Positions 1 through 64,000 of a DNA stretch of 64,000 nucleotides are shown in pieces. Each line of letters opens with the position of its first letter. Within the stretch, counting starts at the first letter, position 1. Location of the stretch: positions 32,001-96,000 of the IMG/VR virus record IMGVR_UViG_3300028887_000002. One strand, written 5' to 3'. The position numbers and the translations under genes are program-made. The DNA is from a virus. Its lineage: Duplodnaviria > Heunggongvirae > Uroviricota > Caudoviricetes. The notes below the pieces were generated by a model. That model searched no databases and had not been told where the DNA came from. It saw only the letters and a program-made list of their open reading frames with translations.

Positions 1-12
1 TTCTTTCAAGCA

Positions 13-330
13 TTACTTTGCTAGTTTTTTCACTTTGAAATGTTTGCAATCATAAGCAAAGTCGGTTGATGATGTGTCCCCGTTTTCCCTTATGAACTGA
101 ACATAGTCACCCTGTATTGCAATAATCGTACCTCTATATGTGAGAGGTTTGTCAAATGGGTCATTGGTTTCCATTGTAGTCTCAAATCTATCACCGACCT
201 CAAAGTCTTCAATATTTGTTCGACTTGTGAAATTGATTGTTATACAATTAGTGAAAACTGAAATTATAAAAAATGTTGTCAACATAAATAATATAGTTGC
301 AAATATAGCTATTATAACATTCTTGTCCAT
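13..330 (-). CDS. hypothetical protein with N-terminal TM helix
   Basis: 105 aa ORF, hydrophobic N-terminus, in a tightly packed minus-strand run. Confidence 0.6.
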   Translation of the reverse strand: MDKNVIIAIFATILFMLTTFFIISVFTNCITINFTSRTNIEDFEVGDRFETTMETNDPFDKPLTYRGTIIAIQGDYVQFIRENGDTSSTDFAYDCKHFKVKKLAK

Positions 331-331
331 A

Positions 332-733
332 TCATTTAAAAATTTTGGCTCTTTTTTCTTTATTAATTAGTTCATCTAGAGTCTTCTGCGCCTCTTCAAC
401 TCTTTCCTTTGCCTCCTTTATGGCAAATAGTTCATCGGCGGTTCGTGGTTCTGGAACTCCCTTGCAGAATTCTTCAAAGGTCAAGAACTTCAATCCTAAC
501 ATACCATATTCCAATAACTTTTCATACCAATCGTCAAACTTCTTTGGTTCAATATCATAGTCAATACTATATCTGATAGTTGACATATCGGCAAATATAT
601 CGCCCAAGTCTGCAACACCGCCTCTGTCGTCACCAACCCAATAACTTGCAAGGTAGTCAAAGTCGTGTTTCTCACAGAACTCCTTGAGGTATTCGTCACA
701 TACCTTGCGCCACTTTGTCCTTAATAGTTCCAT
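332..733 (-). CDS. hypothetical phage protein
   Basis: 133 aa ORF abutting its neighbours. Confidence 0.7.
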   Translation of the reverse strand: MELLRTKWRKVCDEYLKEFCEKHDFDYLASYWVGDDRGGVADLGDIFADMSTIRYSIDYDIEPKKFDDWYEKLLEYGMLGLKFLTFEEFCKGVPEPRTADELFAIKEAKERVEEAQKTLDELINKEKRAKIFK

Positions 734-738
734 ATGTT

Positions 739-1230
739 CTACTCCTCTTCCTTTGGTTTAACAATTACTAGGTCGCCACCGCTATAAGCCTTGAACGGCT
801 TGTCGGCCATCACTGTGTGTCGCATTATTTCGCGCTGTTCGTCAGTGAATACATAGTTGAACCTCGCATGTCTCAAAACTTGATACATATCCCAGTAGCA
901 GTCAGCAGTATCATCATAACCGATACCATAACTTGCATGGTCGGATAAACCCCAGCACAACTTCTTGATTTCACTGAGGTGCTGTTCAAGCGAATGCCTC
1001 ATTTCCCACCATTCCTTTGTACCGATTGAAGTCTTATCGGTATGCTGCTTTTTCTTCTCTTCCTTTTCGTATGCTGCTTCACATACTTCTTGTACAGTGA
1101 AGCCCAGTTGCCCGCAAGTTATCCTTGACATAAACTCGCAGGCGTGTTCAAGATACCACATCTGGTCTTCATCCAGTTCAATCGTGAACTTTTTCTTTTT
1201 TTCTTTCTTATCTTTCATAGTAAACCGCAA
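739..1230 (-). CDS. hypothetical phage protein
   Basis: 163 aa ORF; start may be the ATG at 1218. Confidence 0.7.
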   Translation of the reverse strand: MRFTMKDKKEKKKKFTIELDEDQMWYLEHACEFMSRITCGQLGFTVQEVCEAAYEKEEKKKQHTDKTSIGTKEWWEMRHSLEQHLSEIKKLCWGLSDHASYGIGYDDTADCYWDMYQVLRHARFNYVFTDEQREIMRHTVMADKPFKAYSGGDLVIVKPKEEE

Positions 1231-1232
1231 TA

Positions 1233-1937
1233 TTAGTTATCAACTTCTATTTCTACAAGGTCATCGTCTTCCATATCACTTTCATAGTAGATGTCAACCC
1301 AATCGTCATCTTCTGGAATTTCAACATCAATGCCGAAAACATCCTTCCAAGCGTTCTTTACTGTTTCGCGGTTGGTACTTGGCGCAGCCCATACAAGTGA
1401 AACGAAATGGTTTACATCTCTAAGGCCAAAACGATAGGTTCTCCTGTAACCTTCAAGGATTTCCTTGAGTTTGTTGGCTGGTTCCTCACCGATAATCTTG
1501 TCAATTGTATCAACATCAATACAATGACGGACATTCTTACCATCACTCCATTTGGTTGGGGTATTTACTTCGTGCAAACCGCCTTTTTCATAGAGGATTT
1601 CCAATAAGAACTTCATATCATCATCCCAGTAGGCTGATATGCCGTATGCTTCCTGGCGATTATTCAGAATGGTCTTCTGTACATTATATGGAACATAGAA
1701 AAAGTCATCTGGGTATGTATACTTTCCGTCACAATATGTCTTACGCCAGTTCTCATCGCCGTTTTCAGCCTTGCATTCTTCATTGAGTTCCTTGCAGATT
1801 TCCATAAACGACTTGTCGCTGACAGGACGTGCGATGCTGTACATATAGTCAAGGGTTTCACGCAACTGCTTGCTGATTACATCCGACCTGTTGAGGTAGT
1901 CATATACTACCTTTGAATTTTTTGAATTGGTTTCCAT
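1233..1937 (-). CDS. hypothetical phage protein
   Basis: Start moved to METNSK (1937), downstream of the promoter at 1982-2012. Confidence 0.7.
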   Translation of the reverse strand: METNSKNSKVVYDYLNRSDVISKQLRETLDYMYSIARPVSDKSFMEICKELNEECKAENGDENWRKTYCDGKYTYPDDFFYVPYNVQKTILNNRQEAYGISAYWDDDMKFLLEILYEKGGLHEVNTPTKWSDGKNVRHCIDVDTIDKIIGEEPANKLKEILEGYRRTYRFGLRDVNHFVSLVWAAPSTNRETVKNAWKDVFGIDVEIPEDDDWVDIYYESDMEDDDLVEIEVDN

Positions 1938-1981
1938 AGTATTATATTTTTTTCTGTTATTTATAAAATTTTTTCCAAACG

Positions 1982-2012
1982 CAAAAATAACTAATATTTT
2001 TGAATCGCCAAA
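1982..2012 (-). promoter_or_regulatory. Bacteroidota sigmaA-type promoter
   Basis: TTTG-N19-TATTTTTG on minus strand. Confidence 0.7.
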
Positions 2013-2035
2013 TAATTTTTTTTTTGTTTTTTTTT

Positions 2036-2383
2036 CTAACAATAGACTTTTGGTGTTCTATAACTGTACCACTGGTTAGCGTTATAGAACATTTGTTCGA
2101 GTTCGCGCCTGTCGGTGTCAACCATAACAACATTAAGTGCTGTCAATAATATGTCGTTGAATAGGCGGAAGTTGTCGTGGTTGTCAATTCCGATGTAATA
2201 TTCATCTTCTTTTCCATAAATATCAACAACTACCTTGTATGCGTATGAAGGGTTGGCATCTATATCTACTCGTACCTTTGATGCATCGTCAAGTCCATCA
2301 AAATATCCTACATTGTCAGGATTTTCCCTTTCGATTGAAAGAATGTATATTCCGTTTGTATTCATATAGTTGTAATTTTTCAA
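2036..2383 (-). CDS. hypothetical protein
   Basis: 115 aa ORF. Confidence 0.6.
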   Translation of the reverse strand: MKNYNYMNTNGIYILSIERENPDNVGYFDGLDDASKVRVDIDANPSYAYKVVVDIYGKEDEYYIGIDNHDNFRLFNDILLTALNVVMVDTDRRELEQMFYNANQWYSYRTPKVYC

Positions 2384-2385
2384 AG

Positions 2386-2721
2386 TTAAACAAAAATCAA
2401 GTAGTCCATTATTCCATAACCACCAGACGCTTGTGCGAATTTCACTTTCTTGCTGTTGAGTTCTTCTTCAATGTCACCAAGCACCCAACCGTGTTTATAT
2501 TTGTATCTTGTTTTGTCTTGGAAGTTCTCCTCCGCATTATATTCATCCTTGATTATGTCAAAACAACCAAACTCTTCGGGACGATTGCGAACTATATAAT
2601 GGACAAAATCTTCAACAGTCATCTGATAACGCATTTTGATATCGAATGACATCGTGCAATCGCGTGACATTTCATTGGTGGATATGAATTCTAAAGTGTG
2701 CATATTGTTAATATTTTCCAA
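2386..2721 (-). CDS. hypothetical protein
   Basis: 111 aa ORF. Confidence 0.65.
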   Translation of the reverse strand: MENINNMHTLEFISTNEMSRDCTMSFDIKMRYQMTVEDFVHYIVRNRPEEFGCFDIIKDEYNAEENFQDKTRYKYKHGWVLGDIEEELNSKKVKFAQASGGYGIMDYLIFV

Positions 2722-3571
2722 TAATAGTCAATGCCTGTGGTGGAATGTTGTTATAGGTGTAGATTGCTCGGCTTGCCATTGGGTCAACATAAAATTGAAT
2801 GTTTTCTGGAAGTTTTGATATGTCAATCCTCAGAATTGTGTATTCGTTATTGTCAGAATCATGTAGTTTGGTGTTGCGTGACCTTTCTATCTGAATATTC
2901 TTCAATGTGACGGTTTGGTCGTAGGTTAATCCATTTCCCTTCATACAATACACACGACTCGGATAAAAGAAAAGGGTATTGTTTGCGTGTGGTGAAAGTC
3001 CTTTTTCCAAAATCTTCTTCAAGTGAATTGTCGGGGTTGCATGATAAAGAAATTGATAGTTTTCCTTGATTTCCTCGGTCACTTCCTCTGAAAACTTCGG
3101 TTCAAAATAATAAGCCACAAACTTTCCATCATTGGATGTTTTGTTTTCCCTTGATGTGTGATAACCGCAAGTTTGCATATAATGTTTGATTTCACCGATG
3201 GTGTTCTTGTCGGTTGTGGCTGATAGTATGATGATTGGAAGCATTATCTTCTTGCCGTCCGAAAAAAACTCCTTGATTTGGAACTGGTTGGGATTAAGGC
3301 TGAACCTTCTACAAATGATATCCTTTGTTTTGTTAATATCATAAGTTCGGATTAGCCCTTCCTCTATAGGCTCCTCAAATCTTCTTCGCATAAACTCTGG
3401 GTCACTGTAACTTCCATAAGTCCAACGCATATCAGGAATATCATCACAATTCTCAATTGGTTCGGTCACCTTTTTCTTGCTGTCCTCAATGTTTTTCAGA
3501 TATTCGCCAAGTACCTCTTTGGTGATATTAACCAAATCATCTTTTGATATTTTGAAAGTTTTCTTAGCCAT
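2708..3571 (-). CDS. putative ADP-ribosyltransferase-fold protein (Tpt1/KptA C-domain or DarT-like)
   Basis: C-terminal LYHAT...ILEKGL.P...RVY...ILRID...FYVDP...YTYNNIPP pattern. Confidence 0.55.
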   Translation of the reverse strand: MAKKTFKISKDDLVNITKEVLGEYLKNIEDSKKKVTEPIENCDDIPDMRWTYGSYSDPEFMRRRFEEPIEEGLIRTYDINKTKDIICRRFSLNPNQFQIKEFFSDGKKIMLPIIILSATTDKNTIGEIKHYMQTCGYHTSRENKTSNDGKFVAYYFEPKFSEEVTEEIKENYQFLYHATPTIHLKKILEKGLSPHANNTLFFYPSRVYCMKGNGLTYDQTVTLKNIQIERSRNTKLHDSDNNEYTILRIDISKLPENIQFYVDPMASRAIYTYNNIPPQALTIIGKY

Positions 3572-3601
3572 AGTTTCTTGAAATATTTTTTTTTCACTCA
3601 A

Positions 3602-3633
3602 CAAAAATATAACATTTATTTGGAGCTGCCAAA
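3602..3633 (-). promoter_or_regulatory. Bacteroidota sigmaA-type promoter
   Basis: TTTG-N20-TATTTTTG. Confidence 0.65.
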
Positions 3634-4062
3634 TATTTTGTCAATTTTCTTTCCGTTTTGGTACGCAACATATGTCCCGTCAACAAAATATAGGTTGATA
3701 TCGGACTTGCCGTATTTAGAAAATTGAGAATAGAACCATTCGTCCTTTGTGAACAGACGTCGTTTCATATTGTCGGTGAGTGTTGAATTGACAAATGATG
3801 GTCTAACCAGTTCAGCCTTTCTGCTTTCGTTTTTCGCCGTTTCTGAATTTCCGTCCCGATAGTTCGACAGACAACTGGCGTAATGTTTAAGGTAGTCTAG
3901 ATGACTGCTGTACATCTTCACGACTGGATGGTTTTTCCATGCGGTACTTTCGCCTTTGATTGCCTTGACGATTTGGTTGCATTCGACTATCTGCTTGTTC
4001 AACCTCCGTCTGTCAAGGACTGACGCTGTGTAGTATGGCGTTCCGAGAATAAAGATTTGCAT
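3616..4062 (-). CDS. pyrimidine dimer DNA glycosylase / endonuclease V family protein
   Basis: MQIF...LDRRRLNKQIVEC.QI...W.NHP.VKMY signature. Confidence 0.75.
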   Translation of the reverse strand: MQIFILGTPYYTASVLDRRRLNKQIVECNQIVKAIKGESTAWKNHPVVKMYSSHLDYLKHYASCLSNYRDGNSETAKNESRKAELVRPSFVNSTLTDNMKRRLFTKDEWFYSQFSKYGKSDINLYFVDGTYVAYQNGKKIDKIFGSSK

Positions 4063-4069
4063 GGTTATA

Positions 4070-4348
4070 TTACTTAAAAATGGTTTCACAATAAAATGCT
4101 AACGGTTTATCTTTGAACTGATATTCCTCAATAACAGCATCTTCAGTGAATTCTATCTCGTTTTTTGTTTCATAATCAATGGAAACACCAACATTGATAA
4201 TGCGTCCGAACCAAGAACTTTTGTCATAAAAGAAACACTTGGTAGGTCTAACTACAATGCCATCGGGAAATTTCACCCGACACTGCAAGGTTGGGCAGAA
4301 ATAACTCCTATTGTTATCAAGTCTATAATATTTGTTAGTTTCAATCAT
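4070..4348 (-). CDS. hypothetical protein
   Basis: 92 aa ORF. Confidence 0.6.
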   Translation of the reverse strand: MIETNKYYRLDNNRSYFCPTLQCRVKFPDGIVVRPTKCFFYDKSSWFGRIINVGVSIDYETKNEIEFTEDAVIEEYQFKDKPLAFYCETIFK

Positions 4349-4367
4349 TTGTTCTATTTTTGTTTAA

Positions 4368-4412
4368 TAAAACGGGCAAGAAGTCCCCTTCCTTCGGGTG
4401 GGGGTAGTTCAT
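4368..4412 (+). mobile_element. 45-bp IS605-type scar (fused left and right ends)
   Basis: Preceded by TTTAA; 5' part matches the left end and 3' part (GGGGTAGTTCAT) the right end of the element at 5832-7308. Confidence 0.8.
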
Positions 4413-4615
4413 AGTCCTAATGTTAAATCTTTCTCTTCTCCGTCATCAGTCACTATAAAAGTGCCATGATAACTTGCTACAAACAAGTCTGCTTCTACAT
4501 CGTAATAGTATGGATGATTCGTTCCAGGTCCATACTCACTCTTTGGAGTATCTGCATAGACTTTGTAATAGGTCTTGCACAACTCTTCTATCTTCTGTTG
4601 TTTCTCTATTGTCAT
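4409..4615 (-). CDS. hypothetical protein
   Basis: 68 aa ORF; its stop codon lies in the IS scar. Confidence 0.6.
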   Translation of the reverse strand: MTIEKQQKIEELCKTYYKVYADTPKSEYGPGTNHPYYYDVEADLFVASYHGTFIVTDDGEEKDLTLGL

Positions 4616-4617
4616 AA

Positions 4618-5487
4618 TTACTCTCCTATTAATATTCTCTGTTCAACATAGTCTCTATCCTGTGTGAGAATTGGCATATCATAATCAATAATCCACTCTT
4701 TACGAATTTCACCATTCTCTAAAGTTCTTGGAATCTGGATTACTGCAACTCCTCTCTTGAACTTCGTAGGAATGTCATTCCAGTTGATTCCTTTCTCAGT
4801 CATTAGCATATCTTGAATGTCATTGCAAGATTTCTTGAACAACTGCTTTGGTGAATAGTGATACCTTCCGAGCATCTCAATAGAGTTTCTTGTAGCATCT
4901 TGCTGCCTCCAAATCACACAGTTACAAACCTCCTCTTTAGGTATATTGAAGCATCTTGCATCGAACATTGCAGTGCCTTCTACTGACTTATAAGTTTCTA
5001 ACAACTTTTCAATCTTTTCAGTATCTTCTAAGTCCAGACCATACACTTCTTTGAATTGTGTCTTATGTTTTTCAAATGAAGGATTGTTAAACGCATAATC
5101 TCTTTGAAAAAATATATCTACAAATTCTTTGAAATATTTATTGAACAACATAGTAGCCATTGAAGCAGTAATACTACACATCTTCTGAACTTCATAGCCA
5201 AACCACGCTTCTGTATTCAACTTCTCATAATCCTGAAGTACCAATGTAATTTCATCAGATTGAGTATAGCCAAATACACAGCCTTGAATTCTCTTACAAA
5301 GCTCTTTAGTGGTCTCAGCCATTGTGTATTGTAATACATAATCATAAGGCTTGTTGAAATGCCTTGTGAAAGTGTGAAAAGCCTTGCCGTCGATTCTTAT
5401 GATTACTGGAGTTCTTCTCATAAGCGAAGTCTTTGAAATGCCTTCATAATAAGACTTCATTCTATCACCTAAACTATCTTTTGTCAT
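4618..5487 (-). CDS. thg1: tRNA(His) guanylyltransferase Thg1-like protein
   Basis: RIDGKAFHTFT, YTQSDEI, FDAR, WRQQDA.RNS motifs. Confidence 0.93.
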   Translation of the reverse strand: MTKDSLGDRMKSYYEGISKTSLMRRTPVIIRIDGKAFHTFTRHFNKPYDYVLQYTMAETTKELCKRIQGCVFGYTQSDEITLVLQDYEKLNTEAWFGYEVQKMCSITASMATMLFNKYFKEFVDIFFQRDYAFNNPSFEKHKTQFKEVYGLDLEDTEKIEKLLETYKSVEGTAMFDARCFNIPKEEVCNCVIWRQQDATRNSIEMLGRYHYSPKQLFKKSCNDIQDMLMTEKGINWNDIPTKFKRGVAVIQIPRTLENGEIRKEWIIDYDMPILTQDRDYVEQRILIGE

Positions 5488-5492
5488 AATTC

Positions 5493-5702
5493 TTATTTGT
5501 TTTCTTTTACATCAAGATAAATTACTTCAATATTTGGCATTCCTTCTTCATGCGGAATAGGGTCCATTTCATCATCACCAGTAGTTGGAAAAGCACCTTA
5601 TTTAGATATATCTATATTTGATGCATCGTATCTCTCAAAATTCAAATCATTATCACAAACAGTTCCGACTATTTCTACTTCTTTAATATCACTAATTTTC
5701 AT
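5493..5702 (-). pseudogene. small ORF with one in-frame TAA
   Basis: MKISDIKE...DISK*GAFPTTG...KENK*; frame stays open after the TAA at 5598-5600. Confidence 0.4.
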
Positions 5703-5935
5703 ATCTCTATATATTTTTTTTAAATCTTATATTCTATTATTTTGTTTCTCTTAAATATACAATTCCCAAGAAAAATTTAGTTTTCTTCCATTGTCTGTTG
5801 GAAGATGTGGTGCAGATTTAATTGCATTTAATAATACGGGCAAGAAGTCTCCTTCCTTCAGGTGGGGGATGAATTGCCCTTGGTTGATAATATCGTTAGT
5901 TATCTCTGTCATATCGTTTCTTTGATTTGACGCTG

Positions 5936-5967
5936 CAAATATACAACGTCTTTTTGAAACCACCAAA
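5936..5967 (-). promoter_or_regulatory. outward-facing Bacteroidota promoter inside the IS
   Basis: TTTG-N20-TATATTTG. Confidence 0.7.
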
Positions 5968-6043
5968 CTTTTTTTGAAAAAAATAAATATTCTTGAAATT
6001 ATATATAAATATTGTTATATTTATATATAAAACGACTTTCATT

Positions 6044-7303
6044 ATGAAGGAACTACGAGGTTACAGGTACAGGATTTATCCGAACGCCGAGCAGTCAACC
6101 ATAATTGCACGGACAATAGGGTGCGCCCGCCTCGTATATAACCTTCTCCTTGCGGACTTCACCTCCCAACTGGGCGGCGAGGAAAAACCCAAACTCCATG
6201 AAGTGACGTACTTCAAGAAGGACAGGCCGTTCTTGTCAGAAGTGGATTCGCTTGCTTTGGCAAACGCCAAACAGAACATCCAGACCGCCCTGACCAACTG
6301 GAGCAAGTCCAGGAAAGGTCAACGCAAGGGCAAAAGGGTCGGGTTCCCGACTTTCCACAGCAAGGCGAAATCCCGCCTGTCCTACAAGACGAACAACCAG
6401 AACGGAACCGTGAGGATTGAAGGTAATTACCTTAAACTGCCGAAGGTAGGCTATGTCAAGATTGTCCTTGACAGACCACCCGCTGGCGACATACGCTCGT
6501 GTACCGTGGAGCAGACAAGGGATGGAAAGTTCTTCGTGTCCCTCTGCATGGAGGTTGAGATTGAAACGAAACAAAAGAACAAACGATATGACGACCTCAA
6601 GGTCGTGGGGGTGGACATGTCATTCCCGCACTTCTCGGTCGACTCGGAAGAAATATCTGGCGATACGAAAGCCAAGTACGTCAGGCAGTACCGTGAGAAC
6701 GAGAAAAAGTTGAAACGGCTTCAACGCTGGGTTTCAAGGAAGAACAAGGGTTCTGCGAACTACGCGAAGGCGAAGCGGAGGCTTGCCGAACTGCATGCCT
6801 ACATTGCCAACTGCCGAAGGGATTTCTGCCACAAGACGTCCCGATGGTACGCGGAGAACTGGGACGTTATTGTCCTTGAGGGCATAAACATGCAGACGAT
6901 GGCACGGCTGCACAACAACGGCAAGTCCGCCAACGACCTTGGGTTCGGGATGTTCAAGGGATTTCTTGAATACAAGTGCAGGGAGACTGATTCCATCGTG
7001 ATGTATGTGGACAGATGGTTCGCAAGTAGCAAGACCTGCCACTGTTGTGGGTATAAGAAGACCGACTTGGAATTGAGGGACAGGAAGTGGACTTGTCCGC
7101 AGTGCGGAACGCACCACGACCGCGACCTGAACGCAGCCTTGAACCTCAGGGATTATTTTTACAGGGTCGTCACGGAAGAAAACTACAATACCGCAGGGAC
7201 TGCGGGAATTTACGCCTCAGGAGAGGCGACCTCTACGTTAAGGGAAACCTTAAGGCAAGCCGCCTCATTGAACGAGGAAACCCCTTCCTTCAGGTGGGGG
7301 TAG
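6044..7303 (+). CDS. tnpB: RNA-guided endonuclease TnpB
   Basis: YRYRIYPN HTH; RuvC I (GVDM), II (VLEGIN), III (DRDLNAA); CHCC/CPQC zinc finger. Confidence 0.95.
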   Translation: MKELRGYRYRIYPNAEQSTIIARTIGCARLVYNLLLADFTSQLGGEEKPKLHEVTYFKKDRPFLSEVDSLALANAKQNIQTALTNWSKSRKGQRKGKRVGFPTFHSKAKSRLSYKTNNQNGTVRIEGNYLKLPKVGYVKIVLDRPPAGDIRSCTVEQTRDGKFFVSLCMEVEIETKQKNKRYDDLKVVGVDMSFPHFSVDSEEISGDTKAKYVRQYRENEKKLKRLQRWVSRKNKGSANYAKAKRRLAELHAYIANCRRDFCHKTSRWYAENWDVIVLEGINMQTMARLHNNGKSANDLGFGMFKGFLEYKCRETDSIVMYVDRWFASSKTCHCCGYKKTDLELRDRKWTCPQCGTHHDRDLNAALNLRDYFYRVVTEENYNTAGTAGIYASGEATSTLRETLRQAASLNEETPSFRWG

Positions 7304-7328
7304 TTCATCAGTGTTTCAAAAGCAACTG
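7188..7328 (+). ncRNA. TnpB omegaRNA (scaffold to 7308, then guide CAGTGTTTCAAAAGCAACTG)
   Basis: Hairpins overlap the tnpB 3' end; CCTC/GAGG pairing; guide is the flank beyond the right end; 5' limit approximate. Confidence 0.75.
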
Positions 7329-7402
7329 TTGCCTCCATCATTCCGCACACAGTTTCATCACGAATTATCTTTGCTATATATTTTTTATCGTCTGTGGTCA
7401 TA

Positions 7403-7864
7403 CTATTCTTCTGAATTTAAAATGTCATAATATGGTTTAAATTTACCTTTAAAGTGACCAACGGCTACTGCATAATACCATAAAGTTCTCAATGCCAAAT
7501 TACTGAATTGCATTGGAAGTGTTCTACCTACTAAATGTCCTTCGTTGCATTCATCCAATGTCAAAATCTCTTTTGGCTTATTGTCAGAGCACCAATCATT
7601 GAAGTACATTTTTTCAGCATTATCTGCTACTACATAAATGCACTTACTAAGGTCAAAAGTATTATTTTCAAAATCACCCTTAACTGCACTATAACACATT
7701 AAATAGTCATTTAAAGTCTTGATTATATTTGCTCTCTGTTGAAATTTCTTTTCATCCGCTTTAAATTCTAAATATTCCTTCTCAATCTTATCGTGATTTA
7801 CTTTAGAATACAATCTATCAAAGTCTTCAAAAGAAATTTTCTTATCTAACATATAAACACTCAT
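7403..7864 (-). CDS. hypothetical protein
   Basis: 153 aa ORF. Confidence 0.65.
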   Translation of the reverse strand: MSVYMLDKKISFEDFDRLYSKVNHDKIEKEYLEFKADEKKFQQRANIIKTLNDYLMCYSAVKGDFENNTFDLSKCIYVVADNAEKMYFNDWCSDNKPKEILTLDECNEGHLVGRTLPMQFSNLALRTLWYYAVAVGHFKGKFKPYYDILNSEE

Positions 7865-7896
7865 AATATAATTGTTTTTTTATATTTTATAAATCT

Positions 7897-8319
7897 TTAC
7901 TTTGAACTGTTTGCTTTATAGTATTCTTTTCGCTCTTCTATAATCTTTTCAATGTTCAATATGTCATCAAACGTGCAAAAGCCGTAAGTATGATTGTTTC
8001 CATCAAAACGATAGTGCAAAGGAGAATACTTTAATATCACTTTATTTGGATGTACCGTAACATGATTGAACATAGAAAATGGAAAATGTGGAACATTTCT
8101 ATCATCTAAGAAAGCATCAATAAAATATTCCCAGTCTGGATATGACTTTATATGCAATAATATTGTATTTTCATCTGAATATATTACTTCTTGGTCTGTA
8201 CGGATTTTCATATATCTATCAGCAGCATCTTGCATCACTTTAGATATATTTTCTACTTTTGAATTAGTAAGTAACTCTCGTTCTATTTTAACTCTGTCAA
8301 AAACTTTTTTATTTTCCAT
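7897..8319 (-). CDS. hypothetical protein
   Basis: 140 aa ORF. Confidence 0.65.
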   Translation of the reverse strand: MENKKVFDRVKIERELLTNSKVENISKVMQDAADRYMKIRTDQEVIYSDENTILLHIKSYPDWEYFIDAFLDDRNVPHFPFSMFNHVTVHPNKVILKYSPLHYRFDGNNHTYGFCTFDDILNIEKIIEERKEYYKANSSK

Positions 8320-8496
8320 TGTATTATTTTTTTATTTTATATTAAGTTATTTAATTTATTAAAATTCTTAACAAAAGATTCACAAAATGACCATGATGTA
8401 ATCTTACTATTCTCTACGCACGAAAGAATATGATTGACTTCATCTTCTGCCACTTTATTCAGTGTTTCTTTCACAATATCTTCAGTTCTCATAAGC

Positions 8497-9021
8497 CTAT
8501 TCCTTCTCCTTCAACTTTATCGGCTGCAATGTGCGGAATATCTCATCGAACAGGGTGTGATTACACTCGAAGAAATACTCGTAAACTTGACCAATAAGAT
8601 TGCTTGATTCTGCGAAGCCCATAAAGTAATGCTCCTTGCAGTCGAGGTGTATCTTGTTGAGCGTTTCAATGAAATCCGTACAGGAAGTGCCGAACACATG
8701 TGCAATACCACCAGCCGAATAAACCCATTTTTCGATGATATAGCCTTCCTTATACAACCACTTCGGAGTCAGACCGCCTTCATACAACTTCCAATACTTC
8801 AGCGATGGTAGGTTGGTCTTTTCTAACTTTTCCTTAAACTCATCAATCGGTACGGCAATCCATACGCATACATCCGTCACTGGATAACCCTCTCTTAATT
8901 TTTCACAAAGATAATCGGTGACAATCCCCTTGAACTCCTTGTATGTATCCGTAGGCACATTATTCTTCTTCACATCATTGAAGAACTCTTCCCAAAACTT
9001 GTTACAAATGTCTGTAATCAT
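8497..9021 (-). CDS. hypothetical protein
   Basis: 174 aa ORF. Confidence 0.7.
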   Translation of the reverse strand: MITDICNKFWEEFFNDVKKNNVPTDTYKEFKGIVTDYLCEKLREGYPVTDVCVWIAVPIDEFKEKLEKTNLPSLKYWKLYEGGLTPKWLYKEGYIIEKWVYSAGGIAHVFGTSCTDFIETLNKIHLDCKEHYFMGFAESSNLIGQVYEYFFECNHTLFDEIFRTLQPIKLKEKE

Positions 9022-9048
9022 AATCTTAAAAATTTATTTTTATTAAAC

Positions 9049-10326
9049 CTATTCCTTGTTATATACTAATCTTCCTATTGGACTTTTGCCAAACTTAACC
9101 TCGTAGATTCGCCCAGTTCCCATCTCACTGTACCAGTCACGACAGGTCTTGATTCGTTCCAATGCTTCTTCCATAGTCTTGCAGTACACTGTTATCTCGG
9201 TGTCGGATTCGTCCACCGTGTTCTCTATGTAGTAGAACTTGCTGTAGTCGGTTGTCTTCTTTTCATTGTCCTTCTCGAATTTTTTCTGCAAATTTTTGAA
9301 GTCAGCTATCTCTTGCTCCGTGGCATACTCGTACTTGTTTATTTCATCCTGCGTAAGAGCATAGCGAGTACCTTCGGAATCATAACAGAACCAGCATCTT
9401 CCTGCGCTGTTGTAGCCATCCACCCTAAACAAATGCAAATAGCCTATCCCGACTGTCCTGTCAATTATAATGTCATTGGTATGGAACATCTTGTCCGTTG
9501 CTTTGGTGTTGGCTTCTTCAATGTTCTTTTTCTCTGCATCTATAATCTTCGGCATCACCTCGTTGCGATGCTCCATCATCTTCCGCAGCACTTTCTTCGG
9601 GTCACAGCAGAACACCTCGCATACCACGCGGAATGTATCGTTTCTGTGCTTCTCGTACATATCTTCCAATATGTCTTCATCGTCCAATAACCCCATATTT
9701 TCGGCAAGCGCGTATGCTGGGTGCAACCTGCCCCAAGTTTTCGCCTGTGCCTTTATGATATTATTGGTAATCTCAATAGTTTCTTTAAGGTCAAGTTGTT
9801 TCTTTGCGTCCTTGTTGTCTTTCTCGAATTTGTCCTGTGACTCTCTGAACAACATCTGTTCTTCCTTCGTAGCATATCGGTAGTTCTTCAATTCTATATC
9901 AAGTATAGAAATATTGGCATTATCCTTGTCAATACACTCTAAATACTTACCATTAAAACCTCTAACCTTAAATACAGGATAATATGGAAGACCCGTAAGC
10001 GGATGATTTCTATAAATTATGTCACCATCCTTGAACAAGCGTGCCTGCCAGTTCTTCCAACTCCTATATGATTGGGATGGGAACAGCATACATTCCGAAG
10101 TATCTATTTCATTTTCTTCTTCAATTCTTCCACAAGGTTTCCCAGATTCATTAAACTTATATGTAATATACGAGTATCGTTTATTCTTCGGGTCTAATTT
10201 TGATACTCTTACAAAGATAAAGTTCCGTGAACACTCCAAAAACTCACAATATCCGTACAATGGGCTGTAAAGCCTCGTGTATAATGGACAGTCCCTTAAA
10301 AATTCAATTATTCTTTCTTGTTTCAT
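9049..10326 (-). CDS. hypothetical protein; N-terminal domain paralogous to 28628-29497
   Basis: Shared LYSP.(Y/F)G...ECMLFPS...W..WQ..LFK.GD. Confidence 0.75.
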   Translation of the reverse strand: MKQERIIEFLRDCPLYTRLYSPLYGYCEFLECSRNFIFVRVSKLDPKNKRYSYITYKFNESGKPCGRIEEENEIDTSECMLFPSQSYRSWKNWQARLFKDGDIIYRNHPLTGLPYYPVFKVRGFNGKYLECIDKDNANISILDIELKNYRYATKEEQMLFRESQDKFEKDNKDAKKQLDLKETIEITNNIIKAQAKTWGRLHPAYALAENMGLLDDEDILEDMYEKHRNDTFRVVCEVFCCDPKKVLRKMMEHRNEVMPKIIDAEKKNIEEANTKATDKMFHTNDIIIDRTVGIGYLHLFRVDGYNSAGRCWFCYDSEGTRYALTQDEINKYEYATEQEIADFKNLQKKFEKDNEKKTTDYSKFYYIENTVDESDTEITVYCKTMEEALERIKTCRDWYSEMGTGRIYEVKFGKSPIGRLVYNKE

Positions 10327-10343
10327 AATATGTAAAATTTTAT

Positions 10344-10727
10344 TTAGTTATACATTCCTTCTTCCGCCTCCACAGCCAAGCCCTTCGGTATTAAACCTCG
10401 CCAGTCGAAGTGATGAGCATTAAGCCAATCAATATAATTGGGTATTGCATCCTCAATACCCCCTTCAATATCATCAAGGAAAGCACATCTTCTTGTATCC
10501 TCTTCCTTTGTCATACTTTTCATTGACCGCAAGTACGGCTTGAATATAATCTCGTGGAAGTACAGCCTTGTAATCTTCCCGCTTATGTACCCCAGACAGT
10601 AGTCGTGCTGGACTCTGGTCTTCCACCCCTCGTCCGAACCTTCGGTCTCCATAAGCACCCAAGTATTGTACGGCACTCTTGCTGACAAGTCCTTTATGAG
10701 CAGTTTCTTTTGTTCTTCGGTTATCAT
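10344..10727 (-). CDS. hypothetical protein, paralog of 10966-11361
   Basis: KDL.AR..Y, KPYLR.M.SMT.EE, IDWLNAHHFD.RGLIPKGLA shared. Confidence 0.8.
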   Translation of the reverse strand: MITEEQKKLLIKDLSARVPYNTWVLMETEGSDEGWKTRVQHDYCLGYISGKITRLYFHEIIFKPYLRSMKSMTKEEDTRRCAFLDDIEGGIEDAIPNYIDWLNAHHFDWRGLIPKGLAVEAEEGMYN

Positions 10728-10730
10728 AAA

Positions 10731-10952
10731 TTAATAATTTGGTTCATATACTAAAATTCCTACATTGTAATAGTAAAAATATGCTGGAAGTTCTGTTTGG
10801 TCAATCTTTTTAGACTTACTTAAATAGTCTTCTAACATATCGTTAGAAAAAGTTCTAATATGTTGATTATCTCCACTATGCTCGCAATTTCCACAAAATG
10901 GATATTCAGTTCCGTATGTTTCTAGATTGTATCTTTCTTTTTCGACAGTCAT
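10731..10952 (-). CDS. hypothetical protein
   Basis: 73 aa ORF with CxxC. Confidence 0.5.
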   Translation of the reverse strand: MTVEKERYNLETYGTEYPFCGNCEHSGDNQHIRTFSNDMLEDYLSKSKKIDQTELPAYFYYYNVGILVYEPNY

Positions 10953-10965
10953 AATTGGTTGTTTT

Positions 10966-11361
10966 TTATTTATACATCCCTTCTTCCGATTCCAATGCCA
11001 AGCCCTTCGGTATTAAACCTCTATAGTCGAAGTGATGCGCATTGAGCCAATCAATGCTGTCAGCGATAGAATAATCAGCGTCATACATCCACCTTTCAGT
11101 AATATATTGATATTCCACCTTTTCTTCCTCCGTCATACTCTCCATTGGGCGGAGATAAGGTTTAATGTTTTCAAGTGTTTTTGTATCATTCCAGAATGAA
11201 GCAATCCAAGTTCCTTTACGCCAAGCCCAAGTGGATTTGGCGAGTTTCTCTATGGAATAGATTGTTATCGGGTTATTATGCCCATTAACTTTTGCTTTAA
11301 CACCATATGATAATCTTGCAGTTAAATCTTTCAATAATATTTTCTTTTCTTCATCTGTCAT
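10966..11361 (-). CDS. hypothetical protein, paralog of 10344-10727
   Basis: Same conserved motifs as its paralog. Confidence 0.8.
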   Translation of the reverse strand: MTDEEKKILLKDLTARLSYGVKAKVNGHNNPITIYSIEKLAKSTWAWRKGTWIASFWNDTKTLENIKPYLRPMESMTEEEKVEYQYITERWMYDADYSIADSIDWLNAHHFDYRGLIPKGLALESEEGMYK

Positions 11362-11535
11362 ATCTCAATCATTTTGTTGTCCCTTAATACAATCTTATGG
11401 TAGCCGTATGGCACTTCCACCCGCCTCGTGAACATACCCTCTCTGGCGTTGACTGGCGAGCCGACATACACTTGCGGTATCATTTCGTAGTCATGGAACT
11501 CTATGTGAAACTCCTTCGGCTTCATATTCTAAATG

Positions 11536-11817
11536 TTAGGCATAATATTCTTCTGGCATAGGTACTTCGTATTCAACAGTATCAAAAATACCAATACCAA
11601 TATATGAATTGAATATCTTTTGTGCAACCATTTCATAAGGTATTAAAGTTATTACCTTCACATCGTCGGTAATAATTTCAGGCTCTTTAAATTTCTTTTC
11701 CAAGTGTTTAAGGTATGCACTCATTTTTGTCCTCTGCTTTTTTGTTAATGGTTTTATATGTTCCCCATTAACAAGCATATATTTTTCAATATGCTCTAAA
11801 ATTTTTTCTGTGTTCAT
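11536..11817 (-). CDS. hypothetical protein
   Basis: Start moved to MNTEK. Confidence 0.6.
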   Translation of the reverse strand: MNTEKILEHIEKYMLVNGEHIKPLTKKQRTKMSAYLKHLEKKFKEPEIITDDVKVITLIPYEMVAQKIFNSYIGIGIFDTVEYEVPMPEEYYA

Positions 11818-11936
11818 AGTCAATATTTTTAATTTAGTTATAATGTACCGTGTCCTTCGTGTCGGCTTCGCCGTCCGCCATATCCAGCACTTCCCTGACC
11901 GAGTAGTCGCCCCCGTCAAAGACCTTGTACTTCGCG

Positions 11937-12362
11937 TCAATGCCTTCCTTCCTCATAGATAAGTTTCCTTGTATGTGTGACCATCTTTAGTGCTTGAATC
12001 AACTCGTTCATCAGAATATCGGAAAAATCATTGAACCCAATGAACTGGTTATATTTTTCCTGCTCTTTCTCACTCAAACTATTCCACTTATCCATCATAC
12101 ATTGCCACCATTCGTGAGACTGCTTGCTTGCATATTCGTGAATCATTTCATCTGTAACAATATCCTCCCAAGATACATCGGTTTGTTTACTGATTTCTGT
12201 ACTCAACATATTTGCCAATTCTTTTTCTTGTTCTTCTGTAACATCTGCCACGACTATTGGCTTACCCATAGGCTCAAAAGTCACAGTGCATTCAATCGGT
12301 TTTCCGTCTTTGCCTCTTGGAATGCCACCTTTGACAGTTTTAGATATTAGTTCTATTTCCAT
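11937..12362 (-). CDS. hypothetical protein
   Basis: 141 aa ORF. Confidence 0.65.
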   Translation of the reverse strand: MEIELISKTVKGGIPRGKDGKPIECTVTFEPMGKPIVVADVTEEQEKELANMLSTEISKQTDVSWEDIVTDEMIHEYASKQSHEWWQCMMDKWNSLSEKEQEKYNQFIGFNDFSDILMNELIQALKMVTHTRKLIYEEGRH

Positions 12363-12371
12363 AACCTATAA

Positions 12372-12647
12372 CTATTCCTCTGTTGATTTGAATTCAAAAG
12401 GTATGATACTACGGATTTCTTCGATAAGTTCCATATAGTCGTGTCCGACAAGACCTATCTCGGTTATACAGGTTTCGTCTTCGTTAGTATCGAAGAATGG
12501 TACACTCTTTCCATCCTTCATTATACAACCCAAACATGAGTGTGGTGTGTGACGGTTGTCCATTTCGTAATCAACCTTAACTGTGTAGCCGTTCTTGACC
12601 AGTTCGTCAATCGGCAGTCTGTTTGTAATGTGAATAGTCTTAATCAT
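12372..12647 (-). CDS. hypothetical protein
   Basis: Start moved to MIKTIH. Confidence 0.6.
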   Translation of the reverse strand: MIKTIHITNRLPIDELVKNGYTVKVDYEMDNRHTPHSCLGCIMKDGKSVPFFDTNEDETCITEIGLVGHDYMELIEEIRSIIPFEFKSTEE

Positions 12648-12654
12648 AGTTTCG

Positions 12655-12981
12655 TTAATTTTTGTGTTTATATTCAGCAATTTTTGATGTGAAAATGACA
12701 TACATATTTTTCCCTTGAATCTTTTTGATTGGGCATTTGTTTTCCTTTGCGACCTGTCGGAATGCAGAAGCAAACTTCTTGTCTGCGCCAGTTATGCAGA
12801 TTTCAAAGACATAGTGGTACGGTTGCTGGTAGAGTTCGTTCTTGAAGTAGGTGAAACTTTCAATCTTTGCACCGCAACGCAATGACTTGATTTGTTTCAG
12901 TATGTCTTCGTGACGTTTTTCAACTGCCTCCAAACGTTCTCTTTTTGACATTTTCTGATATTTTTCAATTGTTTCTTTCAT
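12655..12981 (-). CDS. hypothetical protein
   Basis: 108 aa ORF directly downstream of a promoter. Confidence 0.65.
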   Translation of the reverse strand: MKETIEKYQKMSKRERLEAVEKRHEDILKQIKSLRCGAKIESFTYFKNELYQQPYHYVFEICITGADKKFASAFRQVAKENKCPIKKIQGKNMYVIFTSKIAEYKHKN

Positions 12982-13006
12982 ATCTTATTTTCTTTCAAAT
13001 TTTGCA

Positions 13007-13037
13007 CAAAGTTAAACAATATATTTCAAACCACAAA
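13007..13037 (-). promoter_or_regulatory. Bacteroidota sigmaA-type promoter
   Basis: TTTG-N19-TAACTTTG. Confidence 0.7.
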
Positions 13038-13048
13038 ACAAAATTTCA

Positions 13049-14164
13049 CTAATTTGAATATTTGTTGAGAAAATCCTTTATAGCATCCTTTATTGCTGTC
13101 GCTAAAAATGTTGGCACCGCATTAGCAATTTGAAGGTTCTTATCTTTTTTTGTACCATAGAACATGTAGTTATCAGGGAAACCTTGTATTCTTGCGCCTT
13201 CTCTCCTTGTTAATGGTCTGGGCTGTTTAGGGTGGATACTGCGTGTGGCTGATGCTGTATCGAAATTCCTTGTAATTGTTGTGGAAGGACGATTCCACCA
13301 AAGTCTGCAATAGAAATTGTTGAACCCAACTGTTGGTCTTAATTCCTCTGGTGCATCCAAAGGTGTTCCGCCATCGGGAAGTGAATCCATAAAGGCGACC
13401 AGTTTCGGTGTAATCTTTGGACAATCGTGGTCGGTTATCTTTGATGGGGCATCATTTCGCATAAGTCTTTGGTATTCGTTTTCTGGTTCGATGGTATAAT
13501 TGACCCAAGATTGATTTGTACCAATGACAGGTAAATCACCGATTGCTTCACCCAGCGTAACATAAGGTGATAACCCTTCTTTATAGGAATCTGGCTCTTC
13601 AGGATTATAATGTGTTGGTTGAGGATATGTGAATTCGTATCCCAAATTATTACCTACGATTATTACCCTTTCCCTAATTTGAGGTGTTCCATAATCAGCC
13701 GCGTTCATTAGTTTAATGTCAACATGATACCCTAATGATTCAAAGAGACTTATTATCTTTTTTATTAGTTTGCCACCTTCCATTGAGAGAAGCCCTTTGA
13801 CATTTTCAAAGACAAACATTTTGGGCTTAATTTCCAACAATATGCGATAATATTGTTGGAACAATTTCCCTCTTTCGTCACCTTCTGCTCTTTTTCCTGC
13901 GGTAGAGTATGCTTGGCAAGGAGGCCCGCCTATTACAACGTCAACATCACCTTCCTTTATACCCAGGTCTTCAGTTAGATTTTTCAGTCCAAAATCCTTG
14001 ATGTCACAGTTATACATTTTGACTGTGGGATGGTTTAAAGAATATGCTTTTGCCATTGGCTTAAGTATTTCATTCGCGGCGACAATTTCAAAAGATTTGT
14101 CGTGGGCAAAACCATATGAGAGGCCACCAACACCAGAAAATATGTCAATCACTTTATATGCCAT
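13049..14164 (-). CDS. DNA cytosine-5 methyltransferase
   Basis: FSGVGG, GPPCQ, ENV, QIRER, ANAV motifs. Confidence 0.93.
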   Translation of the reverse strand: MAYKVIDIFSGVGGLSYGFAHDKSFEIVAANEILKPMAKAYSLNHPTVKMYNCDIKDFGLKNLTEDLGIKEGDVDVVIGGPPCQAYSTAGKRAEGDERGKLFQQYYRILLEIKPKMFVFENVKGLLSMEGGKLIKKIISLFESLGYHVDIKLMNAADYGTPQIRERVIIVGNNLGYEFTYPQPTHYNPEEPDSYKEGLSPYVTLGEAIGDLPVIGTNQSWVNYTIEPENEYQRLMRNDAPSKITDHDCPKITPKLVAFMDSLPDGGTPLDAPEELRPTVGFNNFYCRLWWNRPSTTITRNFDTASATRSIHPKQPRPLTRREGARIQGFPDNYMFYGTKKDKNLQIANAVPTFLATAIKDAIKDFLNKYSN

Positions 14165-14171
14165 AGTATCA

Positions 14172-14417
14172 TTAACTTTCGATTGTTTCCTTGAAAGCAT
14201 TGATGTATGTTTCATAAGGTATTTTCACCTTGTTCCATATATCTTCGCTTATTTCAGTTATCCCGTTGTCATCAAAACTAATGGTTTTATATTCAAAATA
14301 AGTTATTTCATTCTTTGCAGCATCCACAATCTTGAACTTTGATATCGAAAAGATTGTCGGACTTTCCTTCACGACCTTAATTAGGCTCTTGCCTGTTTTG
14401 TAATATTTAACTTCCAT
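14172..14417 (-). CDS. hypothetical protein
   Basis: 81 aa ORF. Confidence 0.55.
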   Translation of the reverse strand: MEVKYYKTGKSLIKVVKESPTIFSISKFKIVDAAKNEITYFEYKTISFDDNGITEISEDIWNKVKIPYETYINAFKETIES

Positions 14418-15274
14418 TATTTCTTCAATGTTTCGATTAGTATTTTTGTCACATCTGGACAGTTAATTTTCTCATAGGTTTCATCTGGTTTCAGCCAAAT
14501 CAACTTTCTTGCCAATACCTTATAACCAAGTTTCTCAAGTGGAATTTGATAAAGGGACTGTTGTATAATATAGTGCGAATATGCGCAGTCAGTAAGATAG
14601 TCGAATGGTTTCAGCATATGGATGTCGTTCGTTTCGTTATATTCATTATACAATGACCCGTTTGTCTTATAGTCCATTATGACCAACCCACTCTTGCTGT
14701 CGTCGGTAGGATGCTTGTAGTATACGAGTTTATCAAATGTACCAGCATAACCAAGTTCCTCATTATACACCATTGTTTCGGCAAGGACTGAATACATGCT
14801 GTCAACATTGAACAAGTCCTCGTTGAACTGGGCGACAGCCTCCTGTTTTGGTGATACTGGATAGAAATAGCCGTCAACCAACTGTATCTTGAATCTATCG
14901 TTAATATCATCGGGGTTGCCCAATAACAAGTGATGCCACATTTCGCCATATTCATGTACAACAGTACCAAGCGTACAGGCCTTATCTGCGTTACGTTTCC
15001 ACATGTCCTTGACTATCTCAGCATCCATATCGTGTTTGAGAGCATATCTCTCGGCGATATCATCCCAGTCGGCTTCTGGTTCAAACAACTTGACAGTTGC
15101 GCTGACGGAACGCAAGTCAACCTTCTTCCGTCCCCTCTTCACATAATATGTGTGTGAAGAAGGAACGAATACAAGGTCTTTGAATTCGGAAAGAATATGT
15201 TGTCTAATCTCGTTAACCTCTGGAGGTTCGGGATGGGACTGTATTCTCTTCTGAATTTCAGTTACACTCAACAT
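14417..15274 (-). CDS. PD-(D/E)XK exonuclease
   Basis: GTVVH, E, AGTFD, DYKT, Q.SLY motifs. Confidence 0.85.
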   Translation of the reverse strand: MLSVTEIQKRIQSHPEPPEVNEIRQHILSEFKDLVFVPSSHTYYVKRGRKKVDLRSVSATVKLFEPEADWDDIAERYALKHDMDAEIVKDMWKRNADKACTLGTVVHEYGEMWHHLLLGNPDDINDRFKIQLVDGYFYPVSPKQEAVAQFNEDLFNVDSMYSVLAETMVYNEELGYAGTFDKLVYYKHPTDDSKSGLVIMDYKTNGSLYNEYNETNDIHMLKPFDYLTDCAYSHYIIQQSLYQIPLEKLGYKVLARKLIWLKPDETYEKINCPDVTKILIETLKK

Positions 15275-15288
15275 AAATCGGAAAAGAA

Positions 15289-15741
15289 TTAGAATGGTAA
15301 ATCGTCATCGTTAGTATCGGGAACTACCACTGCTTCGGGTGCTTTTGGTTCAGACTTTGGTTTTGCAACTGACTTTGCAGGTGCTGGTGTCTGTACTGCC
15401 TGTGGTTCGCCAGTTGTTGTACCTTCTTCATCCTTCTTACCAGTCGAAGCAAACGTCATATAGTGGACGGTTATTGTTTTGCCTTCCTGATGGATACCGT
15501 TCTTGTCGGTGTAGGAATCATACCTCAGTTCACCAGTAAGGATTACGGAACTTCCCTTCTTCAAGTTCTTTGCCATGTTGAAGAATGGCGAATTCTCCCA
15601 GCAATTAACTGTGTGCCAGTAGGTCTCTTCTCTGCCGTACTCGTTGTTTCCCAAACGGAATGTTACATACTTGCTACCCTTCTTGGTAGTCTCGACTTTT
15701 GCATCAGCACCAACGTGCCCTGTTAAATTAATTTCGTACAT
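15289..15741 (-). CDS. ssb: single-stranded DNA-binding protein
   Basis: OB-fold N-terminus and acidic DDDLPF tail. Confidence 0.93.
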   Translation of the reverse strand: MYEINLTGHVGADAKVETTKKGSKYVTFRLGNNEYGREETYWHTVNCWENSPFFNMAKNLKKGSSVILTGELRYDSYTDKNGIHQEGKTITVHYMTFASTGKKDEEGTTTGEPQAVQTPAPAKSVAKPKSEPKAPEAVVVPDTNDDDLPF

Positions 15742-15811
15742 CTTGCGTAAAAATTAAGTTTTACATTTATAATTAAAAATTCACTTTCATTTTTTTTTGA
15801 AGTTTGCGAGA

Positions 15812-15843
15812 CAAAGATATATATAATTCTTCAATCTCACAAA
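15812..15843 (-). promoter_or_regulatory. Bacteroidota sigmaA-type promoter
   Basis: TTTG-N20-TATCTTTG upstream of ssb. Confidence 0.75.
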
Positions 15844-15935
15844 CTTTTTCTTAAAAATTTTTCAATTAATTCCAATAGAGGAAAACTTGTTCGTCTGTAT
15901 GATTCTCTTTTTCAGATTGTTCTGTAGGAGTTTCA

Positions 15936-16685
15936 TTAGTCTTCTTCATAGTTTTCTCCATTGTGTCTTTCTTTCCACCATTCATCGTCTTCAATCTTTA
16001 TATTGTTTTCTTTTCGGTATTCAATCTCCTGTTTGACATAATCCGTGAACCAGTTAGGTTTCGAATAATAGGCCAATATGTTATTCAAGTGAGAATCTGA
16101 TAATTCACATAAGGGCTTCCAGATTCTATTTCCGTCCTTGTCAAATGTGCCGCGCTTCAAATATTTGCGTATTGTGCTGAAGGGTGCGTTCGAATATATT
16201 GAAATGTCCCTGCAAGGCACTTTGTTTACACTGCGTCTCTGATAGTCTAGTCCGCCGTCAACAAAATACATCTCACCGTTCATGTCCACATAACTTACAT
16301 AGTCGTGGGTATGTTTGGATTCAAGGATTGTACCGTCTGGTGTCATTATCCTGTTGCAAATTAGTCGGACTTCTGGCTCATCGGGGGATTCATTGTTGCT
16401 GTCAACATCAGCATCATCATTCTCGCCTAATCCATCAAGTAAACCATTGATACGCTCTTCTGTGTAATGATTTTGTGCTTCTTCGTAATATTCATCATAA
16501 GTTCCTGTTCCGATATTTGCAAATGCACCTGCAGCAATCTTAGGTGAATATGTCAGAGCAACAGCCATTGAAAATAGTACACTAGTGAAACTTGTTATAT
16601 TAGTATCACAACTTAACTCATAATCAAGGTTCACCCACGGGGCTTCAACCTTAATCTTTATTCTGTCATCGTCTTTGTGTTCCAT
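15936..16685 (-). CDS. hypothetical phage protein
   Basis: 249 aa; TPDGTILES.H.HDY...DGG motif. Confidence 0.7.
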   Translation of the reverse strand: MEHKDDDRIKIKVEAPWVNLDYELSCDTNITSFTSVLFSMAVALTYSPKIAAGAFANIGTGTYDEYYEEAQNHYTEERINGLLDGLGENDDADVDSNNESPDEPEVRLICNRIMTPDGTILESKHTHDYVSYVDMNGEMYFVDGGLDYQRRSVNKVPCRDISIYSNAPFSTIRKYLKRGTFDKDGNRIWKPLCELSDSHLNNILAYYSKPNWFTDYVKQEIEYRKENNIKIEDDEWWKERHNGENYEED

Positions 16686-16710
16686 AGTTTAAAATATTTT
16701 TTTCTAATTA

Positions 16711-17910
16711 TTAGTCACAATAAATCTGCCTTGTTACCCACAATCCAATATTGGAATCATATACCTCATACATCTGTGCTGGACGTTCGTAAGCGCACCC
16801 CATTGAGAAGGCAAATGCGTCAAGTCCGATTATTGAACCGTTAACAACCGCATTTGGTATTGATGTGCAACTGTGGTAATGTCCCATATAAACCTTGTCC
16901 TGCTTGAAGTTCTTATCACATCGCATCGTATATCTGTTTAGGGCTGGATAAATACCACAAACAGTTCCATTACCACCACTCTTCACTTGGAAACCGTGTT
17001 GGAATAAGAATCTTCTACCGTCACTCATATCTACCTTAGCAATTTCAGAATCTGGAATGATAAAGTCAATTCCGAGGTTTGTGAGTTCACATTGTGTCTT
17101 GATATTTTGATACATAAGCCACTCATATGACATCTTGGCGTTGTTGCCGTGTTGTATCTTCTTGCTTGTCCTTGAATGATTACCTGTTATTCCAATAAAT
17201 GTAATCTTTGAGAGGTTTGCTTTTTCCACAATGTATCTCAAACCATTATATATAAGGTTCTGTGCCTCGTGAGTCGCTTCTAGCGGAGACATTTCGTTTG
17301 TCTGTTGAAGTTCCTCGTGGATATAACCGCTGATGGTATCACCAAGGCTTGCGAATATGAGTTCATCAACCTCATCAGTGAGAAGGCAGTCTACTAAACT
17401 TACAAAGTATTTCTTTATACGTTCCTTTGCTATCTTAATGTTATATTCGTTCATAAAGCATACAGTTTCAGGTTTTACAACCTGTTCAATATGTGCATCA
17501 CTGAAAAGCGCAATTGCATACCTTGAACCGCTTACCCTGCTTTCAACGTCAATGTCATAACACTCAAACGGAAGTGCCTGTACGCTCTTGGCTTGCTTGA
17601 ACTGCTGGTATTCATCCTCATCTTCTCTTGGTTTTTCAATTGTAATGATTTGTGGCTTTTGGGACGAATTCTTGCCGTTGCTCTTCGTTTTGGTAGAGTT
17701 CTTTCCATTCTTTTCACTTACTGAACCATTTACGCCAGTCAGGTAATAGGTTCTTCCGTTAAAGGTAAAATAACCGTCCTTCTTGAAGTTTTCGGTTATC
17801 CAGAACCTTGAACGGTTAATCGCTTTTGATAATTGTCTTAGGCTTTCATAAAGGTTTCCTTTGTCATCAACAATTTGGTTTCTGACGCTTGCTACTATTG
17901 TTTCGCTCAT
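16711..17910 (-). CDS. calcineurin-like metallophosphoesterase / nuclease
   Basis: SDAH, LGD, GNH, HG, GHYH motifs. Confidence 0.85.
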   Translation of the reverse strand: MSETIVASVRNQIVDDKGNLYESLRQLSKAINRSRFWITENFKKDGYFTFNGRTYYLTGVNGSVSEKNGKNSTKTKSNGKNSSQKPQIITIEKPREDEDEYQQFKQAKSVQALPFECYDIDVESRVSGSRYAIALFSDAHIEQVVKPETVCFMNEYNIKIAKERIKKYFVSLVDCLLTDEVDELIFASLGDTISGYIHEELQQTNEMSPLEATHEAQNLIYNGLRYIVEKANLSKITFIGITGNHSRTSKKIQHGNNAKMSYEWLMYQNIKTQCELTNLGIDFIIPDSEIAKVDMSDGRRFLFQHGFQVKSGGNGTVCGIYPALNRYTMRCDKNFKQDKVYMGHYHSCTSIPNAVVNGSIIGLDAFAFSMGCAYERPAQMYEVYDSNIGLWVTRQIYCD

Positions 17911-17929
17911 TGATTATAAAAATGTTATT

Positions 17930-18145
17930 CTAATTATTTTTTCTTATTTTTGTTGGTAGCCATCCTCCAATTTTGTAATCCCTATCCGTATGTCCAGTCT
18001 TATATGGTGAATTTGGACAGTATTGGCAGAATGGAAAATTTCGGAATCTTGGACAATGTTGGCAGATTTCTTCCCTGATACTACCATTTTGGTCTAAAGA
18101 TTTTATAAATTTGTAATATTCATCATATCTATGTTCATTATTCAT
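17930..18145 (-). CDS. small Cys-rich hypothetical protein
   Basis: Two CxxC motifs. Confidence 0.5.
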   Translation of the reverse strand: MNNEHRYDEYYKFIKSLDQNGSIREEICQHCPRFRNFPFCQYCPNSPYKTGHTDRDYKIGGWLPTKIRKNN

Positions 18146-18171
18146 ATCACAATCTATATTCTCTTCTATTC

Positions 18172-18549
18172 TTATATTCCTAATCTTTCTAATAGTGTAT
18201 TCTTAATATTCTCTTTAACATTTTCTTTATTGAATTTATATATCGGATTATCATCCAAAGATATCACCTTGATAGCATTTTCCTTCTTGTAAATATCTTC
18301 AAACTTAGTACAACCTGGAACCATCACATCCGCATGATTGATTTCTTTATACTCAACCTTCGTGTGGTCTTTATTGTAAACCATTGAACAAGGGGCAATC
18401 AAGACAATTTCTTCATATTGCTTAACAGGAGGTATGCTAAAGGCTATTGAACCGCCATCTCTATAATGTCTCCATTTAATTTCAGGACAAGTTTTCTTGA
18501 TATCTTCAAAGACTTCTTTCAACAAGTAATATGCTTCATCGTATTTCAT
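18172..18549 (-). CDS. hypothetical protein
   Basis: 125 aa ORF. Confidence 0.6.
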   Translation of the reverse strand: MKYDEAYYLLKEVFEDIKKTCPEIKWRHYRDGGSIAFSIPPVKQYEEIVLIAPCSMVYNKDHTKVEYKEINHADVMVPGCTKFEDIYKKENAIKVISLDDNPIYKFNKENVKENIKNTLLERLGI

Positions 18550-18555
18550 GGTATA

Positions 18556-19200
18556 CTATCTTATATAAAAGTTATTTTCTTTATCCAAATAATACACTGA
18601 GATACCAATTTCCATCGCATATTTGATTTCCCTTGTCGTGCCGTAACTTCCTTCAAAGTCTGGTAATACCACAAGTACGTCGCACTGGTCAATCATTGCA
18701 TAGTTGATTTGTAGATATTCATTTCTATCAAACCTGCTTGGGTCACCCAAGTTCCATAGGACGGCAGGGTTCATTACAGCGTAGCCCTTTTGTATCAAGA
18801 ACTTTTCAACGGAATTGAACCTGTTCATAATATCATCAACCTCCAGCCCTGTCATCTTTCCCGCAATATAGACCTTGGTGTTTTTATCAAACGGGAAATC
18901 TGACGGTATTAGTTGCATTTCATCAACCCTTCGCTTGATATCTTCGTCAACCTTCTCATCGGAAACAAACACATCAAAAGGTAATGTTATCACAAAGGTT
19001 GTGGGATAATCCTCGTTAGTAAAGGATTTATACCAAATGTCCACCTGTTTCAAATGTCCGTCAACATCAAACCCGTCATAATGTGAATGGATGTCAAACA
19101 CACAACCCGATTCCTTGTACTTATCAAAAAGATATTCGCTACGCACACCTAATGCTAAATGCGTGTTGTCGTAATTCACAATGTCTTCAATCGTTAACAT
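18556..19200 (-). CDS. DUF4406 / nucleoside deoxyribosyltransferase-like protein
   Basis: VYIAGKMTG...NPA...CD.L.VL...S.G...E pattern. Confidence 0.75.
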   Translation of the reverse strand: MLTIEDIVNYDNTHLALGVRSEYLFDKYKESGCVFDIHSHYDGFDVDGHLKQVDIWYKSFTNEDYPTTFVITLPFDVFVSDEKVDEDIKRRVDEMQLIPSDFPFDKNTKVYIAGKMTGLEVDDIMNRFNSVEKFLIQKGYAVMNPAVLWNLGDPSRFDRNEYLQINYAMIDQCDVLVVLPDFEGSYGTTREIKYAMEIGISVYYLDKENNFYIR

Positions 19201-19220
19201 AATCTTCCTAAATTTTTCCG

Positions 19221-19280
19221 CAAATATAATTCAAGTTTTTAAACTGGCAAAGATTTTTTTTAAATTTTTTGATATTTATA
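19221..19280. promoter_or_regulatory. divergent pair: host-type promoter (-) and TATTTATA motif (+)
   Basis: TTTG-N19-TATATTTG (19251-19221); TATTTATA at 19273-19280. Confidence 0.65.
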
Positions 19281-19299
19281 CTAAAAAATATTTTGTATC

Positions 19300-19431
19300 A
19301 TGGATGACGGAAAAAAGATATACGAGTATGGTTATGACGATAACACACCTATAACCATTGACGGAACTGACTACTACATAAAGAACTACGAGTTTTTCAG
19401 AGGGTTGGAAAAAGTTCAAAGCGAGGGTTAA
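19300..19431 (+). CDS. small hypothetical protein (43 aa)
   Basis: MDDGKKIYEY... just downstream of TATTTATA; absent from the supplied ORF track. Confidence 0.45.
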   Translation: MDDGKKIYEYGYDDNTPITIDGTDYYIKNYEFFRGLEKVQSEG

Positions 19432-19460
19432 ATTTATACCATAATATAATAAATTTTTTA

Positions 19461-20102
19461 ATGATGAAGAAACTTTTTGTGATTTTGGCAACAGTATTGT
19501 TCGCCGTAGCAATGACTTCCTGTAAGTCTTGTAGTAAACCAGACGAACCGAAAGGTTGGAACTACGATGAAGTAGTTAAGGCAGATTATGATTATATTGC
19601 AAGCCAATATAGTCCATTTTATTTTTATGAGGTAGATGTTTTGTTTGATACAATCCTACCTTGCCATGAGGCATATGTCGAATCAATTCGCACTGTCTTT
19701 CAGTATGAAGACACTTGTCCTGAAAATTCCTTTGTAATTTTCATAGAACACAATGCTGATATGACAACCGATACCATTATTGAAAAGGGTTATTGGTTGG
19801 AATGCATGGATATGAGTGCTTATAATGCTGTTTCTTTTGATTCCTGTATGAATATAATTGAACCATATAGGGATACGTTGTTGACACGTGCAATGACATT
19901 CCGTAGAGTTCTTGCACCACCTTTCCCAGAAAACGGACAATATATATTTGGCGTTGGCATTCTAGTTGTTGATTCAAAGACTGGCGAGATTGTTAATTGG
20001 GATGCTGAAAAAACAAGTGAAGGTCGTTTTGCAGTCAAGCCGTTGGATGAACCGAAACCAATTGTTGACGTTATAATGGTTGAAGAATGTGAAGAAGAAT
20101 AG
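19461..20102 (+). CDS. putative lipoprotein
   Basis: MKK, hydrophobic stretch, then MTS-C lipobox. Confidence 0.7.
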   Translation: MMKKLFVILATVLFAVAMTSCKSCSKPDEPKGWNYDEVVKADYDYIASQYSPFYFYEVDVLFDTILPCHEAYVESIRTVFQYEDTCPENSFVIFIEHNADMTTDTIIEKGYWLECMDMSAYNAVSFDSCMNIIEPYRDTLLTRAMTFRRVLAPPFPENGQYIFGVGILVVDSKTGEIVNWDAEKTSEGRFAVKPLDEPKPIVDVIMVEECEEE

Positions 20103-20120
20103 ATAATGATTTTTCTTTAT

Positions 20121-20165
20121 AAAAGATAAGAGCCTGTCGTGATTGATAGACTCTTATCTTTTTTT
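20121..20165. terminator. bidirectional intrinsic terminator
   Basis: AAAGATAAGAG...CTCTTATCTTT hairpin between convergent genes. Confidence 0.75.
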
Positions 20166-20655
20166 ATATGGTTTCTAACTTACCAACGCAACTGCACCAG
20201 CAGATATTTCCTCCTTCGGTTTCAATCAGCCAATAGGTATCCATAAAGTCAGCGCCAATGCCTACGAGCCTACCAGTAGTATACCCATCGGTTACTACAA
20301 TTTTCTCCTTGTTTGATAAATAGTCCTCGTATATCTCCTTCAAAGGGAATGTTTCCTGTCGGGGCGACCATGTTCCTTTCACTATTGCTTCTAACTCGTG
20401 TTCAGTATATATGTGACGGATTTTGCCGTATTTATATGAAGAAAGGATTTTTCTTAATTCCGTGTTGTCTTTTTCAAAGTTTTTATAGTTTGTGCGTACA
20501 TCCCCATAGGCAATATTATCAACTTGGGTGATAAACTTCAACATATCGTGCGACACAACAAACGCCTTCTCTAACAACTTGCGAAATTGTTCCAAATCGT
20601 CAATCAACAGATAGTCTTTTTTCTTAGTTTTTGGCATAGTCTTATTTTTTTTCAA
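20164..20655 (-). CDS. hypothetical protein
   Basis: 163 aa ORF; start uncertain. Confidence 0.65.
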   Translation of the reverse strand: MKKNKTMPKTKKKDYLLIDDLEQFRKLLEKAFVVSHDMLKFITQVDNIAYGDVRTNYKNFEKDNTELRKILSSYKYGKIRHIYTEHELEAIVKGTWSPRQETFPLKEIYEDYLSNKEKIVVTDGYTTGRLVGIGADFMDTYWLIETEGGNICWCSCVGKLETI

Positions 20656-20939
20656 TATAAATCTTCTGAAAATAGTCTTTTCTTTTGTTCACTAATCTGA
20701 CCTGCTTCAAATGCTATCTTTGCAGCCTCTTCTCTACTAACAAATCGACCTTTAGAGGTATAGAAGCCTTGGTCGTAAGGATTGTTAGAGGCTTCGCCTT
20801 TGAACCTATGAAGAATATCAGCGTGTCTATATCCAATTTCTATATCATATATATCGTTTTGCCAATATATCTTCGGACACTCTCTTGTTGAGACTCGCTT
20901 GATTGCTGCGCACAATATGTATTCAGTCTTCGTTTCCAT
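20652..20939 (-). CDS. conserved hypothetical phage protein
   Basis: ILCAAI...G.RH...QGF.TSKGRFVSREEA...LFSEDLY. Confidence 0.75.
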   Translation of the reverse strand: METKTEYILCAAIKRVSTRECPKIYWQNDIYDIEIGYRHADILHRFKGEASNNPYDQGFYTSKGRFVSREEAAKIAFEAGQISEQKKRLFSEDLY

Positions 20940-20977
20940 TATTCTTTCTTTTTTTACCGAACATTGTTTTGAAATCG

Positions 20978-21017
20978 CAAATATATGAACTATTTTTCAC
21001 TTAACCAAATATTTATT
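20978..21017. promoter_or_regulatory. divergent pair: host-type promoter (-) and TATTTATT motif (+)
   Basis: TTTG-N20-TATATTTG; TATTTATT at 21010-21017. Confidence 0.65.
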
Positions 21018-21038
21018 AAAAAAATTTAATTATATTAT

Positions 21039-22496
21039 ATGAACTACATAGACTGCATAGTGAACGAGACCATACATAGATACGTCCTGAACGAGTCGGC
21101 CACCGACCGTTTCATTGATAACCTCATATTGAAAAACCTTCCCGAAAGGGCGAAGGGACTGATAAATACACCGTTGAATGTGATAGTGAAGGAACATCCA
21201 GAGGCACTGAACGGCGTGGCGCTGAACGAGAACCCTGAAGTGATGCAGAAGTACGGCGACCTTCCGCTGAAGGACTTCATAAGGGTTTCGATAATGCAGA
21301 TGTTCGACATCGGTCACGGAAAAGGACCGAAGAAGTACCTGCGTGGCATCTTCCGCATAATGCTTGACGAGATACGCTGTCTGTCGAACCCCGACCAAAA
21401 CGCCGTCAACCAGTTGAAGGACGACGTGATGTATATTATGCAGGCCTCGCAGAACGGCACCGACCCTGAGGCGTCGCAGATGGACGGGAATCTGAACGGG
21501 CTGTCGCTCTCGCAGATAAACCGCACGTTTAAGGAGAAGCGCAAGGCGTTCTTCGCGAATATCCGCAACAGGCTGTCCAGTACCTTCAAGGGCAAGTCTA
21601 ATGCTCCGAGGTACGAGAAGGTTGTCATAACCGACCAGAAGCAGTGTACAAAATATGCGCCTTATACCAAGTGGTGCATAACGTGGAGTCCCGCGAACTA
21701 CAACATCTACACGCAGGGAGGCAGGAGGTTCTACATGTTCCTGAGGGAAGGCTACCAAAATGTCAGGTGCGAGGTCGGCGAGAACTGCCCGTTCGACGAC
21801 TACGGGATGAGTATGGTGTCGGTCTTGGTCGACATGGAAGGCAACATCGCCATCATAACGACGAGGTGGAACCACGACCACGACGGCGAGATGAGTCCGC
21901 CGTCGCAGGAGCAGATAGAGATGGTCATGAACCTTATGGGCGTGAACCTGTACAGGGAATGCCCCCCGTATACAAGGGACGAACTGAAGGCGATGGGCAT
22001 CACGCCGTTTGAGGACGTACCTGAACTGCTCACCCAGGGGGTCGACCCAATGGAGATATTCAGTCGGATTGGTGATTTCTACGACGGGTTCGCAAGGGTT
22101 GAACTGAACAGGAAATGGAACTACTTCACGACTGATGGGATGTTGCTCTCACCCGACCAGTGGTTTGATGCTGCTGGTAATTTTTTCGAAGGGTTCGCGG
22201 GGGTTGTACTGAACAACGGGAAATGGAACTTCCTTACGACTGATGGTCAGATATTATATAAGCCAAATGAACCCGACCAGTGGTTCGATGATGCTTATTA
22301 TTTTCACGAAGGGTTTGCTTTGGTTGAAGTGAACAGGAAAGACTATTGGTTGCGTAAGGACGGGGTATTGTGTGACTATCACACGAAGCAACCAATAGGT
22401 GATATGAATGAATCCTATGATATGAAATCCGTACTGCTGAACGAGTCGGTACAGAAGTGCAAGGACTTGTGGTACAGGATAATGAGAAATAACTAA
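21039..22496 (+). CDS. WG-repeat protein (3 repeats), paralog of 35946-37832
   Basis: F.EGFA.V..N.KWN...DG repeats; N-terminal ~330 aa nearly identical to the paralog. Confidence 0.85.
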   Translation: MNYIDCIVNETIHRYVLNESATDRFIDNLILKNLPERAKGLINTPLNVIVKEHPEALNGVALNENPEVMQKYGDLPLKDFIRVSIMQMFDIGHGKGPKKYLRGIFRIMLDEIRCLSNPDQNAVNQLKDDVMYIMQASQNGTDPEASQMDGNLNGLSLSQINRTFKEKRKAFFANIRNRLSSTFKGKSNAPRYEKVVITDQKQCTKYAPYTKWCITWSPANYNIYTQGGRRFYMFLREGYQNVRCEVGENCPFDDYGMSMVSVLVDMEGNIAIITTRWNHDHDGEMSPPSQEQIEMVMNLMGVNLYRECPPYTRDELKAMGITPFEDVPELLTQGVDPMEIFSRIGDFYDGFARVELNRKWNYFTTDGMLLSPDQWFDAAGNFFEGFAGVVLNNGKWNFLTTDGQILYKPNEPDQWFDDAYYFHEGFALVEVNRKDYWLRKDGVLCDYHTKQPIGDMNESYDMKSVLLNESVQKCKDLWYRIMRNN

Positions 22497-22511
22497 CATA
22501 TTTTAAATTTA

Positions 22512-24083
22512 ATGCAAAGAAGAATCGATGAGATGATGGATGAAATAGAATCATCTGAAATAAACCTCAAGCCGTTCAAGCCCAAGAATGAACTTGAACC
22601 ACACCTATGGGTTGACGGAAAGTTGGATTCAAGGGTTAGGCTTAAACTGTTGGATATTGCTGATGATTTTATTAAGACATTGAATATAAAGTGGGTGAAA
22701 CCATTGGATATTGTTCTTACGGGTTCGATTGCCAATTACAACTGGTCAGAATTCTCGGATATTGATGTCCACGTTATAATGGATTATGATGAGGTATCGC
22801 CGAAAAGGGAGTTTGTTGAAAAATACTTCAAGACAAAAAGGGATGAATGGTCGGAAGCACATGATGAACTCACTATATTCGGTTATCCAGTTGAAATGTT
22901 TGTTGAGGATAGTGAAAACCCGTCAGACAGTTCGGGAGTGTATTCACTGAACAGTAACAAGTGGCTTGTAAAGCCCACCGATATGAAGGAAATGGAAAGT
23001 GACCCTGAATATGTTAAGGATGTTGCTGCAAAAATAATCACCAAGATTGAGTCTCTCTGTGACAAGATTGAAACAGAAACTGACACGGTAAAGGTTCGCA
23101 AGGCAACCGACAAGTTGGAAAAAATATACGACTACCTCAAACATGCAAGACAGAAATCACTGAAGGAAGACGGCGAGATGGGGTTTGGAAATATCCTGTG
23201 GAAGATTGTAAAGCATATGGGGTATATTGAAATGCTCTGGGACTGCTTCAATACCTCATACGACAAGTCGAACTCGCTTAACGAGGGTTGGTTGTTCGGT
23301 GCTGGTGGAATGTTCAGTCAATATAACAATATGGTGAATATTCCTAACAATAATGTCAATGCCGTTGAACAGATGATTAAGCAATACAATGACAAGATGA
23401 GGGAATATGGGGTTAAACCGAAAGGCTATAAGACAGCCAAGAACAATAACTACTTTACTACCTATTACTTCAATGACAATAGGCTTGCAAATACCATACG
23501 TCAGAGCAACTATAGTATGGAAGCAATGTATCGTCAGGCTTCGCAACCTCAGCAACAGCAACAAGCCCCAAACGGTCAGCAACAGACGGCTAATAATCAA
23601 CAAGCACAGCGACCTGCAACGACTGGACAACAAGCACAGCCGACAACTGGAACTACACAACAACGACCAGTTAATACCACAGCATCGTTACGTCCGAAAC
23701 AACCGTCGTCACAGCAACAGTCACCAAATATTCAACAGACTTCACAACTCCAAAAGTCCACACCAACTAGCTTGCCACATGTGACACAGCACCAGTCATT
23801 ATTATATGCTGACTCCATTTTTAATGGTAAGTTGACTAGAGTTAATAAAACACCAAGTGAAGATAGTGTGTTTGAATTGAACCCCGTAGGAAGTAATAAG
23901 GCAAATGTAACGCTTAATAAAAATGCTTATAGAAAAATATTGGCCAACCCATCTTATCTTGATGGATGTAAATATCAAATAATAGGTTATAACGATGTTG
24001 TAGTCAATAAGCAAGGTGTGGCTCAAAAGGATGATAATGGTAAGTGGGTTATCACTACTCCACCTGAAATTTTATTAAAATAA
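22512..24083 (+). CDS. Pol-beta-family nucleotidyltransferase fused to a Gln-rich C-terminal region
   Basis: GSIANYNWSEFSDIDVH motif; SLNEG junction; Q-rich linker. Confidence 0.75.
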   Translation: MQRRIDEMMDEIESSEINLKPFKPKNELEPHLWVDGKLDSRVRLKLLDIADDFIKTLNIKWVKPLDIVLTGSIANYNWSEFSDIDVHVIMDYDEVSPKREFVEKYFKTKRDEWSEAHDELTIFGYPVEMFVEDSENPSDSSGVYSLNSNKWLVKPTDMKEMESDPEYVKDVAAKIITKIESLCDKIETETDTVKVRKATDKLEKIYDYLKHARQKSLKEDGEMGFGNILWKIVKHMGYIEMLWDCFNTSYDKSNSLNEGWLFGAGGMFSQYNNMVNIPNNNVNAVEQMIKQYNDKMREYGVKPKGYKTAKNNNYFTTYYFNDNRLANTIRQSNYSMEAMYRQASQPQQQQQAPNGQQQTANNQQAQRPATTGQQAQPTTGTTQQRPVNTTASLRPKQPSSQQQSPNIQQTSQLQKSTPTSLPHVTQHQSLLYADSIFNGKLTRVNKTPSEDSVFELNPVGSNKANVTLNKNAYRKILANPSYLDGCKYQIIGYNDVVVNKQGVAQKDDNGKWVITTPPEILLK

Positions 24084-24117
24084 TTGAAATATTTTTGTAT
24101 TTTTTGGAATACAATTA

Positions 24118-24125
24118 TATTTATA
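24118..24125 (+). promoter_or_regulatory. putative late promoter TATTTATA
   Basis: 31 nt before the ATG at 24157; recurrent motif. Confidence 0.55.
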
Positions 24126-24156
24126 AGAAAAAATAATGATATATAATTAAGACATT

Positions 24157-25710
24157 ATGGCTGATTATTCTAACGAAATATCGAGAATGCAATTCTTGAT
24201 GGGTTTTAACAACAATATCAACGAGAGCAAGGATAATTCCTCGGCAATCGAATATTCGATGGAAGGCGCTGACGGTAAGACCTATGGTATCATAAAGGAA
24301 GGTACTAAGTATTATATAAAGGTCGCTCCGAAGAAAAACAGTGCAGTATTGCTTGAAGACTATGACTACATCGGTGGTATCAACGAGAAGAAGAAATATG
24401 AATATTCTTCGTACAACATGGCATCAAAGCAGTTTGACCTCAAACTTATGTCAATCAACGAGGCTTGCCACGCAAACAAGCCAGTGGTTCAGCCGACCGA
24501 AAGCGCTGAATGGCAGGTTAAGGAAACAAAGGAAATGCGCAAGGAACTTGACCGTTTCAACCAAATCTGTGAGAATGTAAACAACCTTCTCAGCGAGAAC
24601 AACGCATTCTTCCTTGACAGACCAACCGCTTGCGGAAAGAACGCACCACAGGGCAAGGATTCTTCAAACCCGTTTTCAATGGTTCTCACCAATGCCGACA
24701 TGGAATTTGACGGCAAGAAGGTAACTGACCCAGCAAAGGCTGACAAGACCTATGACAAGAAGGCTGAGGCTGAAGAAGACTACAAGGGTACAAAGCATAC
24801 CGACCCCAAGACCGCCGACGATACTTTCTCGGAAAAGGGAAAGAAGATAAACGAAGGAAGAACATTCCGTCTGACTGAAGAACAGGTTCTCGCATGGAGC
24901 AAGTCGAAGGACTTCATTGATATGAGCAAGGGTACAAAGAAGGGTTCGACCAAGCCTTACGAATACATTGAGGAGCCAATCAACGAGGAAACCCAGATGG
25001 CCGAGTTCGGCGAGACTGACGTTAAGCCGTTGCCAGCAGGTATCGGTGATGCTGACGGAAAGGGTGAGCCTTTTAACGATGAGGTTAATGAATCGGATGA
25101 AGATAACACGATTGAAATCATTATCAACGCTGACGGTGATGACGATATTCTCTGTGATGATGAAGGTTGTATTGATTTGGGTGACGAAGAGGTTGAAGTA
25201 GAGGATGACGATGAGGAAGATGATTTTGAAGATGATGAGGAGGAAGTTATTGACCTCACCGATATTCTTGATGACGAAGAACCTGTCGAAGATGAAACCG
25301 AAGAATCTGAAATAGAACTTGACTTTGACGATGAAGAGTCTGACGAAGACGAAGACTTGGATGACGAAGAAGATGACTTTGATTTTGAGGACGAAGAGGA
25401 AGAAGAAATCGACCTTGATGATGAGGAAGATGATTTTGACGACGAAGAAGATTTTGAAGAAGATGATGATGAAGAACGTCTTGATGAATCAAACGACCCA
25501 CAATACTTCGGTGAACACCCAGCATACGGCAAGGAACCAATGGAATACGGCAACTATGAAGAACCGAGTGGTCGTAAGGACTGGAATGACGAATCAGCAA
25601 AGGGACGCAAGAGATTTGGGTTGAAGAAGGGTTCAAACTTCCCATACACCAACAAGTCGGTTTCTGATGCTGTAAGCGAAGCAATGTCGCGTGTGTTAAA
25701 AAAAAAATAA
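24157..25710 (+). CDS. acidic virion/scaffold-like protein
   Basis: About 130 aa D/E tract; many INE/VNE motifs; ends in an A10 tract. Confidence 0.75.
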   Translation: MADYSNEISRMQFLMGFNNNINESKDNSSAIEYSMEGADGKTYGIIKEGTKYYIKVAPKKNSAVLLEDYDYIGGINEKKKYEYSSYNMASKQFDLKLMSINEACHANKPVVQPTESAEWQVKETKEMRKELDRFNQICENVNNLLSENNAFFLDRPTACGKNAPQGKDSSNPFSMVLTNADMEFDGKKVTDPAKADKTYDKKAEAEEDYKGTKHTDPKTADDTFSEKGKKINEGRTFRLTEEQVLAWSKSKDFIDMSKGTKKGSTKPYEYIEEPINEETQMAEFGETDVKPLPAGIGDADGKGEPFNDEVNESDEDNTIEIIINADGDDDILCDDEGCIDLGDEEVEVEDDDEEDDFEDDEEEVIDLTDILDDEEPVEDETEESEIELDFDDEESDEDEDLDDEEDDFDFEDEEEEEIDLDDEEDDFDDEEDFEEDDDEERLDESNDPQYFGEHPAYGKEPMEYGNYEEPSGRKDWNDESAKGRKRFGLKKGSNFPYTNKSVSDAVSEAMSRVLKKK

Positions 25711-25757
25711 ATGAACGTAAGGTATTAAGAGTACCTCATACTGAACCCGCCCTGGAT

Positions 25758-26351
25758 ATGGCTGACCAGGGCGGGGCAGACTTCGGTCAGATGCCCCCTA
25801 TGCCGCCTATGGATATGAATGGCGGTATGCCCCCAATGGGCAATAACATGATGCCACCTGCTGACGATGGTGAAAATTACGAGGCTGATATGAACATTGA
25901 TGTTGAAGCCGATGAAAACACCGAGCCTGAAAAATACATACAGCAGGTTACTGGCAAACTCAGCCAATCCTTAAGAAAATACAACGAATCACTACCACAG
26001 CCAGATGCTGACCTCAACAAGTATGTTGCTGGAATGATAAACGCACAGGCACTTAAGGGTCTTTCAAAGGAAGATGCTGATGAAATAATCAAGAAGATAC
26101 AGGACGATACTGCGAATCCCGAACAATCACAGGGTAACGAAGGTGGTGAAATGCCGAACGATATGCAACCGCCAATGCAAGGTGATGAAGGTGGAATGCA
26201 ACCGCAGGGTAATGAACCCCCAATGATGGAAGGCCGTTTGTCTGAAAGGACTATTTCAACCTTGAAGAAAAATGACGATATAAGTGCTGAACCTAAGAAG
26301 AAAAAATCCTTCAAAACGTCACCTTATAATTCGCCTTCGTGGAAGAAATAA
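25758..26351 (+). CDS. Met/Pro/Gly-rich protein, possibly the -1 frameshift extension of 24157-25710
   Basis: Frame is open back to the A10 tract (25698-25707). Confidence 0.7.
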   Translation: MADQGGADFGQMPPMPPMDMNGGMPPMGNNMMPPADDGENYEADMNIDVEADENTEPEKYIQQVTGKLSQSLRKYNESLPQPDADLNKYVAGMINAQALKGLSKEDADEIIKKIQDDTANPEQSQGNEGGEMPNDMQPPMQGDEGGMQPQGNEPPMMEGRLSERTISTLKKNDDISAEPKKKKSFKTSPYNSPSWKK

Positions 26352-26379
26352 TGCTGATTGTATAATACACAAGAAATAT

Positions 26380-26410
26380 TTTGCCAAGTGAAAAATATAT
26401 ACTACTTTTG
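26380..26410 (+). promoter_or_regulatory. Bacteroidota sigmaA-type promoter
   Basis: TTTG-N19-TACTTTTG. Confidence 0.7.
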
Positions 26411-26429
26411 TAGTATATATTTTTTTTTT

Positions 26430-26861
26430 ATGAAACGACAACCAAGAATTTCAAAAGAAATCAAATTAGATGATTTGAATTTCAAAAGTACCTACGGAAC
26501 TTTTAACCGTAACATTCCAAATGTAATTTATATCAATGGGAAGACAAAGGTTAAACCTATCGTTGAAAAGACTGACTATTCAATGGATTCAAGGAATATA
26601 AAGAAATCCTTCACAAATTTTGTTGATAAAACCGTGAAGGATAATGATACTTTCTTTGATGAATATATATGTACTTGCGATGTAAGCGAGAATGGTCTGG
26701 AATATGGGAAGAGAAGCAATCTGAAGTATTCGGTTTTCCTAAAGCCCAAGGAATTGAAACCGATTGAGGATTATCTTTCTGTTATCAGTAACTTTAATGC
26801 AACCGTAACTAGTTTTCTGAGTGAAGAGTTGAACGAAAGAGGCTTTGAGACTAGGTACTAG
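26430..26861 (+). CDS. hypothetical protein
   Basis: Start moved to MKRQP. Confidence 0.7.
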   Translation: MKRQPRISKEIKLDDLNFKSTYGTFNRNIPNVIYINGKTKVKPIVEKTDYSMDSRNIKKSFTNFVDKTVKDNDTFFDEYICTCDVSENGLEYGKRSNLKYSVFLKPKELKPIEDYLSVISNFNATVTSFLSEELNERGFETRY

Positions 26862-28546
26862 TTTTCGGTTTCCTCTTCCACCTCAGCAGTACACATGACA
26901 CCATTACATTCAAAAGAGACCGTCTTTGCTGAAGGATTCAGTGGTGTCCAGTACTTAATGTGGATGAGTTCTCCGTCAACATTGCCCCACTTGCACGGCT
27001 TTATACATTTGTAGCAGTCGGTATCACCGACCAACTCGTCAATAACGTCAGGATATTCCTTGCATGTCACCTGAAAAGCCTTGTTGAGCATTCGTGCTTG
27101 CCATTTATTAACTAACTTTACAAGCCCAATCATTCGGTTGAAATTAGACAAACCAACTTTCAACCAGCCGAACTTTGTTTTCTTGATGGGTATGAGACAG
27201 TGGTCGATTTTGAACCATAGTTTAGTCCACCAACTGCCACCGTACCATACGCGGTAGCCACAAAGTATCTGGGCAAGACCCCCATCCCAAAAGGTTAAAT
27301 ATTCGTCACGATAGCAATTGCCACACCAGTAACCCTTTCCATTTTGTCTTACATATATGATATGATTTGGAACTGTACAACAATATACTTCGCCATCATA
27401 GTCAACCCATTCTTCGGTAAAATTCTTTATAAGTCCATGTCTTACTTTTGAAGTTTCAATCTCAACTTCTTTGTTCTTCATCCAATTTATTTCATATGAT
27501 GGTTTTTTTGATATTATTTTATGTCCACTCTCTTTTATTATTGATGTTTTATGTCTATCACGTATACGTACTCTAAATGTATCTCCACATTTCAATATTA
27601 ATTCACATACATCATCAGATAACTGTTTAGATGTTGTAGTTAATATGTTGCTGGTTTTCGCTTGGTGTCCATCCCCGATATATAAATATTCCAAAAACAA
27701 ACGGATTGACTCTTTATCGAGTTCTTTTATGAAAGAAGGAACTTTTTTATTTTCAGCACCACGTCCACAATTATTTGTAATCCATTCTCTTAATAATGGT
27801 TGGCTAAAATATTTGAAAGAGTTTGGTTTATTAGTATGAGGAATGAAGCCCATATTACTGATTAATGATTTTGCTAGTTCTGTTTCGGTATATGGGTTAT
27901 GTGCAATGTTAATTGTTGTTTTATAAGTAAATCCTTCAGCAACATAAAACCCTAAAAATTTCAAAAAGGGTTTCATTTCAATTCGTACTTCACTGTAATG
28001 GTCGATTCTTGTGTACGGTTTACTTTTCCGATTAACCTTTACAATTTTTTCAGTTGCAGGAATTACGAAAAATTCTTCAGGTGTTTTGCCGTCCCATTTT
28101 ACATCCTTCTTAAATCGCTTGTCTTGCCCAAAATAAGTGTCAGGTGTTGTTAATTCAAATGGGTGACACCGTTTTTCTTGTTTTTTGAAATATGAGCCTT
28201 TGCTAACATATAAATTATGATTTGGTGTTACAAGAATATCAAGCCCTCTATTCATAAGTTTATACATTTTCCCTTCATAATGATAATGTATAATATCGGT
28301 TGGGCGATTATATTCAAGATACTCACCGTCTTTGAGTGTCGCAACTTCATCTTCCATAGTTATATCTTTTATATTTTTCCAACCATTTTTAGTTAAGATT
28401 TCAGCGGAATCCGTAAAGCATCCCCACTTTTCTTTCCCACACACACCCATTCGCGCCCACTTGTGTATGCGTTTTTCAACAGCGTTTATCGCACTATATA
28501 AATTGTCGCCGTGTTCCTTAAACCAATCGTCACCCCATTCATGCAT
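26858..28546 (-). CDS. KEKWG-motif hypothetical protein containing an intein
   Basis: GKEKWG|intein|CYRDEY. Confidence 0.85.
   Translation of the reverse strand: MHEWGDDWFKEHGDNLYSAINAVEKRIHKWARMGVCGKEKWGCFTDSAEILTKNGWKNIKDITMEDEVATLKDGEYLEYNRPTDIIHYHYEGKMYKLMNRGLDILVTPNHNLYVSKGSYFKKQEKRCHPFELTTPDTYFGQDKRFKKDVKWDGKTPEEFFVIPATEKIVKVNRKSKPYTRIDHYSEVRIEMKPFLKFLGFYVAEGFTYKTTINIAHNPYTETELAKSLISNMGFIPHTNKPNSFKYFSQPLLREWITNNCGRGAENKKVPSFIKELDKESIRLFLEYLYIGDGHQAKTSNILTTTSKQLSDDVCELILKCGDTFRVRIRDRHKTSIIKESGHKIISKKPSYEINWMKNKEVEIETSKVRHGLIKNFTEEWVDYDGEVYCCTVPNHIIYVRQNGKGYWCGNCYRDEYLTFWDGGLAQILCGYRVWYGGSWWTKLWFKIDHCLIPIKKTKFGWLKVGLSNFNRMIGLVKLVNKWQARMLNKAFQVTCKEYPDVIDELVGDTDCYKCIKPCKWGNVDGELIHIKYWTPLNPSAKTVSFECNGVMCTAEVEEETEN
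27317..28420 (-). mobile_element. intein with LAGLIDADG homing endonuclease (368 aa)
   Basis: Starts CFTDSAEILT; block B VTPNH; FLGFYVAEG and LYIGDG motifs; ends VYCCTVPNH...WCGN followed by Cys+1. Confidence 0.92.
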
Positions 28547-28627
28547 AGTAGTTAATTTTTTTTTATGTTTATAAATATTGTTTTATAGGTTAATCAGCCG
28601 ATAGATTATATTTATAGGCTATTTAGC

Positions 28628-29497
28628 CTATAGTTTTGTTGCTTTATCCTTATATACAGCAATTCCTCTGGTATCAGTTGGTAGTTCAATCTTGCTATTA
28701 TCATTATATTCAATGATGTATTTTTGGTTTTCATTATCAATGTATATTTCAGACACACCATTTATTCCTGCCATATAATCAAAATCGGTTTGTTCAAGCG
28801 ACCTAATGCGTAGTATTGTTTCAGAAGTAGAATATTCAACATTTTCTTTATCTTTGTTTTTTGTTGATTTCAGCACACACTTATAGCAACCGTCTGGTGT
28901 GACTTCAACTTCGGTTTCTTGTTCGGGATAGTAGAAGGTATTGTTTTTAAGAATATTATCAATGGTTGAGTTATATTCGGGATTGGAAGATTCTATTTCA
29001 TATATTTCTTTTGTCTTATCATCCCATATGTAGCCATTCTTTTCAAGTTTGTTGAAGAAATTTTCTTTTTCACCAGGTGTTGCGTAACGATAAGATAAAT
29101 GTGGCAGATACATTGTGTCAGGGTCTTCGTTATATGCAATAAAAAAATTTGTATTTTCATTGTATCTATCATATATTAAAGTGTTGTGCTCATCCCTATC
29201 GTTTTTTGCTGTAATCACATCACCATGTTTAAACAGCACTTTCTGCCACTCAACCCAATTTCTATGTTTTTCTGATGGGAATAGCATACATTCTCCATCG
29301 GGACAGTTATGGAATTTACCATTAGCCGAAAACAAACGCGAATATCTGTGATTGTCGAATGTTTCTATTGCGTTTCTTTCTCCAACAGTATCATATACGC
29401 AGTTTAGTTCAACCTCACCAAAAATTGGGCTATATAATTTGAGACCTCTCGGCGCATCCTTCAAAATTTCACCAATGTTAACATTATTCTCGTTCAT
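28628..29497 (-). CDS. hypothetical protein, paralog of the 9049-10326 N-terminus
   Basis: LYSPIFG, ECMLFPS motifs. Confidence 0.75.
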   Translation of the reverse strand: MNENNVNIGEILKDAPRGLKLYSPIFGEVELNCVYDTVGERNAIETFDNHRYSRLFSANGKFHNCPDGECMLFPSEKHRNWVEWQKVLFKHGDVITAKNDRDEHNTLIYDRYNENTNFFIAYNEDPDTMYLPHLSYRYATPGEKENFFNKLEKNGYIWDDKTKEIYEIESSNPEYNSTIDNILKNNTFYYPEQETEVEVTPDGCYKCVLKSTKNKDKENVEYSTSETILRIRSLEQTDFDYMAGINGVSEIYIDNENQKYIIEYNDNSKIELPTDTRGIAVYKDKATKL

Positions 29498-30077
29498 AAC
29501 CTATAAATTTTTCAATTAATTCAGATAGTTTTATAAATTCACCATCCTTGCTCAACAATATTGTGTTCGGACAAAGAACCTGTTTGTTCTCATCATATTC
29601 ATCAAACTGAAAGTTTTCCTTAAAATATTCTATCATACCGCCACATTGGTCTAATTCTTCAAAGGTTATAACACCAAAGAACTTGAGGCATTTGTCAGTG
29701 CATTTCTCGTAATTCCAATCGTTTATCGAACCATCAGAGTTGACCGACATTGAAATATAGTCGCCATAACCTTCTTCTCCGATACAACAGAAGTCTGGGA
29801 CATATCCGTCAATACTGTGAATAACTTTATTATCATATACTAATTCATAAGTTCCACTATCACACAGTTTGTCATAAAGACCAACTTCCTTGCCATTCCA
29901 ATTCTGAACAACACCAGTCTTTATATCAATGTCCCAAACAACTTCTTCGTTATCCTTGTTGTATCCTGTTAGATTTTCAAGTACATCTTCTTGGTCAACA
30001 CCAACCATTTCAAACTGGTCTTGGTCTTCTGACCATACTGGGATATGAAGCCTAAAAAATAATTTATTTTCTTCCAT
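29484..30077 (-). CDS. hypothetical phage protein
   Basis: IDIKTG...K.CD.G.Y...GYVP...GYGDYI pattern. Confidence 0.7.
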   Translation of the reverse strand: MEENKLFFRLHIPVWSEDQDQFEMVGVDQEDVLENLTGYNKDNEEVVWDIDIKTGVVQNWNGKEVGLYDKLCDSGTYELVYDNKVIHSIDGYVPDFCCIGEEGYGDYISMSVNSDGSINDWNYEKCTDKCLKFFGVITFEELDQCGGMIEYFKENFQFDEYDENKQVLCPNTILLSKDGEFIKLSELIEKFIGYERE

Positions 30078-30081
30078 ATTA

Positions 30082-30279
30082 TTAATTTTTGAAATTATTA
30101 TTTTCAGCATTTGCATTAATTAAGGATTTGAGCAACCACTTTGCCATGCTTCTCGCTGCGTTATAACAAGCGTTGTATGTCGTTTCCGTGCCATCCATAC
30201 CGCTATAATATTCTGACCATTCAGTTGCGAGTTCCTTGCTTTTCATTTCAATGAGTTTGTCAATATCAATGTTTGTCAT
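30082..30279 (-). CDS. hypothetical protein
   Basis: 65 aa ORF. Confidence 0.55.
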   Translation of the reverse strand: MTNIDIDKLIEMKSKELATEWSEYYSGMDGTETTYNACYNAARSMAKWLLKSLINANAENNNFKN

Positions 30280-30290
30280 ATCTTTTCCTT

Positions 30291-31007
30291 CTATTTTGTT
30301 TCTAAATTTATAGATATTTCAAGACTTTTGGAAACAGTTCCAAGACAATCAACCATTATAATACCGCTATCTTCATTAGTAATATCCTCTGTTTGGGTGT
30401 GACCTACAATCTGTATAACATCAGTATCTTTGTATAGGTTGTCCTGTGCAAGCGAATAAGGTCTAATCCATAACGGGGACTGTGAATAATCATCCCCATA
30501 TACATCCCACAGGCTTGAGTTAGGCTCAAACATAAATGCCGTCTTGTCACGTTGCCACACAATATTGATAGCCGCTTCCATCTGCTGTGGCTTCATCTTT
30601 GCGTCTGCAACGTATTTGCTTGCCCAAGTATTGGTTATCCCTGCGTGGGTGACAATATACTTGTTTCCGATTGCATATGCGACACCATGAAAATACTGTG
30701 TATTGTCTTTGAGCAACTTGGTAATCTTTCTCGCATTATGGACTTGGTATCGGCTATACCTTTCCTGACATTCTTTCATATAGTGAAGGTCATGGTTTCC
30801 ATATAGTAATATGATGTTGTCGGGGTATTTCTTTTTTAGTTCAATTATAGAATTGAAATTATCCGACATCATATTGAAGTCTATTTTACTGTCATACGGG
30901 TCAAAATAATCACCTACGAAGATGTTTGTCGCATCAGTCGTATTAACAAGGTTTTTCCAGTTTGTGCGCCCGTGTATGTCGCCGATAATATTGAATTTCT
31001 TTTCCAT
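30291..31007 (-). CDS. metallophosphoesterase
   Basis: GDIHG, GDYFD, GNHD, HAG, GHT motifs. Confidence 0.9.
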   Translation of the reverse strand: MEKKFNIIGDIHGRTNWKNLVNTTDATNIFVGDYFDPYDSKIDFNMMSDNFNSIIELKKKYPDNIILLYGNHDLHYMKECQERYSRYQVHNARKITKLLKDNTQYFHGVAYAIGNKYIVTHAGITNTWASKYVADAKMKPQQMEAAINIVWQRDKTAFMFEPNSSLWDVYGDDYSQSPLWIRPYSLAQDNLYKDTDVIQIVGHTQTEDITNEDSGIIMVDCLGTVSKSLEISINLETK

Positions 31008-31020
31008 AAAAAAATATTTT

Positions 31021-31308
31021 TTATAATGATAAACCGATTCCAAGGCAAATCGCTGTGGTAAAAGTAAAAAGTATTCGCCAAAATGTATCGTTGATATCTG
31101 CACCCATCCCGCTATATGTGTTTGCAATTGCAGCCATCGTTATGTTTAACAGCATACCGAAAGAGAATATGCCCATTGATATTAATGCCGACTTAAGTGA
31201 CAGGAATATCCATAACAGTGTTACCATAAATACCACGCACCCAAAGAGCATAATACCAAAATATTTGTTATATTTCGGTTGGTTATTATTTTGTTCTAAG
31301 CCTTCCAT
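31021..31308 (-). CDS. small membrane protein
   Basis: Three hydrophobic segments. Confidence 0.6.
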   Translation of the reverse strand: MEGLEQNNNQPKYNKYFGIMLFGCVVFMVTLLWIFLSLKSALISMGIFSFGMLLNITMAAIANTYSGMGADINDTFWRILFTFTTAICLGIGLSL

Positions 31309-31751
31309 CGTAGTCCGTCAATGTTTAGTTTGGATATTACTTTCTTTAAGTTTGGAAATAACATTTCAAGGTCGTTTGAAAGTGTGTACCAGTCAACTTC
31401 GGGTATCATTTCGCCAGTTTTGTTCGACTTGAACAGCGATGTGCATTTCAGTTCGTTTGTGTCAATGTCGTTCGGAAGTTCAACTGAAAATAGGTACAAG
31501 TCCTTTTTCTTTATATATGGGAATAAACCCTCATCCTTTATTGGACTGGATGCTTCTTCCGCAAGTTCCTTTATATCAATTCCAGTTTCCTCCTTGAGTT
31601 CTCTTGCGCAAGTCTCAAAATAACCCTCACCCTCTTCGACATGACCTTTCGGGATATCAAAGTTTCCCTCCTTGAAAGGCTTCTCGTTTGGGTGGGTCAT
31701 TAATATGCCCGACGGACACTTTATAATAATTCCAGCACTAATTACTTTCAT
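31296..31751 (-). CDS. Nudix hydrolase
   Basis: PKGHVEEGE....CARELKEETG Nudix box. Confidence 0.92.
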   Translation of the reverse strand: MKVISAGIIIKCPSGILMTHPNEKPFKEGNFDIPKGHVEEGEGYFETCARELKEETGIDIKELAEEASSPIKDEGLFPYIKKKDLYLFSVELPNDIDTNELKCTSLFKSNKTGEMIPEVDWYTLSNDLEMLFPNLKKVISKLNIDGLRWKA

Positions 31752-32116
31752 GCTTTGTCGTTGTTTTCTAAGTTTATTATTTTCCCGTCAAGGTTGACAT
31801 ACGGTATATTGAGGTGTACATATTCCTCATCCCAATCATCGTACATCATATCCCACCATGGGTTCTTTACATATGCGTTCGCATTACTATTACTATAAAA
31901 GATAATGCGCTCGATGGTATAGACTGTTGCATCTGGTATCTCATACTTGATTGCACACTTTTCTAATTCTGTAATTATACTGTCAAAGTTCACGAACTTT
32001 CCCCACTTGTTGGTTGTAATGTTCCCAGTCTCCTTGTAGGTTATATAGTAACTTTCAATCCTGCCAGTGGCTTCCTGGCACTTCTCAATAAATTCGTATA
32101 AGAGTTCCTTTTTCAT
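31748..32116 (-). CDS. hypothetical protein
   Basis: 122 aa ORF. Confidence 0.6.
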   Translation of the reverse strand: MKKELLYEFIEKCQEATGRIESYYITYKETGNITTNKWGKFVNFDSIITELEKCAIKYEIPDATVYTIERIIFYSNSNANAYVKNPWWDMMYDDWDEEYVHLNIPYVNLDGKIINLENNDKA

Positions 32117-32128
32117 AATAGTGTAATT

Positions 32129-32614
32129 TTATTTCCAGTATTCCAAAATCTTCTTTGCCCTTTCAATGAAATGTTGTTCATCCTCAACCATTAGGTTGGT
32201 ACAACTTCCACCGTAATTGCAATCACATATAATATAGTATAACTTGAGGGCTTTTACAAGTGTTTCGAGTGAAGGCGGTTCTGCGTCGCCTAAACACCCG
32301 TTATTCTGCTGGATTGAATTGGCGATGCACTTATCGGTAGTTTTCTCAAAGTTTTCCTTTTCAAACCGCTTTATCGCCTCGTTTTCAATCTCAATGGATG
32401 CATTAACCAAATCAATCGTCTTTTCTCGGTCTTGAATGGTCGGATAAACTAAGTCAGGCAACAGTTCCTTTATTTCCTCAAGTTCCTTCTTTGCTTGTTC
32501 ACATTTCTCAATGTCAGTCATATAGTCCGACGAAATAAGGGAACCTATTGTTAAATACAATAGATTCTCCTTCTGTAGGTTTCTTAAAAATTCAATGTCC
32601 ATAACGCTATTCAA
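32129..32614 (-). CDS. hypothetical protein
   Basis: 161 aa ORF. Confidence 0.6.
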   Translation of the reverse strand: MNSVMDIEFLRNLQKENLLYLTIGSLISSDYMTDIEKCEQAKKELEEIKELLPDLVYPTIQDREKTIDLVNASIEIENEAIKRFEKENFEKTTDKCIANSIQQNNGCLGDAEPPSLETLVKALKLYYIICDCNYGGSCTNLMVEDEQHFIERAKKILEYWK

Positions 32615-33110
32615 TCATTAAATAATCTTTCACCAAATCTTCGTTTTCTTGAGTAAACAAATTTCTTTGTTGTGGTGTATGGAATGAGAGAAAATAATAG
32701 TCGTAAAATTCTAAATTATATTCAATGCTATTACCACGCCTTGTGATGGCATATTTGTGTATTGACCCATCAACCCATTCCTCGTCCGTAACAACGCCAC
32801 CAAACCTCTTGTCGTGTTCCATTATTTGACTGATTCTTGCCATTGCAATGGCTGACTTGGCTTGTTTTTCAGTCGCAAAAACATTGTAATTACATTTAAA
32901 ATTACGTAAGTCACGTGTTGGTTTGATTTCGCTTATATCTGTATCAATATAATATCCATCAAATCTTGTTTCTTTATCATTTCTCCACCTATAAGGCTTC
33001 GTTTCGATTTTCTTAAACACAATATGTTCCAAGGTTGAATTTTCCTTGTCAATCTCATAGCCTTCTGGCGGTACGATTGTGATTTCCTTCCTGTTGTTAG
33101 TTTCTTCCAT
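32607..33110 (-). CDS. hypothetical phage protein
   Basis: PPEGYEIDKENST...AMARISQIM...LSFHT pattern. Confidence 0.7.
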   Translation of the reverse strand: MEETNNRKEITIVPPEGYEIDKENSTLEHIVFKKIETKPYRWRNDKETRFDGYYIDTDISEIKPTRDLRNFKCNYNVFATEKQAKSAIAMARISQIMEHDKRFGGVVTDEEWVDGSIHKYAITRRGNSIEYNLEFYDYYFLSFHTPQQRNLFTQENEDLVKDYLMIE

Positions 33111-33137
33111 TGTTGCTAAAAGTTTTTAAATTAATTT

Positions 33138-33401
33138 TTATAATAATTTCCGATAATGTTTGCCTAGTTCATCCCATTCGTCAAAAGTAAACTTTGGTGC
33201 TTCGGGTGAATCGGGTTCAACAAAAACATATTCGGGGTTGTTATTGTTTTCTGTGTTTCTAATTTCAATGTTCCATGATTCTGTACTTTCAACAAATGTA
33301 TCTCCGTCAAATATGTTGTGAACATCACAAGCATCATTCACAAGGTCGAATAGTATTTTTCCGTCTGATTTTCTTTTTAGGATGTCTAATGAAAAACTCA
33401 T
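33138..33401 (-). CDS. hypothetical protein
   Basis: 87 aa ORF. Confidence 0.55.
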   Translation of the reverse strand: MSFSLDILKRKSDGKILFDLVNDACDVHNIFDGDTFVESTESWNIEIRNTENNNNPEYVFVEPDSPEAPKFTFDEWDELGKHYRKLL

Positions 33402-33419
33402 AGTTGTTAAATTTTTTGG

Positions 33420-34847
33420 TTAAACATTTTCTTCTGCATTGTATCTGTCAGCCATTTCAATATCGTCAATTTCGCCCTTGTCAATCATTTCAGCCTCCTT
33501 GCCAAGGAACTTTAGACATTTCAACTTAAAGGCTTCTGCAACAGGGTCGCCGTCAATGCGAACAACTATGCCCTCGCGTGGAACCTTGTTCTTGCACATC
33601 GGTTCGTTCTTCTCCATACCGAACTTTTCCTCAGTCTTGAGCCTTGCAAGGACATTCTCGTGCCAGTGTGTCTCCGTCGGTATATCTGGATATAAATCCT
33701 GCAATGTTCCGTGGTATAGAATGTTGATAGGTCTGATTTTTGATGCAACTTCCGAACCTTCGTTCTTTTCAATCTCATCGTAAAGTTCAAGGGTGAAATT
33801 CTTTACCTCCTCAACATCATATTCCTTTGTGATATGTTCATCATGATACTTCACCCTATATATCATAAGGTAGTTCTGTCCTTCCTTGCAACCATAGTCA
33901 TACCCCTTCTGTATCATCTTCTGTGAACCGCCAGTGTATCCGACAATTTCTCCGTAGATAGTGATATTTCTTGGGATGTAGTCCTTTAGCAGATTGTAAT
34001 ATTCACCCCATACGTCAGTTCCGTAGTATCCGTCAGTAACATTCTCGTTGATGGTTGAGTTCTTGATAACTGACCTTGATGAATATATTACATCATACCC
34101 TTCCTTTGTGAACTGCAACCATTTGGGGAGTTTGTTGAATACCTTCTTGTATAAACCGTTCCACTTGGGCATCTTAACCTTTACATTTCCGATACACATG
34201 GAAGTCCCATGAAGTTTTATAGTAACTACCACATTATCAGTAGGTTGAAATCTATGCATATTCCTTTCAAGACCTGCGGTGTCATAATGGAACGAGAATT
34301 GTCCGTCAATCATTCGGTTGAATTTCTTCAACTTCTTGTTTCTTTTTCCCTCACCCCTGCTTCCGTGTCCATTGGAAGGCATTGGCGGAACATAAGCCTT
34401 TATGAACAACTTTCCGTCAACCTCGTCAAAGTCGGTGTCAACAAGTTTTTCAAGTTCTGCCTCGGGAATGTCTACTGGTATGAAGTTCTTTAATTCTTCA
34501 AGGGAGAATATATAACCCATTGAAACAACCCCACGGAGTTTGACCATACGAACACGCCCGTACTTGTTGAAGTAACCCTTCCTTTCGGTATCGGCGTTAA
34601 GCGACTTGTCATCATACAGCGAGTTTGCATAGAGGAATCCTCCATTAATCTGTGTTTCGTTTGAAGCATAGAACATAACGTCACCTTCCTTTACCTGGTC
34701 TTTGCGAACCACGATTGTACGTCCGTTCAGTTCTGTTGTTGCAAGAAAGTCCGAGTTCTCAATCGGTACAATCTCGCCAATGCGGACAATGGTACAGCAG
34801 TATTCTGCACTCATGTCCTTTGACTTTGTGAAAATTTCTTTTGTCAT
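33420..34847 (-). CDS. ATP-dependent RNA ligase (DRB0094-like)
   Basis: OB-like N-domain; KLHGTS, YGEI, EGIVVR, FKLK motifs. Confidence 0.85.
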   Translation of the reverse strand: MTKEIFTKSKDMSAEYCCTIVRIGEIVPIENSDFLATTELNGRTIVVRKDQVKEGDVMFYASNETQINGGFLYANSLYDDKSLNADTERKGYFNKYGRVRMVKLRGVVSMGYIFSLEELKNFIPVDIPEAELEKLVDTDFDEVDGKLFIKAYVPPMPSNGHGSRGEGKRNKKLKKFNRMIDGQFSFHYDTAGLERNMHRFQPTDNVVVTIKLHGTSMCIGNVKVKMPKWNGLYKKVFNKLPKWLQFTKEGYDVIYSSRSVIKNSTINENVTDGYYGTDVWGEYYNLLKDYIPRNITIYGEIVGYTGGSQKMIQKGYDYGCKEGQNYLMIYRVKYHDEHITKEYDVEEVKNFTLELYDEIEKNEGSEVASKIRPINILYHGTLQDLYPDIPTETHWHENVLARLKTEEKFGMEKNEPMCKNKVPREGIVVRIDGDPVAEAFKLKCLKFLGKEAEMIDKGEIDDIEMADRYNAEENV

Positions 34848-34887
34848 TGTTTATTCTTTTTTAATTTTTTTATATTTGAAATTTCCG

Positions 34888-34946
34888 CAAAAGTACCATA
34901 TATTTTTGAAACCGCAAAACTTTTTTGAAAGTTTTTGATATTTATT
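34888..34946. promoter_or_regulatory. divergent pair: host-type promoter (-) and TATTTATT motif (+)
   Basis: TTTG-N19-TACTTTTG; TATTTATT at 34939-34946. Confidence 0.65.
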
Positions 34947-34966
34947 ATATAAAAAATTTAATTCAT

Positions 34967-35953
34967 ATGGAGACTGATAACAATTTGACTCAGAACATTG
35001 AAGATAATGAACTTGAACATACACCTACGAATGACCGTATACATAAGGGTATTGTGCTTATGAAGTCGGCTATCAAGAAATACGAGGAAGGTAACTTCAA
35101 TATGGCGGACAACGACCGTAAGGAAGCAAACCGCAACTTCGACATTGCTATGAGGGAAATGTCAACCGAAGACGGAATGGATGATATGATGTACGGCGAG
35201 TGCCGTAATTTCGGACTGCTCTACAACGTGCTTGAGAGTAATACACATAACCTTTATCCCGACAAGGCTGACGTGTTGCAGGAATTTGTAACACTCATAA
35301 GGGGGAACAAGGTTTTGTCGGAAGAATTCAATGCCTATAATGCTTTCGTATCACCCGTGAACGTTGAAGACAACGCAAAGTATGTCAACGAGGCGATTGC
35401 CCTTGTACCACACTATTCAAAGAAGGTGTTGCGTGAAAACAACAACAAGTTCCTCAAACTTATAAGGAAGCACAACCTTAATGAGAATGTCGGTGTTGAT
35501 GATGATATGGTTTCGGTATTTGAAAGCGTTGAATATGCAATGCTGAACGGCAAGGACTTGTCCAATATCAACGAATTCGCAAAGGTGGAGAAGATTCTTG
35601 AAAACTGCGTAAGGGAAAACAACCGCATTGTCGAAGAAGAAACCGACCACGAGGCAATATATGAGGAGAAGGTTGATGAACTCGCAAAGAAATATGACAA
35701 GATTATGAACGAGGACGAAAAGTCGTTGCTCAAGAAGATGTCATTGAGCGAAGCAAAGAAAACCTCACTGTTTGAAGAGACAAAGCAGTTGGCACTTGAA
35801 GCGTTGAGAACCGAAATTGACAAGTCGGATAACGACGAAAAGAAGGAATGGAATGAAATATTCGAACAGATTTCAAGCACAACATACAACCCAGATACAT
35901 TCCTTGTTGACCTTTCAAAGATGATTGAAATAAAGGATAGTTTAAGTGAATAA
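34967..35953 (+). CDS. helical hypothetical protein (likely late gene)
   Basis: Start METDN, after the late motif. Confidence 0.75.
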   Translation: METDNNLTQNIEDNELEHTPTNDRIHKGIVLMKSAIKKYEEGNFNMADNDRKEANRNFDIAMREMSTEDGMDDMMYGECRNFGLLYNVLESNTHNLYPDKADVLQEFVTLIRGNKVLSEEFNAYNAFVSPVNVEDNAKYVNEAIALVPHYSKKVLRENNNKFLKLIRKHNLNENVGVDDDMVSVFESVEYAMLNGKDLSNINEFAKVEKILENCVRENNRIVEEETDHEAIYEEKVDELAKKYDKIMNEDEKSLLKKMSLSEAKKTSLFEETKQLALEALRTEIDKSDNDEKKEWNEIFEQISSTTYNPDTFLVDLSKMIEIKDSLSE

Positions 35954-37832
35954 CAGGACTTTCTATATAACTGAAGAACAGCAGAGACGGTTGTTGAACG
36001 AGTCGGCTGCCGACCGTTTCATTGACAAGTTGATACTGAAAAACCTTCCCGAAAAGGCTAAGGGACTGATAAACACACCATTGAATGTGATTGCGAAGGA
36101 ACACCCCGAAGCACTGAACGGTGTGGCGTTGAACGGCACACCAGAAGTGATGGAAAAATACGGCAACCTGCCGTTGAAGGACTTCATAAGGGTTTCGATA
36201 ATGCAGATGTTCGACATCGGTCACGGGAAAGGCCCGAAAAAATACCTGCGTGGCATCTTCCGCATAATGCTTGACGAGATACGTTGCCTGTCAAACCCTG
36301 ATATGAACCGCATTAACCAGTTGAAGGACGATGTGATGTACATCATGCAAGCGTCACAGAACGGCTCCGACCCAGAGGCAGCACAGATGGACGGTGACCT
36401 CAACGGAATGTCCTTGACACAGATAAACCAGACGTTCAAGGAGAAGCGCAAGGCGTTCTTCGCGAACATCCGCAACAAGTTGTCCAGCACCTTCAAGGGC
36501 AAGTCAAATGCACCAAGGTACGAGAAGGTCGTCATTACAAATCACGACCAGTGCGTGAAATATGCGCCTTACGTTGGGTGGTGCATAACATTTAATAGTT
36601 CAGCAAACTACGATACTTATACCCAGGGCGGTAGAAGGTTCTACCTGTTTTTAAGAGACGGGTATCAGAATGTTGAACGCAAGGCTGGCGAGAACTGTCC
36701 GTTCGATGAATACGGAATGAGCATGGTATCCGTTCTGGTTGATATGGATGGAAACATTAGCATCATAACGACAAGGTGGAACCACGAGCATGACGGTGAG
36801 TTGAACAATCCGTCGCAGGAGCAGATAGAGATGGTGATGAACCTTATGGGCGTAAACTTGTATAAGGAGTGTCCCCCGTATACAAGGGACGAATTAAAGG
36901 CGATGGGCATTATACCTTTTGAGGACGTACCCGAACTGCTTGCCCAGGGGGTTGAACCTAAGGAGATATTTGGTGCTGTTAGCGATTTAGGATATGGCTT
37001 TACGAAGGTTTACCTTAATCGTAAATATAACCTTATCAATAAGGAAGGCCAATTGGTATCACCACAATGGTTTGATTATGTATGGTATTTTAGTAATGGT
37101 TTTGCAATTGTTGAACTGAATGGCAAACGGAACTTCATCAATACTGAAGGACAACTTTTATCATCCCAGTGGTTTGTTGGTGCAAGTAATTTTTCTGAAG
37201 GTTTTGCTAGGGTTGAACTGAATGGTAAATGGAACTTTATCAACACGGAAGGTCAAGTCCTATATAAACCTAACGAACCAGACCAGTGGTTTGATAGTGT
37301 AGGTGGTTTTTTTAACGTTTTTGCTACTGTTCAACTGAATGGTAAATATTATGTTTTACGTTCAGATGGTGTTCTATGCGACTATAATACTTATCAACCC
37401 GTCCCTGAACTGAACGAGGGTAAATCAAATAAACGCGCATTCTACATACCAGAAACAAGATTGAATGAATTTTCGGAGAATATGCTGACCGAATCGTTCA
37501 TTATCCCCAAGCACGAGCAGGTGAGGGTTGTAAGGGAATACCTTGACAAGAACTTCCTGCGTAGCGAAAGCGATGACATTGACGAGAATGGTTACCCCTG
37601 CAAGGTGAAGAGTGTTACATTGGTAAGTTCTAACGGTCAGCCGTTGAAGCCTATGACAATTGCGGAACTCTTTATGATGCTTGACGACAAGTTCAACCGT
37701 ATCATAAGGGACAAGGACAAGAGACAGGTGTTCCTTAAACAGGTTATAACCGACTGGTATTACAAGCGTATCAGCAAGGAGGGAATATTGTCATCAAATG
37801 TAATACAAGTTAGTGGAAAAAAGAAAAAATAA
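35946..37832 (+). CDS. WG-repeat protein (4 repeats) with extra C-terminal domain
   Basis: Paralog of 21039-22496; RTFYITEEQ..LLNE leader. Confidence 0.85.
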   Translation: MNNRTFYITEEQQRRLLNESAADRFIDKLILKNLPEKAKGLINTPLNVIAKEHPEALNGVALNGTPEVMEKYGNLPLKDFIRVSIMQMFDIGHGKGPKKYLRGIFRIMLDEIRCLSNPDMNRINQLKDDVMYIMQASQNGSDPEAAQMDGDLNGMSLTQINQTFKEKRKAFFANIRNKLSSTFKGKSNAPRYEKVVITNHDQCVKYAPYVGWCITFNSSANYDTYTQGGRRFYLFLRDGYQNVERKAGENCPFDEYGMSMVSVLVDMDGNISIITTRWNHEHDGELNNPSQEQIEMVMNLMGVNLYKECPPYTRDELKAMGIIPFEDVPELLAQGVEPKEIFGAVSDLGYGFTKVYLNRKYNLINKEGQLVSPQWFDYVWYFSNGFAIVELNGKRNFINTEGQLLSSQWFVGASNFSEGFARVELNGKWNFINTEGQVLYKPNEPDQWFDSVGGFFNVFATVQLNGKYYVLRSDGVLCDYNTYQPVPELNEGKSNKRAFYIPETRLNEFSENMLTESFIIPKHEQVRVVREYLDKNFLRSESDDIDENGYPCKVKSVTLVSSNGQPLKPMTIAELFMMLDDKFNRIIRDKDKRQVFLKQVITDWYYKRISKEGILSSNVIQVSGKKKK

Positions 37833-37889
37833 TTAACCTTGTTTTTATATTCATTTCAAACTATTTTTTGTTTCAAAAAATTTAATGCA

Positions 37890-38237
37890 ATGATTTACAA
37901 TTTGGAATCCATAATAGAGGAAGGAAAGTACAAGGGGCAGAAGGTTGCCGATATTATTACAGAAGACAAGAAGGCTGTATGGCAGATGATTGTCAAGGAG
38001 CACTTGCAATTCACTGATGATGTCTTGTCGGCAGTGAATATCAAGAAGAAAGTCAGTGACGTACACGTTGAATCCGTGGTTGTTGAACATAAGAGACAGA
38101 AGCCGTTAGCAAAGAAGGACACCAAGAAGGAAGCCGACGATGTGATGCGTGAACTTGAAGTTATCGAGAAAAATGTAATAAATGCCGTCACTGACGAGGA
38201 ACTTGAACAGACAGAAGAAGAAACTCCGATTGAATAA
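37890..38237 (+). CDS. hypothetical protein
   Basis: GKYKG motif near the N-terminus. Confidence 0.65.
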   Translation: MIYNLESIIEEGKYKGQKVADIITEDKKAVWQMIVKEHLQFTDDVLSAVNIKKKVSDVHVESVVVEHKRQKPLAKKDTKKEADDVMRELEVIEKNVINAVTDEELEQTEEETPIE

Positions 38238-38572
38238 TGTCAAAGAAAGGGAATGTCTACTTATTATATGACATTGATAATGACTTGTATAAGATAGGTT
38301 TCACAAGAGGAACAGTCGAGAAACGCCTATCGCAGTTGCAGACAGGTAATGCTACTAAACTGGCTATAATCAGAACCTTTGAGTGTGAACACCCGTCACT
38401 GGTGGAACATCATCTACACGCGAAATTTAGCGGTAAGCAAGTCCTTAACGAGTGGTACGACCTTGAGGATGAAGATGTCTTTTCCTTTTTGGAGTATTGT
38501 GAGACAGTAAATAATTCATTGGAAAGTGTTTCGGAAAATCCGTTCTTCAAGAAGCATCTTGGTCTGACTTGA
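38237..38572 (+). CDS. GIY-YIG family (T5orf172-like) protein
   Basis: VYLL...YKIGFT...RL.QLQTGN...E..LH..F...EWY. Confidence 0.85.
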   Translation: MSKKGNVYLLYDIDNDLYKIGFTRGTVEKRLSQLQTGNATKLAIIRTFECEHPSLVEHHLHAKFSGKQVLNEWYDLEDEDVFSFLEYCETVNNSLESVSENPFFKKHLGLT

Positions 38573-38933
38573 TTTCATCGACCTTTGATTTGAGAGACCT
38601 TGAAATCAGTTTTTTCTTTATTATGGGTGAGTAATCAAAAGAATCCTGCTGTATTCTATGCATTCCCAAATAAATCGTTTCATACTTTAGATAGGCGACA
38701 AATAACGTGTCGAAGGCATTCCTAAACGTTTCGTCCGCCATGTAACACCTGTCAAAATAGGCTTCGTACCATTCAAGACCTTCGTTTTCGTCCTTGACGT
38801 GATACAGGTTTTTACGGCGGTTAGTCTTGCCCAGTGTGAACGGGTTGCCAAATATTGTGCTGTTTGAAATGTCAAATACATTTTCACCTTCTATGTTTTC
38901 AATGTTTTTGTTAAAAATAACAATTCTTTCCAT
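38547..38933 (-). CDS. DUF4326-like protein
   Basis: FGNPF motif. Confidence 0.55.
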   Translation of the reverse strand: MERIVIFNKNIENIEGENVFDISNSTIFGNPFTLGKTNRRKNLYHVKDENEGLEWYEAYFDRCYMADETFRNAFDTLFVAYLKYETIYLGMHRIQQDSFDYSPIIKKKLISRSLKSKVDEIKSDQDAS

Positions 38934-38978
38934 ATCAATTTTACATTTTGCTACTATTTATAATAAAAATTTTGTACG

Positions 38979-39323
38979 ATGAATAGTATATTAGAAAACT
39001 TGAAGAGATTTATTGATTCCGAAGTTCGCAGAACATTGAACGAGGAACGCGAAACCATATATGAAGTAGTCCTTAATGAAAAGAAGACAAAAACCAAAAA
39101 GAAAGATAGTTCAAAAGTTAAGCGTAGACAGGTGCTTGCTATGATGAACCAGGACAAGATTGACCTTGCAGCATTGGGGCGTAAGTTATATCCCGACATG
39201 GATGATGATACTTCACGTTCATACATAAGCAAGAAGGCTCGTGGTGAAAGAGAACTCAGTGACAGCGAAGTCAATAAACTCTATACTATTCTTCATTCAA
39301 ACAAGGATAAACAAATTCGTTAG
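38979..39323 (+). CDS. hypothetical protein with LNE motifs
   Basis: TATTTATA at 38955-38962; TLNEE and VLNE motifs. Confidence 0.7.
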   Translation: MNSILENLKRFIDSEVRRTLNEERETIYEVVLNEKKTKTKKKDSSKVKRRQVLAMMNQDKIDLAALGRKLYPDMDDDTSRSYISKKARGERELSDSEVNKLYTILHSNKDKQIR

Positions 39324-39350
39324 TAGTACGTATCAACATAAAAGTGTACT

Positions 39351-39386
39351 AAAACGGTCACCTTTCCCCAAGGATTGACCGTTTTA
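39351..39386. terminator. intrinsic terminator
   Basis: AAAACGGTCA...TGACCGTTTT between convergent genes. Confidence 0.65.
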
Positions 39387-39399
39387 TTTATATATTCTA

Positions 39400-39777
39400 C
39401 TATTCTTTTGTTTCTTCAACTTTCCAAATGTGCTCATTGTCCTTGCACCAGTAGGTGGCATTCGGCTTTATCCCGTCAGTAACAAACTGATGGAGAATCT
39501 CTTCAATGTTCACAATATTCTTCATGAAGAAATCGTAGAGTTCGTCGATGTGCTTCGTTATATCGGGCGGGAATTTCGGTCCGTCGAAATCCTCAAGTGT
39601 GTCAGAATAAGCCTTGTCCATGTATCCCAATGCATATGCGACATCCTCATATAGGAAATCACCACCCCACATTGAATAGACATCAATGCCGTAAATGTCG
39701 TCGTTAATCTTCGTAAATCTCAATCTCTTGATTAGTTCAATCTGTTCTTCAGTAAATGTTAATTTAATCTTTGCCAT
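39400..39777 (-). CDS. hypothetical protein
   Basis: 125 aa ORF. Confidence 0.7.
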   Translation of the reverse strand: MAKIKLTFTEEQIELIKRLRFTKINDDIYGIDVYSMWGGDFLYEDVAYALGYMDKAYSDTLEDFDGPKFPPDITKHIDELYDFFMKNIVNIEEILHQFVTDGIKPNATYWCKDNEHIWKVEETKE

Positions 39778-39782
39778 ATCAA

Positions 39783-40340
39783 TTAGTTTTTAGATTTTCT
39801 TTTCAAAATAACACTTGTCTTGGTTGTATCTCTCTTTGGCATACTTTCAGCGACGCCAACGCTCTCGCATAGCATTATGAACGCATATAGTTGTTTTTCG
39901 GATTCGTCCCTACGTTCCAGTTCCCTGCGTTTCATTGCCATTACAACCCTAACCTTGTTGTTGTCTTCTATAAATTCCATAGCCTTGCGAGCCTTTATTT
40001 CAAGGTCATGATTGGATATGTTAGGCGACAGTTGTATTTCCTTTACCTCGGTTGTCTTACGGTTCTGCAATTTCTGTGATTTCTTCAGTTCATACATATA
40101 CTTTGAATAGTCACATAGTTTTAACACTGGCGGTTTGGCTTCGGGGTTTATTTCAACTAAATCCAGTTCCATTTCCCGTGATAATCTTTTTGCTTCATTC
40201 AGCCCCATTATGCGGGTAAAATCTTCTTCACTCTTCTCGAAGTTATTCTTGCGGTATACGACTCTCGCTTCGTAGTAACCAGTAATCTCGTTGTTGATTC
40301 TTGGTTCAGTTACTTGGTTGTTTCTTTTTTCTTTTTGCAT
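39783..40340 (-). CDS. infC: translation initiation factor IF-3
   Basis: RINNEI...LDLVEINPEAKPPV.K..DYSKY.YE...KEIQLSPNI..HDL..K. Confidence 0.9.
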   Translation of the reverse strand: MQKEKRNNQVTEPRINNEITGYYEARVVYRKNNFEKSEEDFTRIMGLNEAKRLSREMELDLVEINPEAKPPVLKLCDYSKYMYELKKSQKLQNRKTTEVKEIQLSPNISNHDLEIKARKAMEFIEDNNKVRVVMAMKRRELERRDESEKQLYAFIMLCESVGVAESMPKRDTTKTSVILKRKSKN

Positions 40341-40930
40341 CTGTTCTCGCTGTAATATTCCAAATATTGTTCTCTAAAAATTCTATCTTGGTTTTCTAAA
40401 AGTTCTCGACCTTTTTCATAGCCGTGCAATTTGCCATAGGTCAGCATCTTCCCTCTTATTTTGTAACATTCGTCACGTTTTCGTAGTTGGACATAGTCGT
40501 AAATTGTAAGGTTCATGTCTGTGCACGTGCGGTTGATTATATCCAATACTTTTTCTCTGTCGCCATTGCCATCGAATATGCTTGTTCCGAGTATGGTTGT
40601 CATTACATTCTTACCCTTGAACTCCTCGTTTGCGCTTACAAGACATTTTTCCAATGCTTCATAGTCAAGTGTTTCCCGATTGCTTCTTGGAAACTTACAA
40701 ATATACATAAGTGAAACTATCGGTTTCTCACCTACATTCAAACGTTTTCCTAACTTACGCGTATCGCCATAGTTGGTCGACTTGTTTGCTACATCCAGTT
40801 CTGGGTATTTTATACGCATCTTCGACTGTAGGCCGTTTGTCAACATATTGTTGATTGATGTACCGAGCAACACGACATCATAGTTGTCGGTCTCCCATAT
40901 GGCATCCTTGTCCTTAATAAATTGAATCAT
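40310..40930 (-). CDS. macrodomain-like protein
   Basis: Weak macro pattern (D...N.M..G....KYP...LG...LDYEALEKCL...G). Confidence 0.5.
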   Translation of the reverse strand: MIQFIKDKDAIWETDNYDVVLLGTSINNMLTNGLQSKMRIKYPELDVANKSTNYGDTRKLGKRLNVGEKPIVSLMYICKFPRSNRETLDYEALEKCLVSANEEFKGKNVMTTILGTSIFDGNGDREKVLDIINRTCTDMNLTIYDYVQLRKRDECYKIRGKMLTYGKLHGYEKGRELLENQDRIFREQYLEYYSENRCKKKKETTK

Positions 40931-40933
40931 ATA

Positions 40934-42025
40934 TTATTGGAAATTTTTACATTTTGATAATTTTTCGAGAAGTTTCTTTTCTTCCGAATTTATTTGTTTT
41001 GGCATCTTGTACTTTATAATTACCACGAGGTCGCCATAATTGCCTTTGGTATCAGGTAACCCCTTACCTCTAAGAATCAATCTCTTGCCATCAAACGTAC
41101 CCTGTGGAATTGTTATGTTGTACTTCTTGTTTCCAACACCAATTATCTCACAACTGCCACCCATAAGGCATTGTGGTATTGAAACTTCCTTTGTTATTTC
41201 AATGTCGTATGGATTTCTGTCAGACATATTCATTCCGTTTTCTGGAACAATCTTGAAAATAACATAAAGGTCACCGTTTATACCATCGTTGACGCAATGC
41301 CCCATACCTTCCATTGTAATGTATGCACCGTTGATGACACCTTGTGGTATGTTTATGGTAATTGATTCGTTTTCAACACTAAGACCTGTTCCGTTACAGG
41401 AAGGACATGGGTTGACAATAATCTCGCCAGTACCACCACACTTGTCGCATACGGTGGTTTGTTGTATTACAGTAAAACCATTTCGTCTTGTTTCAGTAAA
41501 GTGACCACGTCCGCCACATTTTGGACAAGTTTCCTTGTGTCCGTGTTCTGATAAACCCGTTCCGTGACATTTGCTACACGGCTTACGTCTTCTATAACCA
41601 AATGTCTTTTCGGCCTGGCTATATGCTTCATTAATAGTTATTTCGAGTGTTATCTTGATGTTTTCGCCTCTTTGGATTGTGCGTCTTCTACCGCCAAAGC
41701 CGTTAAAATCATCATCACCGAAACTGAAGCCATGCATATTCGCAAAGTATCTGAACATATCGTCCATATTCATATTGTCGAACTGCATATTGCCGTCAAC
41801 AGTACCAAACTGGTCATATTGCTGGCGTTTGGCCTTGTCTGACAATACACTATATGCTTCGGATATTTCCTTGAACTTTTCCTCTGCTTCCTTCTTTTCG
41901 GCTTCCGACTTGTTTACCAGACGGTCTGGATGAAACTGCATTGCAAGTTTCTTGTATGCCTTCTTGATGACATCTTCACTTGCATTCTTTTCAACACCTA
42001 ATATTTTATAGTAATCTTTAGTCAT
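40934..42025 (-). CDS. dnaJ: chaperone DnaJ
   Basis: HPD J-domain and four CxxCxGxG repeats. Confidence 0.95.
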
Positions 42026-42094
42026 ATTTTTCTAAATATAGTAAAAATTGCCCGCAAATCCAAGACTCACGGGCGTGAAAATGTTTGTTTTTTG

Positions 42095-44026
42095 TTATTG
42101 CGGTTTCTGTTCTTCACCTTCTGGCATGTTACTACCTTGTGAGAAATTACCACCATTGAACATGTCGCCGAAGTTTGCACCGAACGGATTTGACGTTGGG
42201 TTGGTTTGTGGGTTTGCTTGTGAATAAGCCTTTCCACTTACAGCATACATACGTTCCTGCATTGCCTTGGTGATTTCTTCCATCTTGTCAATGTCATCGG
42301 TTTTCTTTACTTCCTTGAGTTCTTCAATCTTTTCTTCCAAGAACTTCTTATCATCATCAGTCATGACTTCGGGTTTGTCCTTGAAATCCTCAATAATCTT
42401 TTCGGCCTGGAACAATATGCTCTCGAAACTATTGAGTTTGTCGGCACGTTCATTTGCCTTAGCATCTTCCTCAGCGTGTTCTTCAGCCTCTCTCTTAATT
42501 CTTTCAACCTCCTCATCAGTAAGGCTGTTCTTGTTTTCGATGGTAATGTGCTGTTCCTTGCCAGTCGCCTTATCCTTTGCTGTTACTGTAAGGATTGAGT
42601 TAGCATCAATATCGAATGTAACTTCAATCTGTGGTATACCATGTCTTGCGGGGGCAATACCGTCAAGATTAAACTCACCAACAACCTTGTTGTCTCTTGC
42701 CATAGGTCTCATACCGTTAAGAACCTTGATGGTTACTGCGGGCTGGTTGTCCTCTGCGGTTGTGAATATCTGCGACTTTCTGCAAGGTATAGTTGTGTTG
42801 GCTTCAATAAGTGTTGTAGCAACGCCACCCATAGTTTCAATTGAATAGTTCATAGGGCATACGTCAAGCAACAATATATCTCCAGCACCCTCACCGCCGA
42901 CAAGGGTGTTAGCCTGTATAGCCGCGCCTTCCGCTACTGCAAGGTCAAGGTTGGATGATTTTATGAGTTTTACTCCGAATTCCTTTGTAAGCGCTTCTTG
43001 TACCATCGGGATACGGCAAGAACCACCGACAAGCAATATACCGTCAAGGTCTGACTTTGTAAAGCCCGATGCTTCCAACGCCTTCTTTGCACATTCTATA
43101 ATGCGGTCAACAAACCATTGGATAAGTTGTTCAAACTTAGCCCTTGATAAGTTACAAACCAAATGTAGTGGTGCGTTGTCCTTTGAAGTAATGTAAGGTA
43201 GGTTGATTTCGGTCATACTTGAAGATGAAAGTTCAATTTTAGCCTTTTCAGATGCTTCAATTATACGAGACATTGCCTGTGCATCACCAGAGAGGTCAAT
43301 ACCATTTTCTTTCTTGAATTCTGATATCACATATTCAGCAATCTTCTTATCAATATCACTACCACCAAGATAAACATCACCGTTGGTTGCTTTTATTTCA
43401 ACAATATTATCGCTAATATCAGCAATGGACAAATCGCTGGTCGCGCCACCTGTGTCTACCACCATGTATTTTCCACCCTTATCCATATCAATATTAGATG
43501 AAAGGATTGCGGCTGTTGGTTCAGCAATAACCCTAAGAACATTCAACCCTGCAAGTTCACCAGCCTTCTTTGTGGCACTTCTTGCATTGTCAGAGAAAAA
43601 TGCTGGAACTGTAATAACAGCGTCAGTAACCTCTTCGCCAATATAATCTTCGGCGGTTTTCTTTAATTTAGAAATAATCATTGACGATATTTCTTCTGGA
43701 GAATATTCCTTACCTTCTACCGAAACTCTCGGTTGTCCGTTGCGGTTTACCACGTCATATTGCACGTGTTTAATATCCTTTTCCGATTCAGCATAAGTTG
43801 CACCCATAAACCTCTTGATAATGTTAACGGTTTCTTTGGGATTAACAATCATCTGTCTCTTGGCTGAATTACCGACCTTGCGTTCTCCATTCTTCAACGC
43901 AACTACTGACGGGGTGGCGCTTGAACCTTCCTCGTTTACTATTACTACAGGTTTTCCTGCTTCAATTACTGCGACTTCTGATAATGTACTACCTAAGTCG
44001 ATTCCAATTGCTTTACTATTTTTCAT
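42095..44026 (-). CDS. dnaK: chaperone DnaK (Hsp70)
   Basis: GIDLG, TVPAFF, EPTAA, LVGGS, PQIEVTFDIDAN motifs. Confidence 0.95.
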   Translation of the reverse strand: MKNSKAIGIDLGSTLSEVAVIEAGKPVVIVNEEGSSATPSVVALKNGERKVGNSAKRQMIVNPKETVNIIKRFMGATYAESEKDIKHVQYDVVNRNGQPRVSVEGKEYSPEEISSMIISKLKKTAEDYIGEEVTDAVITVPAFFSDNARSATKKAGELAGLNVLRVIAEPTAAILSSNIDMDKGGKYMVVDTGGATSDLSIADISDNIVEIKATNGDVYLGGSDIDKKIAEYVISEFKKENGIDLSGDAQAMSRIIEASEKAKIELSSSSMTEINLPYITSKDNAPLHLVCNLSRAKFEQLIQWFVDRIIECAKKALEASGFTKSDLDGILLVGGSCRIPMVQEALTKEFGVKLIKSSNLDLAVAEGAAIQANTLVGGEGAGDILLLDVCPMNYSIETMGGVATTLIEANTTIPCRKSQIFTTAEDNQPAVTIKVLNGMRPMARDNKVVGEFNLDGIAPARHGIPQIEVTFDIDANSILTVTAKDKATGKEQHITIENKNSLTDEEVERIKREAEEHAEEDAKANERADKLNSFESILFQAEKIIEDFKDKPEVMTDDDKKFLEEKIEELKEVKKTDDIDKMEEITKAMQERMYAVSGKAYSQANPQTNPTSNPFGANFGDMFNGGNFSQGSNMPEGEEQKPQ

Positions 44027-44081
44027 TTCGTTAAATTTTAATTTCGTTATTTTTGCATTCTATTTATCTAATTCCGTACCA

Positions 44082-46265
44082 TTAGTATTTTACTGTCATT
44101 TTGTCAGTATTTTCTGCCAATTCCTTAACTTTATTAAGGAAGAATCCGTCTTTATGTGACACATTGATACTTCTTTCCCTAATAGTTTCGGGAATTTCGT
44201 CATAAAGTTTTTGCATTACGTCCTTTGGCATATTAGTATGTTTTGTTAAATAACTTGCAGAGGAAACTAACATATTACGCCACTCTTCACTTTCAAATGT
44301 GCGCCTTACGTCATTTTCGCAGGTCTTGATTATGTTCTTGATTTCAGTATTGACTGAAATTTCGTTTGATGGGTCGTTTATTAATAAACCGCCATTTGTT
44401 ACTGGTTCAGTCTTAAGGTATGTGGTAGTATAGCCATTTGCACCCAAACCATACCTGCGTATCATTGCTGAAGCCAATTTGGTTGCTTCCATAAGGTCGC
44501 TTTGTGAACCAGCAGTTCTGTATTCTGTACCAAATACTATCTTTTCAGCCATATACCCACCCAAAGCAACACGTATCCTGTCCATAAGTGCGGTTTTTGT
44601 ATCGGTTGTATTATTATCAAGATTAATCTCCCATAGCATAAAACCTTCAGTGTTTGAAGATGCTGTCCGTGAACATAACTTTTCTGGCATCTTGCCATAG
44701 AGTTTAGCATACATTACAAAGTGACCGCTTTCGTGTACGGCTGTTATTGCCTGTTCGTCATTATTCTTTTCCTTGCGGAGGTTGTCTGTGCGCAATACTT
44801 CAGTGAACTCTATACAATCCACAGGTGCGTATTTGTCGGGTTCGTCAATATAAAGTGGTTCGTTGTAAAGTTCAATTACTGTATGGTTGTTTTCATACTT
44901 GAAATTAATACGTTTCAAATCAATACCTCTATCTTCGGCATATTCAACAATCTTGGCAAACTTTGTCTTTACTATTTCGTAAGTGGAAGAAAAGACTGGC
45001 CTTGTACCTTGTGTCGGAAATACAGAATCATTGTATATAATATCAACAATGCTTTGGTCGTATGTAACCAATATGTCATAGGTGGATTTTATTGCATTTG
45101 CATACCTATCAATATCCATCTTTATTATTTTTCTGAAATCTTCAGTAGTGAATGATGGGTATGTAATCATTATGTTGCCCAAACGTGAAATTTGCTCGTT
45201 TCTGAATCTTTTTTGCAATGATGATTTTATATCTACTATGCTAATCTTCTTGGTTATCTCGTGGAACTGGTCGGGAGACATGTCGGGGTCAACATCATAT
45301 GACATTGTATATGCTTCGTCAATGTTCGCAAGGACGAAAATAAGACAGTTCTTATAATTCATTGTAATACCTTTAATAGATTCTGTCACTATCTTGTAGA
45401 TAATGTCAAAAATGCCTTCTATGTCCTTGTCTGTAAAGTAGGCAACAAAGTCTGAAAACGTTTCAAACCTCTTGTCAATCTTGCTTTGGTATGCAACGAA
45501 TCCGTAGAGTCTTTTTAACGTGCTGACATTAAGGAAAAATTTACCCAAGTCACACCTCCAAGGTGTTGGAAGACTACACTCATCATCATAATCATATTGT
45601 TCTATTTTATTTAGTTTTTCATTCTTGTCGTCAATGTTGAAATATTCCTTTATTTCTGATATGCTTGCGGTGTCGAACGCTTTTAAACATTCCTCAGCAT
45701 TAACCCATTCACCGTTAACTAACTTAATGTCACAGTTATTCATAAGTCTGTCACACCAAGTAATCAAACTACCGAAATATCTTGCATCGTAATAGGACAT
45801 ACGTTTCTTTAATATTCCATCATCCAGTAACTCCCAGAAGGTTTTGAGACCAGACCTGTTGTCTTTTTCCTCACCGTCCTGTGATTTTGTGGCAGCATAT
45901 TGGAACTCGTCATAAACAAATACGATATTGGACTTGTCAATCGGAACTTCATTGTCGAACATTTCCTTTACCTCCCAGTTGGTATTCTCACTAATCTGGG
46001 CAAAGTTGAAATATACCATATCCTTTTCGATGTCCAGTAATTGCATAAGTCTCTTTACGAGAGATGTCTTTCCACAACCAGTCATACCGAAAAGGTTTAT
46101 GACAATAGGCTTGTCTATAAGTTGCGGAAACAAATACCAGGTACGCATATTGTTTATTACCTGTTCAATGATTGGGTCTATTCCTACATATTCTTCCTTG
46201 AGAACCTTCTCGGCATTATTAAGAAGTTTCTTCTTCGCTTCAATTTCCTTTGTGTTAATTTGCAT
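44082..46265 (-). CDS. soluble AAA+ ATPase fused to a peptidase M41 domain
   Basis: GMTGCGKT, FVYDE, HESGH zinc motif, LGG..AE, G...DL..AT; no TM segment. Confidence 0.85.
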   Translation of the reverse strand: MQINTKEIEAKKKLLNNAEKVLKEEYVGIDPIIEQVINNMRTWYLFPQLIDKPIVINLFGMTGCGKTSLVKRLMQLLDIEKDMVYFNFAQISENTNWEVKEMFDNEVPIDKSNIVFVYDEFQYAATKSQDGEEKDNRSGLKTFWELLDDGILKKRMSYYDARYFGSLITWCDRLMNNCDIKLVNGEWVNAEECLKAFDTASISEIKEYFNIDDKNEKLNKIEQYDYDDECSLPTPWRCDLGKFFLNVSTLKRLYGFVAYQSKIDKRFETFSDFVAYFTDKDIEGIFDIIYKIVTESIKGITMNYKNCLIFVLANIDEAYTMSYDVDPDMSPDQFHEITKKISIVDIKSSLQKRFRNEQISRLGNIMITYPSFTTEDFRKIIKMDIDRYANAIKSTYDILVTYDQSIVDIIYNDSVFPTQGTRPVFSSTYEIVKTKFAKIVEYAEDRGIDLKRINFKYENNHTVIELYNEPLYIDEPDKYAPVDCIEFTEVLRTDNLRKEKNNDEQAITAVHESGHFVMYAKLYGKMPEKLCSRTASSNTEGFMLWEINLDNNTTDTKTALMDRIRVALGGYMAEKIVFGTEYRTAGSQSDLMEATKLASAMIRRYGLGANGYTTTYLKTEPVTNGGLLINDPSNEISVNTEIKNIIKTCENDVRRTFESEEWRNMLVSSASYLTKHTNMPKDVMQKLYDEIPETIRERSINVSHKDGFFLNKVKELAENTDKMTVKY

Positions 46266-46284
46266 TGTTATTCCTCCATTATTG

Positions 46285-46551
46285 TTATTTAGTGTATTGT
46301 TCACAACAGTTGCCGATATCTTCACTCTCATTATCAAGTTCGTAAATGCTGATATAATATTCTAAATCCCAAAACAACCAAGATAAAGTTATGTAATTAA
46401 GTTTATGGCACCATTCACCATTCACCATTATTTTAGGGATATCAATCATAAGTCTCGGCAATATTTCACAAGTTCTTTCTTGTCTAAAAGTTATAGAACT
46501 GTCTCTTTTATTATTAAAATTAATTCTTTTGATAATTCGTCCTATTCCCAT
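46285..46551 (-). CDS. hypothetical protein
   Basis: 88 aa ORF. Confidence 0.55.
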   Translation of the reverse strand: MGIGRIIKRINFNNKRDSSITFRQERTCEILPRLMIDIPKIMVNGEWCHKLNYITLSWLFWDLEYYISIYELDNESEDIGNCCEQYTK

Positions 46552-46554
46552 AAT

Positions 46555-46776
46555 TCATTCCTCCATGTCAATGTGTTTTTGCACCTTGTTGACTGTAAGT
46601 CTAATATTGTTCTTAACGTCCATAAAAGTTCCATGTATTTCCGTTTCCTTGAAACCTTCACTGGTAAGATATGCTTTCGCAGCATCTTCGCTATCAAAGT
46701 AGCCAATCTGTCCAATTCTATATGGGACTGTGCCGAGACGCATGTTGCGTTCAAATATTAAGTAAATTTCTTCCAT
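46555..46776 (-). CDS. hypothetical protein
   Basis: Start moved to MEEIY. Confidence 0.55.
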   Translation of the reverse strand: MEEIYLIFERNMRLGTVPYRIGQIGYFDSEDAAKAYLTSEGFKETEIHGTFMDVKNNIRLTVNKVQKHIDMEE

Positions 46777-46783
46777 ATGTAAA

Positions 46784-47710
46784 TTATTTATTAAGTTCGT
46801 TAAAAATTTCACCCATCTCGTGCAACGTTAACCTGCGTCCGATTGTTATCTTTCGTCCGCAGACCTTGGTGTCGTTATCGTTTATTTCATTCGACCTGTC
46901 TTCAAGAACGACCTCGTGAAAGACTACATTTTCACCCGAATAGTAGTTGAAGCAATCCAACGGGTTCAAACAACCATGGAACCCGTGCCTGCATAATTCT
47001 GCCTCATCACAGGTATAGGTTTCCCCTTCCTTGTATTGGAAATTAAAGCAGGTCATATCAGAGTTAAAGCCTTTATAGGCGATATGACCTTGTGGTTGTC
47101 TCTTTATTCTCGTGTTATAAAATGCAAATTGGTGAATACTTGTTACCGAATCTGGGATGTTAATAGAGGTAAGGTTGTAGCAACCAGAAAACGCACCCCA
47201 TTCAATTTTCGTCACCGAATCGGGAATGTTGATTGAGGTAAGGCCGCGGCAACCTCTAAATGCATCATCGCCAATTTCCGTCACAGAATCGGGGATGTAG
47301 ACTGAGGTAAGACTTCTACATTCCAGAAATGCACCATTGCTAATGCTTTCAACTGAATTGCCGATTGTTACCGATGTCAATCCACTACAACCTCTAAACG
47401 CCTCATAATCAATATATGTAACAGAATTGGGGATTGTCAATGTTCCTCTCAGTCCGCTGCAACCTTTAAATGCACCCCAACCAATTTCTGTCACTGAATC
47501 AGCAATTGTAACCGATGCCAGTCCGCTGCAAAAAGAAAATGCACCATCGCCAATGCCAGTAACAGAATTGGGAATTGTCACTGATGTCAGACCGCTACAA
47601 AAAGAAAATGCACCATCGCCAATTATTCTCACACTATCAGGTATTACAACATCGGCACCATTGCCTTTGTAGTCTATAAGTTCGCCGTTTTTTATTATAA
47701 AATCTTCCAT
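46784..47710 (-). CDS. BspA-type leucine-rich repeat protein with phage C-terminal domain
   Basis: About 8 LTSVTIPxSVTxIGxxAFxxC repeats; C-terminal AYKGF...FQY..G..Y...C..GFH.C.NPLD. Confidence 0.88.
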   Translation of the reverse strand: MEDFIIKNGELIDYKGNGADVVIPDSVRIIGDGAFSFCSGLTSVTIPNSVTGIGDGAFSFCSGLASVTIADSVTEIGWGAFKGCSGLRGTLTIPNSVTYIDYEAFRGCSGLTSVTIGNSVESISNGAFLECRSLTSVYIPDSVTEIGDDAFRGCRGLTSINIPDSVTKIEWGAFSGCYNLTSINIPDSVTSIHQFAFYNTRIKRQPQGHIAYKGFNSDMTCFNFQYKEGETYTCDEAELCRHGFHGCLNPLDCFNYYSGENVVFHEVVLEDRSNEINDNDTKVCGRKITIGRRLTLHEMGEIFNELNK

Positions 47711-47736
47711 AAAAAAATAATCTTTGTTTGACAGTG

Positions 47737-47767
47737 CAAACATATAACATTTCTCCGAAAGTACAAA
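47737..47767 (-). promoter_or_regulatory. Bacteroidota sigmaA-type promoter
   Basis: TTTG-N19-TATGTTTG. Confidence 0.7.
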
Positions 47768-47814
47768 ACTTTTTTTTATTTTTTCTTTTTTCTATTTTTT
47801 AATAAAAAAAACAT

Positions 47815-48813
47815 ATGATAAAAGTTTTTACTTCATTTAGTGGTTATGACAGCCAGTGCCTGGCACTTGAAAGGGCTGGTATTGAATATGACCTTGTGGG
47901 TTGGTCGGAAATTGATAGTTATGTCATTCGGGCGCACAACGCATTGTTTCCTCAATGGAAAGATAGGAAATATGGTGATATTAGAAACATCAATTGGGAC
48001 AATGTCCCTGACTTTGATTTATTCACCTATAGTTCTCCATGCCAAGATTTCTCAAAGGCTGGTAAACTGGAAGGCGGTGAGAAGAATAGCGGTACGAAGT
48101 CTTCGTTGTTATGGGAATGTGAAAAGGCGATTTCAGCCAAAAAACCAAAAATATTGCTTATGGAGAACGTGCGAAATCTGACTTCCCCTAAATTTATACC
48201 ATTATTCAATAATTGGTTATCGGTATTGGAATCCTGTGGGTATAAGAACTACTGGCAGATAATGAGCGCCAGGGATTATGGCGTCCCCCAAAATCGTCCA
48301 AGGGTGTATGTGGTTTCTGTTAGGAATGACTTGGTGGAAACTTATGGTGATTTTTCATTTCCAAATCCAATTGAACTAAAACAGCCGTTATCTAGTTATA
48401 TTCAGACAAATGTTGATAAAAAATATTATTTATATGAGGATAATGCTGAATTTGTTATATCAAAATGTAAAAAAATCGAAGAATATCCGTCAGTACTTGG
48501 GTGGACACGTGATAGGGAAGGGAAGATTGTGAACTACCACCCAGTGGAATCTGCTAATTGTCTAACTGCAACCAAACGTGATAACACACAGAACTATATA
48601 CTTGAATTGGTGGACGGTGTGCAACGTGTTAGAAAACTCACAGAATGGGAATGTTTTGCCTTGATGGGATTAACCGATACAGAAATTAAAACTATATTGG
48701 AATCAGGCGTTCCAAAAACATTTCTTCATAAAATGGCTGGAAATTCCATAGTTGTTGATGTTTTGTGCGAAGTTTTTCAGAATATCAACTATTTATACTT
48801 TAATGGCAACTAA
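47815..48813 (+). CDS. DNA cytosine-5 methyltransferase
   Basis: FSGY, SPCQ, ENV, PQNRPR, AGNSI motifs. Confidence 0.93.
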   Translation: MIKVFTSFSGYDSQCLALERAGIEYDLVGWSEIDSYVIRAHNALFPQWKDRKYGDIRNINWDNVPDFDLFTYSSPCQDFSKAGKLEGGEKNSGTKSSLLWECEKAISAKKPKILLMENVRNLTSPKFIPLFNNWLSVLESCGYKNYWQIMSARDYGVPQNRPRVYVVSVRNDLVETYGDFSFPNPIELKQPLSSYIQTNVDKKYYLYEDNAEFVISKCKKIEEYPSVLGWTRDREGKIVNYHPVESANCLTATKRDNTQNYILELVDGVQRVRKLTEWECFALMGLTDTEIKTILESGVPKTFLHKMAGNSIVVDVLCEVFQNINYLYFNGN

Positions 48814-50707
48814 AAAAGAGGAATATATTAAATGTGCTACCGACAAGACGCGAAAGTACTTTATAGAGACTTACTTGTCCACCTTCAATGCTGATGAACG
48901 CACTGAGGTGGCATTTAAATTGTTTCCGCGCCAACTTGTATTCTTGGATAGTCTAGTTGAGAATCCAAATACTATAGCAATCAAACATCGTCAGGCTGGT
49001 ATAACAACAGTGTCGGCTGCCTGGATTACTGGCCAGATAGTCTTTGCGAACCGCAAGTCCCCCGAAACAGTGCTTTGCATAGGAAACAAACTTGATATTT
49101 CGCAACAGTTGCTTGAGAAAATTGCTGGATTCCTTGACCAGGTACCCAGATGGATGTGGGGCGCGGATTATTATTCGCCAGACCCGACAGACCCAAAGAA
49201 TAGGCGGTCTATATACATAACTCGAAATAAGGCTAAACTGGAACTCTTTAATGGGTGTACGGTACACGCTAGGTCAAGTGGTGAAAATGCTGCCCGTGGT
49301 ATTTCTGCCGTATCAATACTGATATTTGACGAGGCTGCTTTTATTCAGAACGGTATGACTGTTTATGCACAGGCAGTTGCTGCCACATCATCTGTTCGTA
49401 ATGCAAAGATAATTATGGTTTCAACCCCTAACGGTAAAGACCATTTGTATTACAGGACATACAATAATGCATTAAAGGGCGAAAATAACTATCATCCTGT
49501 GGAATTTAAGTGGTTTCAAGACCCAAGATACAACAGAAGTCTCTACTGGTCGAAGAAGAATCCTGAAACTGGTGAGATTGAACTTGAATACGACCCTGTT
49601 ATTGACAAGAGGGGTAATATAGAATATAACGAGGGCAGATGGCGTAAACTTGAAAAGGATGGTTGGATACCCAACAGCCCTTGGTATACTTCAATGTGCA
49701 AGTCATTCAATAACGATGAAATGAGAATTGCACAGGAATTGAATGTATCATTCCTTGGGTCATCGGATAACGTCATACCGCCAGAGGTTATTGAGGCACA
49801 CCTTAACCAAAATGTGATTGAACTTCCTGAAGACTGGCCACTAAAAGACCCGCTTATGAACGAAACGTGGATTTGGGAAGACCCGATACCTGGTCACAGA
49901 TATATATGCGCCTGTGATATAAGTTCTGGGTCTAGCGATGATAGAACTGCTATAGAGATTATTGATGTTGATGCTATAGATGAAAATGGTAGACCTTATT
50001 TCAATCAAGTCCTTGAATATTATGGTAAAAGAACTGCTGATGAAGTGGGAGAAATGATATTCCATTACGGAACAATGTATAACGATGCATTGGTTGTAGT
50101 TGAATGTATTGGCGGTTATGGTGACGGGGCAGTATTGCAACTCAAGAATATGAAATACCCCAACCTTTATTACGATGAGCCATCACTCAAGACTTATACT
50201 GCACAAACGACTTATGCAAGGTTTAAGATGAATGATACTGAGAAACTTCCAGGGTTTAGGACTAATTCATTGAGAATACAGTGTATATCAACTTTCGTTG
50301 CAATGCTTAAGGATAATTCCTTTAGAGTAAGGAGTTCAAGGATTATAAGTGAAATGGAGACTTGGATATGGAAAAGTGGACGACCAGACCATATGGACGG
50401 TTGTCACGATGATACGCTTACCTGTCTTTCTATGGGACTTTTCATATTACAATACTATATGATACGTTCAGACAAACAGAAGGCGAAGGATAAGGTTATG
50501 GTGAGTTCGTGGCGGACAAGCAGTGGCGTAACTACACCGAAACACGAGCAGGATAACGTGTCAATGCACGATATGTCAAAGAAAAATCCTCCGTTCTATA
50601 CATCAAGTTACCTCAACAAACAGAAGGACTCAAACCTGATGGCTATGTTGATGTTGGGCGGATATTATAAACAATATAAAGAGAAATATAATGGTAAAAA
50701 GAGTTAG
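48803..50707 (+). CDS. terminase large subunit
   Basis: RQAGITT, IFDEAAF, STPNG, CDISSG, HDD motifs; TATTTATA at 48790-48797. Confidence 0.92.
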   Translation: MATKKEEYIKCATDKTRKYFIETYLSTFNADERTEVAFKLFPRQLVFLDSLVENPNTIAIKHRQAGITTVSAAWITGQIVFANRKSPETVLCIGNKLDISQQLLEKIAGFLDQVPRWMWGADYYSPDPTDPKNRRSIYITRNKAKLELFNGCTVHARSSGENAARGISAVSILIFDEAAFIQNGMTVYAQAVAATSSVRNAKIIMVSTPNGKDHLYYRTYNNALKGENNYHPVEFKWFQDPRYNRSLYWSKKNPETGEIELEYDPVIDKRGNIEYNEGRWRKLEKDGWIPNSPWYTSMCKSFNNDEMRIAQELNVSFLGSSDNVIPPEVIEAHLNQNVIELPEDWPLKDPLMNETWIWEDPIPGHRYICACDISSGSSDDRTAIEIIDVDAIDENGRPYFNQVLEYYGKRTADEVGEMIFHYGTMYNDALVVVECIGGYGDGAVLQLKNMKYPNLYYDEPSLKTYTAQTTYARFKMNDTEKLPGFRTNSLRIQCISTFVAMLKDNSFRVRSSRIISEMETWIWKSGRPDHMDGCHDDTLTCLSMGLFILQYYMIRSDKQKAKDKVMVSSWRTSSGVTTPKHEQDNVSMHDMSKKNPPFYTSSYLNKQKDSNLMAMLMLGGYYKQYKEKYNGKKS

Positions 50708-51047
50708 CGAAGAATATATTACTTCAATAGTACGTCAAGTTATTAACGAAAGTCTTTCGGAAGGTTTCTTTGGTGACGCATTGAATTTCAGCCGTTATGA
50801 TTATACATTGTCAGTCGGTTCAAACCTTATTGATAAGTTCATTGATGACCTCAAGTCCCGTAACATTAGGTTCAAACTTGGTCGACCAATAGAAGGTGGT
50901 GGTAATTTTGTCCATTTCAAATCTGAGAAAGATTATGACCGAGCAAGTGAAATATACGATAGCGAACTGATGAATACCTACGGGCGTAGTATCGCCGAAG
51001 GTTGTAAAAAATCGAAAAAAGGACTATTTTCTAAATATATAAATTAA
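50691..51047 (+). CDS. hypothetical protein with INE leader
   Basis: MVKRVSEEYITSIVRQVINES. Confidence 0.65.
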   Translation: MVKRVSEEYITSIVRQVINESLSEGFFGDALNFSRYDYTLSVGSNLIDKFIDDLKSRNIRFKLGRPIEGGGNFVHFKSEKDYDRASEIYDSELMNTYGRSIAEGCKKSKKGLFSKYIN

Positions 51048-51057
51048 GTTTTAGACT

Positions 51058-53046
51058 ATGGCATCAACTAACAGACCAACAATATACCAGCGTCTATCCA
51101 ATGTGTTTGGTAACAGTACGGTAATACCAGTTGACTATAATGGAAACAACAAGCGTGTAAACCGTTATGAACTGAATAACAGTGATGTATTATTCACCAC
51201 GACAAACAAGGATGAATATGAACGCAAGAAACTTGAACTGAAACAACAGCATTTACTTGCAAGGCAGTGGAAAAAGGCACAGTACGACATATCGTTTATG
51301 TCACTGGCAAGTCTCAGTAACGTACAGATGATGTACCGTGAGGCCGACCTTATGGACCAGTTTCCTGAAATCGGTACGGCACTTGATGTATTTATGGAAG
51401 AATCAACATATACACCAAACAAAGGGTTTATGGTTAACATATCTTCCAAGTCGAATCGTATCAAATCAATACTTTCGGATTTGCTTGTCAACAGGCTTTC
51501 GATTAATGTTACCCTTCCGATGATTTGCCGTAGCACCTGTAAGTACGGTAATACCTTTATGCTTTTGAATATTGATAAGGATAATGGTATTATCGGATGG
51601 CGGCAACTCCCAGTATATGAGATGCAACGGTTTGAAAACGACAATGAAAATCCTTATGCTTCGGCATTTATACCTACTAACCCAGACATTGATACAGATA
51701 AACCTGATACAACTAAATTTGTGTGGGTTGGAAAAAGTGAGTTTACCCCATATAGAAACTGGCAGATAGCACATTTCAGACTGCTCTATGATTCCATATT
51801 CTTACCATATGGCATGTCAATTTTGAACAAGGCACGTAGACACTGGCGCATGCTATCAATGATGGAGGATATGATGCTGTTATATAGACTTGAAAGGTCA
51901 GTGGAGCGTAGGGTATTCAAGGTTTATGTCGGCGCAATTGACGATGAAGACGTCCCTGCATATGTTGACGATATTGCAAACAGATTCAAGAGGACACAAG
52001 TAATTGACCCCGAAACTGGCCAGTTGGATTTGAGGAAGTGTGTACTTAACCAAGGCGATGATTTCTTTATCCCTACCCGCGACGAAAACGCATCAAGCCC
52101 TATTGAAACACTTCCAGCAGCACAGAATCTTACCGCTATGGACGATATAAAGTTTGTTCAGAATAAATTATGCACCGCATTGAGGGTTCCAAAACCGTTC
52201 CTTAACTTTGAGGAAGAGAAGGGCGAAGGAAAGAACCTTTCATTGCTTGACGTAAGGTTTACAAGAACAGTCAATATGATACAGCAGATGATACTGCTAG
52301 AACTCAACAAGGTTTGCGTTATACACCTGTATCTTTTAGGGTTCACAGATGACCTTACTAATTTCTCCCTTTCAATGAACAACCCGTCGTCACAGGCTGA
52401 GATGCTTGAGATTGAAAACATCGCCAAGAAGGTTCAGACCGCAAAGGATGCTGTTTCCGACCCAGGTGGCGGTATACCGCTTATGTCTATGACACGCGCA
52501 TGGAAGGAAGTTATGGGTTGGTCTGAAAAGGAAATTGAACAAAACTGGAACGAAATGCGACTTGAAAAGGCATTGGCACAGGAACTTGCACAGACCAGTG
52601 CAATCATTAAGCGTACTGGTGTATTCGATAGTGTTGATAACATCTATGGTGAACCTGGCGCCGAATATCCTGAAGGACAACAAGGTGGCGAAGGTGGTGA
52701 GGAAGGTGGTATGCCTGGTGGTGGCGGAGGAGGCTTCGGTGGTGGCCTTGACTTCGGTGGCGACATGGGTGGTGACCTTTCTGGTGCTGAAGGTGAGATG
52801 GATATGGGTACTGCCGCAGGTGAAGATATGGGTGGTGCTCCTGATATGGGCGGTGGAATGCCCGAACCTCCTGCTGGCGGTAAAGACGGTGGTAATGAAC
52901 CCCCACAACCTATGATGGAATCTAACGGACAAGTTTCATTGTTTGATAAGGCGTTTTTGGTCAATGAGGAACTTAATTCGGTGGCAAACGGTCTTAGGAA
53001 ATATCTCAGCGAAACAAAAGAAAATGACAATATATTCGATAAATAA
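51058..53046 (+). CDS. portal protein (T4 gp20-like)
   Basis: L.MMED.ML.YRL.R..ERRVF, DDFFIP.R, IETLP, ALRVP motifs; Gly-rich tail. Confidence 0.9.
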   Translation: MASTNRPTIYQRLSNVFGNSTVIPVDYNGNNKRVNRYELNNSDVLFTTTNKDEYERKKLELKQQHLLARQWKKAQYDISFMSLASLSNVQMMYREADLMDQFPEIGTALDVFMEESTYTPNKGFMVNISSKSNRIKSILSDLLVNRLSINVTLPMICRSTCKYGNTFMLLNIDKDNGIIGWRQLPVYEMQRFENDNENPYASAFIPTNPDIDTDKPDTTKFVWVGKSEFTPYRNWQIAHFRLLYDSIFLPYGMSILNKARRHWRMLSMMEDMMLLYRLERSVERRVFKVYVGAIDDEDVPAYVDDIANRFKRTQVIDPETGQLDLRKCVLNQGDDFFIPTRDENASSPIETLPAAQNLTAMDDIKFVQNKLCTALRVPKPFLNFEEEKGEGKNLSLLDVRFTRTVNMIQQMILLELNKVCVIHLYLLGFTDDLTNFSLSMNNPSSQAEMLEIENIAKKVQTAKDAVSDPGGGIPLMSMTRAWKEVMGWSEKEIEQNWNEMRLEKALAQELAQTSAIIKRTGVFDSVDNIYGEPGAEYPEGQQGGEGGEEGGMPGGGGGGFGGGLDFGGDMGGDLSGAEGEMDMGTAAGEDMGGAPDMGGGMPEPPAGGKDGGNEPPQPMMESNGQVSLFDKAFLVNEELNSVANGLRKYLSETKENDNIFDK

Positions 53047-53070
53047 TAATTAACATAAATTTTTTGAATT

Positions 53071-53283
53071 ATGAACTGGAAGAAATGGGTTGCTGTTGGG
53101 ATAGCAACAGCAATAGTTATTACGGGAATTGTTTTGCATCTCGTACAACCGACAATCAGTTTCGCATGGACTGAACTGATGTGTACAGGTACATTCATCG
53201 GCGGTGGTATCGCTGGATATTTGTTCGGCAAGAACAATCCAGTTGTTGAACCGAAAGAAGAAAAACAGATTCTGAACGACTAG
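53071..53283 (+). CDS. small two-TM membrane protein
   Basis: Two hydrophobic helices. Confidence 0.65.
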   Translation: MNWKKWVAVGIATAIVITGIVLHLVQPTISFAWTELMCTGTFIGGGIAGYLFGKNNPVVEPKEEKQILND

Positions 53284-53293
53284 AATTAAAGAA

Positions 53294-53367
53294 GACCACG
53301 TGCTAGAATTGGTTAATAGGTCGGTCTGCAAAACCGATTTTTAGTGGTTCAAGTCCACTCGTGGCCT
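53294..53367 (+). tRNA. tRNA-Cys(GCA)
   Basis: Cloverleaf; loop CT-GCA-AA; U73. Confidence 0.88.
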
Positions 53368-53380
53368 CAAGTGAAACAAG

Positions 53381-53407
53381 AAAAGCCTGACGTTTGCCAG
53401 GCTTTTT
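53381..53407. terminator. intrinsic terminator
   Basis: AAAAGCCTG...CAGGCTTTT. Confidence 0.7.
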
Positions 53408-53521
53408 GCGTTGTGAAAACACAACAGGGTTATTAACTGTTGTTTTAGAAAAAAAGTCTCAGGGACTATCACAAAACCACGTTTAGCCGACACTTAATGG
53501 TGTGAGAGTTTGAGACATTTG

Positions 53522-53603
53522 CGGAGAGGACAGGACTCGAACCTGCAAGTCCAGAGGACGGTGGTTTTCAAGACCACTGCATTACCAATTATGCTACCTC
53601 TCC
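53522..53603 (-). tRNA. tRNA-Ser(TGA)
   Basis: Cloverleaf with long variable arm; G73. Confidence 0.92.
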
Positions 53604-53622
53604 AGTTAGCAAAGTAATGCTT

Positions 53623-53715
53623 TGGCGGAGAGAGGGAGGCTCGAACTCCCGCGCCAGATTTCTCTGGCCTATCGGTTTAGCAAACCGACCCCTTCACCAA
53701 CTTGGGTATCTCTCC
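53623..53715 (-). tRNA. tRNA-Ser(GCT)
   Basis: Cloverleaf with long variable arm; encoded CCA. Confidence 0.95.
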
Positions 53716-53730
53716 ATTAATAAATCGTTG

Positions 53731-53801
53731 TTATCCCTGGAGGAATCGAACCTCCACGACCAGAACCAAAATCTGGTGCACTACCATTATGCAAAGGGAC
53801 A
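53731..53801 (-). tRNA. tRNA-Gln(TTG)
   Basis: CCAGA-TTTTGGT-TCTGG anticodon arm; U1-A72. Confidence 0.9.
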
Positions 53802-53808
53802 TTTTAAG

Positions 53809-53883
53809 CACTCTGGATGGGACTCGAACCCATAAATCTCCACCGTGAAAGGGTGGTGTCCTAACCTATTAGACGACCAGAGC
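53809..53883 (-). tRNA. tRNA-Glu(TTC)
   Basis: CCACC-CTTTCAC-GGTGG anticodon arm. Confidence 0.92.
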
Positions 53884-54160
53884 AAAAAAGTGACAGATTT
53901 CTTCAAGTTTTTTAATTTTTTGTTCTAGCCAGTGTTTTAAAACTTGGTGCGTGGCCAGCACTTTACCAGTTCTGTCAAACATTCCATAAAACAGTTCACT
54001 GCCTCAACCTCTCTTTAAACATTTACAGAAGACTTATCGCTTTCTTGTTCTTGCTGGGCGCCAATCCAACAAGGAAAACTTGCTCCTATGTTCCGTGGAA
54101 TAGCCTCTACCACGAGTCAAAATTTAGATTAGAAACGTCTTAGTGACCACCGACGTTTTG

Positions 54161-54234
54161 CGGTGTGTATGGGACACGAACCCATGACCCTCGGCGTGAT
54201 AGACCGATATTCTAACCTACTGAACTAACACACC
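54161..54234 (-). tRNA. tRNA-Asp with unusual ATC anticodon
   Basis: TCGGT-CTATCAC-GCCGA anticodon arm; G73; Asp-like body. Confidence 0.85.
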
Positions 54235-54241
54235 ATAATAA

Positions 54242-54374
54242 AATCCTCATCAGGACTTGAACCTGAACTTCCTTCTTGCTTGCACACAGGATTACTTTTA
54301 CGGTTGCCTCACCAACCTCTCTGTACTGATGTTATCTCGGAGCGAGGGTTTACCAGTTCCCCTTCAGTTTGGAT
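54242..54374 (-). ncRNA. tRNA-like RNA with expanded central region
   Basis: D-like arm AGGG-GAACTGGTAAA-CCCT; T-arm TCAGG-TTCAAGT-CCTGA; weak acceptor stem. Confidence 0.45.
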
Positions 54375-54393
54375 TGTTGTGTGTTCGCCATTG

Positions 54394-54465
54394 TAGCCTG
54401 ACCAAGAATCGAACTTGAATCTGCGGTTTAGAAAACCGTCGTTCTATCCATTGAACTATCAAGCC
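54394..54465 (-). tRNA. tRNA-Arg(TCT)
   Basis: Loop TT-TCT-AA; AATGGATA D-loop. Confidence 0.88.
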
Positions 54466-54466
54466 A

Positions 54467-55050
54467 TATCGAGAGTTTCTTTTCACTCCCAAGCCACTAT
54501 CTTCTATATTTAGAAGGTCGCGAGTACGGAGACGACCATTGGTGTTTCACCGAGGGCAAGCCCGCAAACCACTCGCTTGACCGCAAGCATCTCCCGTTTT
54601 TTTACGGGGCTTCCGTCGCAGTGACTTGAACGCATAATTCCGTTTTCTACGGAAATTCATAGAAAACATTCTTTTCCTGCTTCGCCGAGCCACAACTTCT
54701 TAGGCCACTCGCGTGACGGTCGTCCATTGGAGGGTTCTCCACAGGCGTAAATTCGGGCGAACTCAGCCCTACTCACAATATTTTTAGCCCTTCGTCCCTG
54801 ATATTAAGGGTGGCGTTTGTTTTCGGTGGATTCTCTTTGTTCATCTCGGCAAGTCCATCCACCAGCAGATACCTGCAAGCCTTCCTTGTTTAGAGTCGCT
54901 ACGGTTAGAGGCTGTCATATCCGTCCACGACTTGATGGTGGCTGCCACTTAACGATGTAGTGCTTTCTGTCGGCTTTCACAACCACCATTACGTGTTATT
55001 ATCCGACCGCCAGCCTACGTCTACCTCACGGCAGTTGTCTGGTTTAAGTT
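54467..55050 (-). ncRNA. large structured ncRNA candidate
   Basis: About 580 nt, GC-enriched, many hairpins, no ORF in the track, between two tRNAs. Confidence 0.55.
54640..54788 (-). mobile_element. orphan TnpB omegaRNA scaffold / IS607-like mini-element
   Basis: Hairpin then GAATTTACGCCT.TGGAGA...GAAGCAGGAAA, matching the tnpB 3' end at 7190-7280; ends AACGG. Confidence 0.6.
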
Positions 55051-55052
55051 CG

Positions 55053-55134
55053 TAGCGGAGGCGGGAATCGAACCCGCGAGGCACAAGGGCACGAGATTAT
55101 GAGACTCGCCAGCTACCACTACTGACACTCCGCA
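55053..55134 (-). tRNA. tRNA-Met(CAT), initiator-like, with long variable region
   Basis: 1:72 mismatch; loop CT-CAT-AA; 14-nt variable region. Confidence 0.8.
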
Positions 55135-55140
55135 ATATCG

Positions 55141-55217
55141 CCGCACCGCCTCGACTCGAACGAAGACCTCATAACGCTTTTAACGTCATTGCACTACCAG
55201 TATTATGCTACAGTGCG
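55141..55217 (-). tRNA. atypical tRNA, anticodon AAA (Phe?)
   Basis: Good acceptor, D and T arms; ATGACG-TTAAAAG-CGTTAT anticodon arm. Confidence 0.65.
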
Positions 55218-55231
55218 TTTTTTTAATCAAA

Positions 55232-55327
55232 TGGTCGGTGTTGGATTCAAACCAACTCGATGAGTTCTTAGTATCATCTTAACCGCATTACTGGCGTACC
55301 GACTGTTCAACTATTCGGCAACCGACC
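55232..55327 (-). tRNA. atypical or degenerate tRNA-Tyr(GTA)
   Basis: Perfect acceptor stem; loop CA-GTA-AT; long variable arm; T-loop TTTGAAT. Confidence 0.55.
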
Positions 55328-55367
55328 ATTCTCCTAAGAAAGGAGTAGCATGAAAAGTAAAATTGTG

Positions 55368-55449
55368 TGGGAGGAGGAGGACTCGAACCTCCGAAGGTGT
55401 TACCCGCCTGATTTACAGTCAGGTGCAATTGCCACTATGCGACCCTCCC
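55368..55449 (-). tRNA. tRNA-Tyr(GTA)
   Basis: Canonical type II cloverleaf. Confidence 0.93.
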
Positions 55450-55460
55450 GTTAAAAAAAA

Positions 55461-55742
55461 CAGAACCCTTTGATTTAACCCGTGCATAGTAAATTGTTTG
55501 CTGTTATAGGGTTCCATGAAAAAACAGAAGTCTGGTGATGTTCCTTTTGTGTTTAACTTAAAAAATGCAGAAAGTTTTAAAAGTTTTGCTGTAAATGACT
55601 TCCATCATTGGGGAACCCGCTAAGAACCGTTGTAAAAATAAATGTAACGGTGAGAACATCAGCCCTCAATGTTTTAGAACAGAAGCCTAGAATTTTGGAT
55701 TAACAGTCCAGTCCTTAAAAAGGTTTTGCTGTAATGGCTTCC
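55461..55742 (-). repeat. array of three ACAGCAAA hairpin RNA units (55680-55742, 55525-55603, 55461-55515)
   Basis: GGAANNC-N3/4-ACAGCAAA-variable-GNNTTCTGTT; covarying closing stems GAAGCC/GGCTTC, GAAGTC/GACTTC, GAACCC/GGGTTC. Confidence 0.8.
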
Positions 55743-55815
55743 TTAAATATATTTTTTTTTTCAAATCCAATATGTCAAAGAACTTTGTCAACTTTTATTT
55801 TGTGGATTGACGACA

Positions 55816-55847
55816 CAAAGGTAAATATAATTATTGAGACTACCAAA
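55816..55847 (-). promoter_or_regulatory. Bacteroidota promoter driving the ncRNA/tRNA operon
   Basis: TTTG-N20-TACCTTTG. Confidence 0.72.
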
Positions 55848-55862
55848 AAAAATTATTTTTTT

Positions 55863-57203
55863 TTACTTGATATTTTTCTCGTATTCTACGAGTAATTTAT
55901 CAAGAAATTTTTGTCCGTCAAATCCAGCCTCCAAGAAGTTAAGAAGCATTGGGTTATACCCTGACATAAAGATATTGCCGTTTCTGTCCATTTCAGGACA
56001 AGTGATGTTACGGCTATTCAAGTTCCACCAAACAATCTTGGTTATATAACCCTTTTCTTTCCAAAGTTTTTCCAGTTCATCCTTCTTATATTTGGAACCT
56101 TCGTCAAATTCCATATCAGAAAGTATGACAAGAAATTCTGGGAGTTCATCCGTATCAAGCAAGAGTTCCATGACTTTTGCGAGGTCGGTATTGGAACAAT
56201 CACCAGTTATCATCGAACCGATTTCCTTGCTATAATTGGAGGTTCTGTCACCTATTGGCCTATCATCTGTATGATGGCATATGTGTTTGTGTTTTTCATT
56301 TCCCAATTCTATGATATGCGGGTAAGATGAAAAAGTGACCACGTGGTTGTTAAGGTATGTACTGCACTTACCAAGATAGTGACCGATAGATAAAGCCTTG
56401 CCAATTGAATCGTTTCGGTCGTACATACTTCCTGATGTATCAACTATAGGCATACAACTTATTGAAATCTTTTCCATCTGGTCAAAGACAATGTCTGCAT
56501 CAATCTTGCTGGCGTTCTTATAAATGTCGTATACGGTAGCCGTTGAGACATTCATCTTGGAAGTACCTTTCTTTACGCTATCAAGGTATTCGCTATATTT
56601 TGGGTTTATATCCTTGCGTGTATTAAAACACTTAGCATATTTTAACATTGCCAGTGACGGTATATGTTCAAACTCGATGTTTTCAACCTCGTTTCTTGAC
56701 AAAGTGTTCTCAATGGTATTGCATTTTATGAACTTACCATATGTCTGTTTATTCATGCCCCACTTTTTTGCAATTTGTCTTGCAATTAAGAGGTTTTTTG
56801 ATGCATAGCGTGGCATCCACTTCTTAATGAGTTCGTTTCCTTTTTCAATTTCAGACTTGAGGAACGAAAGAACTTCATCGGTTAGTCCGAATATAGCCAA
56901 AACATCGTCTGCGCGTCCTGATTTAACAATGCCCTCAATGTTGCACTGAGCAAGTTTCATAAGTCTTCTACCAAGGTCGCGTCTTCCTAAACCATAACGC
57001 GGGTCACGAATGAACCTTGCGAAGATTTTATCCTTTTCGGTTGTACCAATAAGGTCTTCGGTTACTTCACCCAAGTGATTCTGATAATATTCAGACAAAA
57101 ACAACAAGTTTATAAGGTTATTGTTGTTTGATACTTTGGTGTATGCAATGTCACCATTTTCAGTAGTCTTCACGTTAGCAAATGCTTCCATAATGTTTGT
57201 CAT
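55863..57203 (-). CDS. DUF2828 / TROVE-like protein with VWA domain (Ro60-related)
   Basis: TENG, RDPR.G.GRR, GR.DD, KWMPR, IPSLAM, DTSGSM (MIDAS), TFS, NTD, LSDMEFD, WWNL, SGY motifs. Confidence 0.85.
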   Translation of the reverse strand: MTNIMEAFANVKTTENGDIAYTKVSNNNNLINLLFLSEYYQNHLGEVTEDLIGTTEKDKIFARFIRDPRYGLGRRDLGRRLMKLAQCNIEGIVKSGRADDVLAIFGLTDEVLSFLKSEIEKGNELIKKWMPRYASKNLLIARQIAKKWGMNKQTYGKFIKCNTIENTLSRNEVENIEFEHIPSLAMLKYAKCFNTRKDINPKYSEYLDSVKKGTSKMNVSTATVYDIYKNASKIDADIVFDQMEKISISCMPIVDTSGSMYDRNDSIGKALSIGHYLGKCSTYLNNHVVTFSSYPHIIELGNEKHKHICHHTDDRPIGDRTSNYSKEIGSMITGDCSNTDLAKVMELLLDTDELPEFLVILSDMEFDEGSKYKKDELEKLWKEKGYITKIVWWNLNSRNITCPEMDRNGNIFMSGYNPMLLNFLEAGFDGQKFLDKLLVEYEKNIK

Positions 57204-57348
57204 ATTTTTTCCCTTTCTAAAATTTTCTATAAGTGAACGATTTGATTAACAACGGTTCTGATGGTTCATAGTTATTGTACTCCTTTGTTGGATGCAAGTT
57301 GACAATGATATTCATACTTTTTCTTTCATAGTTATTTTTTATTGGGTG

Positions 57349-57379
57349 CAAAGGTAAATCATTTTTTTGTAACTGCAAA
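57349..57379 (-). promoter_or_regulatory. Bacteroidota sigmaA-type promoter
   Basis: TTTG-N19-TACCTTTG upstream of the DUF2828 gene. Confidence 0.72.
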
Positions 57380-57955
57380 ACTTTTTTTAATTTTTTTTCG
57401 AGGTTTATATGCGCCACTCTTTTTACCATTCCTCCAATCCCAAATCGTCTTATAGTTAAAGACTTGTGGAACGGTATAGATATAATACAAACAGTCCAAA
57501 ATCTTCTTCTTCATCCATTCGGTGTTAGCGAATCTTGAATTAAATCCATATTCTATCACTACCACATCATTAACTGTATAAACTCTTGGTTGTGGTGATG
57601 TCGCCTTGTTTGACATGTCGCCCTTGAATCTTCCAATCCAAACTGAAAATCGGATGTCGGGTTTTCCATTGCCCTCGTGCTTGCGCCATGTCTCAACTTT
57701 GGAGGGGTGATTTGATAAACGTATCTTTATTGTGAAGGTCTTGTCACTTGAAACAACAACATCATAGAAACTGTTACCTTCTCCACCCATTTCCAGTGAA
57801 TCTGCTAAAAATAACAGTAGGCTGTCATCCGTTCCGTTCTCGTTGTGTTCCTGATTTCTGTAGTGCTTGATGAATTTTAGGGCATTCCATCTTTTCTTGG
57901 CAAACCATTCAACCGTTGCCTTGTCCAATCTGTCAAAATATCGTCTATTTGCCAT
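57359..57955 (-). CDS. hypothetical protein
   Basis: Start MANRR after TATTTATA (57986-57979); IRLSNH motif. Confidence 0.65.
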   Translation of the reverse strand: MANRRYFDRLDKATVEWFAKKRWNALKFIKHYRNQEHNENGTDDSLLLFLADSLEMGGEGNSFYDVVVSSDKTFTIKIRLSNHPSKVETWRKHEGNGKPDIRFSVWIGRFKGDMSNKATSPQPRVYTVNDVVVIEYGFNSRFANTEWMKKKILDCLYYIYTVPQVFNYKTIWDWRNGKKSGAYKPRKKIKKSFAVTKK

Positions 57956-58009
57956 AGGCTGAAAAATATTTCTACTATTATAAATAGTTTTTCGGACGCC
58001 TATTGGAAT

Positions 58010-58160
58010 AAAAAAGGGCTGGGATTTTTGCAACTCCCAACCGTCTAATTCTGAATGATGTCAACTGCTTTACTTGCTTTCGCCTCGGTTTTTATGCTTC
58101 GGACACGGCGCGTTGACTGCGCTCTCACACCATTTGGATATTAGTCCAATCTGGCTTGCG
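58010..58160 (-). ncRNA. structured intergenic RNA candidate plus terminator
   Basis: TTGGA/TCCAA and GTCAAC/GTTGAC stems; GGTTGGGA/TCCCAGCC hairpin with U-tract. Confidence 0.4.
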
Positions 58161-58161
58161 A

Positions 58162-58842
58162 CTATTTCTTTTTTGCCTTGTTCTTGCCCTTATATACCAT
58201 CTTGCATTCGTATACATTGTTGTCCGAGTCAAGGAACATGAACTTGTCGGCCAGTTGCATAACACCTAACTTTGGGGTATTGTTACCGCCGTGAGAAATA
58301 TTTTCGTTAAGAAGTACCTTTGTAATTGCAGCAAGTTTTGCATCTACGGTTTCGTCTACAATCTGACGTATTTTATCATAGTCTATTGTTCCCGTATCTT
58401 CATCAAGCGCAGGTAACATTGATTTTTTCGAATTTTCCTTCTGCTGGTCGTATTCCTCAAGTTGCTCGTTGATGCGTGATATGTTATCAATGCCTGAAAT
58501 ATTGGCAAGTCTATTGGTAAATTCATCCATCCTTGGGTCTGAAGGTGACATTTCACACGGATTCTTCAGTATGCTTTCCAATATCGCCTTCGGTACACCA
58601 CACTTGTCAAGATTCTTTGGTTTTCGACCATTCTTGATTTCTTCAAGTTCCTTGTCGGCGCTCCAACTGTCGTCATCTTTCGGTACGTATTTGCCGAATA
58701 CCATCTCGTTGAGTTCTTCCACACTACCCGTTACCATCTGTGGCGCATTTCTCTTTTGTGCTGCTGTTGCTTGAACCCCACCGCTTTTCTGTAGGTCTTT
58801 ATATAATGCTAAGGTTTCTGCTAATGATTTGCTGTCTGCCAT
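58162..58842 (-). CDS. hypothetical protein
   Basis: 226 aa; contains LLNE. Confidence 0.75.
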   Translation of the reverse strand: MADSKSLAETLALYKDLQKSGGVQATAAQKRNAPQMVTGSVEELNEMVFGKYVPKDDDSWSADKELEEIKNGRKPKNLDKCGVPKAILESILKNPCEMSPSDPRMDEFTNRLANISGIDNISRINEQLEEYDQQKENSKKSMLPALDEDTGTIDYDKIRQIVDETVDAKLAAITKVLLNENISHGGNNTPKLGVMQLADKFMFLDSDNNVYECKMVYKGKNKAKKK

Positions 58843-58880
58843 AATTCTAGAATTTTTATATGTAATATAGAGGTTGAAAA

Positions 58881-59864
58881 TTATAAAACCAACTTCTTGT
58901 CAAGTTTTTCTATGCGTTCCATAAGTGAAAGGACTTTCTTGACGCTTTCGTCCATAGTCTCAGCGTTTTGGTCTACCCACTGGCCACTCATATACTCTTT
59001 TTTCTTTGCTCTCTTTTCACGAGCCAGTTGATTTTTCCTTTCCCTTTCACGTTCCTTCTTTTGTTTCTCAATGTCGTTAAGGATTTCCTCGGTATCATCG
59101 TGAACCATATTGCCAGTTTCTTCACGCTCTTTCCATCTGCGTTCCCTGTCCTTGAGATTACGGATGTCCATTTTCTCTCTGCGTTCCTTCTCCTGCCAAG
59201 CCTTTTCCATTTCAGCCTGCTTCTGTGCTTCGGCTTCTGCTTCTTGCGCTTCAACGTCTGCCCATATGTCTTTCTCTGGTTGGGTTGGTTTCGGTCCTGT
59301 CGTTGGTTCGTCCGATGGAGTTTCCTCCTTCTTAGTATCAAAAGCCTTTGAGGTTTTTAATATATCCATTGTAATTGGTGATTTCAAAAGTTCAAGGTTT
59401 GATTTGCCAACATCGAGGCTCTTTTCCGCCGAGGTCATCTTTGGATTTGTTGCATTGTCGACCTGCGGCACTTCTGCATTTTTGAATGACACAATCTTGT
59501 GAACTGTAGCCATTGTCTTGTCACCGTTAGGGTTGAATTTTCCATACTTTGGGCTTGGTGGATGATTGAACGTCTGACCAGTTTCCTTCCATGATGAAAT
59601 CCTATCGGTTCTGAAGAACTTCCAGTGGGGAACGGTTGTGGTTGTGTCGCCGTAAGGTTCAAAAGCCCTTATGACATCGTGACCATTCTTGTCCTGTCCA
59701 TAAGCATATACCTCTATCACTCTTGCGCCAGTATGTTTGTCCTCACCTTTCGAGTGGTAGTTAATGATAACCCTGTGGCGATTGTCAATGGCACTTCCGA
59801 TTTCAGTCGGACTTACTGTTGATTCTTCCAAGAGTTCTCTGAATATGTGTTCAAGCAATGTCAT
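58881..59864 (-). CDS. WYL-like domain protein with charged coiled-coil tail
   Basis: AI.NR..V.I.Y...R.IE.YAYG...IRA...WKFFRTDRI. Confidence 0.65.
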   Translation of the reverse strand: MTLLEHIFRELLEESTVSPTEIGSAIDNRHRVIINYHSKGEDKHTGARVIEVYAYGQDKNGHDVIRAFEPYGDTTTTVPHWKFFRTDRISSWKETGQTFNHPPSPKYGKFNPNGDKTMATVHKIVSFKNAEVPQVDNATNPKMTSAEKSLDVGKSNLELLKSPITMDILKTSKAFDTKKEETPSDEPTTGPKPTQPEKDIWADVEAQEAEAEAQKQAEMEKAWQEKERREKMDIRNLKDRERRWKEREETGNMVHDDTEEILNDIEKQKKERERERKNQLAREKRAKKKEYMSGQWVDQNAETMDESVKKVLSLMERIEKLDKKLVL

Positions 59865-59870
59865 TTCTTC

Positions 59871-60236
59871 CTAAAGTGTAAATTGTCCCTCATAAAGTTC
59901 ATCATTATATTCAGGATACGGGAAATCTACATTGTATAGACTCCTAATCATAGACTGCCTCCTTGCATAGTTGTCAGTGTTGGGGGTATCTATGTTACCA
60001 TTACCAGCGTTTGAATCGATATCAGTATCGAAATTGGAATAGTATAACCCCCTCGGTTGTCTTGGGTCTGGTAGATAGAACCCGTGTCCTGGATGTCCTG
60101 TACCCTTACCTTGCCAGTCTCCGTCAGCAAGCGCATCGGGGTGGGTCGAACTATACTGGTTCGTCCTTTGGTAGTCACTACGGACTTCCATCTCGTGACG
60201 TGCGTCCATTGACCGTATTTCAAGGCAGGTCTGCAT
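59871..60236 (-). CDS. hypothetical protein, tandem paralog A
   Basis: HPDALA.GDWQGKGTGHPGH shared with 60254-60703. Confidence 0.8.
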   Translation of the reverse strand: MQTCLEIRSMDARHEMEVRSDYQRTNQYSSTHPDALADGDWQGKGTGHPGHGFYLPDPRQPRGLYYSNFDTDIDSNAGNGNIDTPNTDNYARRQSMIRSLYNVDFPYPEYNDELYEGQFTL

Positions 60237-60253
60237 AACTCACTAAATATGAT

Positions 60254-60703
60254 TTAGGTTCTTGCTACTGCTGAATAACCACCAACATTACCTCTTTCGG
60301 TTCTTGCCCTCATTGATGCTATTGATTCAACATACTGTCCCTCGTTAACATTTGCTGAGGTGTCAATTATATTTTCGGTGTAAGGATTTACACTGCTGTA
60401 GAGGCTTCTTGTCATCATCTGCAACCTTGCCCAGTTGTCAGTATTCGGTGTGCGTTCGTCACCGTTACCAGCATGGCTTTCGTATGCAGTATCGAAGTTC
60501 GAATAATTGAACAGTCCTGTAGGCAAAGTGCAGTCAGGCAACCAGTGCGAATGACCTGGATGTCCCGTACCTTTACCCTGCCAGTCACCGTTTGCAAGAG
60601 CATCAGGGTGGTTGGCGTTATATTGGTTGGTTCTCTGATAGTCACTGCGGATTTCCATCTCGTGACGGGCGTCCATTGACCTTATTTCCAAACAAGTGCG
60701 CAT
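60254..60703 (-). CDS. hypothetical protein, tandem paralog B
   Basis: TATTTATT (60743-60736) upstream. Confidence 0.8.
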   Translation of the reverse strand: MRTCLEIRSMDARHEMEIRSDYQRTNQYNANHPDALANGDWQGKGTGHPGHSHWLPDCTLPTGLFNYSNFDTAYESHAGNGDERTPNTDNWARLQMMTRSLYSSVNPYTENIIDTSANVNEGQYVESIASMRARTERGNVGGYSAVART

Positions 60704-60760
60704 ATTGTTAAAATTTTTTGTTCTTTATTTTACCTAATAAATAGTTCGGTTTATTGTTTT

Positions 60761-62167
60761 TTATCTGATTTTGTACCAAAAGTTCTCATACAAATTCACA
60801 TCCCTCATAATTGAGAGTTTGGATTTTTTGAACCTAACGATAATCTTTCCGATTTTCTTGTATGCTATTTTCAAAGTTCTCTTCAATCTATTAATGAGAT
60901 ATTTCTTTGAAAAATTGTATTTTATTGCATATGGCTCGGCATATTTATCACCGTCAGAAGATGATAATATTTTCAATGCCTCTTCCGTATGTGAAATCAT
61001 TTGATATAAGGCTGATTCTTTTACTATCTTGTCCACCTCGTTGGGTTGTGGGTCGGATTCTTTAAGTTGTCCATATAATCCATTGAGGTAACCATCTAGT
61101 TCATAGTCAAATGAAAGATATAACCCTGTTGCCACAGTTCGTTCTTCTAATGTTTCACCATTATACATTATACCTTCAACAAAGCGATAGAAATCATCAT
61201 CTTTTCGGTCTTGAAAGTTCAACTTTGTCTTTTCCTGCTGATACAGGTATTCAACCTCGTGGAAGATAGAATCATACAAATCATTTGAAACCAAATGTCC
61301 CGAAAGGTAGCATAATGCAATATTTATAAACCTCATTCCTTTATATGAAATACTGTTTGCTGGCTTATGGGGTTTTTCTTTCTCATATTCCTCCCTACTA
61401 TTGAAATAATAGTTAAAGCAACTAACTAAAATATCACCGACTTTAAATGAGAAATTCTCTTCATCTTTATCAAATCCATGCTTCTTGATGTTTGAAAATA
61501 TTTCAAAACTAATATCCTCTACATCCTTGCTTATGGATAATTCTTCATTGATTATTGAATTTATGTTTTTTTTTATTACTTCTTCATTTAACATATTTCT
61601 TTTCAATTTTTCAGTTTGTTCTTCTGTTATATAAAAAGTCCTTCCTTCATTTACTGAACTCTTCACCTTGTTGGGTTTTGTGATTTTGAAACCAGACTCA
61701 GCAACATTCAACAGATTCTTGTTAATATCACTCATCTTAATCTTGGTTTCCTTTGGCGGTTTTACAATTCTATCCTTTGTATGTTCTTTTCTAAAAGAAT
61801 TATTTAAACCACCCATGGCCTTTGCTTGCTTGAAACCTTTTACTGTTTCAATTGCGGTATTCAAGGTATTTCTCACCCAGTTTTCCATAGGTTCGCCACC
61901 GTTAAGAATATAGTTTACAGAATCCCTGCTACCATTGTAGTTATCAAAGAAGTTCTTTATACGTTTCATTTCATTGTAGAGGATACCACCTTCGTTGTCA
62001 TTCATATTGATTATGTTGACAAGACGCTTATAACCTTCCACGGACTTGTCGCCCTTGTACTTGTCGAGGGTTTCTTTCAAATGTGCATATATGTTCTTTC
62101 CCAGTGGAAATCTTCTTCCTTTGAGTTCGCTGTTGCCGTCACCCGATTCAAACAATAAGTGTAACAT
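60761..62167 (-). CDS. two-domain hypothetical protein joined by an NE/TEEQ linker
   Basis: SVNEGRTFYITEEQ...MLNEE...IINEE linker. Confidence 0.75.
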   Translation of the reverse strand: MLHLLFESGDGNSELKGRRFPLGKNIYAHLKETLDKYKGDKSVEGYKRLVNIINMNDNEGGILYNEMKRIKNFFDNYNGSRDSVNYILNGGEPMENWVRNTLNTAIETVKGFKQAKAMGGLNNSFRKEHTKDRIVKPPKETKIKMSDINKNLLNVAESGFKITKPNKVKSSVNEGRTFYITEEQTEKLKRNMLNEEVIKKNINSIINEELSISKDVEDISFEIFSNIKKHGFDKDEENFSFKVGDILVSCFNYYFNSREEYEKEKPHKPANSISYKGMRFINIALCYLSGHLVSNDLYDSIFHEVEYLYQQEKTKLNFQDRKDDDFYRFVEGIMYNGETLEERTVATGLYLSFDYELDGYLNGLYGQLKESDPQPNEVDKIVKESALYQMISHTEEALKILSSSDGDKYAEPYAIKYNFSKKYLINRLKRTLKIAYKKIGKIIVRFKKSKLSIMRDVNLYENFWYKIR

Positions 62168-62176
62168 GAGTGTAAA

Positions 62177-62515
62177 TTAGTTTTTAGGGTTGATATTTCT
62201 ACTATTTTCAATATCCTTATTAAGTTCGTCATAGTTGCTGAATGAAACATCATCATATATATCAACACAATCATCGGCAGAGGTTGGTCTTGAAGCATAA
62301 CTGAATGAAGCATATCTTCCCCACATCTGCGGGCAAATCATATTTGCATACTGGTCGGTTGTGGACGGGTTTCCATTCTCACCTGGTTCAATATATCCAT
62401 CTGGTTTTATAAACCTCTGTCCTCCATATTCGGGCGTATCGCTTGGATTCTCCGTGTTATATATAATACCGTTCAGTTGGTCTTCCGTTATTCTGAATAT
62501 TCTTTTTGGCTTCAT
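62177..62515 (-). CDS. hypothetical protein
   Basis: RIFRITEDQ leader. Confidence 0.7.
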   Translation of the reverse strand: MKPKRIFRITEDQLNGIIYNTENPSDTPEYGGQRFIKPDGYIEPGENGNPSTTDQYANMICPQMWGRYASFSYASRPTSADDCVDIYDDVSFSNYDELNKDIENSRNINPKN

Positions 62516-62532
62516 AATTTTTTCAATTATAC

Positions 62533-62550
62533 TATTTATATTTATAAATA
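62533..62550. promoter_or_regulatory. overlapping bidirectional TATTTATA motifs
   Basis: Plus copies at 62533 and 62539; minus copy at 62543-62550; between divergent genes. Confidence 0.6.
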
Positions 62551-62570
62551 TAGCATAGATTTGATTTTAG

Positions 62571-64000
62571 ATGTCAAACATTCTTAACCATAACCGACTT
62601 GACTTTGATTTTGCCCTTAACAAGAGTGAATACTGGGACTTTCATCTCGCAAAGACCCGTCAGTTCCTTCCGTATATGTTCGAACTGACCGACAAGTGTC
62701 TCTTATCATACATTGATACCAACGACAAGGCTTGCTTGGTGGATGTATCTCTTTTTTCAAAGGACAAGTTTGTTTGGAATGACGCAAGGAATAATGGCTT
62801 GACTTTGGAGAATATCGGTTATACAGGTATTGATAACGGACTTATAACATATAATAAGAATGAAATATCGAACCGTCAGTTCCTTGAAATATTCGAGAAC
62901 TCCACGTATTCGATTCCGCAAGACGACTACAGATTCAAGGTAAATCCAGTGGATGGTAATAACCTTATATACGATTATGATAGTGAAATTGGTACTTTGA
63001 ACGGTATTGAGGTTGCAAAACTTAATGGCGGTTTCTATCAAGGGTTCTTCAGGACTGATGATGGTTGTGACTACAGGGTTTTGCCGTCAAGTCTTGAAAA
63101 TGGTATAACACTGGAGTTCGTATTGTGCCGTAACGACTTTGAGGTTGATTATGATGAGTGCCGTTATACCTTGAACGACAAGTATCAGGGTAACAAGGGT
63201 ATCTTCTTCTATATGGGAACCCGTGCGGAGAACAAGTGGTGGAAATACTATGATACCGATGAGAAGTTTGAAAAATCTGGCAACCATTACTTTATTGATG
63301 GATATAAGGTTGACGGGTATGAACTTGATGAAAGCACTGAAACGGATGCACAATACTTTGCATTAAGAGACAGGACTTCCTACTTTGCTGACAATTATGC
63401 TGTGGGTGATTATATTACAAGGGAATTTGACGAAAGCGAATATGACTATACCTATATAATTAATGAAGGATATTACCTTGAGGACATCACCTTTGGTAAC
63501 GGCAAACCTTTCTGGACTAAGGACGGACATTTGCTTTCACAGCCAAACATTATTGAATATAAGACCGACAACAAGTACCTTATGTTTGATAGGACTAAGG
63601 AAGGTACTACTGCAAGCACTTGGGAGGAAGGAACTATAGCGATTATCACTGATATTAAGGTTGACTTGAAGGAAAATGGGTTCTTGCTATTCAACAGGAC
63701 TAAGAAAGGTTATACAGCAAAGTCTGTCGGTGAGTTGTACGAGAAGGAATCTAAGCATTACAATGTTGTCAATGATATTATCAACAACGCTTTCGGTTTG
63801 CAGATAACTGATGATGGCCGAATTGGTTATAAATATATTGTCAGGGATTGTGAGGCTGAACTCAAATACAAGGTTGAGAGTGAATATTCCTTTGAAAATG
63901 TTGTTCCCTACGGAAGATGGTGTGTTATAGATTTAAGAATATTGCCTAATTCAATCCCTGGGATTGCTGGTTACCACGCATATAGGAAGGAAGGGCATAA
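62571..64000 (+). CDS. large putative structural protein (partial, runs off the window)
   Basis: Begins MSNILNHNRLDFDF...; N-terminal part translated by eye without stops; absent from the track, consistent with no stop in the window. Confidence 0.75.
   Translation, partial: MSNILNHNRLDFDFALNKSEYWDFHLAKTRQFLPYMFELTDKCLLSYIDTNDKACLVDVSLFSKDKFVWNDARNNGLTLENIGYTGIDNGLITYNKNEISNRQFLEIFENSTYSIPQDDYRFKVNPVDGNNLIYDYDSEIGTLNGIEVAKLNGGFYQGFFRTDDGCDYRVLPSSLENGITLEFVLCRNDFEVDYDECRYTLNDKYQGNKGIFFYMGTRAENKWWKYYDTDEKFEKSGNHYFIDGYKVDGYELDESTETDAQYFALRDRTSYFADNYAVGDYITREFDESEYDYTYIINEGYYLEDITFGNGKPFWTKDGHLLSQPNIIEYKTDNKYLMFDRTKEGTTASTWEEGTIAIITDIKVDLKENGFLLFNRTKKGYTAKSVGELYEKESKHYNVVNDIINNAFGLQITDDGRIGYKYIVRDCEAELKYKVESEYSFENVVPYGRWCVIDLRILPNSIPGIAGYHAYRKEGH

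Follow-up and report, generated by a model that had tools for sequence, protein, structure and literature searches.

A TnpB omegaRNA scaffold without an adjacent tnpB in the tRNA operon of a rumen jumbo phage

What is the guide RNA of a transposon nuclease doing in a viral tRNA operon when no nuclease gene lies beside it? The locus that raises this question belongs to a rumen jumbo phage of ~339 kb (a virus record of 339,287 bp with direct terminal repeats), of which we analysed bases 32001–96000, a stretch of 64,000 nucleotides referred to here as the window. The window encodes a T4-like portal protein and carries a minus-strand array of tRNA genes, and tRNAs were its only Rfam matches at gathering threshold. 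Judging from the closest cellular relatives of its TnpB, the phage probably infects rumen Bacteroidales.

A preliminary description made from the letters alone had proposed an orphan omegaRNA scaffold in this tRNA operon. The locus lies between tRNA-Met (55052–55134) and tRNA-Arg (54393–54465), on the tRNA strand (−), and the minus-strand motifs quoted for it were present where they had been placed. The position was therefore right but the bounds (54620–54788) were not: window 54634–54817 (−) is a complete TnpB omegaRNA (reRNA) scaffold without an adjacent tnpB. What is left of tnpB amounts to 15 remnant codons with a stop and no ORF, and no ORF of at least 100 aa was found within 53300–55860. 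The parts of the locus are listed here, together with the related RNA used for comparison in the preliminary description; L014 (the empty allele of a relative), L059 (a contig of a related phage), TnpB-1 and TnpB-2 (two proteins of this phage) and the covariance model R1 are described below.

54818–55051, minus strand: upstream half of the conserved RNA-like stretch that hosts the insertion, 97.5% identical to L014
54812–54817, minus strand: left junction, an AACGCC microhomology, from a three-way comparison of window, L014 and TnpB-2
54773–54811, minus strand: remnant of the last tnpB codons (..TLNIRDEGLKIL, then TGA, where TnpB-2 and L059 have GGA), non-coding in the orphan and forming the 5′ flank of the omegaRNA
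54674–54772, minus strand: omegaRNA core, comprising the P0 hairpin, a GAAUUUAC linker and a RAGATH-18-like three-helix core (P1 CCUGU/GCAGG), from model R1, Rfam RF03064 and covariation
54634–54673, minus strand: 3′ flank, an 8-bp AU-rich hairpin followed by ACGGAAUUAU, its right end fixed by identical elements in different contexts
54614–54633, minus strand: native guide GCGTTCAAGTCACTGCGACG, the sequence abutting the right end at insertion
54466–54633, minus strand: downstream half of the conserved RNA-like stretch, 94.7% identical to L014, its first 20 nt being the guide
7188–7279, plus strand: omegaRNA core of TnpB-1, of a more distant type, inside gene 6044–7303

The identity of the scaffold was established with R1, a covariance model built from eight tnpB-attached homologues, with the orphan and TnpB-1 left out of training. 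On the 339-kb genome, R1 scored the orphan at 107.1 bits (E = 6e-25), the 3′ end of TnpB-2 at 105.8 bits and the 3′ end of TnpB-1 at 41 bits (E = 1e-7), and it found nothing else beyond one chance-level match (16 bits, E = 0.34). The orphan thus scores as high as tnpB-attached copies; over 76 sources it ranked third of 23 matches. Each of the other matches that were checked (the training loci, TnpB-1 and L059) lies at a tnpB 3′ end, which leaves the orphan as the only one of the checked set with no preceding tnpB; the rest have coordinates that fit such a position. The claim of a scaffold with no tnpB beside it stands.

The predicted structure recurs across the family. For the eight tnpB-attached homologues, RNAalifold predicted a P0 hairpin followed by a core of three helices, with covariation at 15 of the 22 pairs. 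When all 23 sequences were aligned, 96.1% of cells could pair, versus 62% in shuffles and 35–49% with slid partners, and both sides had changed in 21 of 22 pairs, although this alignment was fitted to R1 and so somewhat favours the structure. Among these pairs is the P1 covariation first noticed by eye (CCUG/CAGG versus CCUC/GAGG), which proved real. The 3′ hairpin has compensatory changes as well, reading GUUUUCUA/UAGAAAAC in the orphan and L059 and GUUUUUCA/UGAAAAAC in TnpB-2. By eye, the P0 loop could pair with the bases that end the scaffold immediately ahead of the guide (AGUUC/GAACU, CCGUA/UACGG, GGAAC/GUUC and GGACA/UGUC), in keeping with the pseudoknot known from TnpB RNAs; in the orphan, AGUUC of the P0 loop would likely form it with GAAUU. 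An automated score of this complementarity (3.36 versus 3.20) picked the wrong hairpins and is uninformative. The single-sequence fold was mildly better than shuffles (z = −1.96) and did not reproduce P1. Rfam RAGATH-18 (RF03064) matched at 54674–54745 (−) with 23.4 bits, where its gathering score is 44.9; E was 0.023 when 221 nt were searched and 0.28 for 2.7 kb. The match agrees with the family in aligned consensus and in P1/P2, and the TnpB-2 3′ end scored equally against this family. Weak RAGATH-18 matches were unlisted in a pooled E-value scan of 12 loci, for which the pool was too large.

The tnpB 3′ end with which the preliminary description had compared the orphan was found at window 7188–7279 (+); a 12-mer common to both, GAATTTACGCCT, occurs at only these two sites (0.24 expected). 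It belongs to TnpB-1 (419 aa, 6044–7303 (+)), a protein with Pfam domains HTH_OrfB_IS605, OrfB_IS605 and Cas12f1-like TNB that is 33% identical to TnpB-2. An IStron reading was rejected: TnpB-1 lies on the strand opposite to its flanking genes, and no group I intron matched at E ≤ 1 when the loci of TnpB-1 and TnpB-2 were scanned with Rfam in a pool so large that a weak match would go unlisted. The TnpB-1 element is bracketed by an 18-bp direct repeat, CCTTCCTTCAGGTGGGGG (window 5852–5869 and 7285–7302 (+)), both copies of which encode PHLKEG, and a reading frame that starts at a minus-strand ATG (5913) leaves the element and enters the small gene beside it; the left end of the TnpB-2 element has a similar outward-reading ATG. 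Adjoining the TnpB-1 element is a gene for a Thg1-like tRNA-His guanylyltransferase (window 4618–5487 (−), Pfam E = 9e-31). A cassette of ~100 nt (CAAAGATACAACGTCTTTT...) lies upstream of TnpB-1, TnpB-2 and TnpB-4 and at a fourth place, at 293 kb, where no TnpB match was found (genome 37888–37989, equal to window 5888–5989, 266075–266119, 293028–293132 and 338032–338151).

Is there, then, a nuclease in this phage that could use the orphan RNA? A search of the whole genome for a tnpB with this 3′ end, as the preliminary description had suggested, found a second copy of the orphan segment at genome 264766–264933 (−), consisting of the 3′ end and downstream flank of an intact tnpB, TnpB-2 (genome 264790–266017 (−), 409 aa, an intact ORF with TnpB domains), 178 kb from the orphan. 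The genome has tnpB matches at four full-length genes and one fragment inside a 540-aa ORF, and only two copies of this RNA type, the orphan and the TnpB-2 3′ end. These two are 91% identical over 184 nt (window 54817–54634) and differ at 1 of 99 nt in the core. The match begins inside the codons of the last RuvC motif (..LNAALNIRDEG..), which TGA breaks in the orphan. Against ISDra2 TnpB, the nearest solved relative (PDB 8bf8, 8exa and 8h1j), residues 3–372 of TnpB-2 align with E = 5e-65. The catalytic residues D189, E273 and D355 all fall in invariant columns of the family alignment, and a TldR-type, nuclease-dead partner was rejected on this ground.

The family of TnpB-2 is very large, exceeding 7,900 proteins at E ≤ 1e-30, and TnpB-2 homologues at 60–65% identity lie directly behind a 190-aa tnpA with a Resolvase (serine-recombinase) domain. 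No tnpA adjoins TnpB-2 in this phage; because its homologues elsewhere follow a serine-recombinase tnpA, we assign the TnpB-2 element and the orphan, by homology, to the IS607 type, as had been suspected from the orphan alone.

The ends of the element were read from its insertion contexts. Where identical elements sit in different contexts, conservation on the right stops after ...ACAGAACTAT or ...ACGGAACTAT, and on the left it starts at GTAT, with no conserved base before it. In eight independent insertion contexts the right end was ...AAYTAT and the left end GTAT, and the stop after AAYTAT recurs in three contexts of one element, several of another, L059, TnpB-2 and the orphan. The right end is therefore ...ACGGAAYTAT and not AACGG, as first read; the AGGG that had been taken for the left boundary is not a boundary; and the insertion flanks point to GTAT, instead of GG, as the shared core, target and putative TAM. 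As the identical elements and L059 fix the right end, the orphan terminates at 54634 and its guide, previously started 6 nt too early, is GCGTTCAAGTCACTGCGACG from 54633 downwards.

A related phage, represented by the Logan contig L059, has the 1.46-kb tnpB-only element of TnpB-2 as well (L059:2182–3639, 93.8% identical to genome 266223–264766), without a tnpA, with GTAT...AACTAT ends and at a genomic site other than that of TnpB-2. Its flanks match genome ~335–338 kb. Since the same element occupies different sites in two related phages, it has moved within the lineage, through some transposase or through recombination. The orphan is nearer to the L059 copy (94.6%) than to TnpB-2 of its own genome (91%).

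How the orphan lost its tnpB can be read by comparison with an empty allele. In L014, a 7.7-kb IMG/VR contig whose portal protein is 96% identical and which aligns collinearly with the window throughout the tRNA region, 14 nt stand in place of window 54637–54811 (175 nt). L014 reads ...AAACAAACGCC GAGCGCAGGTATG GTAT GCGTTCAAGTC..., and the window reads ...AAACAAACGCC ACCCTTAATATC...GAAAACGGAATTAT GCGTTCAAGTC...; the comparison places the right junction exactly between the right end of the element and the flank. GTAT directly precedes the flank in the empty site, and the same four bases start the left end of the element, as predicted for insertion by a serine recombinase at a short shared core. 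At the left junction, AACGCC is common to the flanking ncRNA (including the empty allele) and to the tnpB codons for L-N-A-A (CTC AAC GCC GCC in TnpB-2), and 13 nt of original flank are missing. An empty allele in relatives is what the preliminary description had suggested looking for, and this homologue of the surrounding RNA, by lacking the segment, speaks against the condition under which that description's reading would have fallen.

Given the exact right end, and a left junction at AACGCC within tnpB codons, a full element very probably inserted at GTAT and then lost ~1.29 kb between AACGCC repeats. The insertion would have been of an IS607-type tnpB-only element of ~1.46 kb from the TnpB-2 family (genome 264766–266223), and its target a small hairpin of the conserved RNA in the phage tRNA operon (GAGCGCA...TGCGTTC), of which the insert now replaces the 5′ half. 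The subsequent loss would have removed almost the whole of tnpB together with the left end and 13 nt of flank, leaving exactly the omegaRNA gene with an exact junction between right end and guide; an aborted copy during break repair, closed by the AACGCC microhomology, would give an equal outcome. A pattern of guide plus downstream flank retrieved only L014 from IMG/VR and JGI metagenomes, and a full-length element at the site was not recovered.

The host stretch itself is conserved: ~420 nt (L014:4718–5141) are 95–97.5% identical between L014 and the window, versus 88% for the portal-gene stretch. It matched no Rfam family, and blastn found no copy of it in more distant relatives. One might ask whether the orphan is an integral domain of the surrounding structured RNA, or now works for its host RNA and not for TnpB. 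It does sit in the highly conserved RNA-like stretch and replaces half of a hairpin there, yet the closest relative has 14 nt instead, so that the segment is not integral to the host RNA, and in sequence the orphan is a tnpB 3′ end that still has remnant codons. We regard a role of this kind as very unlikely.

To see how widely the allele occurs, contigs of four runs were compared with window 53900–55500; the runs containing the orphan stretch are bovine and goat gut metagenomes. A DNA contig from another bovine study (X2) covers 54464–55000, across the whole orphan, with 15 differences, and a goat-gut DNA contig (X4) covers 54470–54710, across the right junction. Alleles of this type share with L059 both the tail AACTAT and a CCATAG hairpin loop, so that the two changes in the window are private to it, and its private C-to-U change still permits a G-U pair in the proposed pseudoknot. 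R1 found no orphan copy in the portal-side loci of 43 relatives or in five large relative genomes, and these relatives mostly have no TnpB-2 homologues. Among 50,697 phage records, blastn gave no match for the whole spacer from tRNA-Met to tRNA-Arg; the orphan matched only Prevotella phage Lak-C1 and Thermus phage TMA, over short stretches of P0/P1, and an exact 28-mer of the core had no match in IMG/VR.

The same contigs show variation in the neighbouring tRNA genes. A block comprising tRNA-Arg(TCT) and ~160 nt ending in a tRNA-like T-arm/acceptor (GGTTCAAGTCCTGATGAGG; window 54233–54463 (−)) is an indel polymorphism, missing from L014 and from X2, in which the joint skips 231 nt, and replaced in X4 by a diverged tRNA of equal length. 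The tRNA-Asp at window 54160–54234 (−) has the unusual anticodon ATC (A34), which is GTC in the close relative L014.

Two RNA libraries bear on transcription. In one (X20), two contigs covering 54497–54661 and 54798–55042 enter the orphan by 28 and ~20 nt; these overlaps fall below our 31-nt bridging rule, and with DNA carry-over possible they give a weak hint that the orphan is transcribed. A contig from the other (X19, 54663–54817) was rejected as an orphan transcript, as it has an intact GGA codon and unlike sequence at both ends, by which it derives from a full tnpB copy.

With a complete scaffold, an intact cognate nuclease and an empty allele, we hypothesized that the orphan RNA is used in trans by TnpB-2, homing against empty alleles, and we rate this as an even chance. 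The RNA would be made within the tRNA-operon transcript and bound by TnpB-2, whose gene lies 178 kb away and retains the catalytic D/E/D. The complex would cut at GTAT followed by GCGTTCAAGTC..., that is, the uninterrupted allele of relatives such as L014, and in a mixed infection the cut would be repaired from the orphan-bearing genome, giving biased inheritance like that of phage homing endonucleases. The phage's own copy should be spared: allowing five mismatches over 20 nt, the guide GCGTTCAAGTCACTGCGACG matches the whole genome only at its own site, which is preceded by TTAT, not GTAT (CTAT in other orphan alleles). In L014, the sole empty allele known, positions 1–11 of the window guide match (an 11-nt seed) and positions 12, 14 and 16 do not; the X4 guide, as judged from its variants, would have only one difference from L014. 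The three mismatches stem from a 5-nt hairpin loop at window 54613–54623 (−) (GTC-ACTGC-GAC) that is inverted in L014 (GTC-GCAGT-GAC).

The chief alternative is an inert relic, formed by the same insertion and deletion and carried along as a passenger, neutrally, at a place where the operon tolerates it, its intactness due to youth and not to use; we give it a little less than an even chance. Deletion derivatives of insertion sequences are common, few substitutions of any kind have accumulated since the orphan's origin, and the allele is confined to a narrow lineage (0 of the 43 relatives' loci and 0 of the five large genomes). What a passenger would not lead one to expect is that the same genome encodes an intact cognate TnpB-2 with a near-identical scaffold, that the RNA lies on the transcribed strand of the tRNA operon, that the deletion spared the full scaffold, including 66 nt 5′ of the core, and that the allele persists in bovine and goat samples from separate studies. 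There are also no orphan-specific changes in the core: the three copies (orphan, TnpB-2 and L059) show 24 differences, five of them peculiar to the orphan, and none of the five falls in the 99-nt core (p ~0.02 for uniform spread). The divergence between orphan alleles (3 of 184) did not differ significantly from that of the flanks, and these comparisons make a weak case for selection on the core. If such selection acted, the locus might be an unlinked, guide-only drive or exclusion locus, in which one TnpB is served by extra guides in the tRNA operon that cut the uninterrupted allele of competing relatives; we consider this unlikely. Exceedingly unlikely, in our view, is a mobile non-autonomous (PATE- or MITE-like) element of ~150–180 bp moved by TnpA in trans; a non-autonomous element of ~150 bp was the first alternative that the preliminary description had offered. 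An exact right end is present, and omegaRNA-only, PATE-like elements have been described for IS605 in a preprint by Meers et al., but the left end (GTAT TATAA...) is absent, the left junction falls in tnpB codons at a microhomology, 13 nt of original flank are missing and the genome holds only one such copy.

Comparison with known systems places the orphan close to IS607 reRNAs. IS607-family TnpB nucleases have guide RNAs (reRNAs) built around a RAGATH-18 core, and 64% of RAGATH-18 RNAs adjoin an IS607 TnpB, with 36% not doing so (PMC11061315). Like the ISFba1 IS607 reRNA (Ren et al. 2024, PMC11061315), the orphan consists of a 5′ flank, a RAGATH-18-like core, a 3′ flank and a guide; the two have a common core consensus, CCUGUGGAG...GAAGCAGGAA, and the family is tied to a serine-recombinase tnpA. 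The orphan differs from that system in its sub-threshold Rfam score (23.4 bits against a gathering score of 44.9), a 3′ flank of 40 nt compared with 64, a putative TAM of GTAT in place of AGGAG or GAGGG, its location in a phage tRNA operon and the lack of a tnpB beside the RNA. TnpB-2 and ISDra2 TnpB agree in the overall plan of their omegaRNAs, including a pseudoknot, proposed for the RNAs studied here, that immediately precedes the guide. ISDra2 itself belongs to IS200/IS605; its TnpA is a tyrosine transposase and its TAM is TTGAT.

Omega RNA genes without a protein gene are found in PATE-like IS200/IS605 elements too, which are said to need TnpB in trans (10.1101/2023.03.14.532601); PATEs, however, keep both ends and are mobile, whereas the orphan has lost its left end, is of IS607 type by homology and appears to be deletion-derived. 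A homing role for TnpB in IS605 and IS607 elements has been shown (Meers 2023, 10.1101/2023.03.14.532601; Zedaveinyte et al. 2023, 10.1101/2023.11.20.567912). As there, the guide of the orphan is the sequence beside the right end, so that the empty allele is the target, and cutting followed by recombination would copy the occupied allele; unlike there, the nuclease is unlinked from the driven allele, and the arena would be a mixed phage infection.

Although tnpB-less omegaRNA genes were already known, what is new here is a left-truncated IS607 remnant in a phage tRNA operon, distinguished further by its readable history and by a cognate nuclease in the same genome. That history can be followed base by base, through the target, the right-end junction, the microhomology deletion and the empty allele. 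Were the RNA unused, the locus would be an ordinary insertion-sequence relic. Should the guide-only drive reading be true, a virus would here have taken a minimal, CRISPR-array-like step towards domesticating TnpB. Use in trans by TnpB-2 would mean that a viral guide can part from its nuclease gene and yet go on driving the allele in which it lies, which would bear on how guide arrays become separated from nuclease genes. Homing endonucleases occur in phage tRNA clusters, T4 SegB being one example, and the orphan would then be their RNA-guided counterpart.

What the first reader, a model, noticed from the sequence alone, without database searches (positions are those of the whole stretch)
55461..57203. 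DUF2828/TROVE-VWA gene followed by an array of ACAGCAA hairpin RNAs: candidate Ro60/Y-RNA-like system
Seen: directly downstream of the DUF2828-like gene, behind a separate promoter (55816-55847) and ahead of the tRNAs, lie three minus-strand units of 63, 79 and 55 nt. Each reads GGAANNC-N3/4-ACAGCAAA-[variable]-GNNTTCTGTT. The end-to-end stems differ in sequence but stay paired (GAAGCC/GGCTTC, GAAGTC/GACTTC, GAACCC/GGGTTC), ACAGCAAA is invariant, and the interiors are unrelated. Established: Ro60/Rsr (TROVE plus VWA) binds Y RNAs through a stem formed by their 5' and 3' ends, and a variable, often tRNA-like module provides function. Inference: these units are the RNA partners of DUF2828, with a constant protein-binding handle and a variable payload (decoy, guide or tether). 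I know of no description of an RNA ligand for this family.
Basis: partly seen in the sequence, partly recalled or inferred. Interest (0 to 1): 0.88.

Follow-up and report, generated by a model that had tools for sequence, protein, structure and literature searches.

The report
Phage Ro60-like protein's own Y RNAs
Three small hairpin RNA genes behind a phage gene for a Ro60-like ring protein belong to a large, undescribed family of "Y-RNA-like" partner RNAs found beside this protein in phages of many bacteria, and their shared handle is the same as that of an orphan RNA class of social amoebae.

Summary
Units of 63, 79 and 55 nt lie at 55680-55742, 55525-55603 and 55461-55515 (minus strand). 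Each has a 7-bp end-to-end stem, ACAGCAAA, a variable interior and a 3' G/UGU.

They are not chance. A covariance model finds only these three in the whole 339-kb phage genome. The same handle lies beside DUF2828/DUF7788 genes in most related loci:
- 152 of 153 hits lie on the gene strand, in 60 of 71 loci.
- It is also present in FelixO1, A511, CP81, Whirlwind, SEP9, KVP40 and others.
- All 7 stem pairs covary.

The predicted protein fold matches Ro60. Interiors in relatives are anticodon-arm-like hairpins, whole tRNA-like domains or YrlA-type permuted tRNA mimics.

Two TROVE-type phage Ro60 loci lack this handle and each shows one G.CGAA. Three tRNA-rich phages without the gene lack it too.

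So the Ro60/Y-RNA reading is supported by comparative evidence. Binding and function are not shown.

The handle also matches Rfam's Dictyostelium Class I RNA. One relative scores above the gathering threshold.

Verdict: a new variant of a known kind, of high interest. The scan's earlier notes hold no record of this family.

The parts
55863..57203 (-). Gene for a 446-aa DUF2828 + DUF7788 protein with a predicted Ro60-like fold. The D255-x-S257-x-S259 motif is conserved.
   Evidence: ORF. Pfam PF25043 at 1.2e-12 and PF11443 at 7.4e-9. phrog_850 at 4.8e-44. AF2 pLDDT 80.7; the eleven best listed Foldseek PDB rows are all Ro60. Invariant D255, S257, S259, T333, D363.
57349..57358 (-). TTTACCTTTG box upstream of the protein gene (promoter-like)
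   Evidence: One of only two exact copies in the window.
55816..55847 (-). Promoter-like region ahead of the RNA array. The same TTTACCTTTG box lies at 55816-55825.
   Evidence: Not tested for activity.
55680..55742 (-). Unit 1 (63 nt): the handle plus an extended anticodon-arm-like hairpin, UGGA-CUGUUAA-UCCA, flanked by AAGGA and AAUUCU
   Evidence: R2 30.2 bits. RF01414 30.4 bits. The same subtype occurs in 4 other phages with other loop triplets.
55604..55679 (-). 76-nt spacer between units 1 and 2. It folds into a hairpin of ordinary stability. Its role is unknown.
   Evidence: z -1.23. The 95%-identical relative L004 carries only units 2 and 3, with unit 1's upstream flank next to unit 2.
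55525..55603 (-). Unit 2 (79 nt)
   Evidence: R2 33.7 bits. RF01414 27.5 bits.
55461..55515 (-). Unit 3 (55 nt), followed by a U-run and then tRNA-Tyr
   Evidence: R2 33.8 bits. RF01414 23.2 bits.
53521..55449 (-). Co-oriented tRNA array (9 tRNAs on the minus strand) directly downstream of the units
   Evidence: ARAGORN. Rfam tRNA hits.

Best explanation
The three units are genes for small non-coding RNAs that serve as the Y-RNA-like partners of the neighbouring DUF2828/DUF7788 protein, which is a divergent, Ro60-shaped ring protein with a vWA domain. Each RNA has a constant handle: a 7-8-bp stem joining its 5' and 3' ends, the single-stranded ACAGCAA(A) next to the 5' strand, and a 3' U-G. 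The inference is that the protein recognises this handle. Each RNA also has an exchangeable module that imitates parts of tRNA. In this window one module (unit 1) is an anticodon-arm-like hairpin. In relatives the modules are also T-arm/D-arm permuted tRNA mimics or whole tRNA-like domains. The RNAs are made from a promoter of their own, or together with the phage tRNA array. The resulting particle is proposed to present tRNA look-alikes to host or phage enzymes that act on tRNA, as a decoy or tether in the phage-host conflict over tRNAs and RNA repair. Shown here: anatomy, covariation, co-occurrence and strand linkage with the gene, handle specificity for this protein branch, and the Ro60-like predicted fold. 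Inferred: direct binding, processing into discrete RNAs, and the counter-defence role.
For: ANATOMY AND SPECIFICITY. Model R1 was built from 8 units of 6 loci. It gave 87 hits at E<=1 in 506 kb searched on both strands, all on the gene strand, in 55 of 75 sources by my count. On that model-fitted alignment 98.6% of cells pair, 7 of 7 pairs carry double changes, and the covariation score is 0.898 against 0.262 for shuffles and at most 0.156 for slid partners. R2 gave 153 hits at E<=0.05 in 71 loci, 152 on the gene strand, in 60 of 71 loci by my count.

An independent descriptor scan found 182 hits on the gene strand against 8 on the other strand, with 3-15 in shuffles. The hits cluster from -250 to +1000 nt of the gene ends.

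WHOLE-GENOME SCANS. G000 has only the 3 units. FelixO1, A511, Whirlwind and SEP9 have 3, 3, 2 and 3 matches, all next to the gene and none elsewhere. XaC1 (5), 7t3 (4) and KVP40 (1) carry units elsewhere in the genome; those of 7t3 and KVP40 lie in tRNA clusters.

CO-OCCURRENCE CONTROLS. Four tRNA-bearing phages were chosen blind to the gene. Only the one with a DUF7788 gene has R2 hits (3); the other three have 0.

HANDLE TRACKS THE PROTEIN BRANCH. All 15 named-phage proteins are DUF2828+DUF7788 and none is TROVE. The TROVE-type loci of CcrColossus and Bxz1 give 0 R2 hits at E<=10 and no ACAGCAA, and each shows one G.CGAA.

PROTEIN. The eleven best listed Foldseek PDB rows are all Ro60, including Thermus phage phiLo Ro60 at TM 0.55-0.56.

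MODULES. 80 of 150 units hold a 7-nt-loop hairpin, against 13.8 +/- 3.7 in shuffles. Long units match YrlA; L035 3957-4072 scores 44.8 bits over the full-length model. Some embed tRNA-scoring domains.

LITERATURE. Bas63 gp130 is Ro60-like, sits upstream of tRNAs and counters the Ppl defence system (10.1101/2024.10.10.617714, passages). That gp130 is a homologue of this protein is my inference from the description. TROVE Ro60 proteins bind Y RNAs encoded nearby on the same strand (PMC4201824, passages; PMC12135203, passages).
Against: No binding experiment or binding prediction exists.

Expression evidence is weak. Two metatranscriptome contigs from two studies cover 55452/55483-55730/1, but the coding sequence is covered at similar low depth and DNA carry-over cannot be excluded.

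The protein shows no sequence-level similarity to solved Ro60 proteins: 0 hits for the single sequence and for the profile. It has no TROVE Pfam hit. The Ro60 link rests on a predicted structure with TM about 0.4-0.56.

Two phages with the gene, phiAS5 and FNU2, show no unit at E<=0.1 in the whole record. CP81's units are seen only by the descriptor. 11 of 71 loci show none within 2.5 kb.

R2 and alignment A6 derive from hits in the same loci, so their sensitivity figures are partly circular. Folding energies of the three units are ordinary.

Units often sit inside tRNA arrays, so part of the linkage with the gene could be shared linkage to tRNAs.
Confidence: 0.8

Rival explanations
1. The units are independent tRNA-mimic decoy RNAs that act on host enzymes without binding the DUF2828 protein. 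On this view they sit near the gene only because both are cargo of the same anti-defence and tRNA region.
For: Units lie in tRNA arrays far from the gene in XaC1, 7t3 and KVP40. The same regions hold other RNA cargo: an abiF RNA, a ROOL-like RNA and tmRNA-like RNAs. Earlier scan notes describe orphan YrlA-like mimics in phages said to lack Ro60.
Against: The constant handle, conserved across phages of very different hosts, has no role in this reading. The handle type switches with the protein branch. Genomes without the gene had no units, 0 of 3.
Confidence: 0.08
2. The units are processing or punctuation elements of phage tRNA operons, such as nuclease entry sites, terminators or spacers, with ACAGCAA as a cleavage signal.
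For: They lie between or beside tRNAs in the window, FelixO1, MrDarsey, KVP40 and 7t3. Units 2 and 3 are followed by U-runs.
Against: A511, SEP9 and Whirlwind have arrays of units directly at the gene with no tRNA called between or next to them. Three tRNA-array phages without the gene have none. Interiors of 30-110 nt with conserved tRNA-like folds are not expected of punctuation. The simple terminator scan calls none of the three units.
Confidence: 0.05
3. The units are cis-regulatory operators through which the protein controls its own synthesis or that of the tRNA array. They are not trans-acting partner RNAs.
For: In KVP40 a mini-unit (L083 2187-2226) encloses the Shine-Dalgarno sequence and start codon of the gene. 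In phiM12 a mini-unit lies in the leader (L087 2027-2062).
Against: In the window the units lie downstream of the stop codon, behind a promoter-like box of their own. Arrays of 3-5 different units, and units tens to hundreds of kb from the gene, do not fit cis control. Even the leader cases presuppose that the protein binds the handle.
Confidence: 0.05

Closest known systems
Bacterial and phage Ro60 (Rsr, TROVE + vWA) with YrlA/YrlB Y RNAs (Chen et al. 2014, PMC4201824; Rfam RF02553)
   Same: A ring protein with a vWA domain. The partner RNAs are encoded within a few kb on the same strand, often several in tandem. A terminal stem joins the 5' and 3' ends, with a short conserved motif near the 5' end. 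The variable module mimics tRNA; long units of relatives have the T arm - acceptor-like stem - D arm order of YrlA.
   Different: The protein is DUF2828/DUF7788, not TROVE, and has no sequence-level match to solved Ro60. The handle motif is ACAGCAA, not GNCGAAN0-1G. No unit reaches the YrlA gathering score; the best is 44.8 against 69. The window's three units have no T or D arm. The 22 phages in Chen's Table S2 are Bacillus phage G, CcrColossus and 20 mycobacteriophages with a 552-aa Ro (supplement 5 read). The two I tested, CcrColossus and Bxz1, are TROVE-type.
Thermus phage phiLo phiRo60 with Yrl1/Yrl2 (NAR 2025, PMC12135203; PDB 9KOP, 9L5Y)
   Same: It is the best structural match of the predicted protein (TM 0.55-0.56). 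It is a phage-encoded Ro60-like ring with adjacent small RNAs that it binds (passages).
   Different: phiLo's RNAs were identified by the CGAA motif. Sequence identity in the structural alignment is 14-15%.
Dictyostelium Class I RNAs (Rfam RF01414; Kjellin et al. 2021, PMC7919456)
   Same: A short stem joins the 5' and 3' ends. A single-stranded conserved motif ending in UUACAGCAA lies next to the 5' strand. The interior is variable, the 3' end reads C-UGU, and the length is 42-65 nt or more (passages). All 11 RF01414 hits at E<=1 in about 130 kb of phage DNA fall on units. One of them, L009 4226-4298, scores 41.8 bits, above the gathering score of 41.5.
   Different: Class I RNAs are eukaryotic nuclear genes with a DUSE promoter and are reported as unique to Dictyostelia. 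Their known direct binder is the RRM protein Rnp1A/CIBP. The window's own units score 23-30 bits, below the threshold. Whether Dictyostelium has a DUF2828 protein could not be tested here.
Bas63 gp130 (PhageMaP preprint, 10.1101/2024.10.10.617714)
   Same: A Felixounavirus protein with a Ro60-like predicted structure, directly upstream of the tRNA genes. The authors suggest that some of these 'tRNAs' may be Y RNAs (passages). FelixO1 has the same gene order, with 4 ACAGCAA units among the tRNAs.
   Different: The preprint reports a phenotype (counter to the Ppl defence system) but names no RNA, motif or family. Here the RNAs are identified but no phenotype is tested. Its supplements were not seen. 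I did not align Bas63 itself.

Membership tests
Pfam DUF2828 (PF11443) + DUF7788 (PF25043) proteins | Scores above the curated cut-offs of both models | tested here: met
   48.1 bits against 27.1, and 35.4 against 29. The same pair is found in 15 of 15 named-phage homologues.
Ro60/Rsr (TROVE) proteins | TROVE domain (PF05731) detectable by sequence | tested here: not met
   No TROVE hit at E<=0.01. No hit to PDB Ro60 sequences with the single sequence or the profile.
Ro60/Rsr (TROVE) proteins | Helical-repeat ring plus C-terminal vWA fold | tested here: met
   On a predicted model only (pLDDT 80.7, pTM 0.78). The eleven best listed Foldseek PDB rows are all Ro60, aligned over 435-549 columns.
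Ro60/Rsr (TROVE) proteins | MIDAS-type DxSxS motif in the vWA domain (definition recalled) | tested here: met
   D255, S257, S259, T333 and D363 are invariant in 17 homologues.
Ro60/Rsr (TROVE) proteins | Binds Y RNA | not testable with these tools
   No RNA-protein prediction tool or experiment was available.
YrlA Y RNA (RF02553) | Reaches the Rfam gathering score of 69 bits | tested here: not met
   The window's units give no YrlA hit. The best relative scores 44.8 bits.
YrlA Y RNA (RF02553) | Permuted tRNA-like domain (T arm, acceptor-like stem, D arm) | tested here: not met
   Absent from units 1-3. Present in long units of relatives, for example L035 and the middle unit of Whirlwind.
YrlA Y RNA (RF02553) | GNCGAAN0-1G motif near the 5' end | tested here: not met
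   ACAGCAA(A) occupies that place. G.CGAA is found at the TROVE loci instead.
Dictyostelium Class I RNA (RF01414) | Reaches the Rfam gathering score of 41.5 bits | tested here: not met
   The window's units score 30.4, 27.5 and 23.2 bits. One relative scores 41.8 bits.
Dictyostelium Class I RNA (RF01414) | 5'-3' terminal stem, conserved motif next to the 5' strand, 3' CUGU | tested here: met
   compared with the description in PMC7919456. 7-9 of the 11 motif letters are shared.
Dictyostelium Class I RNA (RF01414) | Dictyostelid nuclear gene with a DUSE promoter | tested here: not met
   The host is a 339-kb phage related to the Lak phages of Prevotella.

The most novel reading that the evidence does not exclude
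The phage ACAGCAA RNAs and the Class I RNAs of dictyostelid amoebae may be one RNA class, defined by a handle that a DUF2828-type, Ro60-like protein recognises. Class I RNAs would then be the Y RNAs of Dictyostelia. They have been orphans since 2004 (Aspegren et al., reference list of PMC7919456), are abundant, are developmentally regulated and are said to exist nowhere else. They could have entered the lineage together with the protein from a phage or bacterium. The unknown pull-down protein DDB_G0281243 (bioRxiv 10.1101/2020.04.05.026054) is an obvious candidate to examine. In phages, the same RNP would be a modular display platform for tRNA look-alikes used against tRNA-directed defences.
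Probability: 0.3. Interest if true: 0.92.

Novelty: new variant of a known kind. Interest (0 to 1): 0.82.

Why it matters
DUF2828/phrog_850 proteins occur in at least 696 deposited phage genomes. These include model phages: FelixO1, A511, KVP40, CP81 and cluster-L-type mycobacteriophages. Their function is still unknown. Giving them a defined RNA partner family, with a simple and mutable handle, turns 'Ro-like RNA-binding protein' into a testable RNP.

It would also explain unannotated gaps and small spurious ORFs in these genomes. Examples are CP81 ORF140 and the small minus-strand ORFs of Klebsiella phage phi1_175008 that overlap units.

It links the system to the phage-host conflict over tRNAs, for which one homologue already has an anti-defence phenotype in a preprint.

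The protein branch and the handle differ together in the loci examined: TROVE loci show G.CGAA, and DUF2828 loci show ACAGCAA. That is a natural specificity pair for studying how Ro60-type rings read RNA.

The near-identity of the handle with Dictyostelium Class I RNAs offers a concrete hypothesis for an RNA class whose mechanism is unknown.

Tried and rejected
- **Motif count alone.** ACAGCAAA is not significantly enriched in the window, so the count was dropped as evidence.
- **Thermodynamic stability.** The z-scores are ordinary.
- **MAFFT alignments of whole units** (A2, A3, A4). These misaligned the 3' strands. Only the clean 8-row A5 was used as seed.
- **First regex for the unit-1 subtype.** It was too rigid and was replaced.
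- **Search for a eukaryotic or Dictyostelium DUF2828 protein.** The 'longer' homologue searches found none, then one unnamed 689-aa protein. A phmmer search from that protein gave 150 unnamed metagenomic representatives, and the 10 clusters I looked up carried no informative names. The Atlas search showed only viral and bacterial clusters. Text searches for DUF2828, PF11443/IPR011205/UCP015417, DDB_G0281243 and Dictyostelium+TROVE gave nothing usable. Avesson et al. 2011 is not held. The question stays open.
- **Bacterial genome scan.** Only 3 loci were found, all in MAG contigs. The clade seems essentially viral, but this is weak evidence.
- **PADLOC.** No hit for the protein.
- **Metatranscriptome contigs.** They cover the array, but cannot show ends, strand or rule out DNA. 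Parts without cover are not interpreted.
- **Toxin-antitoxin type III-like repeat array and mobile repeat.** Both were considered and rejected. The interiors are unrelated, orientation and position are fixed relative to the gene, and the stem covaries.
- **Sigma-70 promoter and terminator scan.** It found no more sites than shuffles did.
Full report
**What is there.**

On the minus strand, the 446-codon gene 55863-57203 is followed by three units, and then directly by tRNA-Tyr and eight more co-oriented tRNAs. An A/T-rich stretch with the box TTTACCTTTG at 55816-55825 lies between the gene and the units.

| Unit | Coordinates | Length |
|---|---|---|
| 1 | 55742->55680 | 63 nt |
| 2 | 55603->55525 | 79 nt |
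| 3 | 55515->55461 | 55 nt |

Each unit reads: a 7-8-nt 5' strand beginning GGAA, 3-4 nt, ACAGCAAA, an unrelated interior, the complementary 3' strand, and then G(UU). The exact box TTTACCTTTG occurs only twice in the window; the other copy is in front of the protein gene at 57349-57358.

The window is part of a single 339,287-bp phage contig. It has a T4-like portal gene and DNA similarity to the Lak megaphages of Prevotella.

**Is it more than chance?**

The octamer alone is not enriched, and the folding energies of the units are ordinary. The evidence is comparative.

- The protein has 1805 relatives at E<=1e-5 in the large collection and matches 696 deposited phage records.
- In 81 loci around relatives (36-96% identity), a simple descriptor was applied: ACAGCAA, a spacer of 1-4 nt, and a closing stem of at least 7 pairs. 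It found 182 sites on the gene strand against 8 on the other strand, and 3-15 in 20 shuffles. 75 of 81 loci had at least one site. The sites are concentrated from 250 nt upstream to 1 kb downstream of the gene. Some loci are duplicates of one contig or of near-identical Lak genomes.
- Covariance model R1, seeded from only 8 units, gave 87 hits at E<=1 in 506 kb, every one on the gene strand.
- On the resulting alignment all 7 stem pairs show compensatory changes and 98.6% of cells are paired. The covariation score is 0.898, against 0.262 for shuffles and at most 0.156 for slid partners. The alignment is fitted to the model, which favours pairing.
- The rebuilt model R2 finds only the three units in the whole 339-kb genome, at 30-34 bits, with the next hit at 15 bits. 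It gives 153 hits at E<=0.05 in 71 loci, 152 of them on the gene strand.

**Breadth.**

The same handle stands beside the homologous gene in phages of very different hosts.

| Phage | Units found |
|---|---|
| FelixO1 | 4, among the tRNAs behind the gene |
| Listeria phage A511 | 3, upstream |
| Campylobacter phage CP81 | 2, upstream, under the annotated 'ORF140' (descriptor only) |
| Mycobacteriophage Whirlwind | 3, downstream |
| Staphylococcus phage SEP9 | 3 |
| Klebsiella phage phi1_175008 | 4 |
| Bacillus phage MrDarsey | 4 |
| Enterococcus phage PEF1 | 2 |
| Sinorhizobium phage phiM12 | 2 |

All 23 hits lie on the gene strand.

Whole-record scans show no other copies in FelixO1, A511, Whirlwind or SEP9. 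In the jumbo phages XaC1 and 7t3, and in KVP40, the units lie elsewhere in the genome; those of 7t3 and KVP40 are in tRNA clusters. phiAS5 and FNU2 have the gene but no detected unit.

**Controls on the link to the protein.**

- Four tRNA-bearing phages were picked only because their tRNA-Tyr resembles the window's. Only the 735-kb phage has a DUF7788 gene (E 1e-40), and only it has R2 hits: 3, all on the gene's strand, one just upstream of the gene. The three phages without the gene have none.
- All 15 named-phage proteins are DUF2828+DUF7788, and none is TROVE.
- Two loci from Chen et al.'s Table S2 (supplement read) were tested: CcrColossus gp139 and Bxz1 gp220. Both are TROVE + vWA_Ro60. 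They give no R2 hit even at E<=10 and hold no ACAGCAA in the intergenic DNA next to the gene. Each shows one G.CGAA there.

In the loci examined, the handle motif therefore goes with the protein branch. This is what direct recognition predicts.

**The protein.**

An AlphaFold2 model built from a 17-sequence alignment (pLDDT 80.7, pTM 0.78) finds Ro60 structures as its eleven best listed PDB rows. These include Thermus phage phiLo Ro60 (TM 0.55-0.56), Deinococcus Rsr, and Xenopus and human Ro60. The next matches are isolated vWA/MIDAS domains.

Sequence methods see nothing: no PDB hit for the single sequence or the profile and no TROVE hit. The DxSxS residues of the vWA domain are invariant in the clade.

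**The variable modules.**

Of 150 distinct units, 80 contain a hairpin with a 7-nt loop of tRNA type, against 13.8 +/- 3.7 after shuffling.

In a wider set of 191 distinct interiors:
- 44 have a T arm (GG-UUCRANY-CC). Their median length is 120 nt.
- 15 have a D-arm motif.
- 64 have another 7-nt-loop hairpin.
- 95 have none of these.

Long units match Rfam's YrlA model below threshold. L035 3957-4072 scores 44.8 bits over the full-length model, with T arm, closed acceptor-like stem and D arm. Whirlwind's middle unit has the same parts. Some units enclose a domain that scores as a tRNA, for example L048 4017-4088 at 63.6 bits inside unit 3995-4105.

The window's unit 1 belongs to a subtype found in five phages, including CP81. 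The subtype is UAAGGA(C) - 4-5-bp stem - 7-nt loop - AAUUCU. The loops are CUGUUAA (twice), CUUUUAA, CUUGUAA and CUGCUAA. The frame is conserved while the 'anticodon' differs.

Units 2 and 3 have no recognisable tRNA part. Relatives of unit 2 share its 3' segment (by eye).

**How it most likely works.**

By analogy with Ro60-Y RNA particles (PMC4201824 and PMC12135203, passages), the stem plus ACAGCAA is the docking site for the ring protein. The interior is a payload that looks like tRNA to something else.

The setting fits an RNA-centred conflict with the host:
- tRNA arrays flank the units.
- RNA ligase genes lie nearby in XaC1, 7t3 and A511.
- An abiF-type RNA lies between two units in L013, and a ROOL-like RNA lies beside A511's units.

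A preprint reports that Bas63 gp130, a Ro60-like protein directly upstream of the tRNAs of a Felixounavirus, counters the Ppl defence system. It guesses that some of the 'tRNAs' may be Y RNAs (passages only, supplements closed).

Mini-units that enclose the ribosome-binding site and start codon of the gene in KVP40, and lie in the leader in phiM12, suggest autoregulation through the same handle. All of this paragraph is inference.

**Expression.**

Contigs of two bovine metatranscriptome studies cover 55483-55730 and 55452-55731. Both stop at the same place inside unit 1 without loose ends. Depth over the coding sequence is similar, and DNA in the libraries cannot be excluded. This is a weak hint only.

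**The unexpected resemblance.**

The only Rfam family that the units hit is RF01414, the Class I RNA of Dictyostelium.
- Window units: 30.4, 27.5 and 23.2 bits.
- Relatives: up to 41.8 bits, above the curated threshold of 41.5.
- All 11 such hits at E<=1 in about 130 kb lie on units.

Class I RNAs are described as follows (PMC7919456, passages): 42-65 nt, a short stem joining the ends, an unstructured 11-nt motif CCUUACAGCAA next to the 5' strand, a variable remainder, a conserved 3' CUGU, and no occurrence outside Dictyostelia.

Their direct binder is an RRM protein. A pull-down also gave GuaB, NdkC and the unknown DDB_G0281243 (preprint version). I could not find out whether Dictyostelium has a DUF2828 protein, so homology or convergence remains open.

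**Novelty.**

Text searches found no description of these RNAs:
- 'DUF2828': 5 papers, none on function.
- 'ACAGCAA' with phage or Ro60: nothing relevant.
- 'YrlA' with phage: 6 papers.
- The Pfam and InterPro identifiers: 2 plant papers.

Rfam 15 has no bacterial or phage family for them. The scan's earlier notes hold YrlA/TROVE cases and 'orphan' phage tRNA mimics, but not this family.

The finding is a new branch of a known kind of RNP, with a new handle and a wide distribution in well-studied phages.

Noticed in passing
L084 737-1288 (Listeria phage A511): A ROOL-like RNA (RF03087, 87.5 bits, gathering 99.1, E 3.4e-16) lies about 650 nt upstream of the three ACAGCAA units and the DUF2828 gene.
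   Followed up: no
L013 4017-4053: An abiF RNA (RF03085, 49.8 bits, above the gathering score of 37) sits between two ACAGCAA units of an uncultured phage. It may be an antitoxin-like RNA carried as counter-defence.
   Followed up: no
L083 2187-2226 (KVP40); L087 2027-2062 (phiM12): Mini-units (stem + ACAGCAA) lie in the leader of the DUF2828 gene. The KVP40 one encloses the Shine-Dalgarno sequence and the start codon. This may be a translational autoregulation site.
   Followed up: partly
window 55604-55679 (-): A 76-nt spacer lies between units 1 and 2. It forms a hairpin and has no handle. The 95%-identical relative L004 has only units 2 and 3, so unit number changes, probably by recombination between handles.
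   Followed up: partly
window 55731-55783 (-): There is a weak match (21 bits) to the 5' part of the DUF2693 RNA motif (RF02956), over the sequence UCUUUGACAUAUUGGAU just upstream of unit 1. It may be a promoter-like element.
   Followed up: no
window 58881-59864 (-): Two genes upstream of the Ro60-like gene, a 327-aa protein gives weak WYL-domain hits (Pfam E 0.005; PADLOC 5e-4). An earlier scan note describes WYL regulators beside a bacterial Ro60/Y-RNA operon.
   Followed up: no
L085 2073-2210 (CP81 ORF140); L104 3715-4175 (three small minus-strand ORFs): Annotated small 'hypothetical protein' ORFs overlap ACAGCAA units and are probably not genes.
   Followed up: partly
L042 580-865; L035 5333-5413: A permuted tmRNA (RF04321, 56.8 bits) and a tmRNA-like hit lie in the tRNA regions next to the DUF2828 loci of uncultured phages.
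   Followed up: no
L110 2183-3700 (Salmonella phage 7t3): The homologue is annotated 'structural protein'. If that rests on virion proteomics, the protein might be packaged.
   Followed up: no
window 54160-54234 and 55140-55217 (-): ARAGORN calls tRNA-Asp with anticodon ATC and tRNA-Phe with anticodon AAA. These are unusual anticodons, and the second has a low Rfam score (34.6 bits).
   Followed up: no
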